From an uncultured Chloroflexia bacterium (GTDB lineage Bacteria > Chloroflexota > Anaerolineae > Anaerolineales > Villigracilaceae), in assembly GCA_963753985.1 (NCBI GenBank), contig CAVWED010000008.1:82545-146544 (forward strand): a DNA stretch of 64,000 nucleotides. The letters run 5' to 3'. The number at the start of each line of letters is the position of its first letter. Positions within the stretch are counted from its first letter, which is position 1. A model generated the notes under the pieces. The model did not search any database. It had not been told where the DNA came from and saw only the letters and a program-made list of their open reading frames with translations. Both the position numbers and the translations under genes were made by a program. Shown here in pieces: positions 1 through 64,000 of the stretch.

Positions 1-338
1 ATGTCATCCGCTGAAAGTTGCGCTATCGCTCCGGCTTGCCCGCTTCGGTATAACGTGTCAAACGTGAATAAGCCGATACTGCCCAGCATGTCCACGATTG
101 CGGTCAGGACGCTAATTGCTTTTTGCTGTAATCCGCTTGCATGTTTCAAGAAGACAGCCAACCAAACGACAGAGCCGCCCTCAGTCGCAAGCAGTCCCAA
201 GAAGCCGATAAGCTTTTGATTGTCCGGCAATGTGGATTGAATAAAATCTAACGACCGTGACGCGGCATAAATAAACAAGCCGACCGTCAAAACATAGAAT
301 GCAATCTTGCCGATACTTTTTGTAAGTCCTTTAGTCAT
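1..338 (-). CDS. partial membrane protein of the integrative element (start in window, runs off left edge)
   Basis: ATG at 338-336, then an unbroken reverse frame to position 1 (MTKGLTKSIGKIAFYVLTVGLFIYA...GFLGLLATEGGSVVWLAVFL...). Several hydrophobic helices. Absent from the ORF track because no stop lies in the window. Confidence 0.4.
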   Translation of the reverse strand, partial: MTKGLTKSIGKIAFYVLTVGLFIYAASRSLDFIQSTLPDNQKLIGFLGLLATEGGSVVWLAVFLKHASGLQQKAISVLTAIVDMLGSIGLFTFDTLYRSGQAGAIAQLSADD

Positions 339-342
339 GTTT

Positions 343-711
343 TTATTTTCCTTTGCAAGTGATATAACTTGCATTGACCCAGCCCGTGAGATCGTCCACC
401 GTTACGGATCGCCAACCATCACGCGCCGGAATGTTCGCGAGTAAAATAATCTCGCCTTCGCGAAGGACTCGAACAGATGCGTAATTTGTCCCTGCCCCTT
501 CACGGAGATTCAACAAGCCGCCGTCTTCTATTCCGGTTTTGACTTCGCATCGAGTTGGATTAGTTGACGGCGTGCTTTTTGCTTCAAATGTTGGCGTGCC
601 GGACGGAATTGGAGTTGGCGTCACCGTAGGAATGGCCGGCTTTTCCAACAAGCCGCACGCCAACGACATGAACATCAACAAGACAAGAATTATCTTTTTC
701 AAATAGGTCAC
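343..711 (-). CDS. lipoprotein with SH3-like C-terminal domain
   Basis: Signal peptide with lipobox (LMFMSLAC), PT-rich linker, then an SH3_3-like segment (LNLREGAGTNYASVRVLREGEIILL...GWRSV...GWVNASYI). Confidence 0.6.
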   Translation of the reverse strand: MTYLKKIILVLLMFMSLACGLLEKPAIPTVTPTPIPSGTPTFEAKSTPSTNPTRCEVKTGIEDGGLLNLREGAGTNYASVRVLREGEIILLANIPARDGWRSVTVDDLTGWVNASYITCKGK

Positions 712-814
712 CTCGCTTGATTTATATTTCTTGCCGTATTACCACCGCCGCGCTACTCTCACGCGGTTCACGTAAACGGTTATTCAGTTGTCAAAGTTCA
801 GGGAGTTATTCTTG

Positions 815-868
815 TGCTACAATAGTCTTACTACTGCCTTTACAAACTATTGTATGACTAGTTTGACA
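815..868 (+). promoter_or_regulatory. divergent promoter/operator region upstream of the XRE gene
   Basis: Extended -10-like TGCTACAAT (815-823). 7-bp inverted repeat CAAACTA(843-849)/TAGTTTG(859-865) overlaps a TTGACA hexamer (863-868). Lies between divergent genes. Confidence 0.3.
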
Positions 869-910
869 TACCGTCAAGTATGTTATTCTAGGCTTACACG
901 GAGTAAAATT

Positions 911-1168
911 ATGAACGTGACAGTTAATAATCGTTTCGCCGTTCTGCTTGCCGAAAAGCAGATAATAGAGCGCCGCAACATATCCTTACAGGAAGTTGCG
1001 GAGGCAACGGGCATCGCCCGCCAAACGCTTTATAAGTGGGAAAATAACAGCGTGAATCGTTTTGACACACCAATTATTAACGCCCTATGTCAATACTTCG
1101 GCGTCAAGCCAGGCGAATTATTCGAGTACATCGAAGACGAAAAGCCCGCGCCGAAAAAGAAAAAGTAA
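911..1168 (+). CDS. XRE/Cro-CI family helix-turn-helix transcriptional regulator
   Basis: MNVTVNNRFAVLLAEKQIIERRNISLQEVAEATGIARQTLYKWENN... is a classic HTH_3 motif. The internal ATG at 911 is preferred over the track start at 788. Confidence 0.8.
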   Translation: MNVTVNNRFAVLLAEKQIIERRNISLQEVAEATGIARQTLYKWENNSVNRFDTPIINALCQYFGVKPGELFEYIEDEKPAPKKKK

Positions 1169-1185
1169 CGCCTGCCCTACAATAC

Positions 1186-1217
1186 AAAACGCCTGTCATA
1201 AATTGACAGGCGTTTTT
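1186..1217. terminator. bidirectional intrinsic terminator
   Basis: AAAACGCCTGTCA-taaat-TGACAGGCGTTTTT. Perfect stem with an A-run before and a T-run after, between convergent genes. Confidence 0.8.
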
Positions 1218-1258
1218 GCGTTACTGCTATCCGTGCAAATTATTGTCGGAATGTTATG

Positions 1259-2032
1259 TTATTTTCCAACAAACACGATTGGACATGCTACAGTTAAGGC
1301 AAAATCGCTTTTACTTACTTGAATATAGAATTGTCCCGTTGAATTATCGTTAGTAATTATTGAGCTAAAGCCGCCGTCCACATCTCTTAACCTTGCCCAA
1401 TAACAAGAGTTTGTTCCGGCTTGGCCTTTATATGTGCCAGGCTGTATATCTATTCCTACTAAATACATTCCAGTGTCAATGTTTGTGGGCATATGTGCCG
1501 AAGGGGTAGGAAGCGAGGTAAGAAGCAATAGTTCACAATCAGTTTGAAGGGCATAATCAGTAGGTTTGACACGGATATAGTATTGACCATTGCTGTTATC
1601 GTTTGCCAATATTGAGTCAACGGTTCCTGATGTGTCTTTTAGTCTAGCCCAATAACAAGAATTGGTTCCAGCTTGGCCTTCATAAAGTCCTGACTTTATA
1701 TCCTTTCCAATAAGATAAGTTCCTGGTTCAACAAGATTTGGATTTGCCGTCGGTGGAATAGGTGTATTAGTTGGGGCATAAGTTGGCGACTCTACGGGAG
1801 TGGTCGCAGGGTGAGATAAAAGGGCGGTCTGCGTGACATTAGCCCACGCAGTAAGAACCGCAGAAGTTTGAATTGCATTGACATCAGCAGTTGGCTTGGG
1901 TGTTAGGGCGCTGATTGCATTTGAAATCATACCAACGACAATACAGACGACACATAGCCCAACAACGACTCCGCCAATGGTTAGCCAGTTGTTGTGTTTA
2001 ACGGGTGGAAGCGTTGATTGTTGTGTGCTCAT
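1259..2032 (-). CDS. membrane-anchored protein with two tandem ~65-aa repeats, unknown function
   Basis: N-terminal TM helix (WLTIGGVVVGLCVVCIVVGMI), PT-rich linker, then a duplicated module G-x-Y-x-G-x-DI-x-x-G-x-Y-x-GQAGTNSCYWARL-x-D...NDNS-x-GQ-x-YI. Confidence 0.6.
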   Translation of the reverse strand: MSTQQSTLPPVKHNNWLTIGGVVVGLCVVCIVVGMISNAISALTPKPTADVNAIQTSAVLTAWANVTQTALLSHPATTPVESPTYAPTNTPIPPTANPNLVEPGTYLIGKDIKSGLYEGQAGTNSCYWARLKDTSGTVDSILANDNSNGQYYIRVKPTDYALQTDCELLLLTSLPTPSAHMPTNIDTGMYLVGIDIQPGTYKGQAGTNSCYWARLRDVDGGFSSIITNDNSTGQFYIQVSKSDFALTVACPIVFVGK

Positions 2033-2211
2033 TGGAAGTCCCTTTTACCTTATGTAACTGCATATAATCCACTCAGTACGCCTTACTGTTTTAATATACT
2101 CCCTTCCTCCCTTTTTGTCATGTGTCCGTTATCATAAAAAAACAGGGTAAGCCCGTGCTTTGTTTGTGGGCGGATCCGTTAACTGCGCCGTTATCCTTGT
2201 GCGTGTACGCT

Positions 2212-2385
2212 TTAGTTCAACTTCTGCAATTCCTTTTCAAGTTCAGCGCGGGCAATATGCAACATGGACGCCAGGGCGTCCAGGCTTCGAGTCCTGTATT
2301 CAGCGGGAAGGATTGTAACATGCGTGTAATTCAATAACTTTTTCTTTTGCTTTTCCAGTTGTTCAATTCGTTGTTTGTTCGTCAT
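2212..2385 (-). CDS. 57-aa small protein, third member of the MTxKQRIxxLE family (below ORF-track cutoff)
   Basis: Own translation: MTNKQRIEQLEKQKKKLLNYTHVTILPAEYRTRSLDALASMLHIARAELEKELQKLN*. Its ATG overlaps the upstream stop as ATGA (2382-2385). Confidence 0.45.
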   Translation of the reverse strand: MTNKQRIEQLEKQKKKLLNYTHVTILPAEYRTRSLDALASMLHIARAELEKELQKLN

Positions 2386-2588
2386 TCTGAATCCTTTGGT
2401 AACTCGTCAATAAATCGGATACATATTTCCTTGTCGTTATCCGTTTTTATTTTGTCCCATTCGGCCAGGGACATTTCAACGCCGTCACAGGTTCCGAAGT
2501 CGTTCCCTTCAAAGTACACAAATAAGCGCGGCACACCGTGCGGCTTCTGTTCTTGCTCAAGTTTCGTTATTCGTTGTTTGGTTGTCAT
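2382..2588 (-). CDS. small protein, MTTKQRITKLE family
   Basis: Internal start MTTKQRITKLEQEQKPHGVPRLFVYFEGNDFG... preferred by analogy with its two paralogous neighbours. Confidence 0.5.
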   Translation of the reverse strand: MTTKQRITKLEQEQKPHGVPRLFVYFEGNDFGTCDGVEMSLAEWDKIKTDNDKEICIRFIDELPKDSE

Positions 2589-2598
2589 GTCGCATGTC

Positions 2599-2817
2599 CT
2601 ATATTTTATCCAGGTCAATACCGACTCGAATCGTTTTGACAGACAAACTCGCGCCTATATATTCGTCAACCTGTGCGCGTGTCATACCAATTAATTCAGG
2701 ACTGCCATATTCAACCAGTCCCGTTTTTTCGTTACATATCGTTACCCAAATTTTGCCGTTAGCGTGCTTCGCACCGTGCGCTTTTTCAAGTTGGCTAATT
2801 CGTTGTTTCGTTGTCAT
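2599..2817 (-). CDS. small protein, MTTKQRISQLE family
   Basis: MTTKQRISQLEKAHGAKHANGKIWVTICNE... The start overlaps the upstream stop as ATGA (2814-2817). Confidence 0.5.
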   Translation of the reverse strand: MTTKQRISQLEKAHGAKHANGKIWVTICNEKTGLVEYGSPELIGMTRAQVDEYIGASLSVKTIRVGIDLDKI

Positions 2818-3020
2818 CTTGAATCCTTTCCCGTGTCCGCCTTCACTTCAACAGACAGCGGTATCATCTCGCGCTTGCATTCAAGCAATGCCGCGACTTG
2901 TCGAATTGAATTTTCGTCCAGGTCAAACGTGACGCGAATCCCGCCGTCAACAAGAGTCTTAACCTGTGCCACGGTCGCAGGGAATTTAATAACGTTCACG
3001 GTTCTATTTTTTGTTGCCAT
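2814..3020 (-). CDS. small hypothetical protein
   Basis: 68-aa ORF in the same tightly packed minus-strand gene string. Overlaps the upstream gene by 17 nt. Confidence 0.4.
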   Translation of the reverse strand: MATKNRTVNVIKFPATVAQVKTLVDGGIRVTFDLDENSIRQVAALLECKREMIPLSVEVKADTGKDSR

Positions 3021-3426
3021 TGATAGCCGCCTCCAATGCGGTCAAACGTTCGTCAATGTTCAGCGTGTCAATAAACTTAAGCGACAGGTTCAACCAGTCA
3101 ACTGCCGCTTGTCTTCGTGTGCTTTCATGTTTCGCTTTGGTTATCAGTGTTTCGAGCGCGTCCAGGGCGAGAGACTGCCCCACTGAGAGTCGGCGTGTCA
3201 CCGTTTCAAGCATAGCACTTTCAGCAGATCGCAGAGCCGCACGGAATACCGGTTCAGTTAACCAGTTATAAAGCGTCCGTTCCCCTATCCCCGCCCGCTT
3301 CGCCGCCGCGCTTAGTGTCCTTTCGGACAACAGCGCCGCGATCGCTTTTTGTTGTTTGGTAGATATGCCATTATCGGAATTTTCCGGCATGTCTTCAGTT
3401 ACATATTCTTTTTGTTTTTCAGTCAT
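3004..3426 (-). CDS. helix-turn-helix DNA-binding protein (phage/plasmid type)
   Basis: ...LSERTLSAAAKRAGIGERTLYNWLTEPVFRAAL... is an HTH motif followed by a helical C-terminus. Confidence 0.55.
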   Translation of the reverse strand: MTEKQKEYVTEDMPENSDNGISTKQQKAIAALLSERTLSAAAKRAGIGERTLYNWLTEPVFRAALRSAESAMLETVTRRLSVGQSLALDALETLITKAKHESTRRQAAVDWLNLSLKFIDTLNIDERLTALEAAINGNKK

Positions 3427-3435
3427 TGGTTCACC

Positions 3436-4443
3436 TCAATTTTCTAAACATTCAACGCCCAGGATCGCCGTCAAGAAGTCAGCCAGCGCGCCGACTTGTA
3501 GAAGTTGATTCGCATCATGCTTGACGTTATTCTCTCTAACGCTTTGTATCTGTTTACCCCTGCCCTTTACGAGTCCGCTTAAGTCTTTGGCACGTTGTCC
3601 GCCTTTACTCCAAACATCATCCGCCCAAACAAAGACATGTTGATAACGGAGTGCGATTGCTTGCAGTATATCAACGCGTCCGCCGCTTTCACTTCCGAAT
3701 GATAAAGCGGTCACGCTGCAAGGATGACACTGCCAAATTGAAAGCGTATTGAATTCACCTTCAACAAGTAAGAGCGTGTCATGGGATTTGTTTGCATCTT
3801 GCAAGCCAAACAGCAAAGGCACACTGCCGGACATTGCCGAATAACGCAAGCCGTCCGGTTCATCATCCATAAACCGATACTTGACGGCTATTATCGTTTC
3901 GCCGGTCGTGTCCATGTCAAGCCACGGAATGACAAGCGCCGGACGTTGACGTTTTATCTTCGGATCGAACATCACCACATAACCCAACAGCCACGCGTAC
4001 CATGTCCCACGAGATAAGCCGCGCCGTGTGAGATATTCGTGGCCGGCTTTCCCGTCATCCGAGTCCAGTCTATCAGCCGCCGCGGTGATATGCTTCAATG
4101 CTTTTTCTTGCCATGCTGAATCCGGTAAAGTGATGGGCTTCGGCTTCGGTCGTGGTTGTGCTTTGGGCGTGATGGGTTTTGAAACATCACCGCCCAGGGT
4201 AGACAATGCGGTTTTGAAGTCGCAGTTATCCCGCTTCATCACGAAGTCAATCACGGTATGATATTTGCCGTCCCCACATTGCCGACAGTGCCAGCGGTCA
4301 CCGGTCGGCGTGTGTTTGACGGTTAGGCGGTCAGTCCCGCCGCAAAAGGGACACGCGCCGACATGATAAGCGCCCGCCGGTTTGAGTTCATATCCCAGCA
4401 AGGGGATGATTTCAACAGTCTGTTTGATATTCTGAATATCCAT
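3436..4443 (-). CDS. DNA primase (primase-helicase-type zinc ribbon + Toprim domain)
   Basis: ACPFCGGTDRLTV...WHCRQCG zinc ribbon. Toprim-like LLLVEGEFNTLSIWQ with later acidic motifs (VWADDV). Confidence 0.8.
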   Translation of the reverse strand: MDIQNIKQTVEIIPLLGYELKPAGAYHVGACPFCGGTDRLTVKHTPTGDRWHCRQCGDGKYHTVIDFVMKRDNCDFKTALSTLGGDVSKPITPKAQPRPKPKPITLPDSAWQEKALKHITAAADRLDSDDGKAGHEYLTRRGLSRGTWYAWLLGYVVMFDPKIKRQRPALVIPWLDMDTTGETIIAVKYRFMDDEPDGLRYSAMSGSVPLLFGLQDANKSHDTLLLVEGEFNTLSIWQCHPCSVTALSFGSESGGRVDILQAIALRYQHVFVWADDVWSKGGQRAKDLSGLVKGRGKQIQSVRENNVKHDANQLLQVGALADFLTAILGVECLEN

Positions 4444-4542
4444 GTTTCAAAGTCCTTTTGTTACGGTTACTTGTCCCAAATGTCCACGCTATGACATCGT
4501 AACAAGTGACGCCGGAAGACTGATTACAACAAAGGAAAAAGT

Positions 4543-4670
4543 ATCGGGACGCTTTTCTCTCACCATCCTACCGTCCCACCATCCCGATACCCCTTAAGGG
4601 GGTATATATCGGGACGGTTTTGGGCATCCCGATTTTCAAAACGGGAAGGTTCGGGAAGGTTGGGAAGGTT
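4543..4670. repeat. iteron/palindrome cluster, putative replication origin of the integrative element
   Basis: ATCGGGA(C/T) four times in alternating orientation (4543, 4581, 4608, 4626). Imperfect palindrome CCCGATACCCCTTAAGGGGGTATATATCGGG (4583-4613). GGGAAGGTT three times in tandem (4643-4670). Confidence 0.5.
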
Positions 4671-5730
4671 ACAAATTACGGCTTTCATTCTTGCCTTTTT
4701 CGGTCAATTGGTATGCGCCTTTTTGACCGTTCCCGTTTGGATTTTCGACAATTCCGGCTGTGATAAGGTTTGAAACATTATTTCGGATTGCCTTATCTTT
4801 CCCTATCGCAGGATCGCACCCGTCAATAATAGCGTTCATATCGCTAACGCCACTGTCCCGCAAAAAGCGAAGGATATAAATCTGCAAGTTGCTGTAATGC
4901 CGCTTCGCGCTTTGTTCGGATGAAGTCAGCCAAAAACTTTTTGGTTCAATCGTCATTCGATTCGCCATTGCCGCGAATTTGACGGGCGCTTCGTCTCTAA
5001 CTTTTGTTGTCTCAAAGTTAATCAGATCGTCTTCGGGTTCGCTTTCAACTTTGATGAGAGTATCTATCGCGCCTTTGATTGCAGTACTGCCGCGGTAATT
5101 ATCCTTGCCGGTTCCTTTGTTTGAATGATGAATGATGACTATCGCCGCTTGTGTATCTTCGGCAATACGCCGCAAGGTCAAGAAAACGGGCTGAACATCT
5201 TTCACCGCGTTTTCATCCTTGCCAGGCATCACATCCGCCAGGGCGTCAATGATGACAAGGCCCGCGCCCAAGCTATTGATAAGGTTTGTCAGTTCACCGA
5301 TCCAAAACGCATCCCCCAAATTGAAGCCAGCCACGGACACACACGAGACGGGCGTATTATCATCGGCGTCATGCCCGCGTAACACTTCGGCAATACGGCG
5401 CTTGATTCTTGCTTTGCCGCTTTCCTCGTCAATAATCAATGCGGGCTTCTGCATTGTTTGAAAGTCAAGCCATTGATTACCAGTCGCAACGCATACTGCC
5501 AAGTCAAGCAATGCCCACGTCTTTTTTGTTCCGCCATCACCATAAAAGATATTCACGCTTCCGGCTGAAATAAGTCTATCTACAACCCATTCGATAGCGG
5601 GTTGAGGTTGTAACGCATCGTAAGCCGTGATGATTTCATAACGCGGCTTTCCTTCCGGTATGACTATGGCTTTGTCGGCAAGTTCTTTACCGTTGATTTG
5701 CTTCAATAAGTTATCGGTCGCTATCGTCAT
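4669..5730 (-). CDS. RecA-fold AAA_25/RepA-like ATPase (putative replicative helicase/loader) with C-terminal winged-helix
   Basis: Walker A GDGGTKKT, Walker B LVIIDALAD, IVIIHHSNKG...YRGSTAIKGAIDT, typical of plasmid/phage RepA-DnaB-like ATPases. Confidence 0.75.
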   Translation of the reverse strand: MTIATDNLLKQINGKELADKAIVIPEGKPRYEIITAYDALQPQPAIEWVVDRLISAGSVNIFYGDGGTKKTWALLDLAVCVATGNQWLDFQTMQKPALIIDEESGKARIKRRIAEVLRGHDADDNTPVSCVSVAGFNLGDAFWIGELTNLINSLGAGLVIIDALADVMPGKDENAVKDVQPVFLTLRRIAEDTQAAIVIIHHSNKGTGKDNYRGSTAIKGAIDTLIKVESEPEDDLINFETTKVRDEAPVKFAAMANRMTIEPKSFWLTSSEQSAKRHYSNLQIYILRFLRDSGVSDMNAIIDGCDPAIGKDKAIRNNVSNLITAGIVENPNGNGQKGAYQLTEKGKNESRNL

Positions 5731-6136
5731 CGTTGCGCCCTCCCCATAGTGATAATTGCTTTGGCGTCTTCTTTCCGGTCGCTTTATAGGTTACGCCAAC
5801 CGCCGCCTTGCTTTGAATGTTCATCATTGAAACAAATTCCGAAAGCGGACAAGCTCTTTGTGATTCATATCCGCCGCGCTGAATAGGAAAAGATTTTTCT
5901 TGGAAGGTCTCAATGGGAATCGTGTACTTAACTTTCGTGTCGGTCACGGTCACAATGATTTCATCGCATCCGTGCGCTTTTGCTTCGTTGAGTAGATCGC
6001 AAGCTAAAGCAATCGCGGGGGGCGTGTGTAGGAGTCCGCCAGTGGTTCGGCGCACGTCCAGGATCGAGCCGCGTTTGACAGCAACGATTCGACCGTTAAC
6101 ACGTAATGGGTAAGTTGTAGTAGAATTGGAGTACAT
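5711..6136 (-). CDS. hypothetical protein
   Basis: 141-aa ORF coupled (20-nt overlap) to the ATPase gene. No recognisable motif. Confidence 0.45.
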   Translation of the reverse strand: MYSNSTTTYPLRVNGRIVAVKRGSILDVRRTTGGLLHTPPAIALACDLLNEAKAHGCDEIIVTVTDTKVKYTIPIETFQEKSFPIQRGGYESQRACPLSEFVSMMNIQSKAAVGVTYKATGKKTPKQLSLWGGRNDDDSDR

Positions 6137-6186
6137 TAGTTTACAGTCCTTTGCAAGCGTCCGCGTCCGGCGGGCGTTTGCTTTAA

Positions 6187-6390
6187 CTAGTTGGTTTTGA
6201 TTTCTTCCTTTGTGGGTATTGGTGAAACTTCAACGTGGGACGGGTCGGCTTGAGTCAATTGCTTTGCCGCTTCGGTCACGACAAAGCGAACAGCATCGCT
6301 TTGACTTCTTTGCAGTCGCATCGCGAGTTCACTTATTGCGCGTCGTTCATCATCGTTTACCCTAAAAGCAAATTGAGTTATCCTTTGCAT
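6187..6390 (-). CDS. ribbon-helix-helix (CopG/Arc-like) DNA-binding protein
   Basis: ITQFAFRVNDDERRAISELAMRLQRSQSDAVRFVV fits a beta-strand plus two-helix RHH pattern. Confidence 0.65.
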   Translation of the reverse strand: MQRITQFAFRVNDDERRAISELAMRLQRSQSDAVRFVVTEAAKQLTQADPSHVEVSPIPTKEEIKTN

Positions 6391-6402
6391 GTTTCGCTCC
6401 GT

Positions 6403-6439
6403 AGAAAAATAAAAGGCAGATGTTTGTCATCTGCCTTTT
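6403..6439 (-). terminator. intrinsic terminator
   Basis: AAAAGGCAGATG-tttgt-CATCTGCCTTTT with flanking A/T runs, downstream of the 6492-7178 gene. Confidence 0.75.
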
Positions 6440-6491
6440 AGTCTCTCATATGTACCGACATTCGCCATTTGGCAAAACGTATACGTTTTTA

Positions 6492-7178
6492 CTAACCCTT
6501 TCCCTCCCGTGCTACTTTTTCCCTTGCTATCTTTTCTCGTTTTTCAATGGATTTATGTTTCAAGCCTTCGCGCCAAGTTCGCAAAGTCTCAATTACTTTT
6601 CTTTGAGAAACTGGATAACCCACTTTAAAGGGTTCCTTCCCCGCTCGTATATTCTCTTCACCATCTTTTATCGCTATCTCTATTTCATCATCTCTAATAC
6701 GTATTGCTTTCAGCAAGCCTTTTGCATGGTCAAGGCTAAAGGGATTGTACTTTTGTTCTGAACTTGTTGACCAAAACAAATAATCGCCCTGTGTCTTGAG
6801 CCGCGGCAATACTTTTCTAAGTTCTGCGTCGAACGCTATCGCTTCTCGTAAATGGCTTTCAAATTTGGCATTTATTCTTTTTGCTAGTTCAGCATAACTT
6901 ACCCCACCTTTGTTCATGTAATGCAACATTTCTAGAAACTGATTGTCACCCCCTCCTTGCCATGCACCTTGATACTCCATTACACGGTCACGCCATTCGC
7001 AAGCCAAAGGGATAGCAGATTGGATATTCCTTGCAGTAGAGTCTTCGCCAACTTCTATCATCACATGCAAGCGTCCATCTTGCTTTAGCAAGTGAATCAG
7101 AACGCCATTCTTTGATAAAAATAAATCGTCATTTTGGGCTGCGAATCCTATGCCAGGCATCTCATCATACATTTGCAC
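6492..7178 (-). CDS. hypothetical cargo protein next to integrase
   Basis: 228-aa ORF with its own terminator and a Lys/Glu-rich C-terminus. No recognisable domain. Confidence 0.5.
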   Translation of the reverse strand: MQMYDEMPGIGFAAQNDDLFLSKNGVLIHLLKQDGRLHVMIEVGEDSTARNIQSAIPLACEWRDRVMEYQGAWQGGGDNQFLEMLHYMNKGGVSYAELAKRINAKFESHLREAIAFDAELRKVLPRLKTQGDYLFWSTSSEQKYNPFSLDHAKGLLKAIRIRDDEIEIAIKDGEENIRAGKEPFKVGYPVSQRKVIETLRTWREGLKHKSIEKREKIAREKVAREGKG

Positions 7179-7283
7179 ATCCTTTGTTTGTCCGCCCGTG
7201 ACGTGCTAGAATAAGCGTCACCAAGTCGGTCTAGTCGGTTTGGTCATGCCCTGGGCGAGTCCACGCCGCAGGGCATTTTTATT

Positions 7284-8231
7284 TTACAACAAATTATCAG
7301 CCGGCGCAGCGCGGCGGTGGGCTTCTTCCGTATCTTGATTTGTCTGCTTTAAGTAACGTTGAAGTACTGCGATTCCTTCGTGCCCCATAAGTTTAGCGAG
7401 CGTGAAAATATCCGTGCCCGCGCGAAGCATCATCAAAGCAAACGCTCGGCGGAATGAATGCGCCGATGGTTCTTTGACCTTTGCAATTTTGGCAAGCCGG
7501 ACAAGGATCGCCCGCAAGCCGTCATAACCTAATCGCTCTGTGCCATAGCGGGGATGTGTAATCCACAAAGCAGGGTTATTGTCATGCCGATGGATTAAGT
7601 AACGTCTCAAAGCCCGCTTGCTTTGTTTGCCTATATAGACGGTTCGCGGTTTGTTCCCCTTGCCATGTCTTATCAGAATATCGCCACGAGCTTGATTAAC
7701 ATCACATAGATTTATATTCAAAAATTCAGTTGCCCGCGCTCCGGTATCCAACAAACAAAGCAGGATCGCCGCGTCACGGTCACCCGCAAAGGTATCACGC
7801 TTGCAGGCTCTTACCATTTGAGAAATGTCAGCAAGCGGGATCGGTTCTAATGGTTCTGTGGGGACTTTGGGCGCTTTGACTTTGCGAATGGGATTCACCC
7901 AGCCGGTCGGTTCGGTTTCGTCTTGATACCACAACAAAAAAGCGCGAATAGTTCTATAACCCGCATGTCTTCCGCCCGCATTGTGTCCCATCGTTTCCAT
8001 GACAAGCAGATAATCCCGCAATAGACTCGGCGTAATCTGTGAAATGCTTTTTACTGCTTGGGTTTCGCAGTAGTCAACAAAATAGCGAAGTTGAAATTCA
8101 TAAAAACGAATTGTGTTTTTTGACGTGCCGCGGGCTTTGCGGTCTACTAAAAATCCGTCAATCCATGTGAGCAAATAGTCATCAAGAATTGACGGAGTCA
8201 ACTGTGTCTCGTTTATTCTTTTGTCGGTCAT
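7284..8231 (-). CDS. tyrosine-type site-specific recombinase/integrase
   Basis: N-terminal SAM-like core-binding domain. Catalytic region LLDTGARATE...HSFRRAFALMMLRAGTDIFTLAKLMGHEGIAVLQRYL (R..HxxR..Y). Confidence 0.9.
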   Translation of the reverse strand: MTDKRINETQLTPSILDDYLLTWIDGFLVDRKARGTSKNTIRFYEFQLRYFVDYCETQAVKSISQITPSLLRDYLLVMETMGHNAGGRHAGYRTIRAFLLWYQDETEPTGWVNPIRKVKAPKVPTEPLEPIPLADISQMVRACKRDTFAGDRDAAILLCLLDTGARATEFLNINLCDVNQARGDILIRHGKGNKPRTVYIGKQSKRALRRYLIHRHDNNPALWITHPRYGTERLGYDGLRAILVRLAKIAKVKEPSAHSFRRAFALMMLRAGTDIFTLAKLMGHEGIAVLQRYLKQTNQDTEEAHRRAAPADNLL

Positions 8232-8240
8232 AGTGTCTTT

Positions 8241-8283
8241 CCGGCATGAGGACTTGAACGCGAAAGGGGTTTACACCGGTTGA
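8241..8283 (-). other. tRNA-Leu 3'-half-like remnant (possible att-site relic)
   Basis: Minus strand TCAACCGGTGTAAACCCCTTTCGCGTTCAAGTCCTCATGCCGG versus tRNA-Leu 8349-8393 TCAACCGGTGGAAACACCTTGAGGGTTCAAGTCCCTCTCGCCCCA. Two identical 10-nt blocks at identical spacing. The T-stem no longer pairs. Confidence 0.45.
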
Positions 8284-8309
8284 AATGGCGCGATATAATA
8301 CAATACCAT

Positions 8310-8393
8310 GGGGCGGTGGCGGAATCGGCAGACGCAGTTGACTTAAAATCAACCGGTGGAAACACCTTGAGGGTTCAAGTCCCTCTCGCCCCA
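8310..8393 (+). tRNA. tRNA-Leu (anticodon TAA), class II with long variable arm
   Basis: Hand-folded. Acceptor GGGGCGG/TCGCCCC, anticodon arm GTTGA-CTTAAAA-TCAAC, variable arm CGGTGGAAACACCTTG, T arm GAGGG-TTCAAGT-CCCTC, discriminator A. Confidence 0.9.
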
Positions 8394-8399
8394 CTCACC

Positions 8400-8434
8400 A
8401 ATGTCATTGCAGACCTTCGGGAAGCAATGACATT
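8400..8434 (+). terminator. stem-loop downstream of tRNA-Leu (member of the ATGTCATTGC/GCAATGACAT hairpin family)
   Basis: AATGTCATTGC-agaccttcgggaa-GCAATGACATT, followed by a weak T-tract. Confidence 0.5.
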
Positions 8435-8447
8435 CTGCTTAGGATTA

Positions 8448-9841
8448 GTGTAAAAACAACTTCCGTACTTTACCAATTCATTTTAGACGCAAACAGGAAG
8501 CAAGCGTGGTCGGATGGTGTAGTTCCAATTGGGGCAAGTTGAGTGCCTTTCCAAGTTCAGGCTTTGAATCACCTCATCCTCCACTTTGATGCCACGAGCA
8601 TAGACCTGATCCACTTGGAAGGCAGCTACTTGAAGTCCGGCTTGAGTGGTAGTGCCACGGATGTAGGCCAGCATCGTCTCCAAAGTCCGTAAAGGTTTGC
8701 CGGCCCAATTGAGGCTGACGGGGCCGAACAAACGATGTTCGATTGGATTCCACTTGGAGGCGTTTTTGGGATAATGGCAGATGATCACTTCCAAGCCTAG
8801 CCGGTCCGCCAACTGTTCTTGCACCTGGAGTTTCCACAGTCGCGAACGCCAGCCATTACTACCGCCGCCATCGCAAAGGATCAATAGACCCGGTGTACTG
8901 GGAAAATCGTACTGTCCAAAGGTCTGCCACCAGCGAGCGATCATATCGACTGCGAATTGGGCGGTGTCCGCGGATTGACTGACGTAGAGGTAGCCGCGAT
9001 TGTGGTTCAAGTCATAGATGCCGTAAGGAACGGCTTTGCAAATAGCCTCCGATTCAAAATCGTGGTCGTTGACTGCTTCGGCGGTTTGGCACCAACACCG
9101 TCCGGCGTTCTTAAAGTCGCCAATGAGCTCTTTTTTCTTGGCATCTACGCTGATCACGGGCCAGCCGCGGCTCAAAAAGAGCTGCTTTTGGGCATGGATG
9201 TACTCAAACTGCGTATTCCGATCCGGATGCTGTGCTCCCGCCAGCCGTTTGGAATTGACCTTGAGTGAGTAATTGGCCTTCTTCAACAGGCGCGCCACGG
9301 TCTTAGGACAGGCCGGATGTCCGCTGGCGTTCAGCTTTTTACTCAATTGGCGCAAGCTGCTGCGCACCCATTTCTGTGCGCTCATCGGATTGCCTGCTGT
9401 TTCGGGATCAATCATTTCATGCAATGTGGTTTCTATCTGCGGATCTTTTTTTCTACCGGAGGTCGTCCACCGCCCGCCGAACGCACCTGCTGCGTGGGCC
9501 GGGTAGCCAAACCTTGTTTCACCTCTTGTTGCCCACGCTCAATCGTCTTCTCGTCTATTCCAAAGATCTGCGACAGCAAGCGCACACCCCCATAACCCAG
9601 CCGGTTCGCTTCCACCGCCACATACCAGCGCCGCTGTTGCTCGTCCAACCGGCTTGCCAACAGGTTCATTTGCCGGTGGATCTCTTTATCCGGATGTTCT
9701 CCCGGTCCTTGACAATGTCCACATTGACAGACATGAACTGCTGAGATCGGCATGCGTTACTCCATTAGATCGTTTTATCTACCCTATATTCTAAATCGTC
9801 CTTTGCTCACAGACATTAAAAAACGGAACTTGTTTTTACAC
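8448..9841 (-). mobile_element. ISAzo13-family insertion sequence
   Basis: Terminal inverted repeats GTGTAAAAACAACTTCCGT (8448-8466) and ACGGAACTTGTTTTTACAC (9823-9841), 18/19 matching, enclose the transposase. Confidence 0.75.
8483..9753 (-). pseudogene. ISAzo13-type DDE transposase split into two frames at an A7 tract
   Basis: ORF 9433-9753 (CQCGHCQ...GGGRPPVEKK) and ORF 8483-9424 (DPETAGNPMSAQKWVRSSLRQL...DAKKKE...) join by a -1 shift at A-AAA-AAG (9445-9451). Confidence 0.75.
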
Positions 9842-9861
9842 ACCTACTTAGAAAGGTTGTC

Positions 9862-11013
9862 ATGTATTTTGATCGTCAAAAGTTGGAAGAACTAGAAGAC
9901 AAAGCTCTTGCGCCATACGGTGTGCGCAGCAAGGACACCAAGGGCCGCGCCTATCTGGACGATGAGCCAGATTATCGCACTGCGTTCCAACGCGACCGCG
10001 ACCGAATCATTCACACGACGGCCTTCCGCCGCCTCGAATACAAGACCCAAGTCTTCATCAACAACGAAGGCGATTACTTCCGCACGCGGCTGACCCACAC
10101 GCTCGAAGTTGGCCAAGTTGGACGCACTATCGCGCGCACGCTGGGAGCGAACGAAGATTTAGTCGAAGCCATTTGCCTCGCGCATGATCTCGGTCATTCC
10201 CCGTTTGGACATTCCGGCGAAGTGGCGCTTGCGCGCTTGATGAAGGATTACGGCGGCTTCGATCACAACAAACAATCTCTGCGCATCGTCACGGAACTCG
10301 AAGAGCGGTATCCCGAATTTCCTGGCCTAAATCTTACCTGGGAAGTCCGCGAAGGCATGGTGAAGCACGAATCGGAATATGACGTATCGGACGCGCGCGA
10401 TTACGATCCCAGCCTGCGCGGCAATCTCGAAACTCAAATCACCAATGTTGCCGATGAGCTGGCGTACTCCACGCATGATCTCGATGACGGCCTGCGCTCC
10501 GGATTGATTTCTCCATCCATGTTATCTGGAATTGCGTTGTGGGAAATCCTGTCCGAGACTTTCAACTGGCACGGCCCAGATCTCGACGAGTTGGAACGCC
10601 ACCGCATGATCCGCCAGTTGATTGGATTGGTGGTCACGGACATGATCGAAGCGACAGACCAGCGTCTAAAAGAGAGCGCCGTCAAATCGCCGCTTGATAT
10701 TCAAAAGCTCAAAACGAATCTCGTTGGTTTCAGCGAAGATATGGAGCGCCGCAACCGCGAGCTTAAAGACTTCCTTTATAAAAACATGTACAACCACTAT
10801 CGTGTGGTGAGGATGGCAGTCAAAGCCGAACGCGTGATTACCGATTTATTCAACGCGTATAAATCGGAACCTGCAATGTTACCCGAAACCGCACATAAGT
10901 CCATTGACAAACGCGAGCTTGAGCGTACAATATGCGACTACATCGCCGGAATGACCGACCGCTTTGCAATCGAAGAACATCAAAAATTATTCAATCCATT
11001 GGAAAAGCCATAG
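9862..11013 (+). CDS. dgt: dGTPase-like deoxynucleoside triphosphate triphosphohydrolase (HD domain)
   Basis: FQRDRDRIIHTTAFRRLEYKTQVF...RLTHTLEVGQV...HDLGHSPFGH...DRFAIEEH. Confidence 0.85.
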   Translation: MYFDRQKLEELEDKALAPYGVRSKDTKGRAYLDDEPDYRTAFQRDRDRIIHTTAFRRLEYKTQVFINNEGDYFRTRLTHTLEVGQVGRTIARTLGANEDLVEAICLAHDLGHSPFGHSGEVALARLMKDYGGFDHNKQSLRIVTELEERYPEFPGLNLTWEVREGMVKHESEYDVSDARDYDPSLRGNLETQITNVADELAYSTHDLDDGLRSGLISPSMLSGIALWEILSETFNWHGPDLDELERHRMIRQLIGLVVTDMIEATDQRLKESAVKSPLDIQKLKTNLVGFSEDMERRNRELKDFLYKNMYNHYRVVRMAVKAERVITDLFNAYKSEPAMLPETAHKSIDKRELERTICDYIAGMTDRFAIEEHQKLFNPLEKP

Positions 11014-11022
11014 AATACTCCC

Positions 11023-11487
11023 ATGCCTGAACCCACCTACCTAACCCCCGAAGGCGAGGCCAAACTTAAAGCAGAACTGGAAGAGCTTAAAGGGCCCCGC
11101 CGCCAAGAATTATCCGTTCGACTGCGCTCGGCAATTCAAATGGGCGATCTATCCGAGAACGCGGACTATCACCAAGCCAAAGAAGATCAGGGTTTCCTCG
11201 AAGGCCGCATTCAGGAACTTGAACACGTTTTGCGGAATGCGGTGATCATTCAGAAAAGCACTTCAAAGGGTGTCGTGACTGTCGGCTCGCAAGTGACAAT
11301 TCAAGAAGGAAGCTTCCCAGCAGAAACTTATTATGTTGTCGGAGCCAAGGAGGCCGATCCGCGCAACGGAAAGATATCAAACAAATCGCCGATTGGCCGC
11401 GCTCTAATGGATCACAAAGTCGGCGAGGTGGTCGAAGCGGAAACTCCGGCAGGAAAGATCAAACTCAAGATTTTGAAAATCGAATAA
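11023..11487 (+). CDS. greA: transcription elongation factor GreA
   Basis: LTPEGEAKLKAELEELKG..RR.EL..RL..A...GDLSENADYHQAKEDQGFLEGRIQELE plus a C-terminal FKBP-like domain. Confidence 0.9.
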   Translation: MPEPTYLTPEGEAKLKAELEELKGPRRQELSVRLRSAIQMGDLSENADYHQAKEDQGFLEGRIQELEHVLRNAVIIQKSTSKGVVTVGSQVTIQEGSFPAETYYVVGAKEADPRNGKISNKSPIGRALMDHKVGEVVEAETPAGKIKLKILKIE

Positions 11488-11569
11488 ATATAGCGTGATC
11501 GAGTAGGGAGCGGCGGCTAGCCACTCCCTCTCACACCACCGTACATGCGGGGCCGCATACGGCGGTTCA

Positions 11570-12160
11570 TCAAGCAGAACGCAGTTCGTGATACCGTTCT
11601 TTGATGCTCTTCAGCCCTGAGTTATGCCAATAGGTATTGCTCAGGGCTTGATTTATCACAGGTGCGGCAGACATTCGCCAAGGACTTGTGCCTTTGGCTC
11701 CTTCTTGTGCCCATTGTTTTGGGACGCCCAGCTTCACTAATTCTCGATAGCGGGTTGTACTTCGTTTCCAGCGTTTCCAAATCAGTTGCCTCAATCGTCG
11801 TCGTATCCAACTGTCCAGCTCCTCAAATAGGCTCGGTGTGTCAGCCAGCCGGTAATATCCGATCCAACCGATGATATAACGGTTGATCTCTTCCAGGATC
11901 TGTTCCAGTGTGCCGCTCCGAGTGCGCTTGGTCAGGTTGCGTAGCTTTTCTATAAAGCGTTCCTTCGTTCGGTTCGCAATTCGGATTAGCACCATCCCTT
12001 TGCGCCTGAAGAAACTGAACCCAAGTATTTTCACCTTCCCCACTTTCTCAACCTTACTTTTCTTGGGATTGACTTTCAACTTCAGCTTCTTTTCCAGAAA
12101 CCCTTTCACGCTTTCCATTACTCGTTCACCCGCTCGCTGCGTTTTGACATAAATGTTGCG
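11570..12160 (-). CDS. group II intron A reverse transcriptase/maturase, C-terminal part (downstream of nested intron)
   Basis: (C)NIYVKTQRAGERVMESVKGFLEKKLKLKVN...YIIGWIGYYRLADT is the post-YADD finger/thumb (maturase X) region. Confidence 0.75.
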   Translation of the reverse strand, partial: RNIYVKTQRAGERVMESVKGFLEKKLKLKVNPKKSKVEKVGKVKILGFSFFRRKGMVLIRIANRTKERFIEKLRNLTKRTRSGTLEQILEEINRYIIGWIGYYRLADTPSLFEELDSWIRRRLRQLIWKRWKRSTTRYRELVKLGVPKQWAQEGAKGTSPWRMSAAPVINQALSNTYWHNSGLKSIKERYHELRSA

Positions 12161-14026
12161 GTGAGTGGCCCGAGGGAGTTTCACCCTCGGGCTCTCTCAG
12201 AACCGGACGTGAACCTCTCAGCTCATCCGGCTCCCGTTATCCAGCCGCAGGCAGTATGCCCATCTGCCAATGAACAAACAATTCGGGTAAATTCTTGGCC
12301 AGTCTCCCTATCCAATGAATTGCTCTGATTTTGTGCCGTGCTAACTTCTTGTATTTCCGCCGTGCCCAGAGAATCAGCGCATCGTTGATATGGCGTAACA
12401 CTGGATAGAGTTGCGATTTGTAGAAGCGGCCGTAATAATTGACCCAGCCTCTGATGATTGTATTAAACATCCTCGAAAGTTCATCGATCTCTTTGTCTGA
12501 TTTCAGTTGCAGGCGCCAACTTCGGATGGTTTGTCTCATGGCTTTGCACGCTTGATTGCTTACCGCTGGTGTAAAATTGATGAAATACTTTCCCCAGCGA
12601 TTCTTTGACCTCCTGGGCCGAAAGGTATAGCCCAGAAAGTCAAATGCCGTTACCGGGTAGTCCCCTTTTCGATCATCATCCTTGCAGTACACAATCCAGG
12701 TTTTCTCCGGGTGCATTTCTAATCCACACTGCTTCAACCGTTCTTCCAGCTTGATCCGTAAGGCTTCAGCTTCCGCTTTCGTTCGACAATGGATCACTGC
12801 ATCATCCGCATACCTTGCCCACGGATTGCGTACATTCTCTCTGCTCATCCATTGGTCAAACGCATAATGCATGAATAGATTCGCCAAGATCGGACTGATT
12901 ACCCCGCCTTGGGGTGTCCCAGCCGTTCGTTCAATCCTGGTTCCATCCTGCATCTGAAACGGCGCTTTCAGCCACCTTTCAATATAGAGTATCTCCCATG
13001 GACTGTTTGTATGTTTCCGCACCGCTTTCATTAACAGTTCATGGTCGATCCGGTCAAACAGTTTCTTGATATCAAATACCAGCACCCAGTCATAACGCCA
13101 GCATCTCTCACGCGTTTTTCCCACCGCTTCAATAGCTGACTTCCCTGGTCTGTATCCATAGGAGTCTGCCTGAAAGTAGGGTTCCACCTTCGGCTCAAAG
13201 TGCAGCTTGACCGTCATTTGCGCTACACGATCGGCTACGGTCGGTATCCCCAGGATTCTCGTCCCTCCGCTTTTCTTGGGTATTTCCACTGCCTTAACCG
13301 GCGGGGGAAAGTAACTCCCGGAAGACATCCGATTCCAAATCTTATACAGGTTGCCTTTGAGATCCTCTTCAAACTTTTCGATCGTTTCTTCATCAACCCC
13401 GGCTGCCCCTTTATTCGCTTTGACTCGCTTGTATGCCTCCCAGACCGTTTGCTTGGGAATATCATACGGCTTCGTTTTGTCCATGGCTCCTCCTACTTTT
13501 CAGTAGTTGACACATCTTCAAAACCAGATCACTCAACCTCTTCGCTCCTCCACCTTTTTCGTGGTTTCCTCGCTACTATAGGTTGATCCGCCCCTATACT
13601 CCGCATTTGTACTTTCATCCTGACGGGGTTTCCGCTTGGATTTTTCCATTCGCATCGGAGTCGTAGGTTCCCACGTTCCGTACTAAAGCCTGTGTGATGT
13701 TCACGCCGCCTTCATGCCGGTCACCGTCTGGTCAGTAATCAGGTTCCTTCCAGACTTATCCCAAGTCAACAACTCTACCTGGTTTTGATGGCTTCCCTAC
13801 GCTTTCGACACTTTATCAGCGATTCACTTGTGTTCGTCTCCATCACACTTACCTGACAGAGTCTTCGCTCTGCCTTTTCCGTAACGCTCACGACCGTGGC
13901 TTTTGTCCACTGCCGCTTACGGCGGTTTGAAGCCTCCACCTGCATGGCGGCTCCGAGGGGCCCGCCCTCATCTCTCGTACAGTTCGGCTCTGCCTCCTCC
14001 TTTCTCTATGAGTCTTCGTGGCGCAC
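12161..14026 (-). mobile_element. group II intron B nested inside the RT gene of intron A
   Basis: Starts GTGCGCCACGAAG at 14026 immediately after the YADD codons. Domain V GAGCCGGATGAGCTGAGAGGTTCACGTCCGGTTC (12200-12233). Domain VI-like stem, ends ...GGGCCACTCAC(C) at 12161/12160. Confidence 0.75.
12237..13484 (-). CDS. group II intron B reverse transcriptase/maturase (intact, no endonuclease domain)
   Basis: 415 aa. GAAGVDEETIEKF...RILGIPTVADRVAQ...YGYRPGKSA...PQGGVISPILANLFM...YADDAVIHC...RGWVNYYGRFY. Confidence 0.9.
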   Translation of the reverse strand: MDKTKPYDIPKQTVWEAYKRVKANKGAAGVDEETIEKFEEDLKGNLYKIWNRMSSGSYFPPPVKAVEIPKKSGGTRILGIPTVADRVAQMTVKLHFEPKVEPYFQADSYGYRPGKSAIEAVGKTRERCWRYDWVLVFDIKKLFDRIDHELLMKAVRKHTNSPWEILYIERWLKAPFQMQDGTRIERTAGTPQGGVISPILANLFMHYAFDQWMSRENVRNPWARYADDAVIHCRTKAEAEALRIKLEERLKQCGLEMHPEKTWIVYCKDDDRKGDYPVTAFDFLGYTFRPRRSKNRWGKYFINFTPAVSNQACKAMRQTIRSWRLQLKSDKEIDELSRMFNTIIRGWVNYYGRFYKSQLYPVLRHINDALILWARRKYKKLARHKIRAIHWIGRLAKNLPELFVHWQMGILPAAG

Positions 14027-14723
14027 AGTCATCGGCATAGCGCACAAACTTGTGCCCGCGCTTTTCCAGTTCTTTATCTAGATCGTCCAGCATGATATTG
14101 GAAAGTAACGGCGAGAGTGGGCCACCTTGCGGCACGCCTTCTTCTGCATCCATTACTACTCCATTTATCATCACTCCCGATTCCAGATAGGCTCGGATCA
14201 GCTTGAGCACTCGTTTGTCTTTCACCACCCGTGCCACGCGGGCCATCAGCATATCGTGGTTCACTCGATCAAAGTATTTCTCCAGATCGATATCCACACA
14301 CCATTCGTATCCTTCTTGCACATACGTTTGGGCTTGCCTCACAGCTCCATGCGCACTGCGGCCGGGTCGGAACCCGTAACTGTGTTCCGAAAAGAGCGGT
14401 TCGAATAACGAAACCAACACCTGCGATATCGCTTGTTGGAGAAAGCGATCTAGTACATTCGGTATCCCTAACTGCCTGACCCCGCCATCGGGTTTGGCAA
14501 TCTCAACCCGTCTGACTGGGTTCGGCCGATAGACCCCGCTTTCGAGAGCTGCCCTGGTCTCCAACCAATGTTCCTTCAGGTATGGACGAAGTTCTTTCGC
14601 CATCATCCCATCGATGCCTGGCGCCCCGCCGTTGCTCTCTACTCGCTTCATCGCTATGAGCAAGTTCTGTCTTTCCCAAATCTTTTCCCATAGCCCTGCG
14701 TCGGATGTTCGCTCGTCTCGCAT
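14027..14723 (-). CDS. group II intron A reverse transcriptase, N-terminal part (ends at YADD)
   Basis: MRDERTSDAGLWEKIWERQNLLIAMKRVESNGGAPGIDGM...RQLGIPNVLDRFLQQA...YGFRPGRSAH...PQGGPLSPLLSNIML...FVRYADD, then runs into intron B. Confidence 0.8.
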
Positions 14724-15278
14724 TGTGGACGGCTCGGCCCTCGGTTCCAATCCCGTCGGCTTCACCGACTTCGCTGGCTCCGCAGTATCCCTATCCGGGA
14801 GAGGCTGCCTTCTGTGTTCATCCTGCGAAGTGACTGCTCCTTTCAGTCGCAAGCTGCTCAAGTTACTACTCCGCTTTGATGTTCGGCCCTTCCCACCCGA
14901 TGGCGGTGGTACTTCGGCCTCGGCTGATTGGTATCCTGTGTTCTCTCAGGACCCCTGCCAATTCAGCCTGATTTCTCAATCAGGGTTCCCAGTTTTCCGG
15001 TCTAATGGCAGGTCTCCCCAGATAAGAACGTTGACTTTCTCTGCATCCCTGTCCCATTTACTGCTTCGGCCTTTGACTGCATCGGGCTTCGTTGTCGTTT
15101 GCCAACTCGCCCGGCCTCACAGCCTCTTATAGGTTTCTTGTTCATCAGGTCGCAGATTTGCCTCCGGCTTCCTCCAGACCCCACCTCACAGTGACGCCCT
15201 TGCCTTCAGCTAACAGTTGGCGCAATCAGCCTCTGTCAGAGTCTTTCACTCCTTAGTCAACACCCATGCTGGGCGTAC

Positions 15279-15316
15279 AAACAAAAGTCCGTCATTGCGA
15301 TGACGGACTTTTTTCT
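15279..15316 (-). terminator. intrinsic terminator of the 15318-16325 gene
   Basis: Minus strand AAAAGTCCGTCAT-cgca-ATGACGGACTTTT followed by GTTT. Intron A begins at the next base. Confidence 0.8.
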
Positions 15317-15317
15317 T

Positions 15318-16325
15318 TTAAGCGGGTTGAGGGCTCTTTTGCCAGATCGCCAATTCGAGCGTAATCCGCTCAAAGAAACTATTGGTAGGCAAGGCTCCGT
15401 TTCCATATTGCAAATCAACCACCTTCACCAGCAGTTGCAGAGTCGCAGTCTCGAGCATGACCTGCTTTTGCGGGTCAACAAGCACAAGCTCGCCTTTTGG
15501 CTCGAGCCGTGCGCGGATCGTCCCATCAGAAAATGCATGGGCGCTCATCAAAACTTTGGTCGCAGTCTTGATATCGTTCTTATCAAAGAGCCAAATCTCC
15601 AGGGCGGTGACTTTCTTCGGGTCGCCAACACCGATCACTTCCGAAACACCAACGCCGTACTCGCCCAAAAAGTCGCCGCTTTGTGTGTCAATGCTGAAGG
15701 ACTCATCATATAAGTCATCGCCCAAAACATACGTCGTCATGTTTTGAGTAACAGGCTGTGCAACTCCCATCGATTGAAAATCCGTCTTGCTCTTTTCAGC
15801 TTCACGGTTGATCTCGGTCATCTGCATGGTCGGCGTAACCTCACCGCTGGAGCGCTTGCTCAGCAGACGCCGCAAAAAGATAATTGCCGCAGCTGCCGCA
15901 ACTAGCAGAAGTACTGCCAAAGCTCCCAGCAAAACCTTCGAGCCCAGCGACAAGCCGCTGGAGGATGTCGGTGCGTTGCCGGAATTGGACGCTAAGACCG
16001 TTTGAATGACTTGTCCATATTCTTGGATCAAAGCCGGATTCGTTTTACCTGGGTTCTTCTGGATGTCTGAAAAAGCGGGTGCGGCCGCCGGGCCGAGACT
16101 TTCCCAGCGTTGGACGGCCAGATTCGGGTCGGGATTGACGGCGAAGGAATCAATCGCCATCCGCAGATAATCTTCCTGCAAGTCGGAACGCATAACCGCT
16201 GGAGTGGTGTTCGCGACCACTACCGTGTTCCAGCCTACGAAAACACCAATGATGATCCCCAAAACGAGAGCAACCGCCCCCACAAATAACGGCTTTTTAA
16301 CAAGAAGTTCGAGCAATGAAGACAT
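15318..16325 (-). CDS. two-TM membrane protein, unknown function
   Basis: 335-aa ORF with two hydrophobic helices (FVGAVALVLGIIIGVFVGW; LLGALAVLLLVAAAAAIIFL) and a soluble C-terminal domain. Confidence 0.6.
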   Translation of the reverse strand: MSSLLELLVKKPLFVGAVALVLGIIIGVFVGWNTVVVANTTPAVMRSDLQEDYLRMAIDSFAVNPDPNLAVQRWESLGPAAAPAFSDIQKNPGKTNPALIQEYGQVIQTVLASNSGNAPTSSSGLSLGSKVLLGALAVLLLVAAAAAIIFLRRLLSKRSSGEVTPTMQMTEINREAEKSKTDFQSMGVAQPVTQNMTTYVLGDDLYDESFSIDTQSGDFLGEYGVGVSEVIGVGDPKKVTALEIWLFDKNDIKTATKVLMSAHAFSDGTIRARLEPKGELVLVDPQKQVMLETATLQLLVKVVDLQYGNGALPTNSFFERITLELAIWQKSPQPA

Positions 16326-16390
16326 GGGAGCTCCTTCAAGCGGATCTTTCCCAATTATACAGAATATTGTTCAATCTGCAACCATCCATT

Positions 16391-18703
16391 TTACTCCGAA
16401 ACCGACTCAGAAATGAAATCTTCCAATAAGAAACTTTCCTGGCACTTCGTGCACTGGGCTTCATGCTTATTGGCGATCACCAGCAATCCGCCGCATTTCG
16501 GGCATGGATTTGCAAGCGGCCTCTTCCACGAAGTGAAGTCGCAGGTTGGATAATTGGCACAACCATAAAACGCCCGGCCTTTACGCGTCTTGCGTGCAAC
16601 GATCTCACCGCCATCCTTCGGACATTTTACGCCGATCTTCTCAAGCCACGGTTCAGTATATCGGCAGGTTGGAAAATTGGCGCACGAGATGAATTTTCCG
16701 TATCGCCCATAACGGATGACTAGCTCGCCGCCATCTTCGGGACATTTGCGTCCAATCGGCTCCGGCTCAGACTTCGTAACGGGCATTTCCGCCTGGGCCT
16801 TTTTCACATCCTCGGCAAATGGACGATAGAACTCGTGCATCACTTCCGTCCACTCGGCCTGGCCCGAAGCGATCATGTCAAGATCCTCTTCCATGCGCGC
16901 CGTGAATTGCAAGTCAACAATATCGGGAAAATATTGCACCATCAAGTCATTGACTTGAATCCCAACTTCCGTCGGAATGAGACGTTTCTCAACACGCTCA
17001 ACATAGCCGCGTTGCTGGATGGTGGAAATCGTCGGCGCGTACGTGGACGGACGCCCAATGCCATCTTCTTCCAAGGCCTGGACCAGTGATGCTTCCGAAT
17101 AGCGCGGGGGCGGTTGCGTAAAGTGCTGTTCCGGAATGAGACGAATCAATTCCTGCTTCTGCCCTTCGGCGATCCCGGCTGGAATTTTTACGTTTTCTTC
17201 GTCCTCCTCCGTTTTCACATCTTCATTTTTGGCTTCTTCGTAAACTACCAAAAATCCGGGAAACTTAACGGTTGAACCGGAAGCCCGCAATAGATATTCA
17301 TGCGTACTGCTTTTACCGGTAACTTCTACCTGCAAATTGTCATAAACCGCGGCTTCCATTTGCGAAGCGACAAAACGCTGCCAGATCAAGTTGTACAACT
17401 TGAACATCGGCACATCAAGAAATGGCTTGACCTGTTCCGGCTCACGCATCACGGAAGTTGGACGAATAGCTTCATGTGCTTCCTGGGCGCCGATGGTTTT
17501 CGTCTTATATTGGGGTGGCTCGGGCGGAAGGAAATCAGCACCGTATTTCGCCACGACAAAGTCGCGAGTTTCTTTTTGTGCGATCTCAGAAACATTCATT
17601 GAGTCGGTGCGCATATAAGTGATCAGGCCAGTTGCCCCGCCATTGCCCACATCCTGTCCTTCATAAAGTCCCTGTGCCAAAGCCATCGTGCGCTTCGCTG
17701 TAAATCCAAGCTTGCGCGAGGCCTCCTGTTGCAACGTGGAAGTCGTGAAAGGCGCCGAGGGTTTGCGCCTGCGTTCGCCGCGCTTGACTTTCGTCACGGA
17801 ATACGCAGCAGGTTCCATATCCATCAATATCGATTTGACAGATTCTTCATTGGGCAGTTCCGGTTCTTTGTCATCTACTTTGAATAGCTTCGCGACAAAG
17901 GCCGATTTCAATCCATCAGCCTTAAACTCCGCGTGGATGCTCCAATATTCAACCTGAACAAAATTCTCGATCTCGTTTTCTCGATCAACGATGAGGCGGA
18001 GCGCCACCGATTGAACGCGTCCCGCTGATAATCGGCCTCGCACCTTCTCCCAAAGAATCGGGCTGATGCTATAACCAACCAGCCGATCCAGGATACGACG
18101 CGCTTGTTGTGCATTAACTAGATCCATATCAATCGGGCGCGGATGCGTAAAAGCTTCATGGATGGCCGGTTCCGTAATTTCATGAAAGGTGACCCGTTTC
18201 GCCAGCTTCGGTTCAATTTCGGCAGCTTCCATCAAATGCCATGAAATAGATTCGCCTTCGCGGTCAGGGTCAGTGGCGAGATATACTTCTTCCGATTTTT
18301 TCGCCAACTGTTTGAGTTCCTTTACCACTTCTTTCTTCTCATTGGGCACACGATACTTCGGTGTAAAATTATTTTCGACATCCACTGATAATTGCGACTT
18401 CAAAAGATCGCGCACATGTCCCACCGAGGCCTTGACGGTGTAGCCCTTGCCGAGAAAACGGCCAACCGTTTTCGCCTTCGCGGGCAATTCGACGATCACC
18501 AGCTTGCCGTTGCGCTTTTCTATTTTTTCCGGCTTGGCAGGCGGCGTGAGTCCTTCATGGGCCGGCGTTCTTCCCATTCGATAAAGTTTCGTTCCACAAA
18601 CTGGGCAAGTTCCAAGAGTTACGGGCGATCCCTTTGCGTTAAAAGCCGCAACCGGATCTTTTATTTCTCTCTTGGTTTTGCACTTCATGCAATACGCTTC
18701 CAT
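16391..18703 (-). CDS. topA: DNA topoisomerase I with N-terminal zinc ribbon and C-terminal zinc fingers
   Basis: Toprim (LVIVELPAKAKTV...ATDPDREGE), catalytic region (GLITYMRTDS), repeated C-terminal CPxxGG...C motifs. Confidence 0.9.
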   Translation of the reverse strand: MEAYCMKCKTKREIKDPVAAFNAKGSPVTLGTCPVCGTKLYRMGRTPAHEGLTPPAKPEKIEKRNGKLVIVELPAKAKTVGRFLGKGYTVKASVGHVRDLLKSQLSVDVENNFTPKYRVPNEKKEVVKELKQLAKKSEEVYLATDPDREGESISWHLMEAAEIEPKLAKRVTFHEITEPAIHEAFTHPRPIDMDLVNAQQARRILDRLVGYSISPILWEKVRGRLSAGRVQSVALRLIVDRENEIENFVQVEYWSIHAEFKADGLKSAFVAKLFKVDDKEPELPNEESVKSILMDMEPAAYSVTKVKRGERRRKPSAPFTTSTLQQEASRKLGFTAKRTMALAQGLYEGQDVGNGGATGLITYMRTDSMNVSEIAQKETRDFVVAKYGADFLPPEPPQYKTKTIGAQEAHEAIRPTSVMREPEQVKPFLDVPMFKLYNLIWQRFVASQMEAAVYDNLQVEVTGKSSTHEYLLRASGSTVKFPGFLVVYEEAKNEDVKTEEDEENVKIPAGIAEGQKQELIRLIPEQHFTQPPPRYSEASLVQALEEDGIGRPSTYAPTISTIQQRGYVERVEKRLIPTEVGIQVNDLMVQYFPDIVDLQFTARMEEDLDMIASGQAEWTEVMHEFYRPFAEDVKKAQAEMPVTKSEPEPIGRKCPEDGGELVIRYGRYGKFISCANFPTCRYTEPWLEKIGVKCPKDGGEIVARKTRKGRAFYGCANYPTCDFTSWKRPLANPCPKCGGLLVIANKHEAQCTKCQESFLLEDFISESVSE

Positions 18704-18721
18704 TCAAAACTCCAAATCGAT

Positions 18722-19813
18722 CTAAAGATAATTTTCTTGGCGATGTTTTTTGAGATGCTCAACCACCTCACGAACCTTTTGCGCCTGATCGGCTTTACAG
18801 ATCAAAAGCACATCACCTGAATCTACCACAACGGTATCATCCAGGCCAATCGTGACGATCAATCGCTCATTACCAGCGCCATAGACCAATGTATTATTAG
18901 TCTCCAAAGCAAGGTGCTGAGCATTCACCGAAACATTCCCAGCCATATCAGGGAAGAGAACATCAAAGAGTGTGTCCCAGGAACCGACATCGTTCCAGCC
19001 AAGTCCACTCGCCGGCACAATCGCGACGTTTTCAGCGTGTTCCATCACGCCATAATCAATCGTCTCGGATTTCAATCCGCGCCAGTGTGCGCGAAAAACC
19101 TCGATTTGTTTCGGCGTATCCCAAACCGACGAAATCTCCGACAATGCAGTAGACAGCGCAGGCATTTGCTTTTCGATCTCAGATAGAATTACGCCTGCCC
19201 GCCAGACAAAGATTCCGCTGTTCCAGGAATAACCACCAGTGCGCATGAACCCCTGGGCCATTTTTTCATCCGGCTTTTCCTTGAAGCCTTTCACTTTGTA
19301 CACCGGGTATTTGAACTCACCTTTTAAAGGTTCGCCCTGCTGGATATATCCATAGGCAATCGAGGGAGAGAGAGGCGCGATGCCCAATGTTACCAAATAA
19401 TTTTGAGCGGCAACATCGAAAGCAGCGCGCAGTAAATAATGAAAAAGGTCCTGGTTCCGAATGAAATGATCAGACGGCAAAACTGCCATGACGGCTTCGG
19501 GATCACGTTTTTTTAACACAGCTGCCGCAAGTCCGACCACCGAAGCAGTTCCGCGCGGAGAAGGTTCGATCAAATAATTCTCTTCAGGAATCGATGGAAC
19601 CTGATTGCGCATCTCATGCATCTGTTCCTCAACCGTCACGACGAGAATGCGCGTCGAAGGAAACATATCTGCCAGCCGGTTGAAAGTGCTTTGAAACAAA
19701 GTCTCTTCGCCCAGCAAAGGCAAAAGCTGCTTCGGTTGATTTCTTCTCGAGACCGGCCATAGACGCGTCCCGCCGCCGCCAGCCATGATTACTGCGTAAC
19801 TATGTTCATCCAT
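18722..19813 (-). CDS. mannose-1-phosphate guanylyltransferase-like nucleotidyltransferase
   Basis: AVIMAGGGGTRLWPVSRRNQPKQLLPL with an NTP_transferase fold throughout. Confidence 0.8.
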   Translation of the reverse strand: MDEHSYAVIMAGGGGTRLWPVSRRNQPKQLLPLLGEETLFQSTFNRLADMFPSTRILVVTVEEQMHEMRNQVPSIPEENYLIEPSPRGTASVVGLAAAVLKKRDPEAVMAVLPSDHFIRNQDLFHYLLRAAFDVAAQNYLVTLGIAPLSPSIAYGYIQQGEPLKGEFKYPVYKVKGFKEKPDEKMAQGFMRTGGYSWNSGIFVWRAGVILSEIEKQMPALSTALSEISSVWDTPKQIEVFRAHWRGLKSETIDYGVMEHAENVAIVPASGLGWNDVGSWDTLFDVLFPDMAGNVSVNAQHLALETNNTLVYGAGNERLIVTIGLDDTVVVDSGDVLLICKADQAQKVREVVEHLKKHRQENYL

Positions 19814-19825
19814 ATCGAATAGATC

Positions 19826-20938
19826 CTATACAAAGTAGTCTGATTGTATTTCATGCACAGCAACATAATTCATCCCGCCGACCTGTCTCACCATTCCTTT
19901 TAATTCCATCGTCACCAATGCGGCAGAAACTTTTTCAACCGTCAATCCAGTCTGATTACGAATTTCGTCCACATGCATCGGCTCATCGCCCAGCGTGTTC
20001 ATCAGTTGCGCTACGAGTTCATCAGCCGGCAAAATCTTTCGTGCCGACTTTTGTGCGCCGACTCGCGTCAAATTCAAAGCCTGCATCAAATCCTGAGGCG
20101 TGAGCAGCGGCAGCGCACCATTTTAGATCAACTTGTTCGTGCCTTTCGACTGCGGCGCAAGTATACTACCAGGCACCGCAAAAATTTCGCGACCTTGCTC
20201 CGCTGCAAACTCCGCCGCGATTAAGGCTCCGCTGGTTTCACCAGCTTGCACCACAACGACCGCCAATGATAACCCAGAAATGATTCGATTGCGCGGCGGA
20301 AAATTTGATGCGTCCGGCGCGGTGCCAACCGGATAATCGCTGATCAGTGCACCGCGTGTCATCATTTGCTCTGCCAATGCGCGATTCTCTGGCGGATAAA
20401 TTCGATCCACACCCGACCCCAAAACGGCCATGGTTCGACCCCCAGCTTTAATCGCCGCTGAATGCGCCACCACATCCACGCCGCGCGCCAACCCGCTGAT
20501 CACGGTCACACCATTCGCCGCGAGAAACGCCGATAGCTCTTCCGTCACTTGTCGACCGTTTGGCGTGACTTTGCGCGTACCGATGATTGCAACTGCAAAA
20601 TGATCTTCAGGTAACAACTTGCCTCGTACATACAGCACAGGCGGCGGCTCGATCTCCTTCAAACGCGGCGGATAAAGTTCATCATTCCAAGTTAGGATTT
20701 TGATTCCCTGCGCAGTGATCTTATCCTACAACTGATCAGGGTCAACGCTTTTTCTGGCCTCCAGCAATCGCTCGATGACTTTGGAGCCCATGCCGGAGGT
20801 GCGCAACTCATCGGGAGAGCCTTGCCATGCAGAAGCCGCATCACCAAAATGATTAATCAGCGCACGCAAGCGCACCGCGCCGATGCCGCGCACCAGAGTC
20901 AGACCCACCCAGAAACGTTTATCGTCCATAAATTTCAA
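19826..20938 (-). pseudogene. dprA: DNA-processing protein DprA/Smf interrupted by two in-frame stop codons
   Basis: Three collinear same-frame ORFs: HhH/SAM N-domain, Rossmann domain (GTRKVTPNG...ISGLARGVD...PPRNRIISGLS...GTNKLI) and C-terminal winged helix. TAG at 20726-20728, TAA at 20123-20125. Confidence 0.8.
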
Positions 20939-20993
20939 ATGTCAATGCGAGGCCCGCTGAGCGGGTCATGGCAATCTCCCCAATATGATGAAC

Positions 20994-21563
20994 TCAATCG
21001 TCCGATTCGTCAAGTAGGCCGGGGATGAGTCGAACGCGGATTTGACGGCGATCCGCATCGATATTCAGAACGACCGAAGGGATGACCGGCAATAATATTT
21101 CGCTCGCGTCTGGCCGCGTTACCACATAGACATCGTTGGCGCCGGTCTGCAAGATTTCAGTCAACTTGCCAATCAAGCTTTCTTCTTCATCCATCACATC
21201 AAAGCCGATCAACTCATGAACATAGAATTGACCTTTCGGCAGCGGCGGACGATCCGCAGTGGTGACATAAACTAGCTGATTGCGATAACGCGTCGCATCT
21301 TCAGGTGTATCGACTCCATCTAATTTGATCAGCAATCCTTCGTTATGCTTACGAGCCATCTCGATCATCACGGGTTGATAATCCTTGCCAACAAAAACCT
21401 TGGTCTTCGGTTTCAGCCGTTCCGGAAAATCGGTATGGATTTCCATGACCATTTCCCCGCGCACGCCATGTGCACGCCGGAGATAGCCGACAATCAAATA
21501 ATCAGGCTCGCCCTTGGTCGGCGAGCCTGAACCTTTATTTCTTAAATTCTTTTTCGGGGCCAT
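20994..21563 (-). CDS. rimM: 16S rRNA processing protein RimM
   Basis: VGYLRRAHGVRGEMVMEIHTDFPERL plus a PRC-barrel C-terminus, in the rpsP-KH-rimM arrangement. Confidence 0.85.
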   Translation of the reverse strand: MAPKKNLRNKGSGSPTKGEPDYLIVGYLRRAHGVRGEMVMEIHTDFPERLKPKTKVFVGKDYQPVMIEMARKHNEGLLIKLDGVDTPEDATRYRNQLVYVTTADRPPLPKGQFYVHELIGFDVMDEEESLIGKLTEILQTGANDVYVVTRPDASEILLPVIPSVVLNIDADRRQIRVRLIPGLLDESDD

Positions 21564-21799
21564 TACTGCGGTTCGACCACGTCGAGAGTTGCTTGCTTGC
21601 CTTCCCGCTCAGCGGCCACCCTTAACAGGATGCGGATCGAGTTGGCGACTTTTCCACTCTTGCCAATCACGCGGCCCATATCGTCGCGGGCCACACTCAA
21701 CTCAAGGCGGACATGGTCGCCATTTCCATATTCACGGACTTCAACTTGATCCGGATGTTCTACCAAAGACTTGGCAATGAATTCGATGAGGTCCTTCAT
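21563..21799 (-). CDS. KH-domain RNA-binding protein (YlqC/UPF0109 family)
   Basis: LIEFIAKSLVEHPDQVEV...DMGRVIGKSGKVANSIRILL. Confidence 0.85.
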   Translation of the reverse strand: MKDLIEFIAKSLVEHPDQVEVREYGNGDHVRLELSVARDDMGRVIGKSGKVANSIRILLRVAAEREGKQATLDVVEPQ

Positions 21800-21808
21800 A
21801 ATGCCTTT

Positions 21809-21847
21809 GTGTCATTGCAAGCCCCTGATGGGGACTCGCAATGACAT
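21809..21847 (-). repeat. intergenic hairpin of the GTCATTGC/GCAATGAC family between rpsP and the KH gene
   Basis: TGTGTCATTGC-aagCCCCtgatGGGGactc-GCAATGACAT. Same arm sequence as the hairpin at 8400-8434. Confidence 0.5.
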
Positions 21848-21853
21848 TTATAA

Positions 21854-22198
21854 TTAATCCTTGCGCGTCTTGACCGACGTGCCGCGCTTTGCAGATGCCT
21901 CGGCGGCATCCTTCAAAAGAGTCTCAACCGGCTCACCCTTCTTGAAACGCTCGAAGCGTTCCATCACGCCCACGCTCTTGAAGACCTGCTCCACGGATTC
22001 AGTCGGCAGAGCGCCGTTCTTCATCCAATGATAGACACGGTCTTCTTTAAGATTCACAGTAGACGGCTGGGTGCGAGGATTATAAAATCCCAGGATTTCC
22101 AAAAAGCGACCGTCACGCGGCGCTTCCTTGTCAGCCGCCACAATGCGATAAGACGGCTGCCCTTTCAAACCGATGCGGCGAAAACGAATACGAACCAT
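21854..22198 (-). CDS. rpsP: 30S ribosomal protein S16 with C-terminal extension
   Basis: MVRIRFRRIGLKGQPSYRIVAADKEAPRDGRFLEILGFYNP. Confidence 0.9.
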   Translation of the reverse strand: MVRIRFRRIGLKGQPSYRIVAADKEAPRDGRFLEILGFYNPRTQPSTVNLKEDRVYHWMKNGALPTESVEQVFKSVGVMERFERFKKGEPVETLLKDAAEASAKRGTSVKTRKD

Positions 22199-22318
22199 TG
22201 AAAACGTTCTCCTTCAAATATATTATCGATTGAGTCGGATCGAGCAAACGAGAGAGGGGTTGCGTGAAAGGACACGCGCTCGCAAGCCAAACCCACAGGC
22301 GCTTATTTTACCAGAGAT

Positions 22319-23515
22319 TTAAGCAGGAAGGGAAAACCAAATCTTCGTCCCCCGGCCTTCCGCACTTTCCGCTTTGATCTCGCCGCCGTGCGCCTCAATA
22401 ATATATCTGGCGATGGATAAACCCAAGCCCATACCGCGCGAATCGCGCGATTTGTAGAAACGATCGAACACATGCGGCAAATCTTCAGATGCAATTCCCG
22501 GGCCGCTGTCTTCGACAGAAACCAGGACGCGTCTTTCCGGACTTACAGTGGATTCCGTTACATCAATTTTGATCGAACTCCCGCGCGGCGAATAGCGCAA
22601 TGCGTTCGATATCAGATTTGTCAACACCTGGCGAATTCGTTCCGGATCAATTTCCAGCGAAAGCGGTTTATCGCTCAAAGATAATTCCATTTTTACATCC
22701 GCCGCGTCCGCTTGCGCTTGGAAGGCGGACGCCGTTTCGCGGACCAACGCGGCAACGTCAGTGGATTCAAGCTTCAATTGGAGTGCTCCGCTTTCGGCAA
22801 GCGCGAGCGTCCGCAAATCTTCAACAAGCCGTGAAAGGATTTGTGTCTCTTCGAGAATGGATTTCAGCCGCGCTTCATCCGCAGGATAAACACCATCCAA
22901 GATTGCCTCAACGTTGCCTTGGATGATGGTCAACGGTGTGCGAAGCTCATGCGATACATCTGCCAACATGGCACGGCGTTGCTGGTCATTGACTTGCAAC
23001 CGTGAGGCCATAGAATTGAATCCCCTTGCCAGCGAACGAACTACTTGCGGACCTCTTTCATCCACTCGTGCAGAGTAATCACCTTCCGCCACTTTATTCG
23101 ATGCATCCAGCAAATCATCCAACGGCACGGACATGCGTCGCAGATTCAACGCAGATAGAATCAACATTGCAATTACAATGGCGAAGAATACACCGCCGAA
23201 GGGTAAAAGCCATTGAAATTGATCAAATGAAAAATGGACAATACCAAAAGAGTTCAGAACCAAGCCCACAATCACTGCGATGAACATCAAGCCGAATATA
23301 TTAAACATCGCAAACACACAACCTAATCGGCGCAAGAATGGATTGCCTCTGCGCAACTGCCGCCATTGATGGCGGCTGCGCGGTGGCCAGTCTTCATTTT
23401 CGGGCCACCACGCAGGCCGATGCTCGCTCATGTAATGCTCGCGCCGGGAACGACGAGAATCATGCCCAGGCCAGGAGGACGGATTAGATTGCGAGGAATC
23501 AGGTTGGTGGTTCAT
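22319..23515 (-). CDS. sensor histidine kinase (TM-HAMP-HisKA-HATPase_c)
   Basis: H-box ADVSHELRTPLT. N/G boxes LTNLISNALRY...DSGPGI...GMGLGLSIAR. Confidence 0.9.
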   Translation of the reverse strand: MNHQPDSSQSNPSSWPGHDSRRSRREHYMSEHRPAWWPENEDWPPRSRHQWRQLRRGNPFLRRLGCVFAMFNIFGLMFIAVIVGLVLNSFGIVHFSFDQFQWLLPFGGVFFAIVIAMLILSALNLRRMSVPLDDLLDASNKVAEGDYSARVDERGPQVVRSLARGFNSMASRLQVNDQQRRAMLADVSHELRTPLTIIQGNVEAILDGVYPADEARLKSILEETQILSRLVEDLRTLALAESGALQLKLESTDVAALVRETASAFQAQADAADVKMELSLSDKPLSLEIDPERIRQVLTNLISNALRYSPRGSSIKIDVTESTVSPERRVLVSVEDSGPGIASEDLPHVFDRFYKSRDSRGMGLGLSIARYIIEAHGGEIKAESAEGRGTKIWFSLPA

Positions 23516-23544
23516 ATTTCAATTGGCGGTCGAATGGCGCATAT

Positions 23545-24210
23545 TTATTTCTCACCGACATGAATGCCTTGACGCCAGTTCGTTACTGCCGAAGAATACT
23601 TCAATCCTGCCTGCTTAAATAACTGTTGAAATTCCTTCGTGCTGTAAACCTTTACATGCTCAGGCTCAGTCAACTTTTTTATAACATCAATATATTTCAC
23701 AAACCATAAGTCAGCAAGTGGATCAAGGAGGTAAAGCTTCCCGCCGCTTTTCAGCAAGCGATACATTTCTTTCAAAGCTTTATCAGGATGAAGATAGTGA
23801 TGAAAGGAGTTGGTGCAAATGATGATGTCGAAAAAGTTATCTTCAAGTGGAATGGATTCGGAATTGGCTTGAAGAAAGCGGAAATTATCCTTGCCGCTGA
23901 AATTACTTTTCGCCTTTTCAATCATCTTGGGAGATAGGTCAACTCCATAGAACAAACCTTTACCATCCACCAAATTCGCGGCTTGACCGACCGCCCAACC
24001 CGTCCCGCAACCAATGTCGAGAAGATGAACATTCGGCTGAATATTCAAAAGAGAAATTACCTTGTTTTGATCCCCACGCAAAAATCTGGATTGCGGCCCG
24101 TTGTTGTCGAGTGTGTCTGCCTCTGCCCATTTGTCCCACATGGCTTCATTCATTTGAACGTGCTTGGTTTCATCTTTCATTTTGTCCTCATTCCTTTTTG
24201 GGTACATCAT
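23545..24210 (-). CDS. class I SAM-dependent methyltransferase
   Basis: Motif I LLDIGCGTGW. Post-I/II motifs FDIIICTNSFHH...LKSGGKLYLLD. Confidence 0.85.
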   Translation of the reverse strand: MMYPKRNEDKMKDETKHVQMNEAMWDKWAEADTLDNNGPQSRFLRGDQNKVISLLNIQPNVHLLDIGCGTGWAVGQAANLVDGKGLFYGVDLSPKMIEKAKSNFSGKDNFRFLQANSESIPLEDNFFDIIICTNSFHHYLHPDKALKEMYRLLKSGGKLYLLDPLADLWFVKYIDVIKKLTEPEHVKVYSTKEFQQLFKQAGLKYSSAVTNWRQGIHVGEK

Positions 24211-24896
24211 TAATTATCTGTAAATTTATATCCAACGCCGTAGACGGTGATGATGTATTTCGGTTCGCTGGGTTGGATCTCAATTTTATGGCGAATGTTC
24301 TTGATATGCGCATCAATGGCGCGCTCATATGACTCAAACGCCACGCCATGAATTGCATCGAGAAGTTGGGCGCGCGTGAAAACGCGTCCGGGTTGACGCG
24401 CCAGCGTGGCAAGCAATTCAAATTCGGTGGGAGTCAATTCTTCGAGGTGGCGCCCGCTGGCAGTCACGCGCAGACGCGGCACATCGAGAGTCAAATCCAT
24501 CACGCGGATCATCTCGGTATTTCCGCTGACTACGTTTTCAATCCGACGAAAAACCACACGAACGCGCGCCACCAATTCCTTCGGGCTAAACGGCTTGGTA
24601 ATGTAATCATCCGCGCCGAGTTCGAGGCCAATGAGTTTATCCGATTCTTCGGAGCGCGCGGTAAGCATGATGATCGGTGCATTGGAGACTTTGCGATATT
24701 CACGGGTGAAATCGAGACCATCCATTTGCGGCAAACCTAAATCGAGAACAATCAAATCAGGCTTCTCAGTCTTTGCAACTGAAAGCGCCGTCTTACCATC
24801 ATGCGCCACGCGAACAACATATCCCGCGCCTTCGAGATAATCGCGCACGAGTTGGGTGATCTTGGGTTCGTCGTCAACAACCAAAATAGTTTTCAT
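24210..24896 (-). CDS. OmpR/PhoB-family response regulator
   Basis: Receiver domain (ILVVDDE...DLIVLDLGLP) plus winged-helix output (LTPTEFELLATLARQPGRVFTR). Confidence 0.9.
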   Translation of the reverse strand: MKTILVVDDEPKITQLVRDYLEGAGYVVRVAHDGKTALSVAKTEKPDLIVLDLGLPQMDGLDFTREYRKVSNAPIIMLTARSEESDKLIGLELGADDYITKPFSPKELVARVRVVFRRIENVVSGNTEMIRVMDLTLDVPRLRVTASGRHLEELTPTEFELLATLARQPGRVFTRAQLLDAIHGVAFESYERAIDAHIKNIRHKIEIQPSEPKYIITVYGVGYKFTDN

Positions 24897-24906
24897 CGAG
24901 GATGAA

Positions 24907-25167
24907 TTATAGCTTTCTTACAGCCAACGTTGTGGCTGAATAAACATATTCAACGGCATTATGAGGGCAGGCCAGTACGGATTTCTTGCAACCTTTGCAA
25001 TTTTCCTGCTGGTCAATGCGAACATGTTTGTGTGGGCCTATTTCAATTTTTCCCAACACGTGATTCGGACGGGCATCCAAACAACTCCAACACGCTTCAC
25101 AAAAACGGGTGCTGACCCGTATATATTTTGTTGCAGCATGGCGCCGAAAAGGATTATAGAGTTTCAT
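24907..25167 (-). CDS. small Cys-rich 4Fe-4S ferredoxin-like protein
   Basis: Internal start MKLYNPF preceded by GAGGAG. CEACWSC and CKGCKKSVLACP motifs. Confidence 0.5.
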   Translation of the reverse strand: MKLYNPFRRHAATKYIRVSTRFCEACWSCLDARPNHVLGKIEIGPHKHVRIDQQENCKGCKKSVLACPHNAVEYVYSATTLAVRKL

Positions 25168-25192
25168 CTTTCTTTTCTCCTCACCATGGTTG

Positions 25193-25229
25193 CGAAGAAA
25201 TGCAGAGGCGAAGAAAAACCGCCTCTGCA
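25193..25229 (-). terminator. intrinsic terminator
   Basis: TGCAGAGGCG-aagaaaaac-CGCCTCTGCA with T-rich flanks after the 25241-25642 gene. Confidence 0.7.
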
Positions 25230-25240
25230 TTTCTATGAGC

Positions 25241-25642
25241 TTATTCTTCCTTCTTTTCGGATACAGGGTTCCCGTGAGCACGATCATGCATTTCCTTGAA
25301 CATCGGCGGAACACCATTTTCGTCCCAGCCGTGACGCCAAGCATGACGGCTCATGTGTCCGTCCCAGCCCCAGCGGGGGCCAAAGACGATGACGCTGACC
25401 AGACGAAAAACAAAGAACAGCACGAACAATCCGATCAGGAAACCGAAGATGCCAAAGAATGGATGCCAGAAGAAAGGCGCACCATAGTGAAAATATGGCA
25501 TGTTCCCGGGCTGTGCAGACTGCGGCAACTTCGTCGCGACGCCTTGTGCTACACCAGCGTTGAAGGCAAACAACGTGATGCCTGCGACTACGGCAATCAA
25601 CACCAACCCCGCCAAAATACGAGCAAAGATTTTTCCGTTCAT
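25241..25642 (-). CDS. small membrane protein with His/Trp-rich tail
   Basis: Two TM helices, then PRWGWDGHMSRHAWRHGWDENG. Confidence 0.6.
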   Translation of the reverse strand: MNGKIFARILAGLVLIAVVAGITLFAFNAGVAQGVATKLPQSAQPGNMPYFHYGAPFFWHPFFGIFGFLIGLFVLFFVFRLVSVIVFGPRWGWDGHMSRHAWRHGWDENGVPPMFKEMHDRAHGNPVSEKKEE

Positions 25643-25955
25643 GTTTCACTCCTTTTGTGAATTCTGAACGGAGTATAGGATTCAGTTGTGAATTGAGTAT
25701 GAAGCCAGTGAGAAAGTCTTGTATAAACTATTTGTACTGGCACCGCCGTTTGCATTAAAGAAAGGATATTTACAATGAAGTTCAAATAAATCTAAAGCGG
25801 TTTTTAGATAATATACATAACTGAAGTCATTTCAAAGTCATATCGGTAAGGCAAATAGAATCCGAGAGAATCTTTTCCATGCCAGGGCATGGGAGGATAT
25901 TTTGAACAGCGAACTTTAACCTCTAAGCCAATTTTCTCGCGAAAGAGAATAATTC

Positions 25956-27002
25956 ATGCAAACCGATTATGAAAATGAAGAAGACAGGCAACGGGCGGGC
26001 ATGCTATCATCACTCATTTGGGCGTCATGGGGCGCGTACTTGTACGTTATCATCATCGGTATATATTATGACAATCGGGTTTTAATTGCAGTAATGCTGG
26101 CTTGCAGTATTTTGCAAGGCATTCCATTTTGGTTGCTCCGACGCGGGTATTGGATCACCAGCAGTCTTGTCACCATCGTGAGTGTGCTTGGCACCGTAAC
26201 CCTTTTGGCAACAATGGGAGAAGGTATTCGTGATATCTCTGTTTTCATATTTCCCATTATCCTTATTTTTGCAGGTTTGACTTTGAACCGAATAATCTTT
26301 GGAATATGTGTTGCGCTGACGCTGACGGCGACCGGTTGGCTGATCTTTGGCGCAGCTAACGGCTGGTTCGTACCGGTTCTTTATGGAACGCCATGGATGG
26401 ATTTTCTAAGTGTGGCGGTCGTCTGGCTTGTTTCAGCATTCGCAATTGATTTGATGGCGATGAGCATGCGGAAGAATTTGAAATTGGCACGCCAGGAAAT
26501 AATGCAGCGCAAACAGGCGGAAGAACAACTTCGCTACCAAAGCATGCATGATACTCTCACCGGTATTTATAATCGCGGCTTTTTTGAAGAAGAACTGGCG
26601 CGGCTTGAGCATAGCCGCGAGTTTCCTGTCAGCATCATTATGGCTGATGTAGATCAATTAAAAGTTGTGAACGATACACGGGGACACGCCAAGGGCGACG
26701 AGCTCTTGCAGTATGCCGCGAATATTCTGCGCGCGGTATTTCGAGAAAGCGATGTGCTAGCGCGGATCGGCGGCGACGAATTTGCCATATTATTGCCAAA
26801 CACCAACGCGACCACAGGGGAACAAATATTGGTGCGAGTCAAAGAGCAGCAAACGAAACATAATATCGAACATCCCGATTTTGTTGTTCAATTATCGCTG
26901 GGCACTGCAACGGCAGAGAAAAACAATCTGACCGAGGCGTGCACACTTGCCGATCAGCGAATGTACGCGGATAAAACCGCTCACAAATCAAATGGAAATT
27001 AG
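25956..27002 (+). CDS. membrane-bound diguanylate cyclase (GGDEF)
   Basis: About five N-terminal TM helices, coiled linker, GGDEF domain (DTLTGIYNRGFF...RIGGDEFAILL). Confidence 0.9.
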   Translation: MQTDYENEEDRQRAGMLSSLIWASWGAYLYVIIIGIYYDNRVLIAVMLACSILQGIPFWLLRRGYWITSSLVTIVSVLGTVTLLATMGEGIRDISVFIFPIILIFAGLTLNRIIFGICVALTLTATGWLIFGAANGWFVPVLYGTPWMDFLSVAVVWLVSAFAIDLMAMSMRKNLKLARQEIMQRKQAEEQLRYQSMHDTLTGIYNRGFFEEELARLEHSREFPVSIIMADVDQLKVVNDTRGHAKGDELLQYAANILRAVFRESDVLARIGGDEFAILLPNTNATTGEQILVRVKEQQTKHNIEHPDFVVQLSLGTATAEKNNLTEACTLADQRMYADKTAHKSNGN

Positions 27003-27162
27003 TCCTTTTGTGAATTGGATGCAAAGCTGAGGAAGAAAGTCCTGCAAGACTGCGTCATCCAAGTCATTGTGGGACGGGACAAAAAGACAGCAACCCATCG
27101 ATGAGCTACTGTCCATGTTGAAAAGTATCAGGCGTGGAAGGTTGCGAGCCTTCGTCAAAATC

Positions 27163-28026
27163 CTATTTTTTGAATAAACTCCTGACCTGATTCAAAGCGC
27201 CCACAATACAACCGGGAGACGGGTTCGGCGTTGGAGCAGGAGCCGGAGGCTGGGGAGTTGGCGTCGTTTGTAAAACCTTGCCCGTAAGCGCCTGATAATC
27301 CGCGGCCAACTGAGCTAAGTTAACCCCCTGTTCAAATTCGGTGGTGCCCAACTGTTCGGGCCAGATAACCGCCCAGGCCTCTTCCACCTGTTTGCTCCAG
27401 AAATTATCAGTAAAGCCTGTCTCTTGAGCCCAAGTAACGAAACGCACATCATCTGCAGGATTCGTCGAATAACCGCCGCTGATGACGCTATGGCCGCCGT
27501 TGACTGGGGATCCGCTGACATAAGCCCATGGCTGGCCGCTGGCGAACTGATCCACATTGGCTTGCTGCACATTGATACCGAGCCACACACAACCAAAGAT
27601 GGCCAACGCCGCCTTGACTTCATCCAGGTTGGTAAAATCCACCTTTGCAAAGGCAACAACTTTGGTGCCATCCGGGCCGCCGGTGTTATGCAGGTATTCA
27701 AGGCACGTTTGAATGTCCATCCCCTGATCCTGCGTGGGAAAATTTGGATTCTGAGTCTTGTATAACGCGATGACTTGATTCATCGTTGGATAATATTCGG
27801 TTGTCAGTGTGGCAGTCACCAACCGCCGCATGTTCGCCCACGTCACCGCGACACAATCCCCATATTGATCGTTGCCCAGCATCTGCCAATTTTTCAACCG
27901 GCTAAGATAATCTTCCGAGGCCGGGTGCGCCGGAACAACTCCAGTTAAGAAACTGGCAAGTTCAAGGGCTGGAGCGCTCTTGGGCGGATTGCGACCAAAC
28001 TTTCCTTGCAACTGTCTATTTAACAT
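27163..28026 (-). CDS. putative papain-like cysteine peptidase carrying a PT linker and the shared GC...FKK C-terminal tail
   Basis: LGNDQYGDCVAVTWANM (candidate Cys) and NGGHSVISGGY (candidate His). Ends TPTPQPPAPAPTPNPSPGCIVGALNQVRSLFKK*. Confidence 0.6.
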   Translation of the reverse strand: MLNRQLQGKFGRNPPKSAPALELASFLTGVVPAHPASEDYLSRLKNWQMLGNDQYGDCVAVTWANMRRLVTATLTTEYYPTMNQVIALYKTQNPNFPTQDQGMDIQTCLEYLHNTGGPDGTKVVAFAKVDFTNLDEVKAALAIFGCVWLGINVQQANVDQFASGQPWAYVSGSPVNGGHSVISGGYSTNPADDVRFVTWAQETGFTDNFWSKQVEEAWAVIWPEQLGTTEFEQGVNLAQLAADYQALTGKVLQTTPTPQPPAPAPTPNPSPGCIVGALNQVRSLFKK

Positions 28027-28407
28027 GGGTCCTTCTCCAGTGCACAATTCGTAAATGTGAAATGCTTTTCTGATACAAGTTAATTATTGAACTTCATTAT
28101 GCCACTGATTATAAAAAAATACCATTGGTCATATAAACTTGAACATGGTTTTCTCAAGAACCGATTTTCAGGCCAAAGAATCCATCCGAAGTTCCTAGAT
28201 TTTGCGGCTTCAAGAGTAATTTATGCTATGGCAACATAAAGATGGTAATCCGTCAAGCTTTCTTGAGAAAACCATCTAAACTTGAAGGGGTGACTTAAGT
28301 TTTCATATGGATGAAACAGGACTTATCGAGAGCGGCTCATCAATGAGTTGTTGTCTATTTTGGAAAAGATCAAAAAGGGCAAGCTGTTTGCGAGCCTTTG
28401 TTAAATC

Positions 28408-29122
28408 CTATTTCTTAAATATACCCATGATTTGATTTATCGTACCTGAAAGACAGCCGGGTGAAGGGTTCGGCGTCGGAGTTGGTGTAGGCTGTGGAGT
28501 GGGAGTTGGCAGTGGTGTGGCTTGCCCGATCTTATTGCCGAGATACTTCGTGTTAATCCATAGACTACCGTCAAAACCTTTTGAAGTGTTAAATCCACCG
28601 CTAAAGTAAGGAACAAAGAATAATTGGCCGTTAGCTGATAAACGATTCCCCACCCGCCAGAGTGTAAGCTGCGCCTCCATAGCCGTTCTGATATAGAAAG
28701 TCCACTGTCAAAGCACTGTAATCATCCATCATCGGGATTCCGGCCAACTTGGCATATTCCCCTAAATAATCATCAACCGCAAAATGGTTACGCGGGTACA
28801 TGGCTGGACTGCCACTTGCCATCACTGCAATCGGCCATTTGACATGATAAGCCGAGTTGGGGCTTGATTGAACAATACCATACAGCGTGACACCTATCGT
28901 ATTACGTATCGAGGCCCATGACCACAACGCGCTATTGTCCACAGGCTGGCCGCCAATTTCACCATTTAGAGACAACAAGAATTTGACTGTCGGCTCATCT
29001 GGCGTTCCCAAATCCACCCAGGTTGTAGTCCCACCATTGAGCAAAGGAAACGAATTCGAATGTTCCTGGGACAGAAACGCCGGCTTCGGTCCAGGATAAG
29101 GCTTCGTAAAGATCAGGGATCA
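28408..29122 (-). pseudogene. tail-bearing paralogue copy 1 (two frameshifts)
   Basis: Collinear with copy 2. A 1-nt insertion near 29050 and an extra G near 28655 break the frame. Ends PTPNPSPGCLSGTINQIMGIFKK*. Confidence 0.7.
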
Positions 29123-29357
29123 TGGTTTCACCTCTTGATTATCATATTTTGCGGAACGGTAAGAGGAACTGAAATTGGAGCTACGTACGCACCGTTTGTT
29201 CTAGCCGATAAGCTGCTGTCTTTTTTAGAAAAGCATTAGGCAGGCCAAGTTACTTATGAACCTTCAATTAAATTCTATTTCCTAAATAGACTCATGATCT
29301 GGTTCATTGCACCTGAAATACAACCGGATGAAGAGTTCGGAGTTGGTGTGGGTTGTT

Positions 29358-29429
29358 GGGGTTGGGGTTGGGGTTGGGGTTGGGGTTGGGGTTGGGGTTG
29401 GGGTTGGGGTTGGGGTTGGGGTTGGGGTT
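29358..29429. repeat. (GGGGTT)x12 hexanucleotide microsatellite inside the linker-coding region
   Basis: Counted directly: 12 perfect units. Encodes (PT)n, (PQ)n or (PN)n depending on frame. Confidence 0.95.
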
Positions 29430-29483
29430 GGCACCGGCATTGGAGTTGGCACCGGCGTTGGAGTTGGCACCGGCGTTGGAGTT
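29430..29483. repeat. 18-nt tandem repeat x3 (GGCACCGGCRTTGGAGTT)
   Basis: Three consecutive units at 29430, 29448 and 29466. Absent from copy 1. Confidence 0.9.
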
Positions 29484-30381
29484 GGTGTAGGCTGTGGAGT
29501 GGGAGTTGGCAGTGGTGTGGCTTGCCCGATCTTATTGCCGAGATACTTCTTGCTAATCCATAGACTACCGTCAAAACCTTTTGAAGTGTTAAATCCACCG
29601 CTAAAGTAAGGAACAAAGAATAATTGGCCGTTAGCTGATAAACGATTCCCATCCGCCAGAGTGTAAACCGCGCCTCCATAGCCGTTCTGATATAGAAAGT
29701 CCACTGTCAAAGCACTGTAATCATCCATCATCGGGATTCCGGCCAACTTGGCATAATCCTCTGAATAATCATCTACCGCAATATAGTTACGCGGGTACAT
29801 GGCTGGACTGCCACTTGCTATCGCTGCAATCGGCCATTTGACATGATAAGCCGAGTTGGGGCTTGATTGAACAATACCATACAGCGTGACACCTATCGTA
29901 TTACGTATCGAGGCCCATGACCACAACGCGCTATTGTCCACAGGTTGACCGCCAATTTCACCATTTAGAGACAACAAGAATTTGACTGTCGGCTCATCTG
30001 GCGTTCCCAAATCCACCCAGGTTGTAGTCCCACCATTGAGAAACGGAAACACATCAAATGTTCCAGAGACAGAAACGCCGGCTTCGGTCCAGGATAAGGC
30101 TTCGTAAAGATCAGGGATCATGGTTTCACCTCTTGATTATCATATTTTGCGGAACGGTAAGAGGAACTGAAATTGGAGCTATGTACGCACGCTTGTTCCA
30201 TTTGGCACACTCGAATTATACGATATATTTCTGAATGCAGGCGACATCCGTTGCGTTTACTTGAACACTGCCCAAATATGAAGCCAGTAGGCTCCACGAA
30301 TTGGCCAAATTTCCGAGCATAGAAATCTTCCTCAAATCTTGACGTCACAGAATGCGTGTTCTATAATGGCGCAGTACTTAT

Positions 30382-32013
30382 TTACCGTCGTACTACGGGC
30401 ACAACAGGTGCTTGAGGTTGATGAGCAAAGGCTAATGCAAGCGGTGGCGGTGCAGTGCCCACTCGCTGCGAAGTGACTGCTCCTTTCAGTCGAAGCTGGA
30501 CAAGATAATCCAAGATCGGAATGGAATGTTGATGGCAGGTTACCAACACACTCGACAAGATCGCATGGGTCTCCGCTCCCGGCTTAGTGCGGTTACATCC
30601 ATTGGTTTTCCGAGTAATCACCGCCGGTCGGATCATGGTTCTGCGGTACGAAACCACCTTGCGTTCCACTTGGTTGTTGGTGGCATCCGAGCCGTCCATG
30701 TACAGGAAGCGCAACAGGTGAGGACGGTGCTTCCTCAAACGCTTGGCAAAGCGGGCATTGTCAGGATCGGTAAAGTGACGTCGATCGGCAATCAAAGCAT
30801 CAAGGCGAGTTTCCAAACTTCGGGCTCGATTGGCAAAGGTGAAAGGATCCAAGTGTGGTTTCTCGGCCTTCAAGTGCAAGGCGTCTTGCAACAAGGCGGT
30901 CATCTGCCGCGCAAACTCCAGCGCTCGACCTGTTTTGCTCTCACGCATGTCTTTCAAGTCTGTCAGCAAATGACCGATACATTTCTGTTTCAGCCAGTCT
31001 TTCAAACGCCGATCGTCATAAGCCAGGAAACCATCACTAGCCAAGATCCCTTTGAACTTCTCACCCAGAATATCGATCACGACGTCGCTCGAGCGGTTGG
31101 CGCGAATATCGTAAACCGTAATCTCGTGATCGGTAAAGACCCAACGCCCTGCGCCCTTCCAGGGGAGCCAGGCCGACAGCGTTCCAATTCTCTAACCCGT
31201 TTCATCTGCGTGCACCACACTGCATTGGCGAATCAACTCAATCAATCGTTCATATATCGGTCGGGCTGTGCGGGCCAGTTTTTGATCTGCGCGACACCAA
31301 CCACTACGACAAACCTGCAAGCCGAAACTATCGTTCAAGACTTCACTCACTGCCTGCACTGTGCTCTTCAGTGTGCCGTACGAGACACCCAAGCGATGCT
31401 TCAGATCAGTGGCCAAAGCCTTGGCGCGCGGGCCGACCACCACCGCTCCTGCAGTTCCGGTCGCCTCCGAGATCTGATCCGGATGCCACGATCGCACTCG
31501 TTTCTGGCAATGGCTGCAGTAGCCGCTGTAGGTCAGAAAACGCGTGACCACCGGCTGCACTTTTGGAAGATCGATCTCAAATTGCTCATGGCGATGCCTC
31601 TGGCGCAATTTGCCGCCGCAGTCCGGGCAACATGGCAATTCGGCTACCTTCGTCTCGCTCACTTCCTTCAGTCTCGGTTTGGCTCGCTATACAAAACGGC
31701 CTTTCCCAGCTTTGCGCCCCGGCCGCTTGGGAAAGTGGTTGGTACTTTGACCATGCTCTACCCAGTGCCCTCGAGCAAACGGTGCCGCTTGCCGCTTCCC
31801 GGCCCGCTTCAATTCTTCCACCTCAGATTGCAAAAGTTCCACCTGCTTTTGCAGTCTCTCGTTCTGTTTTCGCAACTGCTCATTCTCCCCTTGCAGCCTC
31901 TCATTGCTCGCCAACACCTGCCCCAGTTGTTGTTCCAGTTTTGTGATCCGTTGTTCGTTGGCATCCGACAACGTTTGTTTATTACTTCTTTGAACCATGC
32001 GACCAGTGTACAA
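30382..32013 (-). pseudogene. IS66-family transposase interrupted by two in-frame TAG codons
   Basis: Leucine-zipper N-terminus, zinc-finger CPDCGG...CSHCQ, HADETG*R, DDE region ...NNQVERK...RKTNGCNRTKPGAE. TAG at 31687-31689 and 31192-31194, all pieces in one frame. Confidence 0.8.
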
Positions 32014-32117
32014 TTCTCAGCCTATGTTTGACAAGGGTCGTTTCACCTCTTGTTTCGAGAATTTCGACCCTTTACAAAATCGTCTTCCACGACGGTAAAC
32101 ATGTACATGGCGCAACT

Positions 32118-32618
32118 ATGAATACAGAGCCCAAAATCGAACGACGCAAGAAGCAACATTACGTTGCCATCCGAACAACCGTGCCGATCCCATTTGGAAA
32201 ATATCTGCAGCCCGCGTGGAATGAAGTATACGAGTGGATGGTGCACAACGAAATCATGTCTTCTGGTCCTGCCATCATTCGTTATTTCACCACGGATATG
32301 TCCAAGAAGTTGGATATTGATATAGGCTTTACGGTAGATAAAGCCGTTAAAGGCAACGATCGCGTCATCGCCGACTTTCTTCCTGCCGGCCGTTACGTCA
32401 CTCTTCTCTACACTGGACCATACAAAGGGAAAGGCATCTTCAAATCAACTGTTGCCCTAGTAGATTGGGCGAAGGAAAACAAAATCAAATGGAACACATC
32501 CAAGAAAAAAGGCGTTGAATGGTGGAACGGACGTGCTGAGTTCTATTTCTCAGACCCTGCAACTGAAAAGGATCCGACAAAATTCAAGACTGAGCTTGCA
32601 TTTCTAGTTGCAAATTAA
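32118..32618 (+). CDS. GyrI-like small-molecule-binding domain protein
   Basis: MNTEPKIERRKKQHYVAIRTTVP...GPAIIRYF...GRYVTLLYTGPYKG... Confidence 0.6.
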   Translation: MNTEPKIERRKKQHYVAIRTTVPIPFGKYLQPAWNEVYEWMVHNEIMSSGPAIIRYFTTDMSKKLDIDIGFTVDKAVKGNDRVIADFLPAGRYVTLLYTGPYKGKGIFKSTVALVDWAKENKIKWNTSKKKGVEWWNGRAEFYFSDPATEKDPTKFKTELAFLVAN

Positions 32619-32682
32619 AAGTAAATGTCGAAATGGATGCGCTTCGCCAAAACACAAAAACTTTAGAGCGAAAAGGAGCAAA

Positions 32683-33243
32683 ATGAGAAAAATAATTTTC
32701 TTTATGTTGACATCACTCGATGGCTATTTCGAAGGGCCAGGCAAGGATATTTATTGGCACAATGTGGATGATGAGTTCAATGAATTTGCCGTTGAGCAAC
32801 TCAACTCTATGAACACTTTATTGTTTGGCAAGGTCACTTACGAAATGATGGCAAGTTATTGGCCCATGCCTGCTACCAAAACAAATGATCCGGTTGTGGC
32901 TGAAAAGATGAATACAACTTCCAAGCTTGTATTTTCAAGAACGCTTGAAAAGGTAGAATGGCAAAATACAAGGTTGATCAAAGATAATTTTGTGGAAGAA
33001 ATCCAAAAGCTAAAAAAGCAATCCGGCAAGGATATGATCATTCTAGGAAGTTCCGATTTAGCTGTCACCTTCATTAAACATGGTTTGATTGACGAGTTCC
33101 GAGTTATGGTCAATCCGCTTGTGCTAGGGGATGGAAAATCCTTATTCAGGGGCATGAAAGGGAAACTTGATTTGAAACTTATTAAAACGCGAACATTCAA
33201 AAATGGAAATGTTTTGCTTTATTATGAACCAAAGGTGCAATGA
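32683..33243 (+). CDS. dihydrofolate reductase-like (RibD C-terminal domain) protein, paralogue 1
   Basis: MRKIIFFMLTSLDGYFEGP...LLFGKVTYEMMASYWP...MIILGSSDL...FRVMVNPLVLGDGKSLF. RBS AAAGGAG. Confidence 0.8.
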   Translation: MRKIIFFMLTSLDGYFEGPGKDIYWHNVDDEFNEFAVEQLNSMNTLLFGKVTYEMMASYWPMPATKTNDPVVAEKMNTTSKLVFSRTLEKVEWQNTRLIKDNFVEEIQKLKKQSGKDMIILGSSDLAVTFIKHGLIDEFRVMVNPLVLGDGKSLFRGMKGKLDLKLIKTRTFKNGNVLLYYEPKVQ

Positions 33244-33263
33244 AGTAAGTAAAGCAGAGAATC

Positions 33264-34003
33264 ATGGCAAAGAGAAAAGTTAGCGCAAAAGCAACCAGCA
33301 AGATAGTGAAGGGCAACTATGCTTCGGTAATGGAATCAATCTTTATTACGAGATCCATGGCAAAGGTGAACTGCTCATCCTGCTTCATGGCGGCGCGGGG
33401 CGAGCGAAATGTTTGAGGCGGATTTGCCCACCTTTGCAAAAAGCCGAGAAGTGATCGCCGTTCATTTACAAGCCCACGGGCGGACAGCCGACATCGAGCG
33501 GCCACTCAGCTTCGAGTTAATGGCGGACGATATCGCGGCGCTGATGCGGCATCTCGGTCTGGAACGAACCGACCTCTTGGGCTATTCGCTTGGTGGCGAA
33601 GTGGCGCTGCAAACCACTATCCGGCATCCAGAGTTGATCCACAAACTTGTGCTCGTTTCCGCTGCGTTCAAGCACGATGGGTTTTATCCCGAGGTGTTGG
33701 AAAGCTTTGCGCATATGGGACCTGATGCGGCAAGACTTTGATTGGTCGAAAGATATGGCTGAAATCAAATCGCCAGTGATGCTCATCTTCGCAGATGCGG
33801 ATACTTATCGTACATCGCACATCATGGAATTCTTTGCGTTGCTGGGCGGTGGCCAGCGCGACGCCGGTTTGGATGGCTCGGGAAGACCAAAAACACGGCT
33901 CGCAATTCTGCCGAACGCGACACACTATGATATTATTTCATCGCCAACATTAGCAGCCATCGTTACTGAATTTCTTGATGCTCCTATGCAACACGAGAAT
34001 TGA
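33264..34003 (+). pseudogene. alpha/beta hydrolase, multiply frameshifted
   Basis: NGINLYYEIHGKGELLILLHGGAG / EMFEADLP...GYSLGGEVALQ...LVLVSA / KSPVMLIFADAD...ATHYDI lie in three or four different frames. Confidence 0.75.
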
Positions 34004-34112
34004 TGTAGAAAATACGCTATTCGTTTTTATTGGTGTCGAGTAACTTCTACCAGCCCAATGGAATATAATATAAATCGTTGATGGAGTTCTTAACTTTAGA
34101 AAGGAAGAGAAT

Positions 34113-35225
34113 ATGAACGGAGTACGAGTATTGGTCGGCACTCATAAGGGTGCATTTATTTTGACATCGGATTCGAAGCGCGAGAAGTGGGACATCAGCG
34201 GGCCGCATTTTGCAGGCTGGGAGATCTATCACATGAACGGATCGCCCGCTGACCCAAATCGACTATATGCATCGCAATCCACCGGCTGGTTTGGGCAGAT
34301 AATTCAACGCTCGGATGATGGAGGAAAAACATGGCAACCGGTCGGTAATAAGTTTGTGTACGATGGCGTGCCCGGCACACATCTTTGGTACGATGGCACA
34401 CAACATCCCTGGGAATTCAAGCGCGTTTGGCAACTTCAACCATCGCTCACCGACCCTGACACAGTCTATGCCGGAGTCGAAGACGCCGCGATGTTCCGCT
34501 CCACTGATGGCGGACAGACTTGGAATGAACTTCCCAGACTGCGGGAGGCGAAGGGAAATCTCTGGCAACCTGGAGCTGGTGGGATGTGCCTGCATACGAT
34601 TATTCTCGACCCAAGCAACCCTCAACGGATTTTCATAGCCATCTCGGCCGCAGGTGCGTTCCGCACTGATGACGGTGGCAAAACATGGCGACCCATCAAC
34701 CAAGGACTCAACTCGGGCGAACTTCCAGACGGGAGCGCCGAGGTAGGTCATTGCGTTCATAATATTGCGATGCATCCGTCGCGTCCCAATGTTTTGTTTA
34801 TGCAAAAACATTGGGATGTGATGCGAAGTGATGACACCGGCAATTCATGGCATGAGGTCAGCGGAAACCTGCCAAGTGATTTCGGATTTCCTATTGCCGT
34901 ACACACACACGAACCAAACACCATCTATGTTGTGCCGATCAAGAGTGATTCGGAACACTATCCGCCGGACGGAAAGCTGCGCGTGTATCGCAGTCGCACA
35001 GGTGGCGACGAGTGGGATGCACTTACGAAGGGATTACCGCAAAGCGATTGCTATGTCAATATCCTGCGCAGTGCACTGGCCGTTGACACATACGATTCGT
35101 GCGGGATTTACTTCGGCACCACGGGTGGACAGGTGTATGCCTCAGCCGATTCAGGCGATAGCTGGAAGACCATCGTTCGCGATCTTCCCGCAGTGTTATC
35201 CGTTGAAGTTCAGACATTGTTATGA
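34113..35225 (+). CDS. BNR/Asp-box repeat beta-propeller protein (sialidase-like fold)
   Basis: Repeated S-x-D-x-G-x-T-W motifs ([40 protein letters not shown]). Confidence 0.8.
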
Positions 35226-35518
35226 TACGCGTCGTGTTGCCGCAACATCTGCGGACGCTGGCGCAGGTTGGCAAAGAAGTTGAACTTCAAATTGAGGGGC
35301 CGATGACGCTTGGCTCGGTTTTAGACGCGCTGGAGATTCAGTATCCGATATTGCGCGGAACGATCCGCGACCACATCACGAAACAGCGCCGGCCCTTCAT
35401 TCGATTCTTTGCCTGCGGAGAAGATTGGTCTCTCGAATCCCCAGATTTTCCACTACCCGACGCGGTTCTTATAGGAAGAGAACCGTTTCGGATCGTGGGA
35501 GCGATGGCTGGTGGATAA
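35222..35518 (+). CDS. MoaD/ThiS-family ubiquitin-like beta-grasp protein ending in Gly-Gly
   Basis: 98 aa, C-terminus ...[14 protein letters not shown] overlap with the BNR gene. Confidence 0.7.
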
Positions 35519-35608
35519 ATAACATCTTATTGTTGAGCATGACCGCTTCAGATAGAATTGCATTTACGATGGTGCATAAGATTCGCAATCAGCGAAAAGA
35601 GAAATGAC

Positions 35609-36223
35609 ATGAGAAAAATTATTGCATCCGAATATGTGACGCTAGACGGCGTGATGGAAGACCCGGGTGGCGGCGACAAATCTAAATATGGTGGATGGAG
35701 CCTTCAGTTCTGGAATGAACAAGCGATGAAGTTCAAGTACGATGAACTTTTTGGGTGTGATGCTCTTTTATTGGGCAGAGTAACGTATGCTGGTTTTGCA
35801 AAAGCATGGCCTACCATGAAAGACACCGGTGACTTTGGCGAGCGGATGAACACCATTCCCAAGCTCGTTGTTTCGACCACGCTCAAAAGCGCCGAGTGGA
35901 ATAATTCAACGATTATCAATGACAAAGTTGTGGCAAAAATAAAGGCGCTCAAAGAACAATCAGGAAAAGATATTTTGGTCGCGGGCAGTGCCGAGTTAGT
36001 TCACACATTGATGCAATATGATCTGGTAGATGAGTTTCGGCTGATGATCCACCCAATTCTAGTTGGCGGCGGAAAGCGCCTTTTTGGAGAAGGAATCGAT
36101 CCCAAGATTCTGAGGCCTGTAGATACCAAGCCTTTTAGTTCAGGAATCGTTGTTCTTACCTATCAACTCGATAACAAAGAAATTAAAGTAGATGAAAATT
36201 CATCTCATCGATGGCACCTATGA
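35609..36223 (+). CDS. dihydrofolate reductase-like (RibD C-terminal domain) protein, paralogue 2
   Basis: MRKIIASEYVTLDGVMEDPGG...LLLGRVTYAGFAKAWP...ILVAGSAELV...FRLMIHPILVGGGKRLF. Confidence 0.8.
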   Translation: MRKIIASEYVTLDGVMEDPGGGDKSKYGGWSLQFWNEQAMKFKYDELFGCDALLLGRVTYAGFAKAWPTMKDTGDFGERMNTIPKLVVSTTLKSAEWNNSTIINDKVVAKIKALKEQSGKDILVAGSAELVHTLMQYDLVDEFRLMIHPILVGGGKRLFGEGIDPKILRPVDTKPFSSGIVVLTYQLDNKEIKVDENSSHRWHL

Positions 36224-37073
36224 GTTGTTCCGAAACTATTTCGGCGCGCCTCCAAAGAAAGCTCCCGATGGACGCGAAGTCGGCGCAACGCTTGGATTGT
36301 TGAGAAGCCTGCTGCTCTTGCTGACGAGCCCGGAGGTCACGCATGTTGCGTGTGCTTTCGATCACGTCATCAAATCCTTTCGCAATGATCTCTTTATTGG
36401 ATACAAAACGGGCGAAGGCGTTGACCAAAATCTCTTGGCGCAGTTCCCGTTGGCAGAGGAGGTTGTTGCGGCACTTGGAGTCGTTGTCTGGCCAATGGTG
36501 GAGTTCGAGGCAGACGATGCGCTGGCAACTGCCACGGCGCACTTCAAGAAGAATAAGTCGGTGGATCAGATTGTGATTTGCTCGCCGGATAAAGATTTGG
36601 CGCAGTTGGTCTCTGGAAAACGAATCGTGTGTTGGGATCGGCGGCGCGAGATCGTGCTCGATGAGAAAGGTGTGACGAAAAAATTCGGTGTGCGACCGCC
36701 ATCCATCCCGGATTGGCTGGCGCTGGTCGGCGATTCTGCGGACGGATATCCGGGCGTTCCGGGTTGGGGAGCAAAGTCGAGTTCGGCAGTGCTGGCGCAC
36801 TTTGAGCATTTGGAATCGATCCCGAACGATGCAAGCAAATGGAAATTGAAGACGATAACTCCGGGACGCGCCGCAAGTCTGGCAGAAAGCCTGAGGGAAC
36901 ATCGCGAGGATGTCCTGCTCTATCGCAAGTTAGCTACATTGCGCGACGATGTTCCGATTAAAGAGAAGCTCAGCGACTTGAAGTGGCAAGGCGCATATGA
37001 CGAATCGAAAAAGATTTGTTACAAGCTAGGTGATGAAAGAATTCCCGAGCGTATTCCGCGCTGGCGTGGATGA
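36192..37073 (+). CDS. 5'-3' exonuclease / flap endonuclease (Pol I N-terminal domain-like)
   Basis: IHLIDGTYELFRNYF...EFEADDALATA...SPDKDLAQLV...VGDSADGYPGVPGWGAKSS. Confidence 0.85.
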   Translation: MKIHLIDGTYELFRNYFGAPPKKAPDGREVGATLGLLRSLLLLLTSPEVTHVACAFDHVIKSFRNDLFIGYKTGEGVDQNLLAQFPLAEEVVAALGVVVWPMVEFEADDALATATAHFKKNKSVDQIVICSPDKDLAQLVSGKRIVCWDRRREIVLDEKGVTKKFGVRPPSIPDWLALVGDSADGYPGVPGWGAKSSSAVLAHFEHLESIPNDASKWKLKTITPGRAASLAESLREHREDVLLYRKLATLRDDVPIKEKLSDLKWQGAYDESKKICYKLGDERIPERIPRWRG

Positions 37074-37116
37074 AAGTTTTGCTTCAAGGATAACCAATTA
37101 CTAGAAGGAGATTTCT

Positions 37117-37548
37117 ATGAACCCAAAGAAGGAAACGCAAAAGTCCAAAGGATTCACGGACGAGGAAAAAGCCGCGATGAAGGCCCGTGCCCAAGAGCTG
37201 AAGGCGGAGGCCAACAAAGCGGAAGGTGAGAGCGCCGCGCTCGAGGCAATTGCCAAGATGCAGGAGCCGGACCGCACCATAGCCAAGCGGCTTCACACTA
37301 TCATCAAGGCCGTCGGCCTCTCTGCCAAAACATGGTACGGGATGCCCGCATATGCCAACAGGGACGGCAAGATCATCTGCTACTTCCGCGACCGGCTGAA
37401 GTTCAAAGAGAGATACGCGATGTTCGGCTTCAACAACTCAGCTAAATTGGACGAAGGCTCCATGTGGCCGATTGCCTACGCTCTGCCGGAGTTGACCTCC
37501 GAGGATGAGGCAAGGATCGCCGCTCGCGTAAAGAAAGCGGTAAGCTGA
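37117..37548 (+). CDS. DUF1801 (YdhG-like) domain protein
   Basis: ...TWYGMPAYANRDGKIICYFRDRLKFKERYAMFGF... Confidence 0.65.
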   Translation: MNPKKETQKSKGFTDEEKAAMKARAQELKAEANKAEGESAALEAIAKMQEPDRTIAKRLHTIIKAVGLSAKTWYGMPAYANRDGKIICYFRDRLKFKERYAMFGFNNSAKLDEGSMWPIAYALPELTSEDEARIAARVKKAVS

Positions 37549-37559
37549 AGAGCACAGAA

Positions 37560-38101
37560 ATGTCAACCATCCGTTTTGAAACCGCACCGCTTAAAATCCG
37601 CGACTGGACCTTTCTTATGCTTCCCAAGAGCGCGAGTGCAAAGCTTCCATCGCGTGGTATGACATTGGTCGAGGGCACTATCAATGGTTTCCGTTCTAAA
37701 ATCGTGCTCGAACCGGACGGCAAGGGAAGCCACTGGTTTCGGGTCGACGCTGGCCTGCGTGAACTCGCCGGTATAGAAGCAGGCGATACGGTAAAGATGG
37801 CGGTTGAGCCTTCTAAAGAGTGGCCCGAGCCCGAAGTGCCTGTGGATTTGCATAAGGCTCTAGCGTCCGACCCGCAGGCAAACGCCCTCTGGGTGAAAAT
37901 CACCCCATGGCACGTTGGGACTGGCTCCGCTGGATACGCGCCACTAATAACCATGAAACGCGCAGCCGGCGCATCGAGGGAGCATTATCGAAGCTCAAGG
38001 ACGGAGAACGAAGGCCATGTTGCTTCAATCGTAATCTTTGCACCGAACCCGAGGTCTCGAAAAATGGAGTGCTCATCGAGCCAAAGCAAACAACGAAGTA
38101 A
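37560..38101 (+). pseudogene. DUF1905 + YdeI-like protein with a frameshift in a C-run
   Basis: DUF1905 part (GMTLVEGTINGFRSKIVLEPDGKGSHWFRV) in one frame. YdeI-like part (MARWDWLRWIRATNNHETRSRRIEGALSKLKDGERRPCCF) in the next frame from about 37905. Confidence 0.65.
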
Positions 38102-38149
38102 AGACTTACAGTAAATATTTAATGGACAGAAGAAAGCGATGAGCTGAGT

Positions 38150-38563
38150 ATGAAAGCAACTACGAACACTTCGTCAAAAGAGAAGTCGGCATCTCAACAA
38201 ATAGATGCCATCATCAAAGAACCGGGCGACTGGCGGGGTAAGAAATTATCACAGCTACGCGCTGTGATCAATAGAGCCGACCCGGCAGTGGTCGAAGAAG
38301 TGAAGTGGAAAAAACCTTCCAAACCATCTGGGGTTCCCGTGTGGTCTCATGCTGGAATCATATGTGTAGCGGATACCCTCAAGAATGCTGTGCGGCTGAC
38401 ATTTCCCAAAGGCGCTCAGGTGAAGGATCCGAAGAAGCTCTTCAATACGCGCCTGGACAGCAACACGGTTCGTGCCATCGACTTCTTCGAAGGTGAGAAA
38501 GTAGATGAGACGGCGCTGAAGGCACTCATTCTCGAAGCCGTGAGGTTGAACATTTCAAAATAG
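38150..38563 (+). CDS. DUF1801 (YdhG-like) domain protein
   Basis: DWRGKKLSQLRAVI...VVEEVKWKKP...VPVWSHAGIICVADTLKNAVRLTFPKGA. Confidence 0.65.
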   Translation: MKATTNTSSKEKSASQQIDAIIKEPGDWRGKKLSQLRAVINRADPAVVEEVKWKKPSKPSGVPVWSHAGIICVADTLKNAVRLTFPKGAQVKDPKKLFNTRLDSNTVRAIDFFEGEKVDETALKALILEAVRLNISK

Positions 38564-38613
38564 CGCAAGCCATAAAATGAATTTATAACTAAGACAATAA
38601 AGGAGAACACAGT

Positions 38614-38992
38614 ATGCAAACCATCAACAAACTTATGATGCTCGCCATTGGCGTCAGCGACATGCCGAAAGCAAAAGCCTTTTACGCGGATAAACTTGGC
38701 TTGAAAGTCACCTCGGATTACCGCCAGGACGATGACCACTGGTGGGTTTCGCTTACCCTCCCTGAAGGTGGAATCACTCTTACCCTAACAACCTTTAACG
38801 AAAATGCGAAGCCCGGCACGATGACGCTGTGGTTCGCGACTTCAGATCTTACTGCAGCCTACAAAGCATTGGGCGACAAGGGAGTCAAAGTCAGTGAAAT
38901 CGGAGACGATCTGCACGGCCCGGGGTCAGGCACAAAATGGTTTAAACTTTAAGGACCCTGACGGCAATTTGATCCACCTGGAACAGGAGTAA
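38614..38992 (+). pseudogene. VOC/glyoxalase-family protein with a terminal frameshift
   Basis: MLAIGVSDMPKAKAFYADKLGL... The expected end KDPDGNLIHLEQE* is in the +1 frame after an extra A at about 38944. Confidence 0.7.
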
Positions 38993-39448
38993 GTTTAGGC
39001 GCTCCTTTTCATAGAGAGGCCGAAAGTCCTCTTTATGGGGAAGAGGTTCATAGGCGGCAAAGAGCCGTGCAAAGAGTCGTGGATGATGTGGAGCCACCGT
39101 GGACGTACTGTGGGGCTACCGTGGAGCTTGGGCAGGCAAACAAGCCAAAACTAAACCAAAATAGAGATAGTTCCACCGCCATGATATAGGATGGATATAG
39201 GATCGTTATGGGACGGTTATAGGATCAGCGAAGGGTGAGCGGGATGGCTACCCGCACTATCTACCGAATCATTATTTTTTGTGGCGCTTCTATCGACTCC
39301 TGTGAATCGCGGCGGGCTTCGCCGCGCTCCAGGATCAAGTCTGGCGCATCGGCCTGATGAGATATTCAAGCCGCAAAGAAAACATCATGTTATTTCTCGC
39401 AGCGCTAAGAGAGTTGTTGAAAAGAAACGATTCGCGATAGCTGCAAGC

Positions 39449-40978
39449 CGACAACGGATCGGGTAGGATACAAATGTCGGTAAGAAGCGCCAACGGATCG
39501 TGCACAGGAATGGCGGCGGCAACCGCCAGAATTGGCGCGATTAATTGACGGTTACTTGATCAAGAATTTGTAGGGCCAGCGTTTGAAAATGCGACCTTTG
39601 AGGTAGATGGTCAGATAGGCGTGGGCCGTATCCAAGACTGCTTTAACGTATTGTCCTTTGAGCCGTTTGCCGATCCAGAAGGTTTGGCTGAGGAAGTAAA
39701 CGTTGCCGTGTCGGGTGACCATGCGAATAAAGGTGACTCGGCCCGCGGCGATGGGCAGCAACTCGGTTGGAACGATAAACGGTGCGGGGAGTAGCTGCAA
39801 TTTGAGTCGTCTGCGAAATTGATTGGGGGTCAGGCCGCCGAGGCGCCGATGAACATGTTGAGTGGTGACCACCTCTTGCAATCGTTGCAATTCGCGCTTC
39901 AACTGAGCAGGCCGAGAATATCGTCGTTGGAGCAAATGCACCTGAAACCAGCCGTTGAAATTCTCAACCGCCCCATTGTACTGAGGCCGGTGGGGCGGAA
40001 TGAAGATGGGTTCGATGCCAAAGCGCAAACAAAGGCGAATGACCCGCGAGAGATAGCGGGCGGCGGGTCCCCAGCCCACGAGTTCGCGTCCATTGTCGAA
40101 TTGAACTTGGGTGGGCCGACCCAGGTTCTTCCAACATTCGCCCAGGAACTGCAGAATGTGGTCCATTTTGCGGGAACGGCTCAATCGCAGGCAAACGGCA
40201 CCGTCGAAGACATCTTTGCGAAAAGACTACTCCTTTCAGTCGCAAACCAGGATGTAATAGCGTTGATGCTTGCCTTTGAGGTAGAGGGGGCCCACGGAAT
40301 CGACGTGATGGAGCTCATTCGAGGTGTGGGCAGTGGGTGCCGAGTAAGTGGTGGCAGATACCCAACGAGCTAGCCGAACGCGCGGTAAGGTGATCCCCTG
40401 CCGTTGCAGGACGCGTTCAATCGTCCGCTCGCTGGGTAAAGGCTGGATGTGCAAGGCTTGCAGTTCGGCTAGAATAGCAGAAGCCCCGATGAGGTTGTAT
40501 CGTGCCCCGGGATGCAGACGCGCCTCTAGTCGCCGACGGACGGTTAAGATAGTGCGTTCCAACTCGGGAGGCATCCGGCGAGCCACTTGGTGTGCCGCAT
40601 GGGTCATGTCGAACAACCCATCGGGGCCAAATTCCAGATAACGATTCCACCATTTGTGGAACCAGCGGCGCGAACGGTGCAAAGTACTACATAGTTGCGG
40701 AATAGATTCTCCCGCCAGCCGCAGTTCGATGGCGCGGTGGCGGTCGGAAAATTCGTCGTTCAAGGTGGTTCTGTTCTTTTGAACCATAGAAATCTCCAGT
40801 AGAATGAATCTGACGGTTGCCGTTGGAGGTCACTTTATTGCAAAACTAAGCTGAAAATATGCGAAACCCCCGTTCAATGTCAGTTCTCACCGCCATCTCC
40901 GTGCACGATCCGTTGGCGGTTTGTACGGCGTCAATGTGCATGATCAGTTGTCGCTAAACTGTGCACGATCCGTTGTCG
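39449..40978 (-). mobile_element. IS with rve-type (IS481/IS3-superfamily-like) transposase and reiterated 18-nt subterminal repeats
   Basis: GTGCACGATCCGTTG(G/T)CG-like repeat three times at the right end (40901, 40936, 40961) and twice inverted at the left end (39449, 39489). Confidence 0.65.
39552..40787 (-). pseudogene. rve-domain DDE transposase interrupted by a 24-nt stop-containing insertion
   Basis: HTH N-terminus, HHVDSVGPLYLKGKHQRYYILVC-[D*KE*SFR]-KDVFDGAVCLRLS...VQFDNGRELVG...HRPQYNGAVENFN. A single frame throughout. Confidence 0.75.
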
Positions 40979-41197
40979 GTCCGCAGATAGCATAGTAGGT
41001 AAATAATCAAATTATGAGATTGCAACCTCATTGGGGCTGATAAATTGCATAGCGATAAACGTAAGGCCTCCCATTATTCCAGTCTATTCGACCCACTGGA
41101 ATATTCAAATTCCTACATAAATCTTTCAAAGACAATTCGTTTTCCCTAGGAAAATCAGCTCCAACGATCACTGCTTTTATCGCATTATGTATTGGTA

Positions 41198-41823
41198 TCA
41201 AGAGTCGCCGCGATCCGCACTATGAACCAGCCACCTATATTCATGTTCGGATTTCCATTCCGGTGCTTTGTAGTGAAAATTCCACTCATAATGTTTTTGA
41301 AAAGTTTTTCTTATACGTTCAACAAGTTGATCATTTTGAAATTCTAAATCGAGATAAGTTGGAGTTGTTCTCACCGACGCCTCATAATTGTATCTTACAA
41401 AGCCATGAAATATTGGGTGGAGAAGCTTAGCCGCGTCAAAATATTGACGAATGTTTTCGTCCAAGTTTCTTCCATCAAACGATAAACAAACACCTGAATG
41501 ATTATTAGCATATTGTGCCCATATTCTTGAATGGCTAAATCCATATTCGTGATGGTCGCGCGTTCCTGTTCGTTGTTTTCATATGAATAAGAGTATGGAA
41601 AATTATGACATGCTGTACATAAAACCATCCATTCTTCCTTCATTATCCGATTTACCTCGTCTTCTATCATGAAAGTTTCTTCGGAAAATTGCTTTTCCCA
41701 GTCTTTAGAATATTTTACTGCCCAAGCAAGATTAAGTACTGTCCATCACTTGCTTTCCCTAGGATCATTTGTATTGCCTAACCTTCCCATAAGAATCTTT
41801 TTATCCGCCAATATATACTTCAT
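41198..41823 (-). pseudogene. DUF2971-like protein, degraded (in-frame TGA plus frameshift), in an AT-rich patch
   Basis: MKYILADKKILMGRLGNTNDPRESK*W... and ...WAQYANNHSGVCLSFDGRNL...EHEYRWLV in different frames. Confidence 0.5.
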
Positions 41824-41955
41824 CGCAGTTTCTCCGCTTGTGAAGTGACATACTTCGGATGGCGGCAAATCATCGAGTATGTCAAAAAATTCTAGATTGC
41901 ATATTTCCTCCTTTCAAACTTCAATCCGCCAAACAACCATTATTTAACTATCAAA

Positions 41956-43281
41956 CTACCCTCCAAACAAATTTCCCAAACCTCTTCCACCCGTCTTCTG
42001 CAACGTCTTCATCAACTTCTGTGCTTCGCGGAATTGCTTGACGAGTTTATTCACGTCCTGCACATCCGTGCCGGAGCCAGCCGCGATGCGCCGTCGGCGT
42101 GAGGCATTCAATACATCCGGGTTGCGCCGTTCCTTGATCGTCATCGAGCTGATGATGGCTTCCGATTGCTTCATATTTTTCTCAAGGTTTTTCGGGTCCG
42201 CCTTACGCGCGGCTTGCCCAAACTGTCCGGGTAGCATGTCCATCATCTGCGAAAACGGTCCCATCTTTTTCATCTGCCTCATCTGCTCCAAAAAATCTTC
42301 GAGCGTGAACTGTCCCTTCATCATGCGGTCGGCAGTCTTCTGCGCGGTCTGCTGATCGAAGGCGGCTTCGGCTTTTTCGATCAAGCCGATCATGTCGCCC
42401 ATTCCCAAAATGCGCGACGACAGCCGCGTCGGATCATATGTTTCGAGCGCGTCGAGTTTTTCACCCGTGCCGATAAATTTAATTGGCACACCGGTCACTG
42501 ACCGAATGGAAATCGCCGCGCCTCCGCGCGAATCACCATCCATCTTTGTAAGAATCAAACCAGTGATGGATACGTTATCTCGAAAACCTTGTGCGATGTT
42601 CAACGCTTCCTGACCGATCATCGAGTCGACCACGAGCAACGTTTCAACCAGCGCAACCTTGGAGGCAATGGACTTTAACTCGCTCATCAACTCCGCGTCC
42701 AACTGCGACCGACCAGCAGTGTCTACGATCACGACGCCGAATCCACCCTTCTCAGCCTTGTCAAATGCGCGCTTGGCAAGTTCAGGGGGTTTGAGATTCA
42801 AATCTGATTCGACCGGCACATCAATCCGCTCGCCGAGTTGTTGCAATTGCTGCACTGCTGCCGGACGATATGGATCGCCGGCGACCAACATCACACGCTC
42901 GCCTTTTGAGCGAAGCAGACGCGCCAACTTGCCCGCGGCAGTTGTCTTGCCTGAGCCTTGCAATCCAACCAGCATAATCATGCGCGGCTTCGGCCCTGAA
43001 AGATTCATCGGCGCAGGTTCGCCGAGAGTCGCAATCAATTCTTCGTTGACTATCTTGATGATTTGTTGGCCGGGATTCAGTGCCTTCGATACTTCTGCAC
43101 CGACCGCGCGTTCGCGCACGCGCGCAATGAATGTTTTGACAACGCTGAAATGAACGTCTGCTTCCAACAAAGCAAGACGCACTTCGCGCATTGCGGCGTC
43201 TACATCCGCCTCGGATAATTTTCCGCGGCGTCGAAGCTGGTCAAAGACTTGATTGAGTCGATTGGTAAGTGATTCAAACAT
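41956..43281 (-). CDS. ffh: signal recognition particle protein Ffh (SRP54)
   Basis: MFESLTNRLNQVFDQLRRRGKLSEADV...GLQGSGKTT...DTAGR... plus a Met-rich M domain. Confidence 0.95.
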   Translation of the reverse strand: MFESLTNRLNQVFDQLRRRGKLSEADVDAAMREVRLALLEADVHFSVVKTFIARVRERAVGAEVSKALNPGQQIIKIVNEELIATLGEPAPMNLSGPKPRMIMLVGLQGSGKTTAAGKLARLLRSKGERVMLVAGDPYRPAAVQQLQQLGERIDVPVESDLNLKPPELAKRAFDKAEKGGFGVVIVDTAGRSQLDAELMSELKSIASKVALVETLLVVDSMIGQEALNIAQGFRDNVSITGLILTKMDGDSRGGAAISIRSVTGVPIKFIGTGEKLDALETYDPTRLSSRILGMGDMIGLIEKAEAAFDQQTAQKTADRMMKGQFTLEDFLEQMRQMKKMGPFSQMMDMLPGQFGQAARKADPKNLEKNMKQSEAIISSMTIKERRNPDVLNASRRRRIAAGSGTDVQDVNKLVKQFREAQKLMKTLQKTGGRGLGNLFGG

Positions 43282-43388
43282 ATTAGTAGATCGGCATTGT
43301 AGTGCGGAAGCAGGCTAAGGTCAAGAGAAGAAGCGGCGCTTCGAATTCGGCTCAGCGCGATGTGAAACCGGGAGCGCTCAAAGTTCGT

Positions 43389-44258
43389 TAGAGCGTGTTA
43401 TGAACTTTCATAGGAGATGAGCCATAAGATGAACGAAGTTCTTGGCCATCATAATGGCGAAAGCCAGGTAGCTGAGGCCGGCGAGTGTTTCGGGCAAGCG
43501 TTCGTAATCGCGCGCCAAGCGGCGGAAACGAGCCATCCAACCGAAACTCCGTTCGACGACCCAGCGCCGCGGCAGGAGCACGAAACCTTTTTTGGCTTCG
43601 GGCAGCTTGACCACGAGCAACTGCAAGCCCTGATCTTGAGCCGCTTGGGCCGGCTCATCGCCGGTAGAACCTTGATCGACAAAGGCGACCTCCACCGAAT
43701 TTCCGGTAACCTCTTGCACCTGTCGTGCCAATTCTCCGACCTGCGCTCGGTCCTGCTCGTTGGCCGGGGTGATGTGCAAAGCCAGCAAATGACCCAAGGT
43801 GTCCACCGCCACATGGGTTTTGCTCCCTTTTTTGCGCTTGGCACCATCGGATCCAGCGCGCGAACCGCTTTCCACGGTCGATTGCAATGTTCGGCTGTCA
43901 AAAATCGCCGCACTCGGGGTTTCCTTTCTTCCTTTGGCCAATCGCAGCAGGGCTCGCAGATCATTCACCATGGCTTCAAACACGCCAGCCCGGATCCAGC
44001 GCTGCGATTGTTGATAGACCGTATACCAAGGTGGCAGGTCGGTGGGCAAAAAACGCCATGGCGCTCCCGCACGCACCATCCAACGCAAGCCGTTGAAGGC
44101 CTCCCGCAGACTGTACTATCGTTGTGGCGCTTCTTCTTTCATCAAGGTCAGGTAAGGGCTATGAAGGCCCATTCGTCATCCGTCACATCACTTGGATATC
44201 TTTGCTTTTCCATGCCCGGAGTCTATCATCCCCTAGCCAAAGTGCATAACACGCTCTA
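43389..44258 (-). mobile_element. IS5-family IS inserted near the end of the ISKra4 element
   Basis: Inverted repeats TAGAGCGTGTTATGAACTT (43389-43407) and AAGTGCATAACACGCTCTA (44240-44258), 18/19 matching. Confidence 0.75.
43408..44213 (-). pseudogene. IS5-family DDE transposase (frameshift in a C-run plus in-frame TAG)
   Basis: MEKQRYPSDVTDDEWAFIA(P)YLTLMKEEAPQR*YSLREAFNGLRWMVRAGAPWRFLP...DQGSTG...VVERSFGW. TAG at 44116-44118. Confidence 0.75.
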
Positions 44259-45679
44259 GTCAGCCAAGGGTAGAGCGGCATAGAATGGCTTCAAAGAATC
44301 CCAAGAGTGGCTTAGCCAAGCGGCTCTGGCTTTAGCGGTTGCGATGACACCGGGCAGGGTCCAACGTGCGCCGGAACGTTTGAGACGCACTGCGGCAATT
44401 TGTTTGCAAGCGCTTTCGATGGTACCACTGTCAATCAGGTAACCGCATTATCGAAAGCGTGCATAGTCCATACGTTTCTCATTATGATCATAATAGGTGA
44501 CTGCTTTTTCGATGAAGGGCCGCGCAGAAACATGGGATAGCAAACTACGACAGGATTGGATGACATCCTGAATGCGTCCTTTCCAAAGTTCGGTGCGAGC
44601 TTGGTTTAGCCATTCGTGAGCTTGCGGAGTGTTGGCTCCGAAGGCGGCTTCCGCAATGGCGGTGAGATATTCGCTGGCGTGAAACCAATGGTAGGAAGCG
44701 CACCTACCACTTTCCACGATCTGAACCGCATTCGGAAAATACTTTTGCGCCAGATTCCAAATCCACGCGGCACCGTCCCCCAGAAAGACGATTTCTTCGT
44801 AGGCGTCCACTTGATGGTGGATGCCAGTGGCCCACAGCAGTTTTCCAAATTGTTCGGCTTCCTGGATGTCGCAATAGTATTTCATATTTCTGGCTTGCAG
44901 GTGGCGTTGCTCTCCGATGCGCGCCCCGTGGTGGTTCGGTATCGCAGAACCATGATGATTTTGGGCTCGAGAAGGGTGAATCGCCTCCACTTCATACCAA
45001 CAGAGGGTCTTCGACTGAAAGTCGCAGTCATTTCGCAGCTCCTGCCATTCCCCGTGCAAAGGAACATGTACGCCATCCAGCGAAGCGTAAACCCGCCCCG
45101 CACGCTTTCCCAAACTCTGCTCCCGTACCTCCAAGCGTTTCACATCGTCCGCAGTTTGCTTCCATTCTTGTTCTATTTGAGCTTGCGCCTGTCCATAGCC
45201 TTCCGTATGTTTGCGCACGGTATTGTCGCTCACCTAGAATAAGAGCAACCGCTCCGCCAACTGACTGGCCTCTTCAAACGATGTCTCCACGCCCAAGATC
45301 CCCAGCAAACTCGTCAGTCCCGGCGTGCTCTGCCTAGGCACCAATCTCAATCGCTCGTCCAGAGGCGACTGCCCCGATGACAATGCGGACACCAATAATA
45401 TCTCCGCCGGTAAGTCACTTTTCCAAACACACTCCACACCATCCCTTCTCGCTTTCCCCACGGCTCTGCCTCCTGCCCACACGAACAGGCAATCGGAACA
45501 GGGTATTTTTCTTTCCTCCCTTCAATCACTTTCTGCAGACCGATCCCTGAAGCTTCTTTCGCCAATGCTCTCATCGTTTGTTCAATCTCACCGATCTGCA
45601 CTCTCTCCTCCATTTTCTCTCGCACCTCTTGCGCCATTAATTCTGCTATCTTTGTCTTCATTCCTATGCTAAACTCCAT
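44256..45679 (-). pseudogene. ISKra4-family transposase (one frameshift, in-frame TAG and TAA, possible 24-nt insertion)
   Basis: CSCG...CPHCHRG / SPLDERLRL...ERLLLF*VSDNTVRKHTE...GDGAAWIWNL...QIV[ESGRCASYH]WFHASEYL...YARFR*CGYLIDSGTIESACK... Confidence 0.7.
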
Positions 45680-45846
45680 CCTGAGCCTCCGCTGTATCTT
45701 TGGTCTACGACAAGCCCAAAGCCTACCGCAGAGGCTCTTTTTTGAAAACCCACTAACATACTTTTAGCGCACCCGTGAAACATCCTTGCTTGACAATACC
45801 TCTCTCGTCTAGTAAAATCACGGACGCCTTAACAACAGAATATCTG

Positions 45847-45919
45847 GCCGAGATAGCTCAGTTGGTAGAGCACGCGACTGAAAATCGCGGTGTCCACAGT
45901 TCGATTCTGTGTCTCGGCA
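45847..45919 (+). tRNA. tRNA-Phe (GAA)
   Basis: Hand-folded. GCCGAGA/TCTCGGC acceptor, GCTC-AGTTGGTA-GAGC, CGCGA-CTGAAAA-TCGCG, CACAG-TTCGATT-CTGTG. Confidence 0.9.
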
Positions 45920-45945
45920 CACTCGGTCAGGAAGAAAGACCGAAT

Positions 45946-46017
45946 GCGGGCGTAGTACAGCGGTAGTACGTCTCCTTGCCAAGGAGAAGGTCGTGGGTTC
46001 GAATCCCATCGCCCGCT
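45946..46017 (+). tRNA. tRNA-Gly (GCC)
   Basis: GCGGGCG/CGCCCGC acceptor, anticodon arm TCTCC-TTGCCAA-GGAGA, T loop TTCGAAT. Confidence 0.9.
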
Positions 46018-46021
46018 CTGG

Positions 46022-46053
46022 ATGAGGATTGCCAACCAGCAATCCTCATTTTA
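46022..46053 (+). terminator. intrinsic terminator after tRNA-Gly
   Basis: ATGAGGATTGC-caacca-GCAATCCTCAT followed by TTTT. Confidence 0.75.
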
Positions 46054-46069
46054 TAATATAGACGAACAT

Positions 46070-46140
46070 GGCGTCGTGGCCAAGTGGTAAGGCAAGGGTC
46101 TGCAAAACCCTCATCAGGGGTCCGAATCCCCTCGACGCCT
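46070..46140 (+). tRNA. tRNA-Cys (GCA)
   Basis: GGCGTCG/CGACGCC acceptor, anticodon arm AGGGT-CTGCAAA-ACCCT, T arm AGGGG-TCCGAAT-CCCCT. Confidence 0.9.
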
Positions 46141-46324
46141 CTCTATGATTGATGATTGTGGATTTTTCGATTGCAGATTGCGCCTCGCGGCGCATTTTGT
46201 TTTTATAAACAAACACGAAGGACTCAAAGTACACAAGGAAATTATTTTTTCTTCGTGGCCTCACCTGCACTTGTATGCAGGTGCAAGTGCAATGTCCTTT
46301 GTGTAAAAAAGATTCACCTGTTTC

Positions 46325-47536
46325 TCACTTAACGCGCACAAACTTGCGCTTGCCCGCTTGCAAAACTCCTGCATGTGGAAACGGAACATCGCCATGCTCC
46401 AATGTTTCACCGTCGAGACGAACGCCTTTTTGTTCGATCAATCTTCTCGCTTCGCTCTTGCTGGATGCCAACTTGGCACCCAATAAAACGTCCACTATTG
46501 TTGCATCACTTGGTAGGTTAAACTCTGGCATTTCCTCAGGTGCTTCCCGTTCCTGAAACACGCGTTTGAATTGTCCTTCCGCTTCTTCCGCCGCGGACTT
46601 TCCATAAAAGATCTCGACGATCTCACGCGCCAATTCCATCTTCACATCGCGCGGATGACGTGAATTGTTTTTCAAGGCGGCCTCAACTTCCCGAATCTGA
46701 GCCGGTGTGTAACGAGTCGCAAGCTTGAAGTAAATCGGCATTACATTATCAGGGAGGCTCATCACTTTGCCATACATATCTTCGGGCGTGGCGTGAATCG
46801 GAATGTGATTACCCAACGACTTGGACATGCGTACCACACCGTCCGTGCCAGGCAAGATGCTCACCAGGATTCCGATCTGAGGCCGTTGACCGTATAGCTC
46901 CTGCAATTTTCGTCCGGCGGTGATGATATTGAATAACTGATCACTGCCACCCACTTGCACATCGGTGTTCATGGCGACGGCATCATAACCTTGCATCAAA
47001 GCATAGAAAGTTTCGTGCAAATACACCGGATCGCCTTTTTCCCAACGCAGTTTAAAGTTTTCGCGCGAGATAAATTGTTGAATGGTAAAGGCTGAACCGA
47101 GCTTAATCATATCGGCAAGTTTCAAATCCAACAACCATTCATGATTGAAGCGTATCTTCGTTTTCTCACGATCCAGAATTGCGAAGGCCTGCTCGGCATA
47201 GGTGCGAGCATTATGTTCGGTCTCTTCTTTCGATAACACCGCACGCAGCTTATCTTTATCCGACGGATCACCAACCATACTGGTTCCTGTCCCGATCAAG
47301 AAAGTCACGTCATGTCCCAAATCCTGGAACTGACGTAGTTTGCGCATCGTGATCGTATGCCCTAAATGCAAATCGGATGTGCGCGGATCGTAACCGCAAT
47401 AGACACGGAGAGACCGTCCTTCTTTTTGTGCTTCGATCAAACGAGCCCGCAACTCAGCGGTCATGGCTTTCTTTAAATCTTCATCGCCATAATCTGTGCC
47501 TTGCATCAAAAGTTCCACCTGCTCATCTATATTCAT
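46325..47536 (-). CDS. tyrS: tyrosine--tRNA ligase
   Basis: HIGH-type DLHLGH, KMSKS-type RMSKSLGN, C-terminal S4 domain. Start MNIDEQ preceded by GAGGAGG. Confidence 0.9.
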   Translation of the reverse strand: MNIDEQVELLMQGTDYGDEDLKKAMTAELRARLIEAQKEGRSLRVYCGYDPRTSDLHLGHTITMRKLRQFQDLGHDVTFLIGTGTSMVGDPSDKDKLRAVLSKEETEHNARTYAEQAFAILDREKTKIRFNHEWLLDLKLADMIKLGSAFTIQQFISRENFKLRWEKGDPVYLHETFYALMQGYDAVAMNTDVQVGGSDQLFNIITAGRKLQELYGQRPQIGILVSILPGTDGVVRMSKSLGNHIPIHATPEDMYGKVMSLPDNVMPIYFKLATRYTPAQIREVEAALKNNSRHPRDVKMELAREIVEIFYGKSAAEEAEGQFKRVFQEREAPEEMPEFNLPSDATIVDVLLGAKLASSKSEARRLIEQKGVRLDGETLEHGDVPFPHAGVLQAGKRKFVRVK

Positions 47537-47552
47537 TGAAGCCTCCTCAAGA

Positions 47553-47582
47553 TAAAACAAAAACGCGCCCGCAAGGGCGCGC
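47553..47582 (-). terminator. intrinsic terminator of the lipoprotein gene
   Basis: Minus strand GCGCGCCC-ttgc-GGGCGCG followed by TTTTTGTTTT. Confidence 0.75.
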
Positions 47583-47666
47583 AAATATTCCCTCGCACTG
47601 CTCTATGCGCGGGAATAATAATATCTAAAGATCAAAATCGAATTCATCGCCGTCATTATACCAAAC

Positions 47667-48329
47667 TTATTGACCGAGATTAACCGCAAACGACCACGGG
47701 CCTTTGACTGTATAGAATTCGTCGCTGTAGACGATTTTCTCCGCGTCCGCCTCCGACATCGAAGCGGGTTTGCTGACAATCTGCATGGTCGTCTCCCCAT
47801 TTGCATTCGGCTTGCAATCCAGCGTGATGCCAATCCCGCGTTGGTTGAGTGTTTGCTGGATCTTCGGCATATACAAAGAACAATATTCATCCTGAGTCGG
47901 GTAGGCACCGATGGATTCAATCACAAGCGAGGCGGAAGTCAAATCCGCATCTGGGGGAACGTAAAAGCTGATCCGGTCGCAGCGTTGCCCCGGCTGTCCA
48001 TTCGATGGGTTCTGCGTGCTCGACAACGATGCGCTGAAGTCCGTGATGGATTGGCCGCTGTAATCGAAGTGAGCGCTCCAAATCGTCCAATTGGCTTGAT
48101 CCGGTAATCCAAAACAAACGTCCGCGTAGACCGTTTTGCCATCGCGCCAGGTACGTTGAAGACTGACATTAAATCCGCCCATGCTTTGAGTGGAAGCAGG
48201 CTGCGAGGCTTGAACCGTTGGATACGAAACGGCATCAACGGTTGGAAGGACCGCTGTGGGCGATTGATTCGCTCCGCAAGCAGAAATCATCATTGCGAGA
48301 AAAATCAGAATTGGAATTAACTTTTTCAT
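47667..48329 (-). CDS. lipoprotein, unknown function
   Basis: MKKLIPILIFLAMMISAC lipobox. Internal start preferred. Confidence 0.65.
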   Translation of the reverse strand: MKKLIPILIFLAMMISACGANQSPTAVLPTVDAVSYPTVQASQPASTQSMGGFNVSLQRTWRDGKTVYADVCFGLPDQANWTIWSAHFDYSGQSITDFSASLSSTQNPSNGQPGQRCDRISFYVPPDADLTSASLVIESIGAYPTQDEYCSLYMPKIQQTLNQRGIGITLDCKPNANGETTMQIVSKPASMSEADAEKIVYSDEFYTVKGPWSFAVNLGQ

Positions 48330-48489
48330 TTGAAATCTCCTATAAAACAAATTGGAACCCATAACAAAGAATCAACCAGCGCCGCCTGGGTCATGTCTTC
48401 ATCAAATCGCCTTCAGCCGCATGACTATTTCATGCCAGTTTACCAATTCACTTAAGAAGCAGTATAATCATGAACATTGCTGATGTCTT

Positions 48490-48993
48490 ATGCAAGAGCC
48501 TGTCTTAGTGCTCAACGCAAACTTTGAACCGATCAATGTTTGCACAACGCGACGAGCCATCGGATTGATGCTGGGGGGCAAAGCTGCGATGGTGGCAAAC
48601 GGCCGCGGGTATATCCGAACAGTCAAAGAATTGATTCCACGGCCTTCAGTCATTCGCTTGGATGTGCAAATTCATCGGCCGCGCCCGCGTATCAAGCTCA
48701 CGCGCCGCGAAGTCTTTCGCCGTGACAATTATACCTGTCAGTACTGCGGTCGGCGCGATCGAGGCTTGACTGTCGATCATGTAATCCCCAGACATCTAGG
48801 CGGTCCGCATACCTGGACGAATGTTGTGGCGGCCTGCCCTTCTTGCAACCACCACAAAGGCGGACGTCGACTCGAAGAAGCACATATGAGTCTTTTCCAC
48901 GCTCCAAAAGAACCCCCGGCCAATGCCGCCTACATCTTCGGACGGCATCTGGCCGAAAACGAAGAGTGGGCACAGTATATCAAAGGGTGGTAA
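48490..48993 (+). CDS. HNH endonuclease
   Basis: CQYCGRRDRGLTVDHVIPRHLGGPHTWTNVVAACPSCNHHKGGR. Confidence 0.85.
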   Translation: MQEPVLVLNANFEPINVCTTRRAIGLMLGGKAAMVANGRGYIRTVKELIPRPSVIRLDVQIHRPRPRIKLTRREVFRRDNYTCQYCGRRDRGLTVDHVIPRHLGGPHTWTNVVAACPSCNHHKGGRRLEEAHMSLFHAPKEPPANAAYIFGRHLAENEEWAQYIKGW

Positions 48994-49062
48994 CCCAAGC
49001 ACTACCAACGAAACGGCGCGCACATCCGCGCCGTTTGTCGTTTGGTATGCAAAATACAAAAA

Positions 49063-49821
49063 TCAACTGAAATCCAATACCATAAAATCTTTAGCCAGCG
49101 CGACTTCGCCTTGATAACGTTGATGCGCTTCGGCAATCAGATCGCCACTCGCATATTTGCCTGTCGGATAATGGATCAAATACAATTTCCCCACCTCGGC
49201 CTGACTGGCCACCTCTCCGGCCTGCGCCGCGGATGAATGTCCACGCGAAGCACCCGCTGATTCGTGAATCAAAATGTCCGCGCCTGCGGCGAGGCGAATG
49301 ACTTGCGCACAGGGCTCGGTGTCACAGGAATAGGCCATGGTTTTATTGGTGTGATTGAATTCAAAACGGAGTCCGATCGTTGGCATAAAATGATGAACGG
49401 GAGAAGAAAAGATTCGGAAATCAGATGAATCGATGATCGGGGTCATCTCCTGCATTGGCAGACGATAAAACGCAACGGGGAAAAAATCGGGCCATTCTGC
49501 CCAACCATAAAATCCCATCAAATTTTCCACACGGTCGAGCGTATGGTGCAAGCCATAGATATTGATCGGCTTGCGACGGCCCATCAGCCACATGTCCATG
49601 AGCAGAAGCGGCAAACCGGAAACGTGGTCGGGGTGAAAATGCGTCACGATCAAATCTGTTAAATCGTTGAAGTCCAAGCCGGCTTTTTCCAACCGCAGAA
49701 TGGGATTGCTGACGCAATCCACCATCACCATGCGTTCCTCACCAACGACAACCATATGGGTATTTTCATGGTCGGTGGTTGGGATGGCATTGGATGAACC
49801 GAGGATGATGACTTTGGGCAT
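49063..49821 (-). CDS. MBL-fold metallo-hydrolase (RNase Z-like)
   Basis: LIVTHFHPDHVSGLP...HES... Confidence 0.8.
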   Translation of the reverse strand: MPKVIILGSSNAIPTTDHENTHMVVVGEERMVMVDCVSNPILRLEKAGLDFNDLTDLIVTHFHPDHVSGLPLLLMDMWLMGRRKPINIYGLHHTLDRVENLMGFYGWAEWPDFFPVAFYRLPMQEMTPIIDSSDFRIFSSPVHHFMPTIGLRFEFNHTNKTMAYSCDTEPCAQVIRLAAGADILIHESAGASRGHSSAAQAGEVASQAEVGKLYLIHYPTGKYASGDLIAEAHQRYQGEVALAKDFMVLDFS

Positions 49822-49834
49822 AAGGCACCTATTA

Positions 49835-51265
49835 TTATTTAAGCACAGAAGCTAGAATCATCGGTGTGACATAAGCCTCAATCACCGCCGCGACCGCCAG
49901 CAACGGAATCACCAAACCTATAAAGACTTTGGCCCAATCAGCCAATAACTCAAGCGCCATCTGCCCCATAGATTTTCCCAATTGCGGTGTAACCAGCACC
50001 GCACCGATCCGCAAAACAATCGCGCTGGAAATCATCAGCGCCGGGATTTCAAAGATGCCGTGGGGAAGCAAACCAGCCACAAATATCAAAGTGGGAGAAT
50101 ATCCGATCAACTTAACAATCCCTAGCACGCCACCCACCAGACCGACATTCAACAGAAAAGCCAGCACGCCCAGCACGCTAAAAGAAATGATCCCGCCTAT
50201 AAAGACCAGGAGAGTGGCGCGTACATTGTTTGCAAAAATAAACAGCGCCGATAAATGCTTGCCCGCTTGTGCAATGCCAGCCGATTGACCGGCATTTTTC
50301 ACGATCTCGGATATATCTTTGGTAGTTGCATACGGCAACATTCTCGGAACATTGACGGCTGCCCATTGATAACTCGCCAGATAGCCCACCAATGCCATGA
50401 CGGCAATGAGTACCAAGGGAACGACCAACCGCCGCATCGCTCGGCCAATCTCCAAGCGGTACCAGCTTCCCAATGTCTTTGCTTCACCCCTGAATGCGTT
50501 CCAAAAAGTTTTCACTATCCAACGGAGATTCAGGGTGTCGAATTCGCGTCCCAATAAATATTCACGCTGAAAATGCGCGAGGCCCACGCGGATGAGCAGC
50601 GACGCCATCACGATCACAGCGACAACGGCCAGCCATAAAACCTGATCATTGCCCCAAAACAATAATGCACTCTCGCCCTGCATTAAAATCGCAACAGGCA
50701 CCACGATGAACGAAGCCAGCAGATTCGCTGCCCGCACCGTTGTGGATTGCACTGAAATCACCATGGCCGCACTGACCATCAGAATTGCATGGGCGGTTGT
50801 CAACATGAATAACTGTACGAAGACATACGCATCAGGCATGTGAAGATGCTGGCGGGAAACAATGATCACATAAAAAATAATGGAGGTATAGCCTGCGGCG
50901 AGGGGCGTAAAGATCCCGACCAAAAGTTTTCCAAAATAGAGATGCCTGTTTTCCAAAGGTGAACTTAGTAAAGGTTCGATGGTGCCGCGCTCTTTTTCGC
51001 CCACAAAAGATTCCAGCGCGACTACCAGAGAGATCGTGATCGGGAAGAATCCAATGATCAATATGGAAAACGGGACCAGCCGATCCACAATCAAATTCGC
51101 ACCGTATTGATTGACATACGCGACTGCCTCTTTCGCCACTAAATTCATCAACAAAGGAAATGCCAGCGTTAATATAATCAGCGGAGTCAGAATACGCCAA
51201 TCGCGAAATTGATCGCGCAGCTCGCGGCGCGCCACCAGCCAAATCATATGCAGATCGTCACGCAT
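49835..51265 (-). CDS. ABC-2-type permease fused to a second multi-TM (SpoIIM-like) domain
   Basis: About 10 TM helices. 8-nt overlap with the upstream ATPase gene. Confidence 0.65.
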   Translation of the reverse strand: MRDDLHMIWLVARRELRDQFRDWRILTPLIILTLAFPLLMNLVAKEAVAYVNQYGANLIVDRLVPFSILIIGFFPITISLVVALESFVGEKERGTIEPLLSSPLENRHLYFGKLLVGIFTPLAAGYTSIIFYVIIVSRQHLHMPDAYVFVQLFMLTTAHAILMVSAAMVISVQSTTVRAANLLASFIVVPVAILMQGESALLFWGNDQVLWLAVVAVIVMASLLIRVGLAHFQREYLLGREFDTLNLRWIVKTFWNAFRGEAKTLGSWYRLEIGRAMRRLVVPLVLIAVMALVGYLASYQWAAVNVPRMLPYATTKDISEIVKNAGQSAGIAQAGKHLSALFIFANNVRATLLVFIGGIISFSVLGVLAFLLNVGLVGGVLGIVKLIGYSPTLIFVAGLLPHGIFEIPALMISSAIVLRIGAVLVTPQLGKSMGQMALELLADWAKVFIGLVIPLLAVAAVIEAYVTPMILASVLK

Positions 51266-52202
51266 CGACGGCCTCCCCGTGCTCGGCCTGCGCGTCAGTC
51301 ATCACTCTGAGATAAACCTGCTCCAGACTGCGCGGCACTTCCTGAAAAGCCATCAAAGGCGCATGCTTTGACACCAGTTCATTCAGGAGGGGCGGATTCG
51401 TTTCAAGAGGGCGCTCCACCTGAAATCGCAGTGAAGATGCGCTTTGTGCGACCAGCGTCACACCGGACGGCAGATTCAATTTTTCTTCCTTCCAATTCGA
51501 TGAAAGCCGCGCTTCATATTCGGGAGTGCCCAGCACGTTTTGTTTTAATTCATCCAACGTGCCGATCATCAAAATCCGTCCCTTGTAAATGATGCCAATC
51601 ATATCCGCCAATGTCTCGGCTTCGTACAAGTTATGCGTGCAAATTACAATGGTACGTTGCGAAGATTTCAAACGCGCAATCTCGTCACGCACCAGCCGCG
51701 CGGATTCAGGATCCATGGCAGAGGTCGGTTCATCAAGCAAAAGGACCGGCGGTTCATGCATCAAGGCGCGCGCCAATGCCAGCTTTTGCCGCATGCCTTT
51801 GGAATATTCGCCGATGCGGCGCGAAGATGCGATTGCCAAACCGAAATAATCAAGCAGGTAATCGCGCCGCGATTTTCGCATTTGGGAATCGAGACGATAC
51901 ACTTGACCGAAAAATTCGAGATATTCATCGCCGGTCATGCGCATGTACAAGCCATGTTGCTCGGTCAGTACGCCGACTGAGGCGCTTACCTTGGCGCCAT
52001 CTTTTACAACATCATAGCCTGCGACGCGTGCCCAGCCACGCGTTGGCATCAGCAGGGAATTTAACATGCGAACTGTGGTGGTCTTACCTGCGCCGTTTTG
52101 CCCAAGCAGGGCCAAGATTTGTCCCGGTTTGACAGAAAGCGTCACACCATCCACCGCCCAAAAATCATTGAATTGCTTGCTTAAATCATTTGTTTCAATC
52201 AT
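51258..52202 (-). CDS. ABC transporter ATP-binding protein
   Basis: Walker A GQNGAGKTT, signature YSKGMRQK, Walker B LLLDEPTSAMD. Confidence 0.9.
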   Translation of the reverse strand: MIETNDLSKQFNDFWAVDGVTLSVKPGQILALLGQNGAGKTTTVRMLNSLLMPTRGWARVAGYDVVKDGAKVSASVGVLTEQHGLYMRMTGDEYLEFFGQVYRLDSQMRKSRRDYLLDYFGLAIASSRRIGEYSKGMRQKLALARALMHEPPVLLLDEPTSAMDPESARLVRDEIARLKSSQRTIVICTHNLYEAETLADMIGIIYKGRILMIGTLDELKQNVLGTPEYEARLSSNWKEEKLNLPSGVTLVAQSASSLRFQVERPLETNPPLLNELVSKHAPLMAFQEVPRSLEQVYLRVMTDAQAEHGEAVDA

Positions 52203-52287
52203 TATTCACCCAGCATAAAAGAAATGGAGGACAGTGTCAATAAGACAACAGTCCTCCAAAGAATTCTACAGCAAAGATCCAGCGTCC

Positions 52288-53358
52288 CTATTTCTTAGCC
52301 TTGGATGAAGCAGCAGGAGATTTTCTACGAGGCGTGGAAGCGGAACGCGAGGTTGATTTTTTTGCAGCTGGCTTGGACTTTTTAACAGCCGACGACGAAG
52401 AGGATTTTCTAGCAGGCTTTTTCACTTCAACCGGTTCTTCTGCTTCAACAGCCACAAACGACAACTGCGCAGCGCTTCGAACTTCGACCGGCTCAGAAGC
52501 GGTTGGGCGATGCCGCCAGATCAGCGTGACCGCAGCAAGAACGGCCACCACGCCGACCAGAATTTGATTCGGATCAATCCCACCGATGAGCGGATAATCG
52601 ACTCGCAAAAACTCAAGGAAGAAGCGAACAGTTGGATAGAAGATCAGATACACGAGGAAAATATCCCCTTGTTTGAGTTTGTTGGAATAACGGCGCGTGA
52701 GCCAGATCAACAAAAACACATTCACCAAGTTCAATAACAACTCATAAAGGAACAGTGGATGAAAGCGCGTCACGTCCAATGGATACTTCGTCAAATCGGT
52801 ATAAGGCGCAACTCGTGCCGCTGCATCAGTGATTTTGATACCCCATGGCAAAGTGGTCGGTGAGCCATATAATTCCTGATTGAAGTAATTTCCCCAGCGT
52901 CCAATCGCCTGACCCAAAGCAAGACCGGGCGCGACAATATCTGTCCATTCCAGGAAGCTGACAACTTTATATTTGCGAACGTACAAATACAACGCAATCA
53001 GGCCGCCGATAATCGTGCCGGGAATTCCCAAGCCACCCTTCCAAATCTCAATCACATCCAGCGGATGGGTCAGATAATAATACGTGGTCAGTCCCGATGC
53101 GGCTGTGGGCGTAAGCACATGCCATAGCCGCGCACCGATCACACCGCCAATGATGAGATAGATCAGCAAGTCCCAAACCATCTCCGGGTCATGACCGCGG
53201 CGCTTTAGCTCAAGCGAAGCAAGCCAGCCACCCGCGACTGCACCGAGCATCAGGATAACACCGTAATAATGTAAAATGAATTCGCCACCAAATAAACAAA
53301 AATGGAGTCCGTCGAATTGGAAAAAATTGAAAGCAAGAGTACCGCAATGAACTAACAT
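52288..53358 (-). CDS. lgt: prolipoprotein diacylglyceryl transferase with Lys/Ser/Ala-rich C-terminal extension
   Basis: HYYGVILMLGAVAGGW...GARLWHV...AIGRWGNYFNQELYG... Confidence 0.85.
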   Translation of the reverse strand: MLVHCGTLAFNFFQFDGLHFCLFGGEFILHYYGVILMLGAVAGGWLASLELKRRGHDPEMVWDLLIYLIIGGVIGARLWHVLTPTAASGLTTYYYLTHPLDVIEIWKGGLGIPGTIIGGLIALYLYVRKYKVVSFLEWTDIVAPGLALGQAIGRWGNYFNQELYGSPTTLPWGIKITDAAARVAPYTDLTKYPLDVTRFHPLFLYELLLNLVNVFLLIWLTRRYSNKLKQGDIFLVYLIFYPTVRFFLEFLRVDYPLIGGIDPNQILVGVVAVLAAVTLIWRHRPTASEPVEVRSAAQLSFVAVEAEEPVEVKKPARKSSSSSAVKKSKPAAKKSTSRSASTPRRKSPAASSKAKK

Positions 53359-53360
53359 CT

Positions 53361-53978
53361 CTATTCTCCTTTATGAAGTTGAGTCCGCATTCTATCATGA
53401 GCCTGAGCGCGCACCACCCAAATCCGTTGAAGCGCCGTGAAGTTGGCAAGGATAGCAATGATCCATACACCGATGACAGGAATATTGAACAATAGCGTTG
53501 GACCCAAAACGAAATAGCGTTCGGCGCGCGTCAGCAAACCTTCCTTTGCGCTGAAGCTCTGCGCCTCGGCGCGTGCCTTGACATATGAAACCAAAACCGA
53601 ACCTGCCGCCGCCGCAAAGGTGACGACCTCGGCAATATCTTGGTGGGTCATTGCAAAATGATAAAGCACCGCGCCGAGAATGATCAATTCTGAGTAGCGA
53701 TCGCTGACCGAATCCACAAACGCACCCCAATCACCGGCTTCACCGCGCAGGCGCGCCATCGTGCCGTCCAACGCGTCAATCGGCCAGACGATCAAAACAA
53801 TCACACCGCCAATGGTGATTTGCCCGCGTGCGATGAAAAATGCCGCCAGCACATTTCCGGCTACGCCGATCAACGTAGCGGAAATGGGCGTCAATCCGAT
53901 TCGGTTCAAGAATCCGGCAACCGGATCTAAAAACCACTTGAAACCTAAACGCAAAAAATCTGTGAAAGTCTTCTTCAA
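53361..53978 (-). CDS. CDP-alcohol phosphatidyltransferase family protein
   Basis: DALDGTMARLRGEAGDWGAFVDSVSDR is the D-x2-DG-x2-AR...D-x3-D motif. Confidence 0.85.
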   Translation of the reverse strand: MKKTFTDFLRLGFKWFLDPVAGFLNRIGLTPISATLIGVAGNVLAAFFIARGQITIGGVIVLIVWPIDALDGTMARLRGEAGDWGAFVDSVSDRYSELIILGAVLYHFAMTHQDIAEVVTFAAAAGSVLVSYVKARAEAQSFSAKEGLLTRAERYFVLGPTLLFNIPVIGVWIIAILANFTALQRIWVVRAQAHDRMRTQLHKGE

Positions 53979-54045
53979 TTAAACCTCGCAGGAAAGCTTT
54001 TCCAATGATACTCGAAATTTATACTGAATTCTCAGACAAAAATAA

Positions 54046-56229
54046 TTATTCCTCTTCCTCTTCAAACGGCATCACATCCCGTTCCCTCCCGCCGCCTTGT
54101 CCGGGGCCGACTATTCCCATCTCTTCCAGTTGATCGAGCAAGCGCGCCGCCCGTGGATACCCGATCCGCAAACGGCGCTGTAAGAGTGATGCAGATGCGC
54201 GTTGTGTGCCGCGCACAATTGATATGGCTTGCTCGATCAAACCTTCATCTTCGTCCTCGTCAGGTTCGGTCAGCAATTTTTCCCACGGCGGCGTGCTTTC
54301 AGTTTCCATCTCACTGTTCTTTTGCCAATAATCAATGATGCGCTCGATTTCCATATCGGTGACCATCACACCCTGTGCACGGATGGGATTCCCCATTTCA
54401 GGATTCAGGAACAGCAAATCGCCGTGGCCAAGCAAAGTCTCAGCGCCCGTGGAATCGAGAATGACGCGCGAATCTATGCTGGATGCAACGGAAAACGCGA
54501 GGCGCGCAGGGAAATTGGCTTTAATGAGACCTGTCACCACGTCCGTGGAAGGACGCTGTGTGGCAACGATCAAATGGATTCCGGTCGCGCGCGCCATCTG
54601 CGCCAGACGAACCAGATTATGCTCGGTCTGGTCTGGCGCGGACATCATCAAATCCGCCAATTCATCAATCAATACGACAATGCGCGGCAGAGTTATGCCA
54701 TCATCCTTGCGGGCTTGTTTGCGGTTATAACCTTCTAAGTCACGCACATGAGCGGTTTCGAGCAGACGATAACGATGTTCCATCTCGAGTACCACCCAGC
54801 GCAAAACGCCCATGATTCGATCAATATTCGTTTCAACCTTTCCATAAAGGTGTGGGAGACCATTGAAACGCAACAACTCTACCATCTTCGAGTCGATCAT
54901 CACCATCCGCAAATCTTCGGGCGCATTATTCATTGCGAAGCATGCCGCCAGCGATGTAATGCACACCGATTTTCCGGAACCCGTCGCACCGGCGATCAAT
55001 AAATGCGGCATGCGTGAGAGATCCGCAACAAGTGGACTGCCCGACACATCGCGCCCGAGCGCCATGGCCAGCGGCGCGCTATCCTTATGAAATGCGTTGC
55101 TTTCCAAAATTGGCCGCAAACGCACAACGGTCGAAATGGAATTCGGCACTTCAATACCCACATAAGGTTTGCCCGGCACGGGCGCTTCAATGCGTAATCG
55201 TTCTGCAGATAATGCCAATGTCAAATCTTTTTCCAGCGCGGCGATCTGCGCCACGCGCACTTTCATTTGCTGAACTTCATCATCCTCGCTAGTGCCCGGC
55301 CTTTTTATATAACCGGGTTGCACCGCGAACTGCGTGACCGACGGGCCAATACGATAACCAATCACGGTTGCAGGAATTCCAAATTCCGAAAGCGTTTTCA
55401 TGATCATGCCCGCGGTCTGATTGATTGTCCGCTCGTCATCGCGCGCGGCTTGTTCGGTCATCAACATGTTAAGCGGAGGCAAGCCCTCTTCGCGTGGGAT
55501 AGGCCTGAGCGGTTTCTCGCTTTTCTTCTCAACGGCTTTCAATGACGGCTGAAACTCCGGCGGAAGCGGAGCGGGCTTTTTCTTTTTGGGTGCAGACTTT
55601 GCAGGCTGTTCTTTTTCCGAAGATTCAGCAACCGCTTCCTTCTGAACCGGAAGCGGCGGAGGCGTTATCGGCTCACCTGCCAACCTTAAGAGCCAAGCTT
55701 CGAACACAGCCCATAAGCCGAATCCGGTGATGACCGTTAACAGCCATAATACAAATAAGAACAGCGCAGTCCATATTGGTCCGACATACTTACCAAGCAA
55801 ATAAGCAATCCCCCAACCCAAACGCCCGCCGTCCTGTCCAGCTTCCGCGCGGACCAGAGAATCGCTTCCGACAACGGCCAGCAAGCCCAAAGTCAGAAAC
55901 GCGGCGAGTTCCAGAGAAAGGATTCGAATCAAGCCCAGCGGTTTGCCGTTACGGCGAAGGAGCACCAATCCGCCATATCCTATCGCGAGGGCGATGATAT
56001 AACTTCCCCAGCCAAACCATTTCGATAGAAATTCCGACCAGGGATTCAGCAGAATACCACTGGTTACGCCCCATAGCGCGAGCAAAGACATCAGCGCAAT
56101 GGCAAGCAGTAAAAGGCCTGCCACGTCGCGCAGATAGCGTCCAAAGTGTAAATTAAGATGTTCGAAGCGATCCAGCCAATCACTGGATTCGGGGCGCTGC
56201 TGGTTATCCTGCTCGGAGTTGGTTGGCAT
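54046..56229 (-). CDS. ftsK: DNA translocase FtsK
   Basis: N-terminal TM helices, linker, motor domain (HLLIAGATGSGKS...VVLIDELADL...ATQRPS), gamma winged helix. Confidence 0.95.
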   Translation of the reverse strand: MPTNSEQDNQQRPESSDWLDRFEHLNLHFGRYLRDVAGLLLLAIALMSLLALWGVTSGILLNPWSEFLSKWFGWGSYIIALAIGYGGLVLLRRNGKPLGLIRILSLELAAFLTLGLLAVVGSDSLVRAEAGQDGGRLGWGIAYLLGKYVGPIWTALFLFVLWLLTVITGFGLWAVFEAWLLRLAGEPITPPPLPVQKEAVAESSEKEQPAKSAPKKKKPAPLPPEFQPSLKAVEKKSEKPLRPIPREEGLPPLNMLMTEQAARDDERTINQTAGMIMKTLSEFGIPATVIGYRIGPSVTQFAVQPGYIKRPGTSEDDEVQQMKVRVAQIAALEKDLTLALSAERLRIEAPVPGKPYVGIEVPNSISTVVRLRPILESNAFHKDSAPLAMALGRDVSGSPLVADLSRMPHLLIAGATGSGKSVCITSLAACFAMNNAPEDLRMVMIDSKMVELLRFNGLPHLYGKVETNIDRIMGVLRWVVLEMEHRYRLLETAHVRDLEGYNRKQARKDDGITLPRIVVLIDELADLMMSAPDQTEHNLVRLAQMARATGIHLIVATQRPSTDVVTGLIKANFPARLAFSVASSIDSRVILDSTGAETLLGHGDLLFLNPEMGNPIRAQGVMVTDMEIERIIDYWQKNSEMETESTPPWEKLLTEPDEDEDEGLIEQAISIVRGTQRASASLLQRRLRIGYPRAARLLDQLEEMGIVGPGQGGGRERDVMPFEEEEE

Positions 56230-56241
56230 CGAGCGAAGAGA

Positions 56242-57204
56242 CTACGCGCTCAAGCGCAGACTTAATCCCATGCGTTGATGAGCAGCATCCACATGCAAAA
56301 TACGGACATCCACCTGCTGGCCCATAGACAAAACATCCTTAACACTTTGTCCTTCGCCCAGCAGCATTTCAGAGGCATGGATGAGTCCCTCAACGCCAAG
56401 GTCAAGCCGCGCAAACGCACCATAGGAGAGAACGCTCGTGATCACCGCCGGCATAATTTGTCCCACCGAAAAATCGGTGGCCACTTTTTCCCATGGGTTG
56501 GGCAGCAAGCGCTTGAGGCTGAGAGCCACGCGGCACCGCTCTGATGAAAGATCGAGTACCTGCACATCCAGCGTTTCTCCCATTTGCACAATTTGATGGG
56601 GATGCGTGACGCGCCCCCACGAAAGCTCTGAGATATGGATCAGTCCTTCAACTCCGCCGAGGTCCACAAACACGCCAAAATCCGTGATGTTGGTGACCGT
56701 CCCTCGAACGCTCTCTCCCGCATGCAAAGAGAGAAACAATTCCGAACGCTTGCCGGGCTCTGCTAATGCAGCACGCTCGGAAAGTACAATGCGACCATCC
56801 TCGGGAACGCACTCAATCACTTTGAGTTTAAGCGTGCGACCCACGTACGCATTCAGGAATTTCTCACGATCCGGCGTATCATTACGACCCGCCATTTCAA
56901 CCAGATGCGAGAACGGCACAAAACCATACAAGCCTTCGCCTTCAACCAACAGTCCGCCGCGGTTGCTTCCAGTTACTTTCATCTCCACGATTTGATCGCG
57001 ACGATACAACTCCTGGACCTGTGTCCAATCAGGTTGTATCTTGGCCGGTTCCTCAGGTTTCGCTTCAACGCGGACCTGAGGATGGATCGGTGATCGAGAC
57101 GGCGAAGACGGCGCATGGCGCTCATCTTCCGCCAACACTGATTCCCACCAGCCATCATCGGTGACCGGCATTGAACTTTCATAAGTGTTCTTGTGATTGA
57201 TCAT
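56242..57204 (-). CDS. S1 RNA-binding domain protein (three S1 repeats)
   Basis: Repeated G-x-V-x-x-I-x-x-F-G-x-F-V-x-L motifs (GTVTNITDFGVFVDLGG, AVITSVLSYGAFARLD). Confidence 0.8.
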   Translation of the reverse strand: MINHKNTYESSMPVTDDGWWESVLAEDERHAPSSPSRSPIHPQVRVEAKPEEPAKIQPDWTQVQELYRRDQIVEMKVTGSNRGGLLVEGEGLYGFVPFSHLVEMAGRNDTPDREKFLNAYVGRTLKLKVIECVPEDGRIVLSERAALAEPGKRSELFLSLHAGESVRGTVTNITDFGVFVDLGGVEGLIHISELSWGRVTHPHQIVQMGETLDVQVLDLSSERCRVALSLKRLLPNPWEKVATDFSVGQIMPAVITSVLSYGAFARLDLGVEGLIHASEMLLGEGQSVKDVLSMGQQVDVRILHVDAAHQRMGLSLRLSA

Positions 57205-57220
57205 ACCTGCCTGCCCTTCC

Positions 57221-59137
57221 TTATTTTGTCTGAGATTCCATGTTCAAAATGGCTTTGGCAACCGCTTCAACTGCAATGCGTTGTTTGCGATACAAATCCG
57301 CCTCCGACATTGCGAGTCGCTCTGCCACCTCACGAACTTTTCGTCCTTCAATGAATTTCATCTCAAGAATATTATAGAGAATCCATTCCGTAGTGAATCG
57401 CCGTTCCCCTTCTGGGCGGACTTGATCCACGGCTTTGCGAAGAAGCGCGCGCAGGGCGTTCGATGGATTATCATCATGTTCACGCGCCAATTCCTGAACA
57501 ACCTGTAACCGCATGAGTGGGCTGTTGGTCAGCTTGGGGCCTCCCCAATAATGTGTCAGCGCATCTTTGACCCAATTGGCCAAGTCCGCTTCAGGCGGCA
57601 AGGACTCGTCAAGCATATTGGCACGGCTGTCATAACGTCCAAATGCGCGCAAACGCTGGAGCATATCCACGCGCGGCTGCAAGTCCTGAAGGGAACGAAA
57701 AACGCGCTGTTGCAGCAAACGATCTTCCAACGCCATCGCGGCGCGGTCCGCCAAAAGCCAGAGCGCATCGCGCTGATCTTTTTCCATGGATGAATGATCG
57801 TCGCGACGAGCAACTCCGAGTAACCCAAGCAAAGGCGGAACCTCATCCAGATCCATATTATCGCGTTTGCGCTGATGCAAAGGCAGCATCCAAAACTTCC
57901 CCGATTCAAATTCCCGACGTTCACTTCCGTTTCCGTTGCTTATCCTTTCCAGCGCGTCGGAAAGACCGTCATGCTCGATGAGACTGCGATTGCCTGCCAT
58001 AACAATAAGAGAAAGCGCACTTTCATCCAATGCGGCCACGAAAGCCGAGGGAGATTGCATATGATCGCGCACCGCGGCCAAAACCGCTTCAAGGAATTGC
58101 TGCAAGTCGCTTTGCGTGAGCAGACGCTCTTCCATGTTTTGTAAAATCTGCAATTCAGACCGATCATGGCCAAAGAAGAGGTACCGTTCCCATAAGGGAT
58201 AAAACAATGTAATGGCATGCTCAAAAAGTAAAACTGTTGCGACCATAGTCAAAGGTACAAAAACGGAATATGGCGTTCCCACCAAAACGCCGGCTCGGCG
58301 AACAATGGTCATCAGGCCCAAGGCCAAAGAAGCAGTGATCGGCCCGCGAATGATCCATTTGAACAAGCGACTCTTGATCACACGATCCGGCCACGAGACG
58401 CCAAAGAAGGCTACTGCATAAGCCATCACAACAACCAACCCGCCAACTAAAATATTAATGGAAGCGGATCCAAGCCAAAACAATAGCGGGAATCGCGCCG
58501 CAAACAAAGAACCATATAACAAATATGGATACGAACCCAGCGCGGGTGCAGTCGCACCGGCCATAAGATACAACATGCGTCGGCGGCCGGAACGCGTCAG
58601 CATGCGGCGATATGCACGGATAAAGTTCCAGCCCGCCCAAATCATCGCGGCGATATAGTAAACGGTAAAAACCTCGGACCAAAAAGTCGGCAGAAGATGA
58701 GGCGCCGGTTGAGCGTCCGATACGAGCGGACCTACCAAATATCCCGCTGCAAGCAGGAGCAGGAAAATTGTTGAGACTGCATAGGTCAATCAAATCGCAA
58801 ATCTCCGGCGTCCACGCGAAGGGCGGCCCGCGGTTACGAGCACCGCATCTGAAAGATGCAAATAAGCGGCAGGCAGGTAAACGATTCCGAACCAGTGAAG
58901 GCGAAGGAGTAGGTCAATTCCCCATAGAGGCACATCCTTGCTTTGCAAGGCGTTGGTAGTAAAGATCACCACCACACATAAAAGAATGATTGCGAATGAA
59001 CGTGCAACGCGGTCGCGTAAATTAAATGATAAGGAATAGAGAAACAACGAAAAGGCCGTGATGGCAATTCCGGCCGTTAAAATTTGGTTGATGATCTGGG
59101 TGCCCGCCAGTAAATTTTCCGTCCAACCGTTAAACAT
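57221..59137 (-). pseudogene. multi-TM sensor-like protein with a GAF-like region and C-terminal sigma-70 region-4-type HTH, split by one in-frame TGA
   Basis: ORFs 58790-59137 and 57221-58789 abut in the same frame (RRRFAI*LTYAVSTIF), TGA at 58790-58792. C-terminus FIEGRKVREVAERLAMSEADLYRKQRIA. Confidence 0.65.
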
Positions 59138-59156
59138 AAAGCCTTCCCAAGGCGCC

Positions 59157-59693
59157 CTATTTCAATGCCCTCGCAAAGAAAAGAGCAACATCTTGCGTCA
59201 GATAATAATGGTCATTATACCCGCAGAATTCATAACCATGTTTTTGTGCCAATCGAATCGCGGGTTGGTTTTTGGACTGCGCTTCGAGGAATAATCTGTG
59301 GTGACCGCTGGTCAATCCCCAATCCTGAGCAGCGTTCAACAGTGCACTGGCTACCCCACGACGCCTCCATTCAGGTGAGACAACGAGGTCTGATACCCAC
59401 GCCACGGAGCTGGGGCGATCTGTCAACGAAAGATAACCAATCGGGTCATTATCCACCAGCGCCGTCAACACCAAGGATTTACGAGTCCATTCATCTGCAA
59501 GCGCGAACGGGTTATTCGGGTAAGTCAGCGGAATGGAGCGTGGCAAGCGAACTTCGCGGAACGTCGCGAGGATTTGACTACCGTCGCGGCGCAACTCCAA
59601 CTGCCAGACATATTCAGATGTCACAGAATGATCCATTCCCATGATGCGGGGAAGATCGCTGGCTACCGTTGGTCGGATCTGAATCTCGGACAT
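59157..59693 (-). CDS. GNAT-family N-acetyltransferase
   Basis: VVSPEWRRRGVASALLNAAQDW... acetyl-CoA binding motif. Confidence 0.8.
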   Translation of the reverse strand: MSEIQIRPTVASDLPRIMGMDHSVTSEYVWQLELRRDGSQILATFREVRLPRSIPLTYPNNPFALADEWTRKSLVLTALVDNDPIGYLSLTDRPSSVAWVSDLVVSPEWRRRGVASALLNAAQDWGLTSGHHRLFLEAQSKNQPAIRLAQKHGYEFCGYNDHYYLTQDVALFFARALK

Positions 59694-59738
59694 AATCTCC
59701 TTTTGTTTTCAGAAAGATAATTCAATCATTAAAACAAT

Positions 59739-60419
59739 CTATGGGGCTGTAATCCGCAGTGGAATTATACAAGGTGGCAAAGACTGTCCTTGTGTATCCG
59801 TAACCACCAAACGCAGTTGATAATCTCCAGGTGTGAGAGTGGTTGTATCCCAATGTCCGAGCAAACCGTTGTCAATAGGCGTACGATTTGCGGCGATGGT
59901 AGCCCATGTATCCGCGTTAAGCGGCGCGACCTCATACTTGTAGAATCCAAAATCAGGGATGTCAACGGTGCCTGTCAAATCGACCAAGCCACTGACTTCG
60001 CTTCCGGCTTTGGGAGAAGTGATGATTAACTTGTTTGCAACGCAACCGCTGGTATTTCCTAGGGTTGGAACAGGAAGAGGTGTCAAAGCAATCTGGGTCG
60101 CAAGTTCGGCGGAGATCGTTCCCGTCGGCGTTGCAAGCACATTAATGGTCGGCGTGGAAATAAAAAAAGAGGCGGGAAGACTAGGCACAATGAAAGAGAC
60201 GGTGGCCAGCTCTCCAAAGAAAAGAAGTAGGATCAGAATCACTGAAGCTGCCGCCTGACTCATCCGATGCAAAGCAAACTCGCGTTCCAAATTGTAAACC
60301 GCTGCCCGCCATTCATTCCATGTTTTCAACAGCCAGCGGAACGCAAACAGTCCTCCTATGGCCAGCACTATATAAATCAGCATTTCGTATTGGCTGAGGA
60401 ATTGATAAATCGCGGCCAT
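59739..60419 (-). CDS. membrane-anchored protein with Ig-like C-terminal domain, unknown function
   Basis: Two TM helices, then a beta-rich domain (GDYQLRLVVTDTQGQS). Confidence 0.55.
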   Translation of the reverse strand: MAAIYQFLSQYEMLIYIVLAIGGLFAFRWLLKTWNEWRAAVYNLEREFALHRMSQAAASVILILLLFFGELATVSFIVPSLPASFFISTPTINVLATPTGTISAELATQIALTPLPVPTLGNTSGCVANKLIITSPKAGSEVSGLVDLTGTVDIPDFGFYKYEVAPLNADTWATIAANRTPIDNGLLGHWDTTTLTPGDYQLRLVVTDTQGQSLPPCIIPLRITAP

Positions 60420-60430
60420 ATCAGTACTTC

Positions 60431-61267
60431 TTACAACTGGCGTAGAACGCCGCGAATCAGTTTCTCCATCTTCGGCGTGATGAGCTTGCCAGCCTCCATC
60501 ACTTCCTCATGGCTGGTGACCGTCGAGCCATCCAGATTCGCTTTGTTGCTGATGCCGGAAAGACCAAGAACACGCATCCCGCCGTGGCGGGCAACGATCA
60601 CTTCGGGGACAGTTGACATACCCACCGAGTCTGCTCCCACAAGACGCAGGAACCGCAAGTCCGCAGGCAATTCAAAAGACGGGCCGCTCAATCCAGCATA
60701 GACCCCTTCGTGCAATTTGATATTTTCTTTTGTCGCTACGTTTCGCGTCAGATCACAAAGCGCGCGATCATAAGCTTAACTCATATCGGGAAACCGCGGT
60801 CCAAGTTCATCAAGGTTTGGACCAATTAGCGGATTTTGTCCGGTCATGCCGACCAAGTTCAAGTTGTCGGTAATTAACATTACATCGCCTGGTACAAAGG
60901 CAGGATTAACTCCGCCTGCCGCGTTGGTCACAATAAGAATTTCAATTCCCAATCGCTGCATGACACGCACTGGCAAACTCACTTGTGCCATGCTATATCC
61001 TTCATAAAAATAAATCCGCCCTTGCATGACAAACATGGTTTGCCGTTCCAGTGTACCGATGACCAAACGGCCGGCGTGTCCCAACACCGTTGAAATCGGA
61101 AAATGCGGGAGGTCGCCGAACGGGATCAGATCGGGCTTTTCAACGGACTCCGCTAAACGGTTCAGGCCGGAACCGAGGATGATCGAAACACGCGGCCGAT
61201 ACGAGGTCCGTGCCTGAATCGCTTTAACAACCTCATCAATTTGTTCAAGGGAAAAATATGGAATCAT
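60431..61267 (-). pseudogene. punA: purine nucleoside phosphorylase (PNP/MTAP family) with one in-frame TAA
   Basis: IILGSGLN...VMQGRIYFYEGY...VTNAAGGVNP...GPRFPDMS*AYDRAL...GPSFELPAD...GADSVGMSTVPE. TAA at 60776-60778, same frame on both sides. Confidence 0.8.
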
Positions 61268-61413
61268 TAATTGAGCCTGTTCTAAAGTTTGGATCTCCCG
61301 AGCAGAACCAGCTCCCCTCCAAAAGTCCTGCACGCGCTGATTATATCAGAAATCACAAGCAGATAAACATTTTTCTAGGTTCAAAAAGGTAGAAAAAAAC
61401 GGCCTATTATGCT

Positions 61414-63609
61414 ATGCTATGGCAAAACATGGCAGGCCGTCCTTCTCTTTTTGCACGTTGGCTTGGGGGCCTTACCAGACGCGAGAAAAATCCGCGAACT
61501 GAAATCCTTTATCCTTCACCCGTTGAAGTCCAATCGGATCAGATTGCGGCTCTGGGCCGCCAAGTGGAAGCCGAAAAATATCGAAACGCCCAACTCATTC
61601 TGCTTAACGAACTTAGCCAGCAGCTGGAAACGCGCCTGGATCAACCGGTGGCGGCCCAATTGGCCGCGAATACTCTCGAACGCGCAATGGATTGTTCCTA
61701 TGTATGTCTGCTCATCCACGAACCGGAACGACGGGAGTTTGTTGCAATCGCGTCAGCGGGGAAAATGGCTAAATTAATTCCGCCCGGATACCGACAACAT
61801 GTAACGCGCGGGATGATAGGACGGGTCACTCGCCTGCGAAAAACGCAAATTTCCAACGACACGCGACTGGATCCAGATTTTTTCGACTTGGTCAACGAAA
61901 AAAATTTGTCGTCGGTGGTTGTTCCGATTATTCACAATGGCTATATTGAAGGAATGATCATCGTAAATTCGGAAATTGGAGATGCCTTCCACAGTACTGA
62001 TGTAGCATTGATAGAAGCAGTCGCCGCTGAATTAGAACGCGCTTGGGAACGGTCCAGTTATCACCAACATTTAACCGAACTCATCCAGGCTGGGGTTTCT
62101 CTTTCCACAATGATCGAACAACGATCAGTCGTGCAGGAAATCGCCACCGTGACGCGGCAGACCTTGCGAGCACGGTTCGTTTATGTTACATTGCTCGATC
62201 AAGCCGGAAACTTTACCCAACGCGCGGCGTCTGGTTTCGCACCAAAATTGCAAAGGTGCCTTGAAAAGATGCCGCTGCAGAACAGTTTGATTCAAACCAC
62301 TCTAAACGCTTCTCAGACCATTCGCATTCGCGATGTTCGCAAATATCCCTTCGGCTCGTCGGAGATAGAAATTGATCAAAGCAATTTGCGAAGCCTATTG
62401 GCCATTCCAATCCGTTTGCATCGCTTGAGTATCGGATCCATTCTGGCATTCGGCAAACAAGATGAAATATTCTTCACGGAAAACGATGAATCGCTCGCAT
62501 CCCTTTTATCATCGCAATCTGCGGCAGCAGTGGAAAGTACCTGGCTTTACCAGGAATTGCGAAGCACATTGACAACAACCACTCAATTGCATCAAGTCAG
62601 TTTTGAGATTCTCCGAGCCGAAGACTTAACCCAGGCTGTGAAGATCATTCTCGAAACAGCACACAAAGTTGCAGACGCCGATTCAGGCGGCCTGGTATTA
62701 TTCGGCCCGGATAATAAGATCGAAATCGAACTGGGGATCAATGCAAAAGGTGTATATAACGGCGCTTCCCATCCGTTCAACTTAATTCAACAGGCCATGA
62801 GCAGCGGGTCAAGTATCTTTTCATCAGATCAATCGATTACGGAAGTTTGTTTCCCCATCCAGACTCGCCTTCGCAAATATGGCGGGCTTTGGCTAAGATT
62901 ATCGGAGAGTCCCAATTATGATTCGCGCCATACGGCGGCGCTGCAAACGCTCGCCAATCAAATGGAACGCGCCATCTTGTTGATCGAGTCGCGGCGCCAG
63001 GCAAAGGAAATAGAATCTGCTTATGAAGAATTGGAAACAACTTATGATCATACATTAGCGGCGCTGATGTCTGCCCTGGACGCGCGCGACAGCGAAACAG
63101 AGGGTCACAGTGCCCGTGTCAGTCATCTGGCTGCAAGTCTCGGGAAAGAAATGGCCCTAGATATCCACCAACTCAAGGCGCTGGAACGAGGTGCGCTTCT
63201 GCACGATATTGGCAAGATAGGAATCAGCGATAGTGTCCTGCACAAACCCGGCCAACTTAACGACGCTGAATGGGAAACTATGCGCCTGCATCCTGATATC
63301 GGCGCACACATTGTGGAGGCCATTCCGTTTCTGCAAGACACTCTGCCTGTCATTCGTTATCATCAGGAACGCTGGAATGGGAGCGGCTATCCCATTGGCC
63401 TGCGCGGCAAAGATATACCGCTGGTGGCGCGCATCTTTGCTGTGGCCGATGCATTTGACGCGTTGACCACAGACCGCCCATATCGCGAAAAGATATCATC
63501 TGAAGAAGCACTAGCTTTTCTGCGCGAGCAGGCCGGTGCCCTGTTCGACCCGGAAGTGGTATCTGCGTTTGAAAAACTTTTGCAGAGGGCCGCGCTGACA
63601 TTCTTGTAA
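61414..63609 (+). CDS. multi-GAF HD-GYP domain protein (putative c-di-GMP phosphodiesterase)
   Basis: Three GAF-like regions, then HSARVSHLA...HDIGKIGISDSVLHKPGQL...HQERWNGSGYPIGL. Confidence 0.85.
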   Translation: MLWQNMAGRPSLFARWLGGLTRREKNPRTEILYPSPVEVQSDQIAALGRQVEAEKYRNAQLILLNELSQQLETRLDQPVAAQLAANTLERAMDCSYVCLLIHEPERREFVAIASAGKMAKLIPPGYRQHVTRGMIGRVTRLRKTQISNDTRLDPDFFDLVNEKNLSSVVVPIIHNGYIEGMIIVNSEIGDAFHSTDVALIEAVAAELERAWERSSYHQHLTELIQAGVSLSTMIEQRSVVQEIATVTRQTLRARFVYVTLLDQAGNFTQRAASGFAPKLQRCLEKMPLQNSLIQTTLNASQTIRIRDVRKYPFGSSEIEIDQSNLRSLLAIPIRLHRLSIGSILAFGKQDEIFFTENDESLASLLSSQSAAAVESTWLYQELRSTLTTTTQLHQVSFEILRAEDLTQAVKIILETAHKVADADSGGLVLFGPDNKIEIELGINAKGVYNGASHPFNLIQQAMSSGSSIFSSDQSITEVCFPIQTRLRKYGGLWLRLSESPNYDSRHTAALQTLANQMERAILLIESRRQAKEIESAYEELETTYDHTLAALMSALDARDSETEGHSARVSHLAASLGKEMALDIHQLKALERGALLHDIGKIGISDSVLHKPGQLNDAEWETMRLHPDIGAHIVEAIPFLQDTLPVIRYHQERWNGSGYPIGLRGKDIPLVARIFAVADAFDALTTDRPYREKISSEEALAFLREQAGALFDPEVVSAFEKLLQRAALTFL

Positions 63610-63733
63610 AATATTGGAACGCAAAAAATTATGCAGTATTCAAATCCTTCTCTCCGCAATAAAGCAGTTCCACTGGATTCTGATAGCGATCAATGGAATT
63701 GGAAGATAGCGCCAAAAAAAGTCGATCTGGTTT

Positions 63734-64000
63734 TTATTGCAGAACTTTACTGAAGGCTTCGATGGTTTTGTTAACCGCCGCATCATCAATCCAATAATGC
63801 GTTACAAGACGGAAGCGTCGCATACCGGATGCGCTCACTAAAATTCCGCGCCCTTTTAATTTATCAGTTATTTCATCAGTGGACATTTTAATTTGCGGCG
63901 CAAGATCGAAGAAGACCATATTCGTCTGCGGCACGCCATTCAGAACTATGCCTCGGTTCTCACTGAGACCTTCAGCCAGATTCCGCGCCCGCGCGTGATC
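63734..64000 (-). CDS. low-specificity threonine aldolase-like PLP enzyme, C-terminal part (runs off right edge)
   Basis: ...NLAEGLSENRGIVLNGVPQTNMVFFDL...GILVSASGMRRFRLVTHYWIDD... The frame stays open to position 64000. Confidence 0.55.
   Translation of the reverse strand, partial: DHARARNLAEGLSENRGIVLNGVPQTNMVFFDLAPQIKMSTDEITDKLKGRGILVSASGMRRFRLVTHYWIDDAAVNKTIEAFSKVLQ

Follow-up and report, generated by a model that had tools for sequence, protein, structure and literature searches.

A twintron formed by an RYADD-homing group II intron within the reverse transcriptase gene of a group IIC intron from a Chloroflexia-type bacterium

The window (the whole 64,000-nucleotide stretch of DNA analyzed here) contains two group II introns on the minus strand, one of which (B) is nested within the reverse transcriptase (RT) gene of the other (A). 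This bacterial twintron very probably arose through two successive retro-insertions, with B being a member of the RYADD-homing lineage that inserted into the RT gene of A. The evidence consists of the anatomy and boundaries of the introns, the restored reading frame, the covarying pairing between B and its target, the presence of B in independent hosts, and its membership in a known lineage. The nested arrangement is real, and the features that an earlier sequence-only reading had described at this locus are far beyond what would be expected by chance. The outer intron and its split RT gene comprise the following features:

11498..15278, minus strand: outer intron A, assigned to group IIC, from 5' GUACGCCCAGCAUGGG to ...CCCUACUCGAU 3'
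15283..15312, minus strand: terminator hairpin belonging to the gene upstream (ORF 15318-16325, minus strand), with UUUUGUUU behind it; the motif that intron A targets
15027..15195, minus strand: domain I-IV of intron A (Rfam group-II-D1D4-3, 133.5 bits, E 2.5e-27)
14886..14988, minus strand: additional D1D4-1 match in intron A (Rfam, 35.3 bits)
11498..11567, minus strand: domains V/VI of intron A (Intron_gpII, RF00029 alignment, 45.1 bits)
14027..14723, minus strand: RT-A exon 1, starting with the ATG at 14723 and ending ...KFVRYADD plus T, the first base of a Cys codon, at 14027
11570..12159, minus strand: RT-A exon 2, with GC completing the Cys codon, then NIYVKTQRAGE..., the GIIM domain and TGA at 11572-11570

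Intron A spans 3,781 nt including B and 1,914 nt without it. Its ends, 15278 and 11498, had been proposed from the letters of this stretch and are supported by alignment with six other copies residing in different flanks (L001 and L089-L093); across these copies, similarity sets in at GT(A/G)CGCCCAGCATGGG and ends at CTACTCGAT. The element starts 4 nt past the stem of the terminator hairpin, which comprises 13 bp with a predicted stability of -21.7 kcal/mol (RNAfold) and agrees with a terminator scan. All seven A-family copies, each with different flanks, lie 0-6 nt, and mostly 3-4 nt, after a hairpin and T-run. In the RF00029 alignment, domain V is 4 nt under the consensus length, with 2 nt at the tip versus 6 in the consensus, and carries a CGC triad; the bulged A of domain VI is at position 11504. 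A shortened domain V with a CGC triad is typical of IIC introns. RT-A matches the GsI-IIC RT (PDB 6ar1) over its full length (residues 11-427, E 7e-158, 529 bits), compared with only 157 bits for RT-B, and also matches entry 7uim (E 2.6e-107), which we take to be a IIC intron RT/maturase. Collectively, the terminator site, the class C IEP and the short domain V identify A, at the level of sequence, as a group IIC intron.

Joining position 14027 to 12159 yields a continuous RT-A of 428 aa that reads YADDCNIYVK across the junction and contains neither a frameshift nor a stop. The product comprises the Pfam domains RVT_1 and GIIM, scores 420.3 bits against TIGR04416 (the model for group II RT/maturases, with a cutoff of 300 bits), and shares 99% identity with P0121/L001, a copy without interruption from another assembly; thus, the flanks of B do reconstitute a single RT, as the sequence-only reading had anticipated. 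Annotated homologues of RT-A start 38 codons farther upstream than the ATG at 14723. That reading had placed B exactly after the YADD codons and had left a 1-nt ambiguity at the 3' splice position, with the extra C provisionally given to the intron. Among the 120 best RT-A homologues, 118 contain YADDC and 78 the exact YADDCNIYVK, whereas YADDR, the product of the alternative join, is found in none, so that B extends from 14026 (GUGCG...) to 12160 (...CUCACC). The insertion point is therefore one nucleotide past the YADD codons, within the Cys codon (GAC T/GC, with the slash marking the insertion point here and below): T 14027 belongs to the exon and, in keeping with the provisional assignment, C 12160 to the intron. 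The inner intron and its target comprise the following features:

12160..14026, minus strand: inner intron B, 1,867 nt, from GUGCGCCACGAA to ...GGGCCACUCACC; RYADD-homing lineage, apparent IIB/class D-like layout
13851..13969, minus strand: domain I of intron B (Rfam group-II-D1D4-2, 104.8 bits, E 1.5e-20)
12160..12235, minus strand: domains V/VI of intron B (Intron_gpII, RF00029, 54.8 bits versus a gathering score of 40)
12237..13484, minus strand: RT-B, RT/maturase of intron B, an intact ORF of 415 aa whose sole domains are RVT_1 and GIIM; no endonuclease domain
14027..14039, minus strand: homing site of B in the 5' exon, from a complementarity scan and covariation; the Tyr-Ala-Asp-Asp codons plus 1 nt
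13798..13802, minus strand: EBS2 of B, 5'-GCGUA-3', pairing with IBS2 UAUGC at exon positions -13 to -9
13768..13774, minus strand: EBS1 of B, 5'-AGUUGUU-3', in the loop of a CCAGG/CUUGG stem, pairing with IBS1 GAUGACU at exon positions -7 to -1

Rfam matches at the gathering threshold cover domains I-IV and V/VI of both introns, on the minus strand and where two nested group II introns had been read from the letters; in each intron, domains V and VI lie right behind the ORF stop, as that reading also held. Intron B sits in the ORF-bearing loop of domain IV of A and leaves the ribozyme core of A uninterrupted. It begins with GUGCG (14026-14022), which fits the conserved GUGYG, and its domain V (12233-12200) is 34 nt long with an AGC triad, followed by domain VI, whose bulged A is nucleotide 12166, the seventh position from the 3' end. 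The 3' end itself, ...CACC, differs from the common ...AY, but relatives have similar ends (...CACU in the B. thuringiensis intron and ...UGCC in that of C. pasteurianum), and only the ...CACC end restores the host frame. Across B-type sites, the first base of the 3' exon is T or G and rarely C. The intact 415-aa RT/maturase noted in B is borne out by a TIGR04416 score of 430.5 bits.

Without splicing, RT-A would run into a stop 16 codons into B, so removal of B would be obligatory for producing RT-A from this copy. The twintron-like dependency suggested by the sequence-only reading thus holds for the reading frame, but does not extend to the supply of the protein as such, because uninterrupted copies of A could provide RT-A in trans.

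The choice of target rests on base pairing. The homing site consists of IBS2 UAUGC (14039-14035), an unpaired C at 14034, and IBS1 GAUGACU (14033-14027). EBS1 is the top column block in the whole alignment, with 5.6-5.9 of 6 positions paired versus at most 4.85 elsewhere, and in a survey of 52 sites, EBS1/IBS1 and EBS2/IBS2 are paired in 334 of 350 cells (95%) and 245 of 260 cells (94%), respectively. Compensatory changes were found for EBS1 (L076-81, L055a, L019, and L086) as well as for EBS2 (L076-81, L086, L019, and L013). At sites outside RT genes, both guides have changed together with their targets: EBS1 GUAAGUU pairs with IBS1 GAYUUAC (L077-81; in L076, 6 of 7 EBS1 positions are paired) and EBS2 CGUUA with IBS2 UAAYG (L076-81). 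These changes in relatives show covariation of the kind expected if B recognizes its site through EBS1 and EBS2. As in B, IBS1 of the intron RmInt1 comprises 7 nt, at -1 to -7.

The pairing also accommodates the genetic code. EBS2 GCGUA pairs with UAYGC, i.e., the Tyr codon and bases 1 and 2 of the Ala codon, leaving the 4-fold-degenerate third Ala base out of the pairing. EBS1 AGUYGUU pairs with GAYGAYN, i.e., both Asp codons and one more base. Opposite each third codon position that can be C or U (Tyr, Asp, and Asp), the guide presents a G, such that synonymous variants of the motif are still recognized and any RT gene is a potential target of B.

The distribution of B and its relatives is consistent with this model. 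In L002, a copy of B with the same ends and 99.7% identity interrupts another, unrelated group II RT at the equivalent position (RYADD/FIIICRTK). At the DNA level, the resemblance of this host RT to A is confined to 16 nt ahead of the intron and 7 nt behind it. More broadly, 39 of the 52 distinct 5' junctions of B relatives, from many phyla, follow xADD codons plus 1 nt (34 YADD, 4 FADD, and 1 CADD). When hosts of B relatives were reconstructed, 8 of 10 exceeded the TIGR04416 cutoff, with the other 2 being retron-type RTs, and one relative has inserted into a GH94 gene, where the motif resembling the usual target reads RYGDD. The surveyed lineage spans many bacterial phyla and an ANME-1 archaeon, occurs in tandem arrays and in nests of up to three levels, and its reach includes retron-type, possibly defense-related, RTs. 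It is conceivable, but in our view rather doubtful, that the lineage as a whole is a generalist hyperparasite of RTs, with guides matched to codon degeneracy so that nearly every synonymous Y-A-D-D is recognized.

These data bear on three other explanations for the locus. The first, which we consider unlikely, is that the insertion of B killed this copy of A and that what remains is a decaying relic in which neither intron splices or moves now. Consistent with decay, this copy carries a 24-nt insertion relative to L001 and begins with the non-consensus GUACG instead of GUGYG, a start common to L001; more distant copies have GUGCG, so that the activity of A itself is not assured. Against it, both ORFs are intact, the joined RT-A being free of stops and frameshifts and nearly identical to its uninterrupted counterpart, and all ribozyme landmarks exceed the Rfam gathering thresholds. 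Furthermore, an identical RT-B protein is encoded on 5 contigs, which, together with the near-identical B at the unrelated site in L002, points to recent movement. We infer that B splices and is currently mobile.

The second explanation is that A and B travel as one unit, with the position of B inherited from a single ancestral twintron rather than reached by homing. Such composite spread is possible in principle, given that B-type introns reside in A-type RTs within the same ...GHKFVRYADD context at several Chloroflexia loci (L008, L009, L011, L015, L016, and L034). Yet the junction base and synonymous codons differ between these A-type hosts, A-family RTs in the database are mostly uninterrupted, and relatives of B occupy this motif in numerous unrelated RTs and in RTs of the retron type, as well as its look-alike in the GH94 gene. 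The copy in L002, whose host shares almost no DNA similarity with A outside the intron, largely refutes this scenario, and we regard it as very improbable. The least credible explanation, an assembly or scaffolding artefact that fused two separate introns, would appeal to repeated mobile elements as a common cause of misassembly, with nothing specific to this locus, and is practically dismissed by base-exact junctions that restore the frame and fit the EBS/IBS pairing and by the recurrence of the nested arrangement, with 99.9% identity, at this topA/greA locus in L003 and L004, which represent two independent NCBI assemblies.

The preferred history, two successive retro-insertions, would have proceeded as follows. 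Intron A would have inserted just past the intrinsic terminator hairpin, between the convergent ORF 15318-16325 and greA, at the usual kind of target for group IIC introns. The endonuclease-less B would then have retrohomed into the RT gene of A, at the DNA for the R-Y-A-D-D residues of the RT active site, presumably by reverse splicing into single-stranded DNA at replication forks, as suggested by the lack of an En domain in RT-B and by work on RmInt1. B would be mobile on its own and not solely as part of A, and the RT/maturase of A would be made from this copy only after B has been removed from the transcript. The location of B is no coincidence: a described intron lineage homes specifically to this site.

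That introns form twintrons by homing to the active-site codons of RT genes has been established before, and the present case opens no new question. For annotation, it means that three ORF fragments (the N-half with RVT_1, an entire RT, and the C-half with GIIM) correspond to one IIC intron RT split by a second intron, not to three genes or pseudogenes. It also offers a clean and apparently recent bacterial case of an intron parasitizing an intron at the one sequence that no RT can afford to change, for which a sister copy of A lacking B and another host of the same B provide comparison material. In metagenomes, the known lineage emerges as far more prolific and widely distributed than could be gathered from the four members cited in 2008, and the covariation-backed EBS/IBS model could be used to test or retarget RYADD-homing introns. 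Should neither the matching of guides to codon degeneracy nor the entry into RTs other than those of introns have been described before, the B lineage would represent a natural, programmable "anti-RT" element.

Among known systems, A resembles the group IIC introns GsI-IIC, O.i.I1, and B.h.I1 in its site a few nucleotides past an intrinsic terminator hairpin, in its shortened domain V with a CGC triad, in the lack of an endonuclease domain and, for GsI-IIC, in the end-to-end alignment of the RTs, but differs from them in harboring a second intron within its ORF and in its GUACG 5' end. Intron B appears to have a layout like that of IIB/class D introns, as judged from the presence of EBS2, the position of IBS2, and the 57% amino-acid identity between residues 5-407 of RT-B and a 419-aa intron RT (ltrA) of S. 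meliloti. With RmInt1 of Sinorhizobium meliloti (class D/IIB3; PMC4075523, PMC8914252), it shares an IEP of ~415-419 aa without an endonuclease domain and an IBS2 at -9 to -13 (PMC4075523); unlike B, which targets RT genes, RmInt1 targets the insertion sequence ISRm2011-2. The twintrons of Thermosynechococcus elongatus (Mohr, Ghanem & Lambowitz 2010, PMC2882425) likewise consist of a bacterial intron at a conserved site in the ORF region of another mobile group II intron, and near-identical inner introns within diverged outer ones pointed to independent insertions, the same logic as applied here to L002. Nevertheless, their inner intron is ORF-less and lies between the first two ATGs, such that the outer IEP can be made without splicing, whereas B brings an RT gene of its own and interrupts the catalytic motif, which would make splicing obligatory for RT-A from this copy.

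The closest known systems are B.th.I3, M.a.I5, UA.I3, and P.l.I2, introns that home to the RYADD-coding motif (Tourasse & Kolstø 2008, PMC2504315; Dai & Zimmerly 2003, cited in PMC4424553). The published site of this lineage is AGGTATGCTGATGACT/, with IBS1 and IBS2 corresponding to the RT active-site codons, and its published members are homologous along their whole ~1.8-kb length (58-67%); a "B.th.I3" was placed in the unclassified group g2 by Toro & Martínez-Abarca 2013. An intron on the B. thuringiensis HD-789 plasmid pBTHD789-2 lies at ...AGGTATGCTGATGACT/GTGCGCCACGAA, i.e., the published B.th.I3 site, and aligns with 98% of the length of B (query 45-1866) at 67.7% identity, with the first 12 nt being identical; the target in the window reads CGCTATGCCGATGACT/GTGCG. 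Judged by sequence against this B. thuringiensis intron and by description against M.a.I5, UA.I3, and P.l.I2, B is recognizable as a member of the lineage. All share IBS2 and IBS1 over the R-Y-A-D-D codons with insertion 1 nt past GAY GAY, a length of ~1.8 kb (1,867 nt in B), an RT/maturase without an endonuclease domain, and the formation of twintrons within RT genes of other introns. What sets B apart is its Chloroflexia-type bacterial host, its terminator-targeting IIC outer intron, and a single level of nesting, whereas arrays in M. acetivorans reach up to 5 levels.

Nested group II introns occupy 15278 to 11498 on the minus strand, where Rfam covariance models at the gathering threshold match two full landmark sets, including domains V/VI for both the outer intron A and the inner intron B, as the sequence-only reading had proposed.

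Landmarks and reading frames of the two introns
15195-15027 (-), intron A domain I-IV (Rfam D1D4-3, 133.5 bits)
14988-14886 (-), second domain I-IV match of intron A (Rfam D1D4-1)
11567-11498 (-), intron A domains V/VI (Rfam, 45.1 bits)
13969-13851 (-), intron B domain region (Rfam D1D4-2, 104.8 bits)
12235-12160 (-), intron B domains V/VI (Rfam, 54.8 bits)
13484-12237 (-), RT-B, intact 415-aa ORF of intron B (ORF listing)
14027/12159 (-), exon junction of RT-A, the split reverse transcriptase (RT) of intron A, after predicted removal of B; reads GATGACT/GCAACATT

The claim that the inner intron has its own intact 415-aa RT/maturase is borne out by its score against TIGR04416 (group II RT/maturase), 430.5 bits against a curated cutoff of 300; joined RT-A reaches 420.3 bits, and both proteins contain the Pfam RVT_1 and GIIM domains. 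In the ORF listing, the N-half of RT-A reads ...KFVRYADD and then runs out of frame for 16 codons to a stop, and the C-half extends to a stop at 11570. The flanks had also been expected to join into a continuous RT-A, and an uninterrupted protein 99% identical to the joined product (P0121, encoded at locus L001) indeed exists. Intron B lies within the ORF loop of intron A domain IV, leaving the catalytic core of A uninterrupted. Two independent assemblies show the same nesting at the same topA/greA locus, at 99.9% identity, so the arrangement is not an assembly artefact. The earlier interpretation is essentially right, and the finding is real.

Two joins keep the RT-A frame: 14027-12159, giving YADDC, and 14028-12160 (intron UGUGCG...CUCAC), giving YADDR. 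Among the 120 best database homologues of joined RT-A, YADDC is present in 118, with YADDCNIYVK exactly in 78, and YADDR in none. The DNA of L001 aligns with the window to 14026 and again from 12162, with a 4-nt overlap in L001 coordinates. The second join, although in frame, is thus ruled out both by the homologues and by the uninterrupted L001 DNA, which matches GACTGCAAC, and intron B runs from 14026 (GUGCG...) to 12160 (...CUCACC), 1,867 nt. Insertion exactly after the YADD codons has to be corrected by 1 nt, to a site inside the Cys codon (T/GC), whereas the assignment of the extra C at the 3' end to the intron is supported by homologues and L001 alike. Relatives of B have similarly unusual 3' ends, ...CACU and ...UGCC, which are the sole ends that restore the frame of their hosts.

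The choice of site is reflected in the intron's guide sequences (EBS1 and EBS2) and their exon targets (IBS1 and IBS2). In an unbiased complementarity scan of all alignment columns against all exon offsets, two blocks stood out:

Guide sequences and target of intron B
13774-13768 (-), EBS1, AGUYGUU, in a loop; complementary to exon -7 to -1
13802-13798 (-), EBS2, GCGUA; complementary to exon -13 to -9
Predicted homing target, CGCTATGCCGATGACTGC

Paired cells amount to 334/350 for EBS1 and 245/260 for EBS2; the IBS1 of RmInt1 likewise comprises 7 nt at -1 to -7. In introns that occupy sites outside RT genes, double changes in the guide are matched by the target: IBS1 GAYUUAC faces EBS1 GUAAGUU in L077-81 (6/7 paired in L076), IBS2 UAAYG faces EBS2 CGUUA in L076-81, IBS2 UUUCC faces EBS2 GGAAA in L086, and guide and target also co-vary in L055a and L019. 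At xADD sites, a guide G stands opposite both C/U third-codon positions of Asp in 39/39 introns and opposite that of Tyr in 38/39, and position -8, left unpaired, falls on the 4-fold-degenerate third base of Ala; the guide therefore tolerates synonymous variation. A candidate EBS2, GGCAUG near 13725, was dropped, as the alignment-wide scan favours GCGUA, and no consistent EBS3/IBS3 assignment was found for B. Loci L076-L081, in the Acidobacteriota MAG MFD05521.bin.1.238, are several B-relative copies at non-RT sites (...GGTAACGCGACTTAC/); with both EBS1 and EBS2 changed to match, they represent a sub-lineage retargeted away from YADD.

Intron B also occurs in other hosts. On contig L002, an identical RT-B protein is encoded within a 99.7%-identical intron B, inserted in a different group II RT (...KLIRYADD/FIIICRTK), and DNA similarity to the window extends past the intron by no more than 16 nt on the upstream side and 7 nt on the downstream side. 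Hence, B moves independently of A and picks the same codons. Scanning with RT-B, one genome per species, yielded 80 loci whose best segments are 61-97% identical at the protein level; they belong to Chloroflexia, Gamma- and Deltaproteobacteria, Acidobacteriota, Spirochaetota, Bacteroidota, Firmicutes and an ANME-1 archaeon. With intron ends located by nhmmer, there are 52 distinct 5' junctions including that of the window, 39 of them directly preceded by xADD codons plus one base (34 YADD, 4 FADD and 1 CADD). Ten reconstructed host proteins comprise 8 diverse group II RT/maturases and 2 retron-type RTs; the automatic 3' ends used for them often fall 3 nt early, equally in frame, adding one spurious residue that does not harm family assignment but makes the reconstructed junction peptides unreliable.

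The retron-type hosts, L084 (Terriglobia MAG) and L087 (B. thuringiensis pBTHD789-2), have the St85 and Ec67 retron families as best NCBIfam matches, below cutoff, and show that the B lineage reaches RT genes other than those of introns, which may have a role in defence. At L083 (junction 2455, Gammaproteobacteria MAG MFD03551.bin.1.140), a B relative splits a GH94 glycosyl hydrolase gene at the look-alike CGTTATGGCGATGATT, encoding R-Y-G-D-D, and is an ectopic insertion in a cellular gene. At L079 (junction 2453), an RT N-half ending in RYADD is followed by the intron and then by the C-terminal part of a DNA methylase (Pfam N6_N4_Mtase), an arrangement that may stem from rearrangement between intron copies.

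B-type introns are also found head to tail at a single YADD site (...CUCACC/GUGCGCC...) at several loci (L007 at 277 and 2459, L008, L010, L016, L034; Chloroflexia MAG MFD04780.bin.2.32); in L008, a 664-nt ORF-less derivative (1795-2458) directly precedes a full copy (2459-4325). An occupied site would retain IBS1 and IBS2, with the first G of the resident intron mimicking the +1 G of A-type hosts, and a second hit on an occupied YADD site is a plausible cause of such tandem arrays. Nesting within B-type RTs, again at the YADD site, reaches two levels in L015 (outer 1237..4965, inner 2462..4325) and three in L043, Halioglobus OZ253569 (5' ends near 5, 1230 and 2458; 3' ends at 4325, 4965 and 5602).

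The outer intron A belongs to group IIC and occupies the terminator target typical of its class. Its ends, GT(A/G)CGCCCAGCATGGG and CCTACTCGAT, were set from seven copies in different genomic flanks, in all of which a strong hairpin with a T-run precedes the intron by 0-6 nt (mostly 3-4); in the window, the hairpin is AAAAGUCCGUCAU-CGCA-AUGACGGACUUUU GUUU/ (-21.7 kcal/mol). Over its full length, RT-A matches the GsI-IIC RT of known crystal structure (6ar1; E 7e-158), and domain V has a CGC triad and is 4 nt shorter than consensus. Relative to uninterrupted L001, A contains a 24-nt insertion, GCGACTGAAAGGAGCAGTCACTTC, forming a small hairpin at about 14843-14820 (-), upstream of the RT-A ATG. 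The hairpin targeted by A (15283-15312) also reads as a plus-strand terminator, and greA (11023-11487, +) ends just 10 nt from the intron A 3' end; with the 3.8-kb twintron in place, greA is thus cut off from a probable shared bidirectional terminator. A promoter scan gave no signal above shuffled expectation. Unrelated to the introns are a three-tRNA gene cluster (45847-46140, +) and a separate long-arm tRNA gene (8310-8393, +).

Beyond the anatomy, the restored frame, the covarying guide-target pairing and the separate presence of B in other hosts, all observed here, B is predicted to splice out of the transcript. The unspliced RT-A message meets a stop 16 codons into B, so translation of RT-A from this copy would require B splicing; uninterrupted copies of A, L001 for example, might provide RT-A in trans as well. 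RmInt1 reverse splices into single-stranded DNA at replication forks (PMC4075523), and by analogy the endonuclease-less B may insert in the same way; introns of this kind are expected to prefer the lagging-strand template. The experimentally mapped IBS2 position of RmInt1 (PMC4075523) equals that deduced for B, -13 to -9, and an S. meliloti intron RT of 419 aa shares 57% identity with RT-B.

Specificity for YADD codons is already published and explains the location of B. According to Tourasse & Kolstø (2008, PMC2504315), B.th.I3 sits at AGGTATGCTGATGACT, which encodes RYADD, and both its IBS1 and its IBS2 fall in the motif; M.a.I5, UA.I3 and P.l.I2 share this specificity as twintrons in RT ORFs of other introns, and all are described there as about 1.8 kb, without an endonuclease domain, B-like in structure and 58-67% mutually identical. 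The pBTHD789-2 intron has exactly the published B.th.I3 5' junction, shares its first 12 nt with B and is 67.7% identical over 98% of B's length, which makes B a member of this RYADD-homing lineage. Mohr et al. (2010, PMC2882425) have described twintrons in bacteria and the reasoning behind independent insertion, and archaeal precedent for nesting is cited in PMC4424553, PMC2882425 and PMC2504315; a bioRxiv preprint from 2024 on group II introns of archaea makes no mention of nesting. The window adds a new instance of this lineage, in a Chloroflexia-type host and with an outer intron of group IIC, and the side observations widen the known picture without changing its kind. In M. acetivorans, up to five introns are nested at a 'perpetual homing site' (Zimmerly & Semper 2015, PMC4424553), and the nested B-type arrays of L015 and Halioglobus are a bacterial counterpart of these archaeal arrays.

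Follow-up and report, generated by a model that had tools for sequence, protein, structure and literature searches.

Two otherwise unrelated mobile elements, a group II intron (intron A) and an IS66-family transposase gene, share a stretch of 24 nt that is, very probably in our opinion, an independently mobile insertion module. We also consider it likely that this module is non-autonomous and moves as a 24-nt unit with a seamless cut-and-paste character. Both elements lie in the window, i.e. the whole 64,000-nt stretch of DNA that was analysed, corresponding to C8:82545-146544 of a genome of 4.54 Mb in 9 contigs (hereafter, G000).

The shared core and its copies in the window

Intron A was delimited by Rfam and ORFs: on the minus strand, the D1D4-3, D1D4-1 and D1D4-2 models matched at 15195-13851, and there were two Intron_gpII domain V/VI matches. 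The IS66 gene was defined from ORFs and from a match to PF03050 (DDE_Tnp_IS66) on 30385-31080. The features of the window considered here are the following.

11498..15195, minus strand: group II intron A, with intron B nested in the RT gene, which it splits
14825..14848, minus strand: family-A module, GACTGAAAGGAGCAGTCACTTCGC, in domain IV of intron A, the RT ATG (14821-14819) lying 3 nt downstream
14928..14951, minus strand: family-I module, TCCTGAGAGAACACAGGATACCAA, unrelated to family A, the second 24-nt stem-loop in intron A
30382..32013, minus strand: IS66-family transposase gene, in three same-frame ORF pieces
30468..30491, minus strand: family-A module in the IS66 transposase, read in frame as RLKGAVTS within the C-terminal tail, with the stop 37 codons further on
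30638..30661, minus strand: family-C2 module of 24 nt, CAAGGTGGTTTCGTACCGCAGAAC (minus strand), in the same IS66 gene as the preceding module
40218..40241, minus strand: family-A variant, GACTGAAAGGAGTAGTCTTTTCGC, in an IS481-like (HTH + rve) transposase, read D*KE*SFR
45013..45036, plus strand: family-A2 variant, GACTGAAAGTCGCAGTCATTTCGC, inside a transposase-like ORF, 44448-45233(-), a 24-nt indel relative to the paralogue C2:428xxx

The similarity between the two focal elements had been pointed out in an earlier note on this DNA. Its first copy reads, on the minus strand at 14862-14823, as the 40-mer that was quoted. The second copy is real and is on the minus strand, but it lies at 30504-30466 and not at 30514-30476; in the same way, of the two positions given for the identical 24-mer, 14826-14849(-) is right, but 30479-30502 is off by 10 and must be read as 30469-30492(-). 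The exact core at these two positions is CGACTGAAAGGAGCAGTCACTTCG, and a search of the window gave two further copies with 3 mismatches, at 40219-40242(-) and 45012-45035(+). There was no match in 100 dinucleotide-preserving shuffles, and none is expected by chance.

As the earlier note had stated, the two hosts are otherwise unrelated: outside about 27 nt (C + 24 + AG) there is no similarity at all, and the match stops abruptly. Its peptide reading, R-L-K-G-A-V-T-S in the host frame of both copies, holds in so far as this is a local open frame of both, but in the intron this frame is a mere stop-to-stop extension 5′ of the RT start. There the peptide is without meaning, because the RT ATG comes 3 nt after the module.

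The family-A consensus has a stem of 5 bp, and a loop and a tail of 7 nt each. The module in the IS481-like gene supplies the transposase with two in-frame stops, TGA and TAG, and both focal hosts hold a second module, of family I in intron A and of family C2 in the IS66 gene. The consensus of another family, D, had no match at ≤3 mismatches in the window, so that an earlier observation at 44690-44713 was not confirmed.

Filled and empty sites

The earlier note had itself opposed to its reading the case in which all homologues of both elements carry the segment as ancestral sequence. Alignment of the homologues of both hosts gave another picture: the segment is not ancestral in all of them, and exact empty sites exist. 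For intron A we considered five homologues from four other genomes of the genus (95, 82, 80, 79 and 79% identical), all of which are without exactly 24 nt and have the empty site ...GAGCAGCTTGC|AGGATG (in short form, CTTGC|AGGATG); since GC is repeated at both junctions, the module boundary in intron A is ambiguous by up to 2 nt. For the IS66 gene, an exact 24-nt gap with the empty site CAGCTTC|AGCGAG was found in the homologues of G021 (85%) and of G049 and G004 (both about 70%), and the 24 nt are present and unchanged in the peat-metagenome copies L051, L055, L058 and L061.

Homologues without the module were found also for the second modules of the two hosts. The family-I module at 14928-14951 corresponds to an exact 24-nt gap in 3 of the 5 intron A homologues, and the family-C2 module at 30638-30661 is found only in two non-sister IS66 copies of G000 and in no IS66 homologue outside this genome.

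Beyond the focal hosts, at least six other IS families have paralogues with an empty site, relative to which the family-A module is an exact 24-nt indel. The claim that the same module interrupts the IS481-like transposase at 40219 is borne out, this 3-mismatch copy being an 8-codon insert with respect to the 39%-identical paralogue C8:150051-151229. When indel sizes between paralogous repeats were considered as a whole, a peak was observed at 23-24 nt.

Precisely, a filled site equals the empty site plus 24 nt, with unaltered flanks and without target duplication. The TTNC and AR that flank the module are already there in the empty sites, and hence they are features of the target and not the product of a duplication. 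The entry of family A into intron A and its entry into the IS66 tail are independent events, and the exact presence and absence in both hosts and in other IS families support the proposal, made in the earlier note, of a short module that moves or recombines independently.

Copies, target and range of family A

The genome-wide census that had been suggested gave 39 family-A copies at ≤3 mismatches, against 0-1 for the reversed control. Clustering of the flanks resolved about 42 copies in G000 into 23 independent sites. The target logo over these 23 sites is T (15/23), T (19/23), N, C (22/23), then the module, then A (20/23) and R (22/23), i.e. TTNC|AR, with an information content of up to 1.7 bits per position.

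The flanks of the 23 sites are unrelated, and nearly all the sites are in transposase genes or other mobile DNA. By Pfam, the hosts comprise ISL3, rve, DDE_3, Mutator, ISAZ013, DDE_Tnp_1, IS66, DUF772, several transposase HTH domains and one DNA methylase. With respect to the host frame, the copies are evenly divided between forward (19) and reverse (20), and the module is read in five or more different frames. The copies are solitary, a point that we weighed against an origin from CRISPR repeats. A target of 4-5 nt cannot by itself explain the extreme bias towards mobile elements or the reuse of identical sites in paralogues; the former could come from targeting of transposition intermediates, or from selection.

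Within the genus, 7 of 24 further genomes had family A, which was found in none of the 16 sampled other genera of the order. Exact matches elsewhere were only in MAGs of uncultured Chloroflexia/Anaerolineae, and the viral contigs searched had no match.

We also weighed trivial origins of the match: chance, ancestral similarity, convergence of a peptide motif, and artefacts of assembly or of adapters. Nothing but the shortness of the match speaks for them, and we regard their probability as negligible: the shuffled and reversed controls, the exact empty sites and the variety of frames in which the module is read are all against them. Moreover, independent peat metagenomes sequenced by Illumina contain the module, as do several MAGs; these assemblies come from different projects and different sequencing technologies, so that an assembly artefact is excluded.

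Other families of modules, stems and nesting

Family A is one of at least nine families of modules, of 21, 23, 24 or 26 nt, built on a common plan, in which the stem has 4-7 bp, the loop 7-8 nt, and the tail is short and often ACTT-like. A census over the families counted 134 copies against 0 in reversed controls, 75% of them inside the 11.2% of the genome covered by repeats, figures of enrichment that overstate the significance because the copies are not independent.

The evidence for the stem differs among families. Family I, with three genomic copies, has a DNA fold z of -2.8, and in family E the stems found in two IS families differ by a compensatory change (CACCG/CGGTG vs CATCG/CGATG). 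The GACTG/CAGTC stem, for which the earlier note had suggested a check of covariation, gave no clean case of it within family A, whose hairpin is weak (-3.2 kcal/mol, z -1.4; not significant for a single unit).

Modules are also nested. A 48-nt composite with family A inside the loop of family C occurs twice, in frame both times: once at the N-terminus of a DNA methylase, and once in a peat-metagenome orthologue of an RlmI-like methyltransferase (PF10672), the G000 copy of which is empty. The one inverted pair of modules that was found represents two separate insertions.

Gain, loss and spread

The history of the modules was followed on trees of IS families, in which several nodes are weakly supported. 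The tree of the ISAs1-like family has five module sites. The copy C7:467502 differs by a 24-nt family-F module from three near-identical copies, and this insertion is recent since dS to the copies without it is 0.006-0.009. The distribution at site 2 requires 4-5 parallel gains unless one precise loss took place within a clade supported at 100/100. At sites 3 and 4, every G000 member of the clade is filled and none of the closest relatives from other assemblies is. In the IS66 tree, a clade with 100/100 support has four filled copies and one empty.

From this patchy presence it follows that repeated gain at the same site within a genome, scar-free loss, or both must occur. As far as sequences and trees tell, precise loss seems favoured over parallel gains, and modules are probably excised precisely.

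Within one genome, non-sister paralogues also have the same module at an identical site, which indicates that recombination or homing contributes alongside true transposition. One can then ask if homologous recombination, gene conversion or DSB-repair "homing" between paralogues could be responsible alone, with no transposition. The sharing of the same variant at the same site by paralogues of one genome, and not by their closest relatives elsewhere, goes in this direction, as does the existence of module variants specific to an IS family. We consider this explanation highly improbable, because the 23 sites are in unrelated genes (intron, IS66, IS481-like, ISL3, Mutator, IS630-like, ISAZ013, methylases and others) with unrelated flanks, and hence there is no homology to recombine through; in particular, the insertion in intron A looks like entry at a site lacking homology to the filled sites. 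In addition, synonymous differences start 3-9 nt from the module, so that conversion tracts would need to be about the size of the module. Short conversion tracts may take part in same-site spread; they do not account for entry into unrelated genes.

Effect on host genes

IS copies whose modules bring stops or frameshifts retain frames that are otherwise intact and under selection, and these copies go on duplicating. The IS481-like copy of the window and a copy on C1 have the identical two-stop variant although they are separated by dS above 1.5 (1.6-2.9, saturated), with dN/dS of 0.11-0.13 in the halves on both sides of the module. Seven ISAs1-like copies have an in-frame TGA, and downstream from it dN/dS is 0.07-0.11 at dS of about 0.9. 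In the copies with the frameshifting 23-nt E or 26-nt H module the downstream frame is open, with dN/dS of 0.11-0.26. The modules show 0 mismatches where the flanks diverge by 12-27%, and module-bearing IS copies have duplicated recently (pairs with dS of 0.02). In an IS4-like element of G004, with at least eight intact copies, the module precisely separates the E from the K in the Y(2)R(3)E(6)K signature. Our hypothesis, with which the host data agree, is that modules are removable or bypassed and in this sense "phenotypically silent"; the dN/dS evidence for it has to be downgraded, because same-site spread within a genome can be recent and the signal of selection could predate the insertions.

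Two other explanations were considered. According to the first, the module is a recoding or regulatory cassette, kept by the host IS as a translational attenuator (by a stop, a stem-loop and a Shine-Dalgarno-like AAGGAG or, in other families, a slippery site), and the transposase would be made only via rare read-through or frameshifting, as in IS1 and IS3. It would fit the two-stop and TGA copies with selection downstream, the modules conserved between divergent flanks, the presence of TGG in place of TGA in several frame-0 copies, and the family-E module, whose orientation and phase agree between two IS families and which makes an in-phase G_GGA_AAA heptamer that leads to the downstream frame by a -1 slip. 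We judge a cassette unlikely, and its attenuating role equally so: most copies are free of stops, the two orientations are equally frequent, and no slippery site was found in the frameshifting 26-nt H and 23-nt C modules. A suppressor tRNA (opal or amber) was not found in the genome. The only candidate is tRNA-Sec, and we rejected selenocysteine insertion because UGA is inside the small stem and a downstream SECIS-like hairpin is absent. Besides, the conservation can also derive from recent same-site spread (ISAs1-like sites 3 and 4, and IS66 C2, are filled only in G000 paralogues), and the arrival of the module in unrelated genes has no explanation in these terms. In some cases, partial translational rescue is possible.

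According to the second, the module is a micro-intron or a translational bypass, removed or skipped at expression, so that the 8 extra residues would be missing from the host protein. The IS4-like signature interrupted in intact copies is an argument for it, together with an insert after LDNGYF of a DDE transposase and another inside WYNxxHHHSGIG of an rve transposase, and with the frames past stops and frameshifts, which are open and under selection. Translational bypass elements include the mitochondrial "byps" of yeast. Like them, the module would be a short mobile insert with a stop and a stem-loop in an intact selected gene. A further bypass element is the coding gap of T4 gene 60 (bioRxiv 10.1101/2022.08.31.505936). 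In our codon test, done by inspection, only site 3 of the ISAs1-like family fits: a hop from AAG to AAA would give a peptide of native length. The other cases have no consistent pairs of matching take-off and landing codons, the preceding codon in the frame-0 forward copies being TGC, TTC, TAC, CAC or CCC against CGC as the last codon. The even orientation also argues against sequence-specific recognition of the RNA, and both insertions in host genes are in a stop-free frame, as expected if they are simply translated. As an explanation of the module, we take removal or skipping at expression to be very unlikely.

A mobile module remains our preferred reading. Modules could be reversible "safety catches", which enter mobile elements site-specifically and are lost without scar or skipped at expression, a role that we find doubtful. 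Under the same, equally doubtful, proposal, a transposase gene with stops or a frameshift would be only conditionally off. The module sequence would be conserved because an IS with a non-removable module is dead. If true, these catches would be a bacterial counterpart of the internal eliminated sequences of ciliates, acting on genome parasites.

A possible mobilising enzyme

As to the way of moving, the module may be a single-stranded hairpin mobilised in trans by an HUH/Y1 transposase of the IS200/IS605 type ("peel and paste"). We infer this tentatively, as one possible mechanism with less than even chances, from the seamless insertion 3′ of a short motif, the lack of duplication, the dependence on a stem-loop and the probable precise loss. 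An enzyme of the Y1 type would insert 3′ of a short motif without duplication and could excise precisely, which would explain why disruptive copies do not kill their host IS permanently.

Elements of this type are IS608 and ISDra2, which have no terminal inverted repeats, do not duplicate their target, excise precisely and depend on hairpins. Their target is a motif of 4-5 nt (TTAC or TTGAT), 3′ of which they insert; each of their ends needs a hairpin, and their length is about 100 nt or more. The module is similar for the lack of target duplication and of terminal inverted repeats and for landing 3′ of TTNC (23 sites). It differs in its length of 24 nt and in its single stem-loop; that a unit has only one stem, of 5 bp, where two hairpins would be needed, counts against the IS200/IS605 reading.

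Two IS605 elements, with tnpA and tnpB, are present in G000, and one tnpA lies at C2:122838-123185. The genomes richest in module copies, G000 (2 genes), G004, G016 and G019, have canonical TnpA of the IS200 type; none was detected in G020, G021, G023 and G007, which also bear modules and some of which are incomplete. No enzyme is linked to the module.

Two candidates were rejected. The first was a RAYT: none was found, no RAYT-like gene is flanked by modules, and the matches to PF01797 are the two IS605 TnpA genes and host genes without HUH. The latter, Y1-like genes at C9:43823 and C7:560427, lack the HUH motif and are in nearly all members of the genus, with or without modules, and no repeats flank C9:43823. 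The second was a parent element among the resident ISs. Module-like hairpins are in fact at the left end of IS605 (15/21 matches) and at the right end of an IS607-like element (19/24 matches), with a shuffle p of 0.00 or less; these hairpins are equally well explained as older insertions of modules into those ISs, and so they do not point to a parent.

Comparison with known elements

To our knowledge, no transposition machinery has been shown to act on elements as small as 24 nt, and we know of few descriptions of ultra-small mobile elements and of none in which the way of moving is established. The nearest described things are the small dispersed repeats (SDRs) of cyanobacteria and the tagged REP stem-loops.

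The SDRs of Nostoc punctiforme and relatives (SDR1-8, Elhai et al. 2008) reportedly form several families of 21-27 nt with stem-loop potential, and are said to be clean insertions relative to related sequences and to nest in each other and in other mobile elements. For these repeats, we know of no enzyme or mechanism proposed since 2008. The modules, with units of 21, 23, 24 and 26 nt, share with the SDRs, especially SDR4-6, the range of size, clean insertion and nesting. SDRs belong to Nostocaceae and the modules to one genus of Chloroflexota. Since their host is a Chloroflexota, the modules are at best an analogue of SDRs and not members. What may set them apart from SDRs is the TTNC|AR target, the location in transposase genes, the stops and frameshifts in selected genes, and the recurrence at the same site or precise loss.

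The Rickettsia palindromic elements (RPE; Ogata et al. 2000) are said to be 100-150 nt in length and in frame in housekeeping genes. They resemble the modules as selfish palindromic DNA in frame in coding genes, tolerated as extra peptide loops. Unlike them, the modules are 21-26 nt long and mostly in transposases, and copies with a stop or frameshift are also kept. MITEs, which have terminal inverted repeats and a target-site duplication and are 70-300 bp long, are different from a module of 24 nt without duplication.

REPs and REPINs are stem-loops of 20-40 nt, in many families, with an unpaired conserved tag at one end (PMC3733652; PMC3116915). The stem-loops are sometimes inside ORFs, as in-frame "REP-decorated" proteins, and are thought to be handled on single-stranded DNA by an HUH/Y1 enzyme (RAYT, TnpA_REP) (PMC3733652; PMC3116915). 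The modules too are short stem-loops with an unpaired tail, in many families and sometimes in frame in ORFs. The REP tag is GTAG or CGTC, whereas the tail of the module is ACTTCG(C) (AAGT on the other strand). REPs flank a single-copy RAYT, an arrangement that the modules do not have, and they are extragenic and often in inverted doublets, whereas the modules are mostly singletons and nearly all inside ORFs of mobile elements. Compared with the bypass elements discussed above, the modules differ for being in both orientations and for the inconsistency of the codon pairs.

The modules of this genome offer an unusually clean data set, with exact empty and filled sites, a defined target, parallel families, nesting and selected hosts, on which the mechanism is directly testable. 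They might also serve to tame or gate other mobile elements. For annotation, such inserts give false pseudogene calls and spurious similarity between unrelated mobile elements, as between intron A and the IS66 gene of the window.

Further inserts in intron A and the IS66 gene

Both elements that share module A, a 24-nt stem-loop insert, also contained a second insert (window positions):
14928-14951, minus strand: second 24-nt stem-loop insert, TCCTGAGAGAACACAGGATACCAA, in the 5′ structured part of the group II intron A
30638-30661, minus strand: 24-nt insert of family C2 in the IS66 transposase gene

The intron insert was exactly absent from three of five intron homologues, and two further copies of its sequence were present in the source genome (contigs C1 to C9), at C1:281807 and C9:134553. 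As the C2 insert was confined to the source genome's two IS66 copies, a non-sister pair on the tree, and was absent from all the IS66 homologues of other assemblies, its distribution points to same-site spread inside one genome.

Inserts within other coding sequences

Inserts were also considered in the following genes:
L010:5838-6968, plus strand: IS4-like transposase with module A, at least 8 copies in MAG CAVYTW01
C4:39625 (L026): composite of module A and family C, N-terminus of a DNA methylase
Peat contig L059: the same composite, orthologue of an RlmI-like SAM methyltransferase
C9:25558-25580 and C6:399615-399637, both minus strand, plus paralogues: 23-nt family-E insert in transposase genes
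C2:475709, C9:219046, C8:337875 and C8:323927: palindromic 26-nt family-H insert in an rve-type transposase

In the IS4-like transposase, which is still intact and multi-copy, module A separates exactly the E from the K of the Y(2)R(3)E(6)K signature (…YRRRMWIEEMFGDF[DWKEQSLR]KKHGF…, with the module peptide in brackets). The 48-nt composite, in which module A lies within the loop of a family-C module, is in frame in both its places and reads as either GSAVRLKGAVTSQNHH or GSVVRLKGAVTSQNHS; the RlmI-like gene of the source genome (C4:19320) is empty, in contrast to its filled L059 orthologue.

Families E and H, instead, shift the frame. The family-E insert does so in two unrelated transposase families, in both of which its phase yields a canonical -1 slippery heptamer, G_GGA_AAA, with direct entry to the downstream frame. 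The four diverged rve-type copies frameshifted by family H retain both halves open (dN/dS 0.16-0.26), and the insert occurs patchily amid their nearest empty relatives.

Family B, IS ends and Y1_Tnp-like genes

In family B (21 nt), many of the members in single-copy context have additional flanks in common, GCTCGCAA ... TGACAT, for example:
C7:189938, C7:876318, C7:980537 and C2:253102

Rather than a bare insert, the flanked unit appears to be a larger intergenic motif that is conserved and perhaps associated with promoters.

Module-like sequences were also found at the ends of IS elements, and Y1_Tnp-like domains in two host genes, at:
C2:~123395-121480, plus a C7 copy: resident IS605
C1:216667, C7:699517 and C6:1025340: IS607-like elements
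C9:43823-44176 and C7:560427-560786: Y1_Tnp-like C-terminal domains of two host genes

The loop of the IS605 left-end hairpin contains a module-like 24-mer (CACTGAAAGAGCRCAGTAC...), and the right end of an IS607-like element matches family F at 19 of 24 positions; these sequences may be either sources of modules or further targets. In both host genes, one of 164 aa and the other of 570 aa, the Y1_Tnp-like domain has YLQ in place of the HUH motif; the genes are kept in almost all genomes of the genus, mostly 7-9 kb from each other.

Among the tRNA genes of the source genome, ARAGORN reported one tRNA-like gene of 85 nt whose anticodon loop is irregular, 'tRNA-??? (tt)' (C8:260023-260107, minus strand), and a tRNA-Sec is located at C6:1137391.

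What the first reader, a model, noticed from the sequence alone, without database searches (positions are those of the whole stretch)
27163..30121. Three adjacent genes with unrelated N-terminal domains share a PT-rich linker plus a near-identical Cys-containing C-terminal tail (candidate new sorting/targeting tag)
Seen: a papain-like gene (27163-28026) and two tandem paralogues of a different fold (28408-29122, 29275-30121) have no N-terminal signal peptide. All three end with a Pro/Thr-rich linker followed by ...PSPGCIVGALNQVRSLFKK*, ...PSPGCLSGTINQIMGIFKK* or ...[19 protein letters not shown]. The consensus is S-x-G-C-[IL]-x-G-x-x-N-Q-[IV]-x-x-[LI]-F-[KR]-K-stop. The tail codons differ at many synonymous sites (ggt/ggc, cag/caa, ttc/ttt, aaa/aag), so the peptide rather than the DNA is being conserved. 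Inference: this is a modular C-terminal tag. The architecture (domain, flexible linker, short invariant C-terminal peptide) resembles processed sorting signals (PEP-CTERM, MYXO-CTERM and GlyGly-CTERM types). It also resembles encapsulin cargo-loading peptides (the [IL]-x-G-x-[LIM] core resembles the GSL-type motif) and microcompartment encapsulation helices. The tail is too short to span a membrane. No processing enzyme or shell gene is visible in this window.
Basis: partly seen in the sequence, partly recalled or inferred. Interest (0 to 1): 0.8.

Follow-up and report, generated by a model that had tools for sequence, protein, structure and literature searches.

The report
Shared C-terminal tail on lytic effectors
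A short tail (Pro-Gly-Cys followed by a 14-residue amphipathic helix), also found on enzymes in phage cell-lysis cassettes, is joined by proline-rich linkers to several unrelated proteins without signal peptides (two protease types, a pore-forming toxin, an unknown domain) in Anaerolineales bacteria. It is a real modular tag whose function is untested, and it is more likely a membrane-binding anchor than a processed sorting signal.

Summary
The three tails are real (pattern: 3 hits, 0 expected). All three genes lie on the minus strand. Only gene 1 (27163-28026) carries the tail in frame. Gene 2 has two 1-nt insertions. The tail of gene 3 is out of frame after a 1-nt insertion. Relatives (L004, L002) have all or most copies intact.

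Gene 1 has a papain fold (AF2 pLDDT 87; xylellain E 1e-10). Its family has more than 1,200 members and no Pfam model. In phages it sits in lysis cassettes, next to holin, GH25 or amidase genes.

The N-domains are unrelated; only linker plus tail align (hhalign 95.5%). Within this locus, linker, tail and about 70 nt of 3' flank were copied as DNA. The copy is old (pS 0.64) and the peptide is under purifying selection (pN/pS 0.26-0.58).

A profile search found the same Pro-linker + PGC tail on caspase-like proteases and on a jacalin-aerolysin toxin. The toxin contig is Anaerolineales; the start codons that can be read show no signal peptide. No named CTERM model matches. There is no TM segment and no conserved partner gene.

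Best reading: an autonomous cationic amphipathic membrane-association helix. Homologues carry true TM segments at the same position. The mechanism is inferred, not shown.

The parts
27163..28026 (-). Gene 1: intact 287-aa CDS made of a papain-fold cysteine peptidase domain, a Pro-rich linker and the PGC tail. It is 100% identical to MAG Anaerolineales protein WCA79_17475.
27277..28026 (-). Papain-fold catalytic domain (residues 1-250). The catalytic Cys58 codon is 27853-27855 and the His179 codon is 27490-27492.
   Evidence: AF2 pLDDT 87; Foldseek xylellain 3OIS E 1e-10; C58 and H179 invariant in 83 sequences; phrog_19005 E 1.4e-25
27214..27267 (-). Gene 1 Pro/Thr/Ala-rich linker (TTPTPQPPAPAPTPNPSP)
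   Evidence: pLDDT falls to 55-70 over residues 251-287
27166..27213 (-). Gene 1 tail GCIVGALNQVRSLFKK. AF2 predicts a helix at residues 274-284. The helix is amphipathic (hydrophobic face I, A, L, V, L, F) with net charge +3.
27085..27114 (-). Terminator-like hairpin followed by a T-run, downstream of gene 1. It lies within the 3' flank that was compared among the three copies.
27073..27162 (-). Non-coding 3' flank of gene 1, similar to the 3' flanks of genes 2 and 3 (z = 9-13)
28408..29123 (-). Gene 2: paralogue carrying the unknown domain. In this assembly it is disrupted by two 1-nt insertions (about 29056 and the GGGG run 28648-28651). The tail lies only in the last 90-aa ORF piece (28408-28680).
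   Evidence: intact orthologues at L004 1063-1770 and L002 9023-9748
28411..28458 (-). Gene 2 tail GCLSGTINQIMGIFKK
28318..28407 (-). Non-coding 3' flank of gene 2, similar to the 3' flanks of genes 1 and 3 (z = 11-15, 0 of 300 shuffles)
29275..30121 (-). Gene 3: paralogue carrying the unknown domain. The main ORF 29282-30121 runs through a long PT linker. A 1-nt insertion at about 29354 puts the tail (ORF 29275-29679) in another frame.
   Evidence: intact orthologue at L004 141-968
29355..29431 (-). Perfect (CCAACC)x12.8 microsatellite encoding (PT)n in the gene 3 linker. Two 18-nt-period repeats overlap or adjoin it (29421-29485 and 29477-29520).
29278..29325 (-). Gene 3 tail [16 protein letters not shown] (out of frame here)
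29185..29274 (-). Non-coding 3' flank of gene 3, similar to the 3' flanks of genes 1 and 2 (z = 9-13, 0 of 300 shuffles)

Best explanation
WHAT IT IS (shown)
The element is a lineage-restricted, modular C-terminal unit. It consists of a flexible Pro-rich linker, an invariant Gly-Cys (usually Pro-Gly-Cys) and a cationic amphipathic helix of about 14 residues ending in F-[KR]-K or F-K-G.
- In this window it sits on a chromosomal copy of a papain-fold peptidase. In phages and prophages this peptidase family lies in the lysis cassette, next to holin, GH25 muramidase or amidase genes.
- Some phage members already carry 'PGC + short amphipathic helix' tails, and two metagenomic homologues carry true TM segments at the same place.
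- The two upstream paralogues carry an unknown domain. Their family most likely obtained linker, tail and 3' non-coding flank from gene 1 by an old 3'-end duplication or recombination.
- In this genome both paralogues are frameshifted, alongside a decayed IS66 element.
- The same tail design is also fused to caspase-like peptidases and a natterin-like (jacalin + aerolysin) pore former. The pore-former contig is assigned to Anaerolineales; the others are metagenomic contigs of unknown origin.

HOW IT MOST LIKELY WORKS (inferred)
The tail folds into an in-plane amphipathic helix that binds the cytoplasmic membrane on its own, without a processing enzyme. Through the long linker it tethers folded lytic or cytotoxic effectors that lack signal peptides to the membrane. 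That is where holin-type lesions or the target bilayer are. The conserved Cys sits at the membrane interface; its role is unknown.
For: - Tail geometry. There is no TM segment (19-residue Kyte-Doolittle maximum 0.28-0.36). The hydrophobic moment is 0.42-0.60 with a 2-5-6-9-12-13 hydrophobic face and net charge +1 to +4. The same hydrophobic pattern is kept in the divergent QQ-type tails. AF2 predicts an isolated helix at 274-284 after a low-confidence linker.
- Homologues with TM segments. P0054 has a 22-residue TM segment directly after PGC (Kyte-Doolittle 2.57). P0098 has two TM segments after AGC (2.25).
- Phage members with similar tails. PGC plus other amphipathic, Lys-rich tails occur in L037, L043/L044, L052 and L059.
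- Amphipathic tails across the family. The median best-window hydrophobic moment is 0.61 over 113 tails.
- Lysis-cassette setting of the gene 1 family. Holin phrog_9752 lies directly downstream in L012 and L057 (E 3.5e-14 and 3.4e-12). GH25 plus a Holin_LLH-like gene lie downstream in L043. An amidase gene lies directly upstream in phage MW202816. At least 105 IMG/VR contigs carry the family.
- No conserved neighbour or processing enzyme across loci in different contexts: the window, L001, L005, L019 and the short contigs L017 and L018. This fits an autonomous element.
- Purifying selection on the peptide.
- Precedent. Endolysins with C-terminal amphipathic helices that act on membranes are reported in PMC11929351. 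MinD/FtsA-type C-terminal membrane-targeting helices after flexible linkers are cited from my own knowledge.
Against: - Membrane binding is not shown by any result here.
- Specific polar and small residues are conserved (G at +3, N/Q at +6, Q/K at +7, invariant Gly-Cys). That is more than a generic lipid-binding helix needs and could point to a protein partner or a modification.
- A toxin with lectin domains, papain-like and caspase-like proteases, and PT-rich linkers are all typical of extracellular proteins. This favours an export signal.
- The hydrophobic moment of a single tail beats its own shuffles only modestly (p 0.01-0.08).
- Amphipathic helices also mediate protein docking.
- The function of the gene 2/3 domain is unknown.
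Confidence: 0.42

Rival explanations
1. The tail is an export or targeting signal. A dedicated pathway recognises it and moves folded proteins that lack signal peptides out of the cell. The pathway could be holin-dependent (type 10 secretion-like) or another ATPase-driven exporter. In that case the gene 2/3 proteins, the caspase-like proteases and the jacalin-aerolysin toxin are cargo.
For: - At least four unrelated N-domains carry the tail, and those whose N-termini can be read lack a signal peptide.
- The domain types and PT linkers are typical of extracellular proteins.
- The gene 1 family derives from lysis cassettes, as type 10 secretion components do (PMC9527704, PMC13284979).
- PMC9527704 states that the cargo-recognition principle for holin export is still unidentified.
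- A conserved small 2-TM ORF with a charged C-terminus lies directly downstream of gene 1 in L002, L004 and L006.
- A small 3-TM ORF follows the tail-bearing caspase fragment in L018.
Against: - The 2-TM ORF has no holin match in Pfam or PHROGs. It is absent next to gene 1 in L001 and L005 and next to the toxin in L019.
- No exporter is conserved near any locus.
- Very few tail-bearing proteins were found.
- No secretion data exist.
Confidence: 0.2
2. The tail is a protein-protein docking or oligomerisation helix. It could bundle the peptidase with the gene 2/3 proteins, possibly with an interchain disulfide through the Cys. It could also load the proteins into a compartment or particle, as encapsulin cargo peptides do.
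For: - The hydrophobic pattern is heptad-like.
- Specific polar residues and the Cys are conserved.
- The tail-bearing genes are adjacent in one cluster.
- The architecture of short C-terminal peptide after a flexible linker matches cargo-loading peptides.
Against: - There is no GSL-type motif.
- No shell or HK97-fold gene was found among the Pfam-annotated neighbours between about 22.3 and 35.2 kb. No Pfam shell family appears among the called genes near the other loci.
- Gene 1 homologues with the tail occur alone in L001, L005 and L006.
- Proteases and a pore former are atypical encapsulin cargo.
- Homologues carry TM segments at the same position.
Confidence: 0.15
3. The tail is a removable pro-peptide or auto-inhibitory element. 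It is cleaved near Pro-Gly-Cys by the papain-like or caspase-like protease, or its Cys cages the catalytic Cys58 by a disulfide. This would keep dangerous effectors inactive until they are triggered.
For: - Aerolysin-family toxins and bacterial gasdermins are activated by removal of short C-terminal peptides (my own knowledge).
- Two of the four tail-bearing families are cysteine proteases.
- Gly-Cys is kept at the linker/tail junction even where the tails differ; 52 of 120 homologues have GC in the last 60 residues.
- P1 Lyz-type endolysins use a regulatory Cys next to a membrane-released segment (my own knowledge).
Against: - The AF2 model does not dock the tail on the domain with confidence; tail pLDDT is 55-63.
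- The tail is identical in design on non-protease domains.
- No cleavage data exist.
Confidence: 0.1
4. The tail has no function of its own. It is a hitch-hiking 3' segment spread by local duplication or gene conversion and is now decaying, as the frameshifts suggest.
For: - The 3' non-coding flank is co-conserved among the three copies.
- Genes 2 and 3 are frameshifted here, and gene 3 has lost its stop codon in L002.
- The strict pattern is confined to this cluster in two large collections.
Against: - pN/pS is 0.26-0.58 with between-family pS of 0.64, so the copy is old and constrained.
- Orthologous tails are closer to each other than paralogous ones.
- The tail is retained in gene 1 homologues with unrelated flanks (L001, L005) and on caspase-like and aerolysin-like proteins with unrelated flanks.
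Confidence: 0.05

Closest known systems
Phage endolysins with C-terminal cationic amphipathic helices (reviewed and tested in PMC11929351; also PMC10053066)
   Same: Both are lysis-cassette enzymes that end in a short, positively charged amphipathic helix and lack a signal peptide. In the published cases the helix interacts with membranes.
   Different: The published cases are mostly lysozyme-type enzymes of phages that infect Gram-negative bacteria, and the helix is part of or abuts the globular domain. Here the catalytic domain is a papain-fold peptidase. The helix hangs on an 18-70-residue Pro-rich linker and is preceded by an invariant Gly-Cys (usually Pro-Gly-Cys). The same tail is reused on unrelated domains.
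MinD/FtsA-type C-terminal membrane-targeting sequences (my own knowledge)
   Same: Both are autonomous C-terminal amphipathic helices of 10-15 residues after a flexible linker. They need no partner and are transplantable between proteins.
   Different: Those belong to cell-division ATPases, have no conserved Cys and share no sequence similarity with this tail.
Cys-containing C-terminal sorting signals (MYXO-CTERM; also PEP-CTERM, GlyGly-CTERM, PGF-CTERM)
   Same: Both are C-terminal, follow a low-complexity linker and occur on diverse N-domains. MYXO-CTERM also has a Gly-Cys signature.
   Different: Those signals have a full TM helix plus a basic cluster, need an N-terminal signal peptide and co-occur with a dedicated sorting enzyme. 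None of these features is present here. One distant homologue (P0054, PGC + TM + R) looks superficially like them but also lacks a signal peptide.
Encapsulin cargo-loading peptides
   Same: Both are short conserved C-terminal peptides after a flexible linker on unrelated cargo proteins.
   Different: There is no GSL-type core, no shell gene among the annotated neighbours, and the cargo types (proteases, pore former) are atypical.
Holin/peptidoglycan-hydrolase-dependent (type 10) secretion of toxins that lack signal peptides (PMC9527704, PMC10109510, PMC13284979)
   Same: Both involve components derived from phage lysis cassettes in chromosomal loci, together with toxins or hydrolases that lack signal peptides.
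   Different: No cargo tag is known for type 10 secretion. A holin is not established in this window. Export has not been tested.
Xylellain (PDB 3OIS) and C1 papain-like peptidases
   Same: Best structural match of the gene 1 domain (E 1e-10, TM-score 0.60-0.64), with the same Cys/His catalytic pair.
   Different: Sequence identity is only about 15%. There is no Pfam C1 hit. The gene 1 family is phage-associated and its substrate is unknown.

Membership tests
PEP-CTERM / exosortase substrates | PEP motif followed by a TM helix and an Arg-rich cluster at the C-terminus | tested here: not met
   There is no PEP motif. The 19-residue Kyte-Doolittle maximum of the tails is 0.28-0.36, against a TM threshold of 1.6. 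NCBIfam gives no hit at E <= 10.
PEP-CTERM / MYXO-CTERM / GlyGly-CTERM (all) | N-terminal signal peptide on the substrate | tested here: not met
   In-frame stops lie just upstream of the gene 3 and P0147 starts. No start codon lies upstream of the TTG at 28047 in the gene 1 reading frame. No N-terminal hydrophobic segment is present. No dedicated signal-peptide predictor was available.
MYXO-CTERM | Cys-containing motif followed by a TM helix and basic residues | tested here: not met
   Gly-Cys is present, but it is followed by a 14-residue amphipathic helix and not a TM segment. No NCBIfam hit.
Any sortase-type system | Co-occurring sortase, exosortase, archaeosortase or rhombosortase gene | not testable with these tools
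   None is present among the Pfam-annotated neighbours between about 22.3 and 35.2 kb of the window or among the genes called in L001, L002, L016 and L019. Whole genomes of the tail-bearing MAGs could not be scanned.
Encapsulin cargo-loading peptide | GSL-type (LxxGSL-like) core in the last 10-20 residues | tested here: not met
   The tail consensus is PGC-[ILV]-x-G-x-hydrophobic-[NQ]-[QK]-hydrophobic-x-x-hydrophobic-F-K-K with no GSL core. The encapsulin motif itself is cited from my own knowledge.
Encapsulin cargo-loading peptide | Encapsulin (HK97-fold) shell gene adjacent or in the genome | tested here: inconclusive
   No shell family appears among the Pfam-annotated neighbours. The rest of the window and the whole genome were not scanned.
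Papain-like (clan CA) cysteine peptidase (gene 1 domain) | Papain fold with a catalytic Cys at a helix N-terminus and a His on the beta-domain | tested here: met
   AF2 pLDDT 87. Foldseek finds xylellain and cathepsins at probability 1.00. Cys58 (start of helix 58-74) and His179 are invariant. Catalysis itself is untested.
Phage endolysin / lysis-cassette enzyme (gene 1 family) | Encoded next to a holin and/or another peptidoglycan hydrolase in phage genomes | tested here: met
   L012 and L057 have holin phrog_9752 directly downstream. L043 has GH25 plus a Holin_LLH-like gene. MW202816 has an amidase gene directly upstream. This holds for phage homologues; the window copy is not in a prophage.
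Phage endolysin | Demonstrated peptidoglycan-degrading activity | not testable with these tools
   No biochemical data exist. The substrate could equally be a protein layer of the cell envelope.
Amphipathic membrane-targeting sequence (functional class) | Short terminal helix with a segregated hydrophobic face and flanking basic residues, after a flexible linker | tested here: met
   Hydrophobic moment 0.42-0.60, face 2-5-6-9-12-13, net charge +1 to +4 with a basic C-terminal pair (K/R) in the type A tails. AF2 predicts a helix at 274-284 after a low-pLDDT linker.
Amphipathic membrane-targeting sequence (functional class) | Sufficient for membrane binding | not testable with these tools
   This needs localisation or liposome experiments.

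The most novel reading that the evidence does not exclude
The PGC tail is the first recognisable cargo tag for a non-Sec, non-Tat export route in Chloroflexota. In this reading a holin-type (type 10 secretion-like) or otherwise unknown machinery recognises a Cys-capped amphipathic C-terminal helix. It then releases folded effectors that lack signal peptides: a lysis-type papain peptidase, caspase-like proteases, a natterin-like pore former and an unknown domain. The conserved Cys could be modified or used for a covalent intermediate.
Probability: 0.15. Interest if true: 0.85.

Novelty: new variant of a known kind. Interest (0 to 1): 0.55.

Why it matters
- If the tail is an autonomous membrane anchor, it is a compact and transplantable module. 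It would show how phage lysis enzymes are positioned at the membrane. It would also show how bacteria reuse that module on other cell-killing effectors (caspase-like proteases, an aerolysin-type toxin).
- If it is instead an export tag, it would bear on an open question about holin-dependent secretion: how cargo without signal peptides is recognised.
- In either case the work flags a large papain-fold family with no Pfam or NCBIfam match for the query protein. It has more than 1,200 homologues and is present on at least 105 viral contigs, in phage lysis cassettes.
- It also flags a Gly-Cys junction motif that recurs in the family and has no explanation.

Tried and rejected
- Named C-terminal models. 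Pfam and NCBIfam scans of both proteins, and an NCBIfam scan of the bare tail, gave nothing relevant. PADLOC gave nothing.
- Protein search with the bare tail. 
- Strict tail DNA pattern. It gave 0 hits in viral contigs. L007 in the metagenome scan is a chance hit, in a different reading frame from the annotated membrane-protein ORF it falls within.
- False positives in the profile search. P0140 (a marine eukaryote transcript with seven internal repeats) and P0144 (a moth protein) were judged unrelated.
- Gene 2/3 domain. AF2 failed (pLDDT 36). There was no PHROG hit, no phage tblastn hit and no PDB profile hit better than E 0.085. Pfam scans of distant members were empty. No fold could be assigned.
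- Programmed frameshift or phase variation in gene 3. Rejected because the repeat unit is 6 nt and keeps the reading frame, the shift is a single extra A beside the repeat, and the orthologue in L004 reads through in one frame.
- Assembly error versus true pseudogene. This is not resolved. Long ORFs elsewhere in the window are intact and the adjacent IS66 element is also broken, which favours real decay. Close relatives come from long-read assemblies, which are prone to indels.
- Recent gene conversion. Rejected because between-family pS is 0.64 and orthologous tails are more similar than paralogous ones.
- The 2-TM ORF as a holin. It is unsupported by family searches.
- Simple scan for TM segments in genes downstream of the homologues on viral contigs. 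It was noisy in high-GC contigs, so only the cases confirmed by PHROG or Pfam were used.

Full report
OBSERVATION

All three genes are on the minus strand.
- Gene 1 (27163-28026) is an intact 287-aa ORF ending ...TPNPSPGCIVGALNQVRSLFKK*. It is 100% identical to a protein of an Anaerolineales MAG.
- Two further stretches, at 28408-28458 and 29275-29325, encode ...PSPGCLSGTINQIMGIFKK* and ...[19 protein letters not shown] after PT-rich sequence.
- A degenerate DNA pattern for the tail hits the window exactly three times, against 0.00 expected.

- Gene 2 (ATG at 29123) carries two 1-nt insertions relative to its intact orthologues and to gene 3. They lie at about 29056 and in a GGGG run at 28648-28651. 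The gene is split into three ORF pieces.
- The main ORF of gene 3 (29282-30121) ends ...[23 protein letters not shown]. Its tail is in another frame because of one extra A at about 29354, immediately 3' of a perfect (CCAACC)x12.8 repeat.
- In the related species-representative MAG L004 all three genes are intact with in-frame tails. In L002 gene 2 is intact and gene 3 has lost its stop codon. JGI contigs L008-L011 show the same cluster.
- The adjacent IS66 transposase is broken into three pieces while long ORFs elsewhere in the window are intact. Real decay of this region is therefore more likely than assembly error, but I cannot exclude error.
- The tails are 53-60% identical to each other, not near-identical.

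WHAT THE DOMAINS ARE

Gene 1:
- It has no Pfam or NCBIfam hit.
- AF2 gives a confident model (pLDDT 87.2). Its best PDB matches are xylellain (3OIS, E 1e-10) and the cathepsins.
- Cys58 and His179 are invariant across 83 homologues.
- The family is large (1,203 hits) and matches phrog_19005, annotated 'unknown function' (E 1.4e-25). At least 105 IMG/VR viral contigs encode it at 50-69% identity.

In phages and prophages it sits in the lysis module:
- directly upstream of a holin (phrog_9752) in L012 and L057;
- directly upstream of a GH25 muramidase and a Holin_LLH-like gene, after a gene I read as tail-fibre-like (no family hit), in L043;
- directly downstream of an N-acetylmuramoyl-L-alanine amidase in phage MW202816.

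The window copy is not in a prophage. Its neighbours are a GGDEF gene, a small 2-TM ORF, a ferredoxin, a two-component system and IS66 debris.

Genes 2/3:
- The domain belongs to a tiny family of 15 hits.
- It has no fold assignment. AF2 failed (pLDDT 36) and there is no PHROG, phage or PDB match.
- BLASTP finds no similarity between the gene 1 and gene 3 domains. Profile-profile comparison aligns only linker plus tail (prob 95.5%, E 1.4e-8).

No protein has a signal peptide.
- In-frame stops lie 18 nt upstream of the gene 3 ATG, which has an AAGAGGTG ribosome-binding site.
- In gene 1, the listed ORF opens at the TTG at 28047, so no start codon lies upstream of it in that reading frame.
- N-terminal hydropathy maxima are below 1.0.

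IS THE TAIL A DNA ARTEFACT OR A PEPTIDE?

Evidence for DNA-level copying within the locus:
- The similarity runs past the stop codons. The first 54 nt of non-coding flank are 57-67% identical among the three window copies, with weaker similarity beyond that. Local-alignment z-scores over the 90-nt flanks are 9-15, with 0 of 300 shuffles reaching the observed score.
- Gene 1 has a terminator-like hairpin within that flank (27085-27114).
- Linker, tail and 3' flank were therefore copied as DNA within the cluster.
- The direction was most likely from gene 1 to the gene 2/3 family. The tail is widespread in the gene 1 family, whereas distant members of the gene 2/3 family (P0130-P0132, about 50% identity) end before any linker.

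Evidence that the copy is old and the peptide is constrained:
- Between-family synonymous divergence in the tail is pS 0.64 with pN 0.17 (ratio 0.26).
- Within gene 1 orthologues pN/pS is 0.38, and within gene 2/3 copies it is 0.58.
- Orthologous tails are closer to each other than paralogous ones.
- Gene 1 homologues in other genomic contexts (L001, L005) keep the tail while their 3' flanks are unrelated.

HOW FAR DOES THE TAIL REACH?

- A strict DNA pattern found it in only three species genomes out of the GTDB representative set. All three are Chloroflexota MAGs.
- In four JGI contigs it again sits only on the two window families. A fifth hit is a chance match in a different reading frame. 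Viral contigs gave none.
- A profile of linker plus tail (A7) searched against 1.84 billion representative proteins gave 11 hits at E <= 0.001. Two are fragments of the window families and two are eukaryotic repeat proteins that I discard. The other seven are bacterial proteins or fragments that end in the same design: a Pro-rich linker, then SPGC-[ILV]-x-[GS]-x-x-[QK]-[QA]-x-x-x-[LIF]-F, then one to four further residues that usually begin K or N (for example K, KG, NG, GG, KNG, KGTE).
  - Five of the seven are, or read as, caspase-like C14 peptidases (P0138, P0141, P0142, P0145, P0146). A Pfam C14 match was obtained for P0141, P0146 and the upstream piece of the P0145 gene; P0138 and P0142 are assigned from their sequence. 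The reconstructed gene in L017 starts MKKAVCVGINDYPG and has no signal peptide.
  - One is a 494-aa protein with 2x jacalin plus an aerolysin/ETX_MTX2 domain, a natterin-like architecture (P0147/P0143). An in-frame stop lies 12 nt upstream of its start. Its contig is Anaerolineales, because its ATP synthase subunit A clusters at 90% identity or more with a named MAG protein.
  - The seventh (P0139) is a 75-aa fragment whose N-domain is not identified.
- The 3' flanks of these genes are unrelated to those in the window.
- The tail is therefore a genuine modular element on at least four unrelated N-domains. It is so far assigned only to Anaerolineales/Chloroflexota and to some phage relatives of gene 1.
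- About 890 kb of fetched sequence held no further family with the tail. The number of tail-bearing proteins per genome remains unknown, because the source genomes could not be scanned whole.

ANATOMY OF THE TAIL

- After Cys come 14 residues with hydrophobic positions 2, 5, 6, 9, 12 and 13 and polar or basic positions elsewhere. The hydrophobic moment is 0.42-0.60 and the net charge is +1 to +4.
- No window of 19 residues approaches TM hydropathy; the maximum is 0.36.
- AF2 predicts an isolated helix at 274-284 behind a low-confidence linker.
- The divergent QQ-type tails keep the same hydrophobic pattern.
- Across the gene 1 family the region after the Pro-rich linker is highly variable but usually an amphipathic helix or mini-helical module. 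The median best-window moment is 0.61.
- Some phage members have 'PGC + short Lys-rich amphipathic helix' tails of different sequence: L037 PPPGCIQWLIDKIKKWLESL, L043 NPGCSSLFAFLMKNGMKK and L052 NNPGCLDSLLSKTFKL.
- Two homologues carry real TM segments exactly there. P0054 has PGC plus a 22-residue TM segment, and P0098 has AGC plus two TM segments. Both lack signal peptides.
- Gly-Cys occurs in the last 60 residues of 52 of 120 homologues. In the examples inspected it sits at the linker/tail junction even when the tails differ. This is unexplained.

MECHANISM

The best-supported reading is an autonomous membrane-association module: a cationic in-plane amphipathic helix on a long flexible tether. 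Members of the phage lysis-cassette peptidase family carry tails of this design, and the same design has been reused in Anaerolineales on other lytic or cytotoxic effectors.

Shown:
- amphipathic geometry of the tail;
- no TM segment and no signal peptide;
- the lysis-cassette setting of the family;
- TM segments at the equivalent position in homologues;
- no conserved partner gene across loci in different contexts;
- purifying selection on the peptide.

Inferred:
- actual membrane binding;
- the purpose of membrane binding, for example positioning at holin lesions or at the bilayer.

Published precedent exists for endolysins with C-terminal amphipathic helices acting on membranes (PMC11929351).

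Against this reading:
- Conserved G, N/Q, Q/K and the invariant Gly-Cys suggest more specificity than lipid binding needs.
- A toxin with lectin domains and PT-rich linkers point to an extracellular destination.

Rivals, in order of my estimate:
1. An export tag for a holin-type or unknown pathway. The recognition principle for holin-dependent export is explicitly unknown (PMC9527704). A conserved small 2-TM ORF lies directly downstream of gene 1 in L002, L004 and L006. It has no holin match and is absent at other loci.
2. A docking or oligomerisation helix, including an encapsulin-like cargo peptide. There is no GSL core and no shell gene nearby.
3. A removable or auto-inhibitory tail, or a regulatory Cys.
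4. A functionless hitch-hiker. argue strongly against this.

COMPARISON WITH KNOWN SYSTEMS AND NOVELTY

- The tail fails the defining features of PEP-CTERM, MYXO-CTERM and GlyGly-CTERM signals: a TM helix, a basic cluster and a signal peptide. It matches no NCBIfam model.
- In design it works most like the amphipathic C-terminal helices of some endolysins and like bacterial membrane-targeting sequences.
- It differs from both in three ways: the invariant Gly-Cys cap, the long Pro-rich tether, and its reuse across at least four unrelated effector domains.
- I rate it a new variant of a known kind, with moderate interest (0.55).
- The most novel reading not excluded is a cargo tag for non-Sec export. 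I give it a probability of about 0.15; it would be of high interest if true.

Noticed in passing
window 30382-32013 (-): An IS66-family transposase is split into three ORFs: DDE_Tnp_IS66 at 30382-31080, zf-IS66 at 31192-31662 and a coiled-coil N-terminal part at 31687-32013. It is a decayed IS element directly upstream of the frameshifted genes 2/3. A 501-aa antisense ORF (30526-32031 +) overlaps it and is probably spurious.
   Followed up: partly
window 25241-25642 (-); also L002 11070-11486, L004 3005-3406, L006 2551-2949: A conserved 133-aa ORF has two TM segments and a His/Trp/charged C-terminus (…GPRWGWDGHMSRHAWRHGW…MFKEMHDRAHG…). It has no Pfam or PHROG hit. In three relatives it lies about 200 nt downstream of gene 1 on the same strand. 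It could be holin-like, metal-related or merely syntenic.
   Followed up: partly
window 25956-27002 (+): A membrane GGDEF diguanylate cyclase gene sits between gene 1 and the 2-TM ORF on the opposite strand. It is absent at that position in L002, L004 and L006, so it is a lineage-specific insertion or rearrangement.
   Followed up: partly
window 29355-29431 (-), inside the gene 3 linker: A perfect (CCAACC)x12.8 microsatellite (100% matches) sits next to 18-nt-period repeats. Linker length varies widely between orthologues (gene 2/3 proteins are 235 to 281 aa), so the PT linker evolves by repeat expansion and contraction.
   Followed up: partly
gene 1 family: loci L012, L014, L022-L101, L003: This is a papain-fold family with more than 1,200 homologues. 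The gene 1 query has no Pfam or NCBIfam match. It matches phrog_19005, annotated 'unknown function'. It is conserved at 50-69% identity between the Chloroflexota chromosomal copy and viral contigs, many of them Pro/Ala-rich. It recurs in lysis cassettes next to holin, GH25 or amidase genes. The region after its Pro-rich linker is a hot spot for swapping small C-terminal modules (…AWLxAKGL helices, amphipathic 15-20-mers, TM segments, or nothing).
   Followed up: partly
L005 2027-4852 (+), convergent with the gene 1 homologue at 5309-6145 (-): Gene pieces encoding TIR_2, NB-ARC/STAND NTPase and TPR domains (apparently frameshifted) lie next to a tail-bearing gene 1 homologue. This may be a defence-island context or a coincidence.
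   Followed up: partly
L019 1020-2504 (+) (= P0147); L016 4-1089: A natterin-like bacterial protein (2x jacalin lectin + aerolysin/ETX_MTX2) has no signal peptide and ends in the PGC tail. An MFS transporter gene follows it 58 nt downstream in L019, and lies directly downstream in L016 and L020 as well. The contig is assigned to Anaerolineales.
   Followed up: partly
L018 670-951 (+): A 93-aa ORF with three TM segments lies immediately downstream of a truncated caspase-like gene that carries the tail (P0141). The only family match is a weak Sigma_M_inh hit (E 0.0095).
   Followed up: no
P0098 (321 aa) and P0054 (301 aa; L104 1827-2732): These gene 1 homologues have a C-terminus of one or two true TM segments straight after (P/A)GC. 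They look like tail-anchored enzymes or endolysin-holin fusions. Such fusions are discussed in PMC9527704 for another family.
   Followed up: partly
P0140 (marine eukaryote transcriptome record): A 359-aa protein is built of seven repeats containing 'QQV(A/V)GAVNDI(R/S)GMFHH', which resembles the tail core GA-x-N-x-I-x-x-x-F. This is probably a chance resemblance.
   Followed up: no
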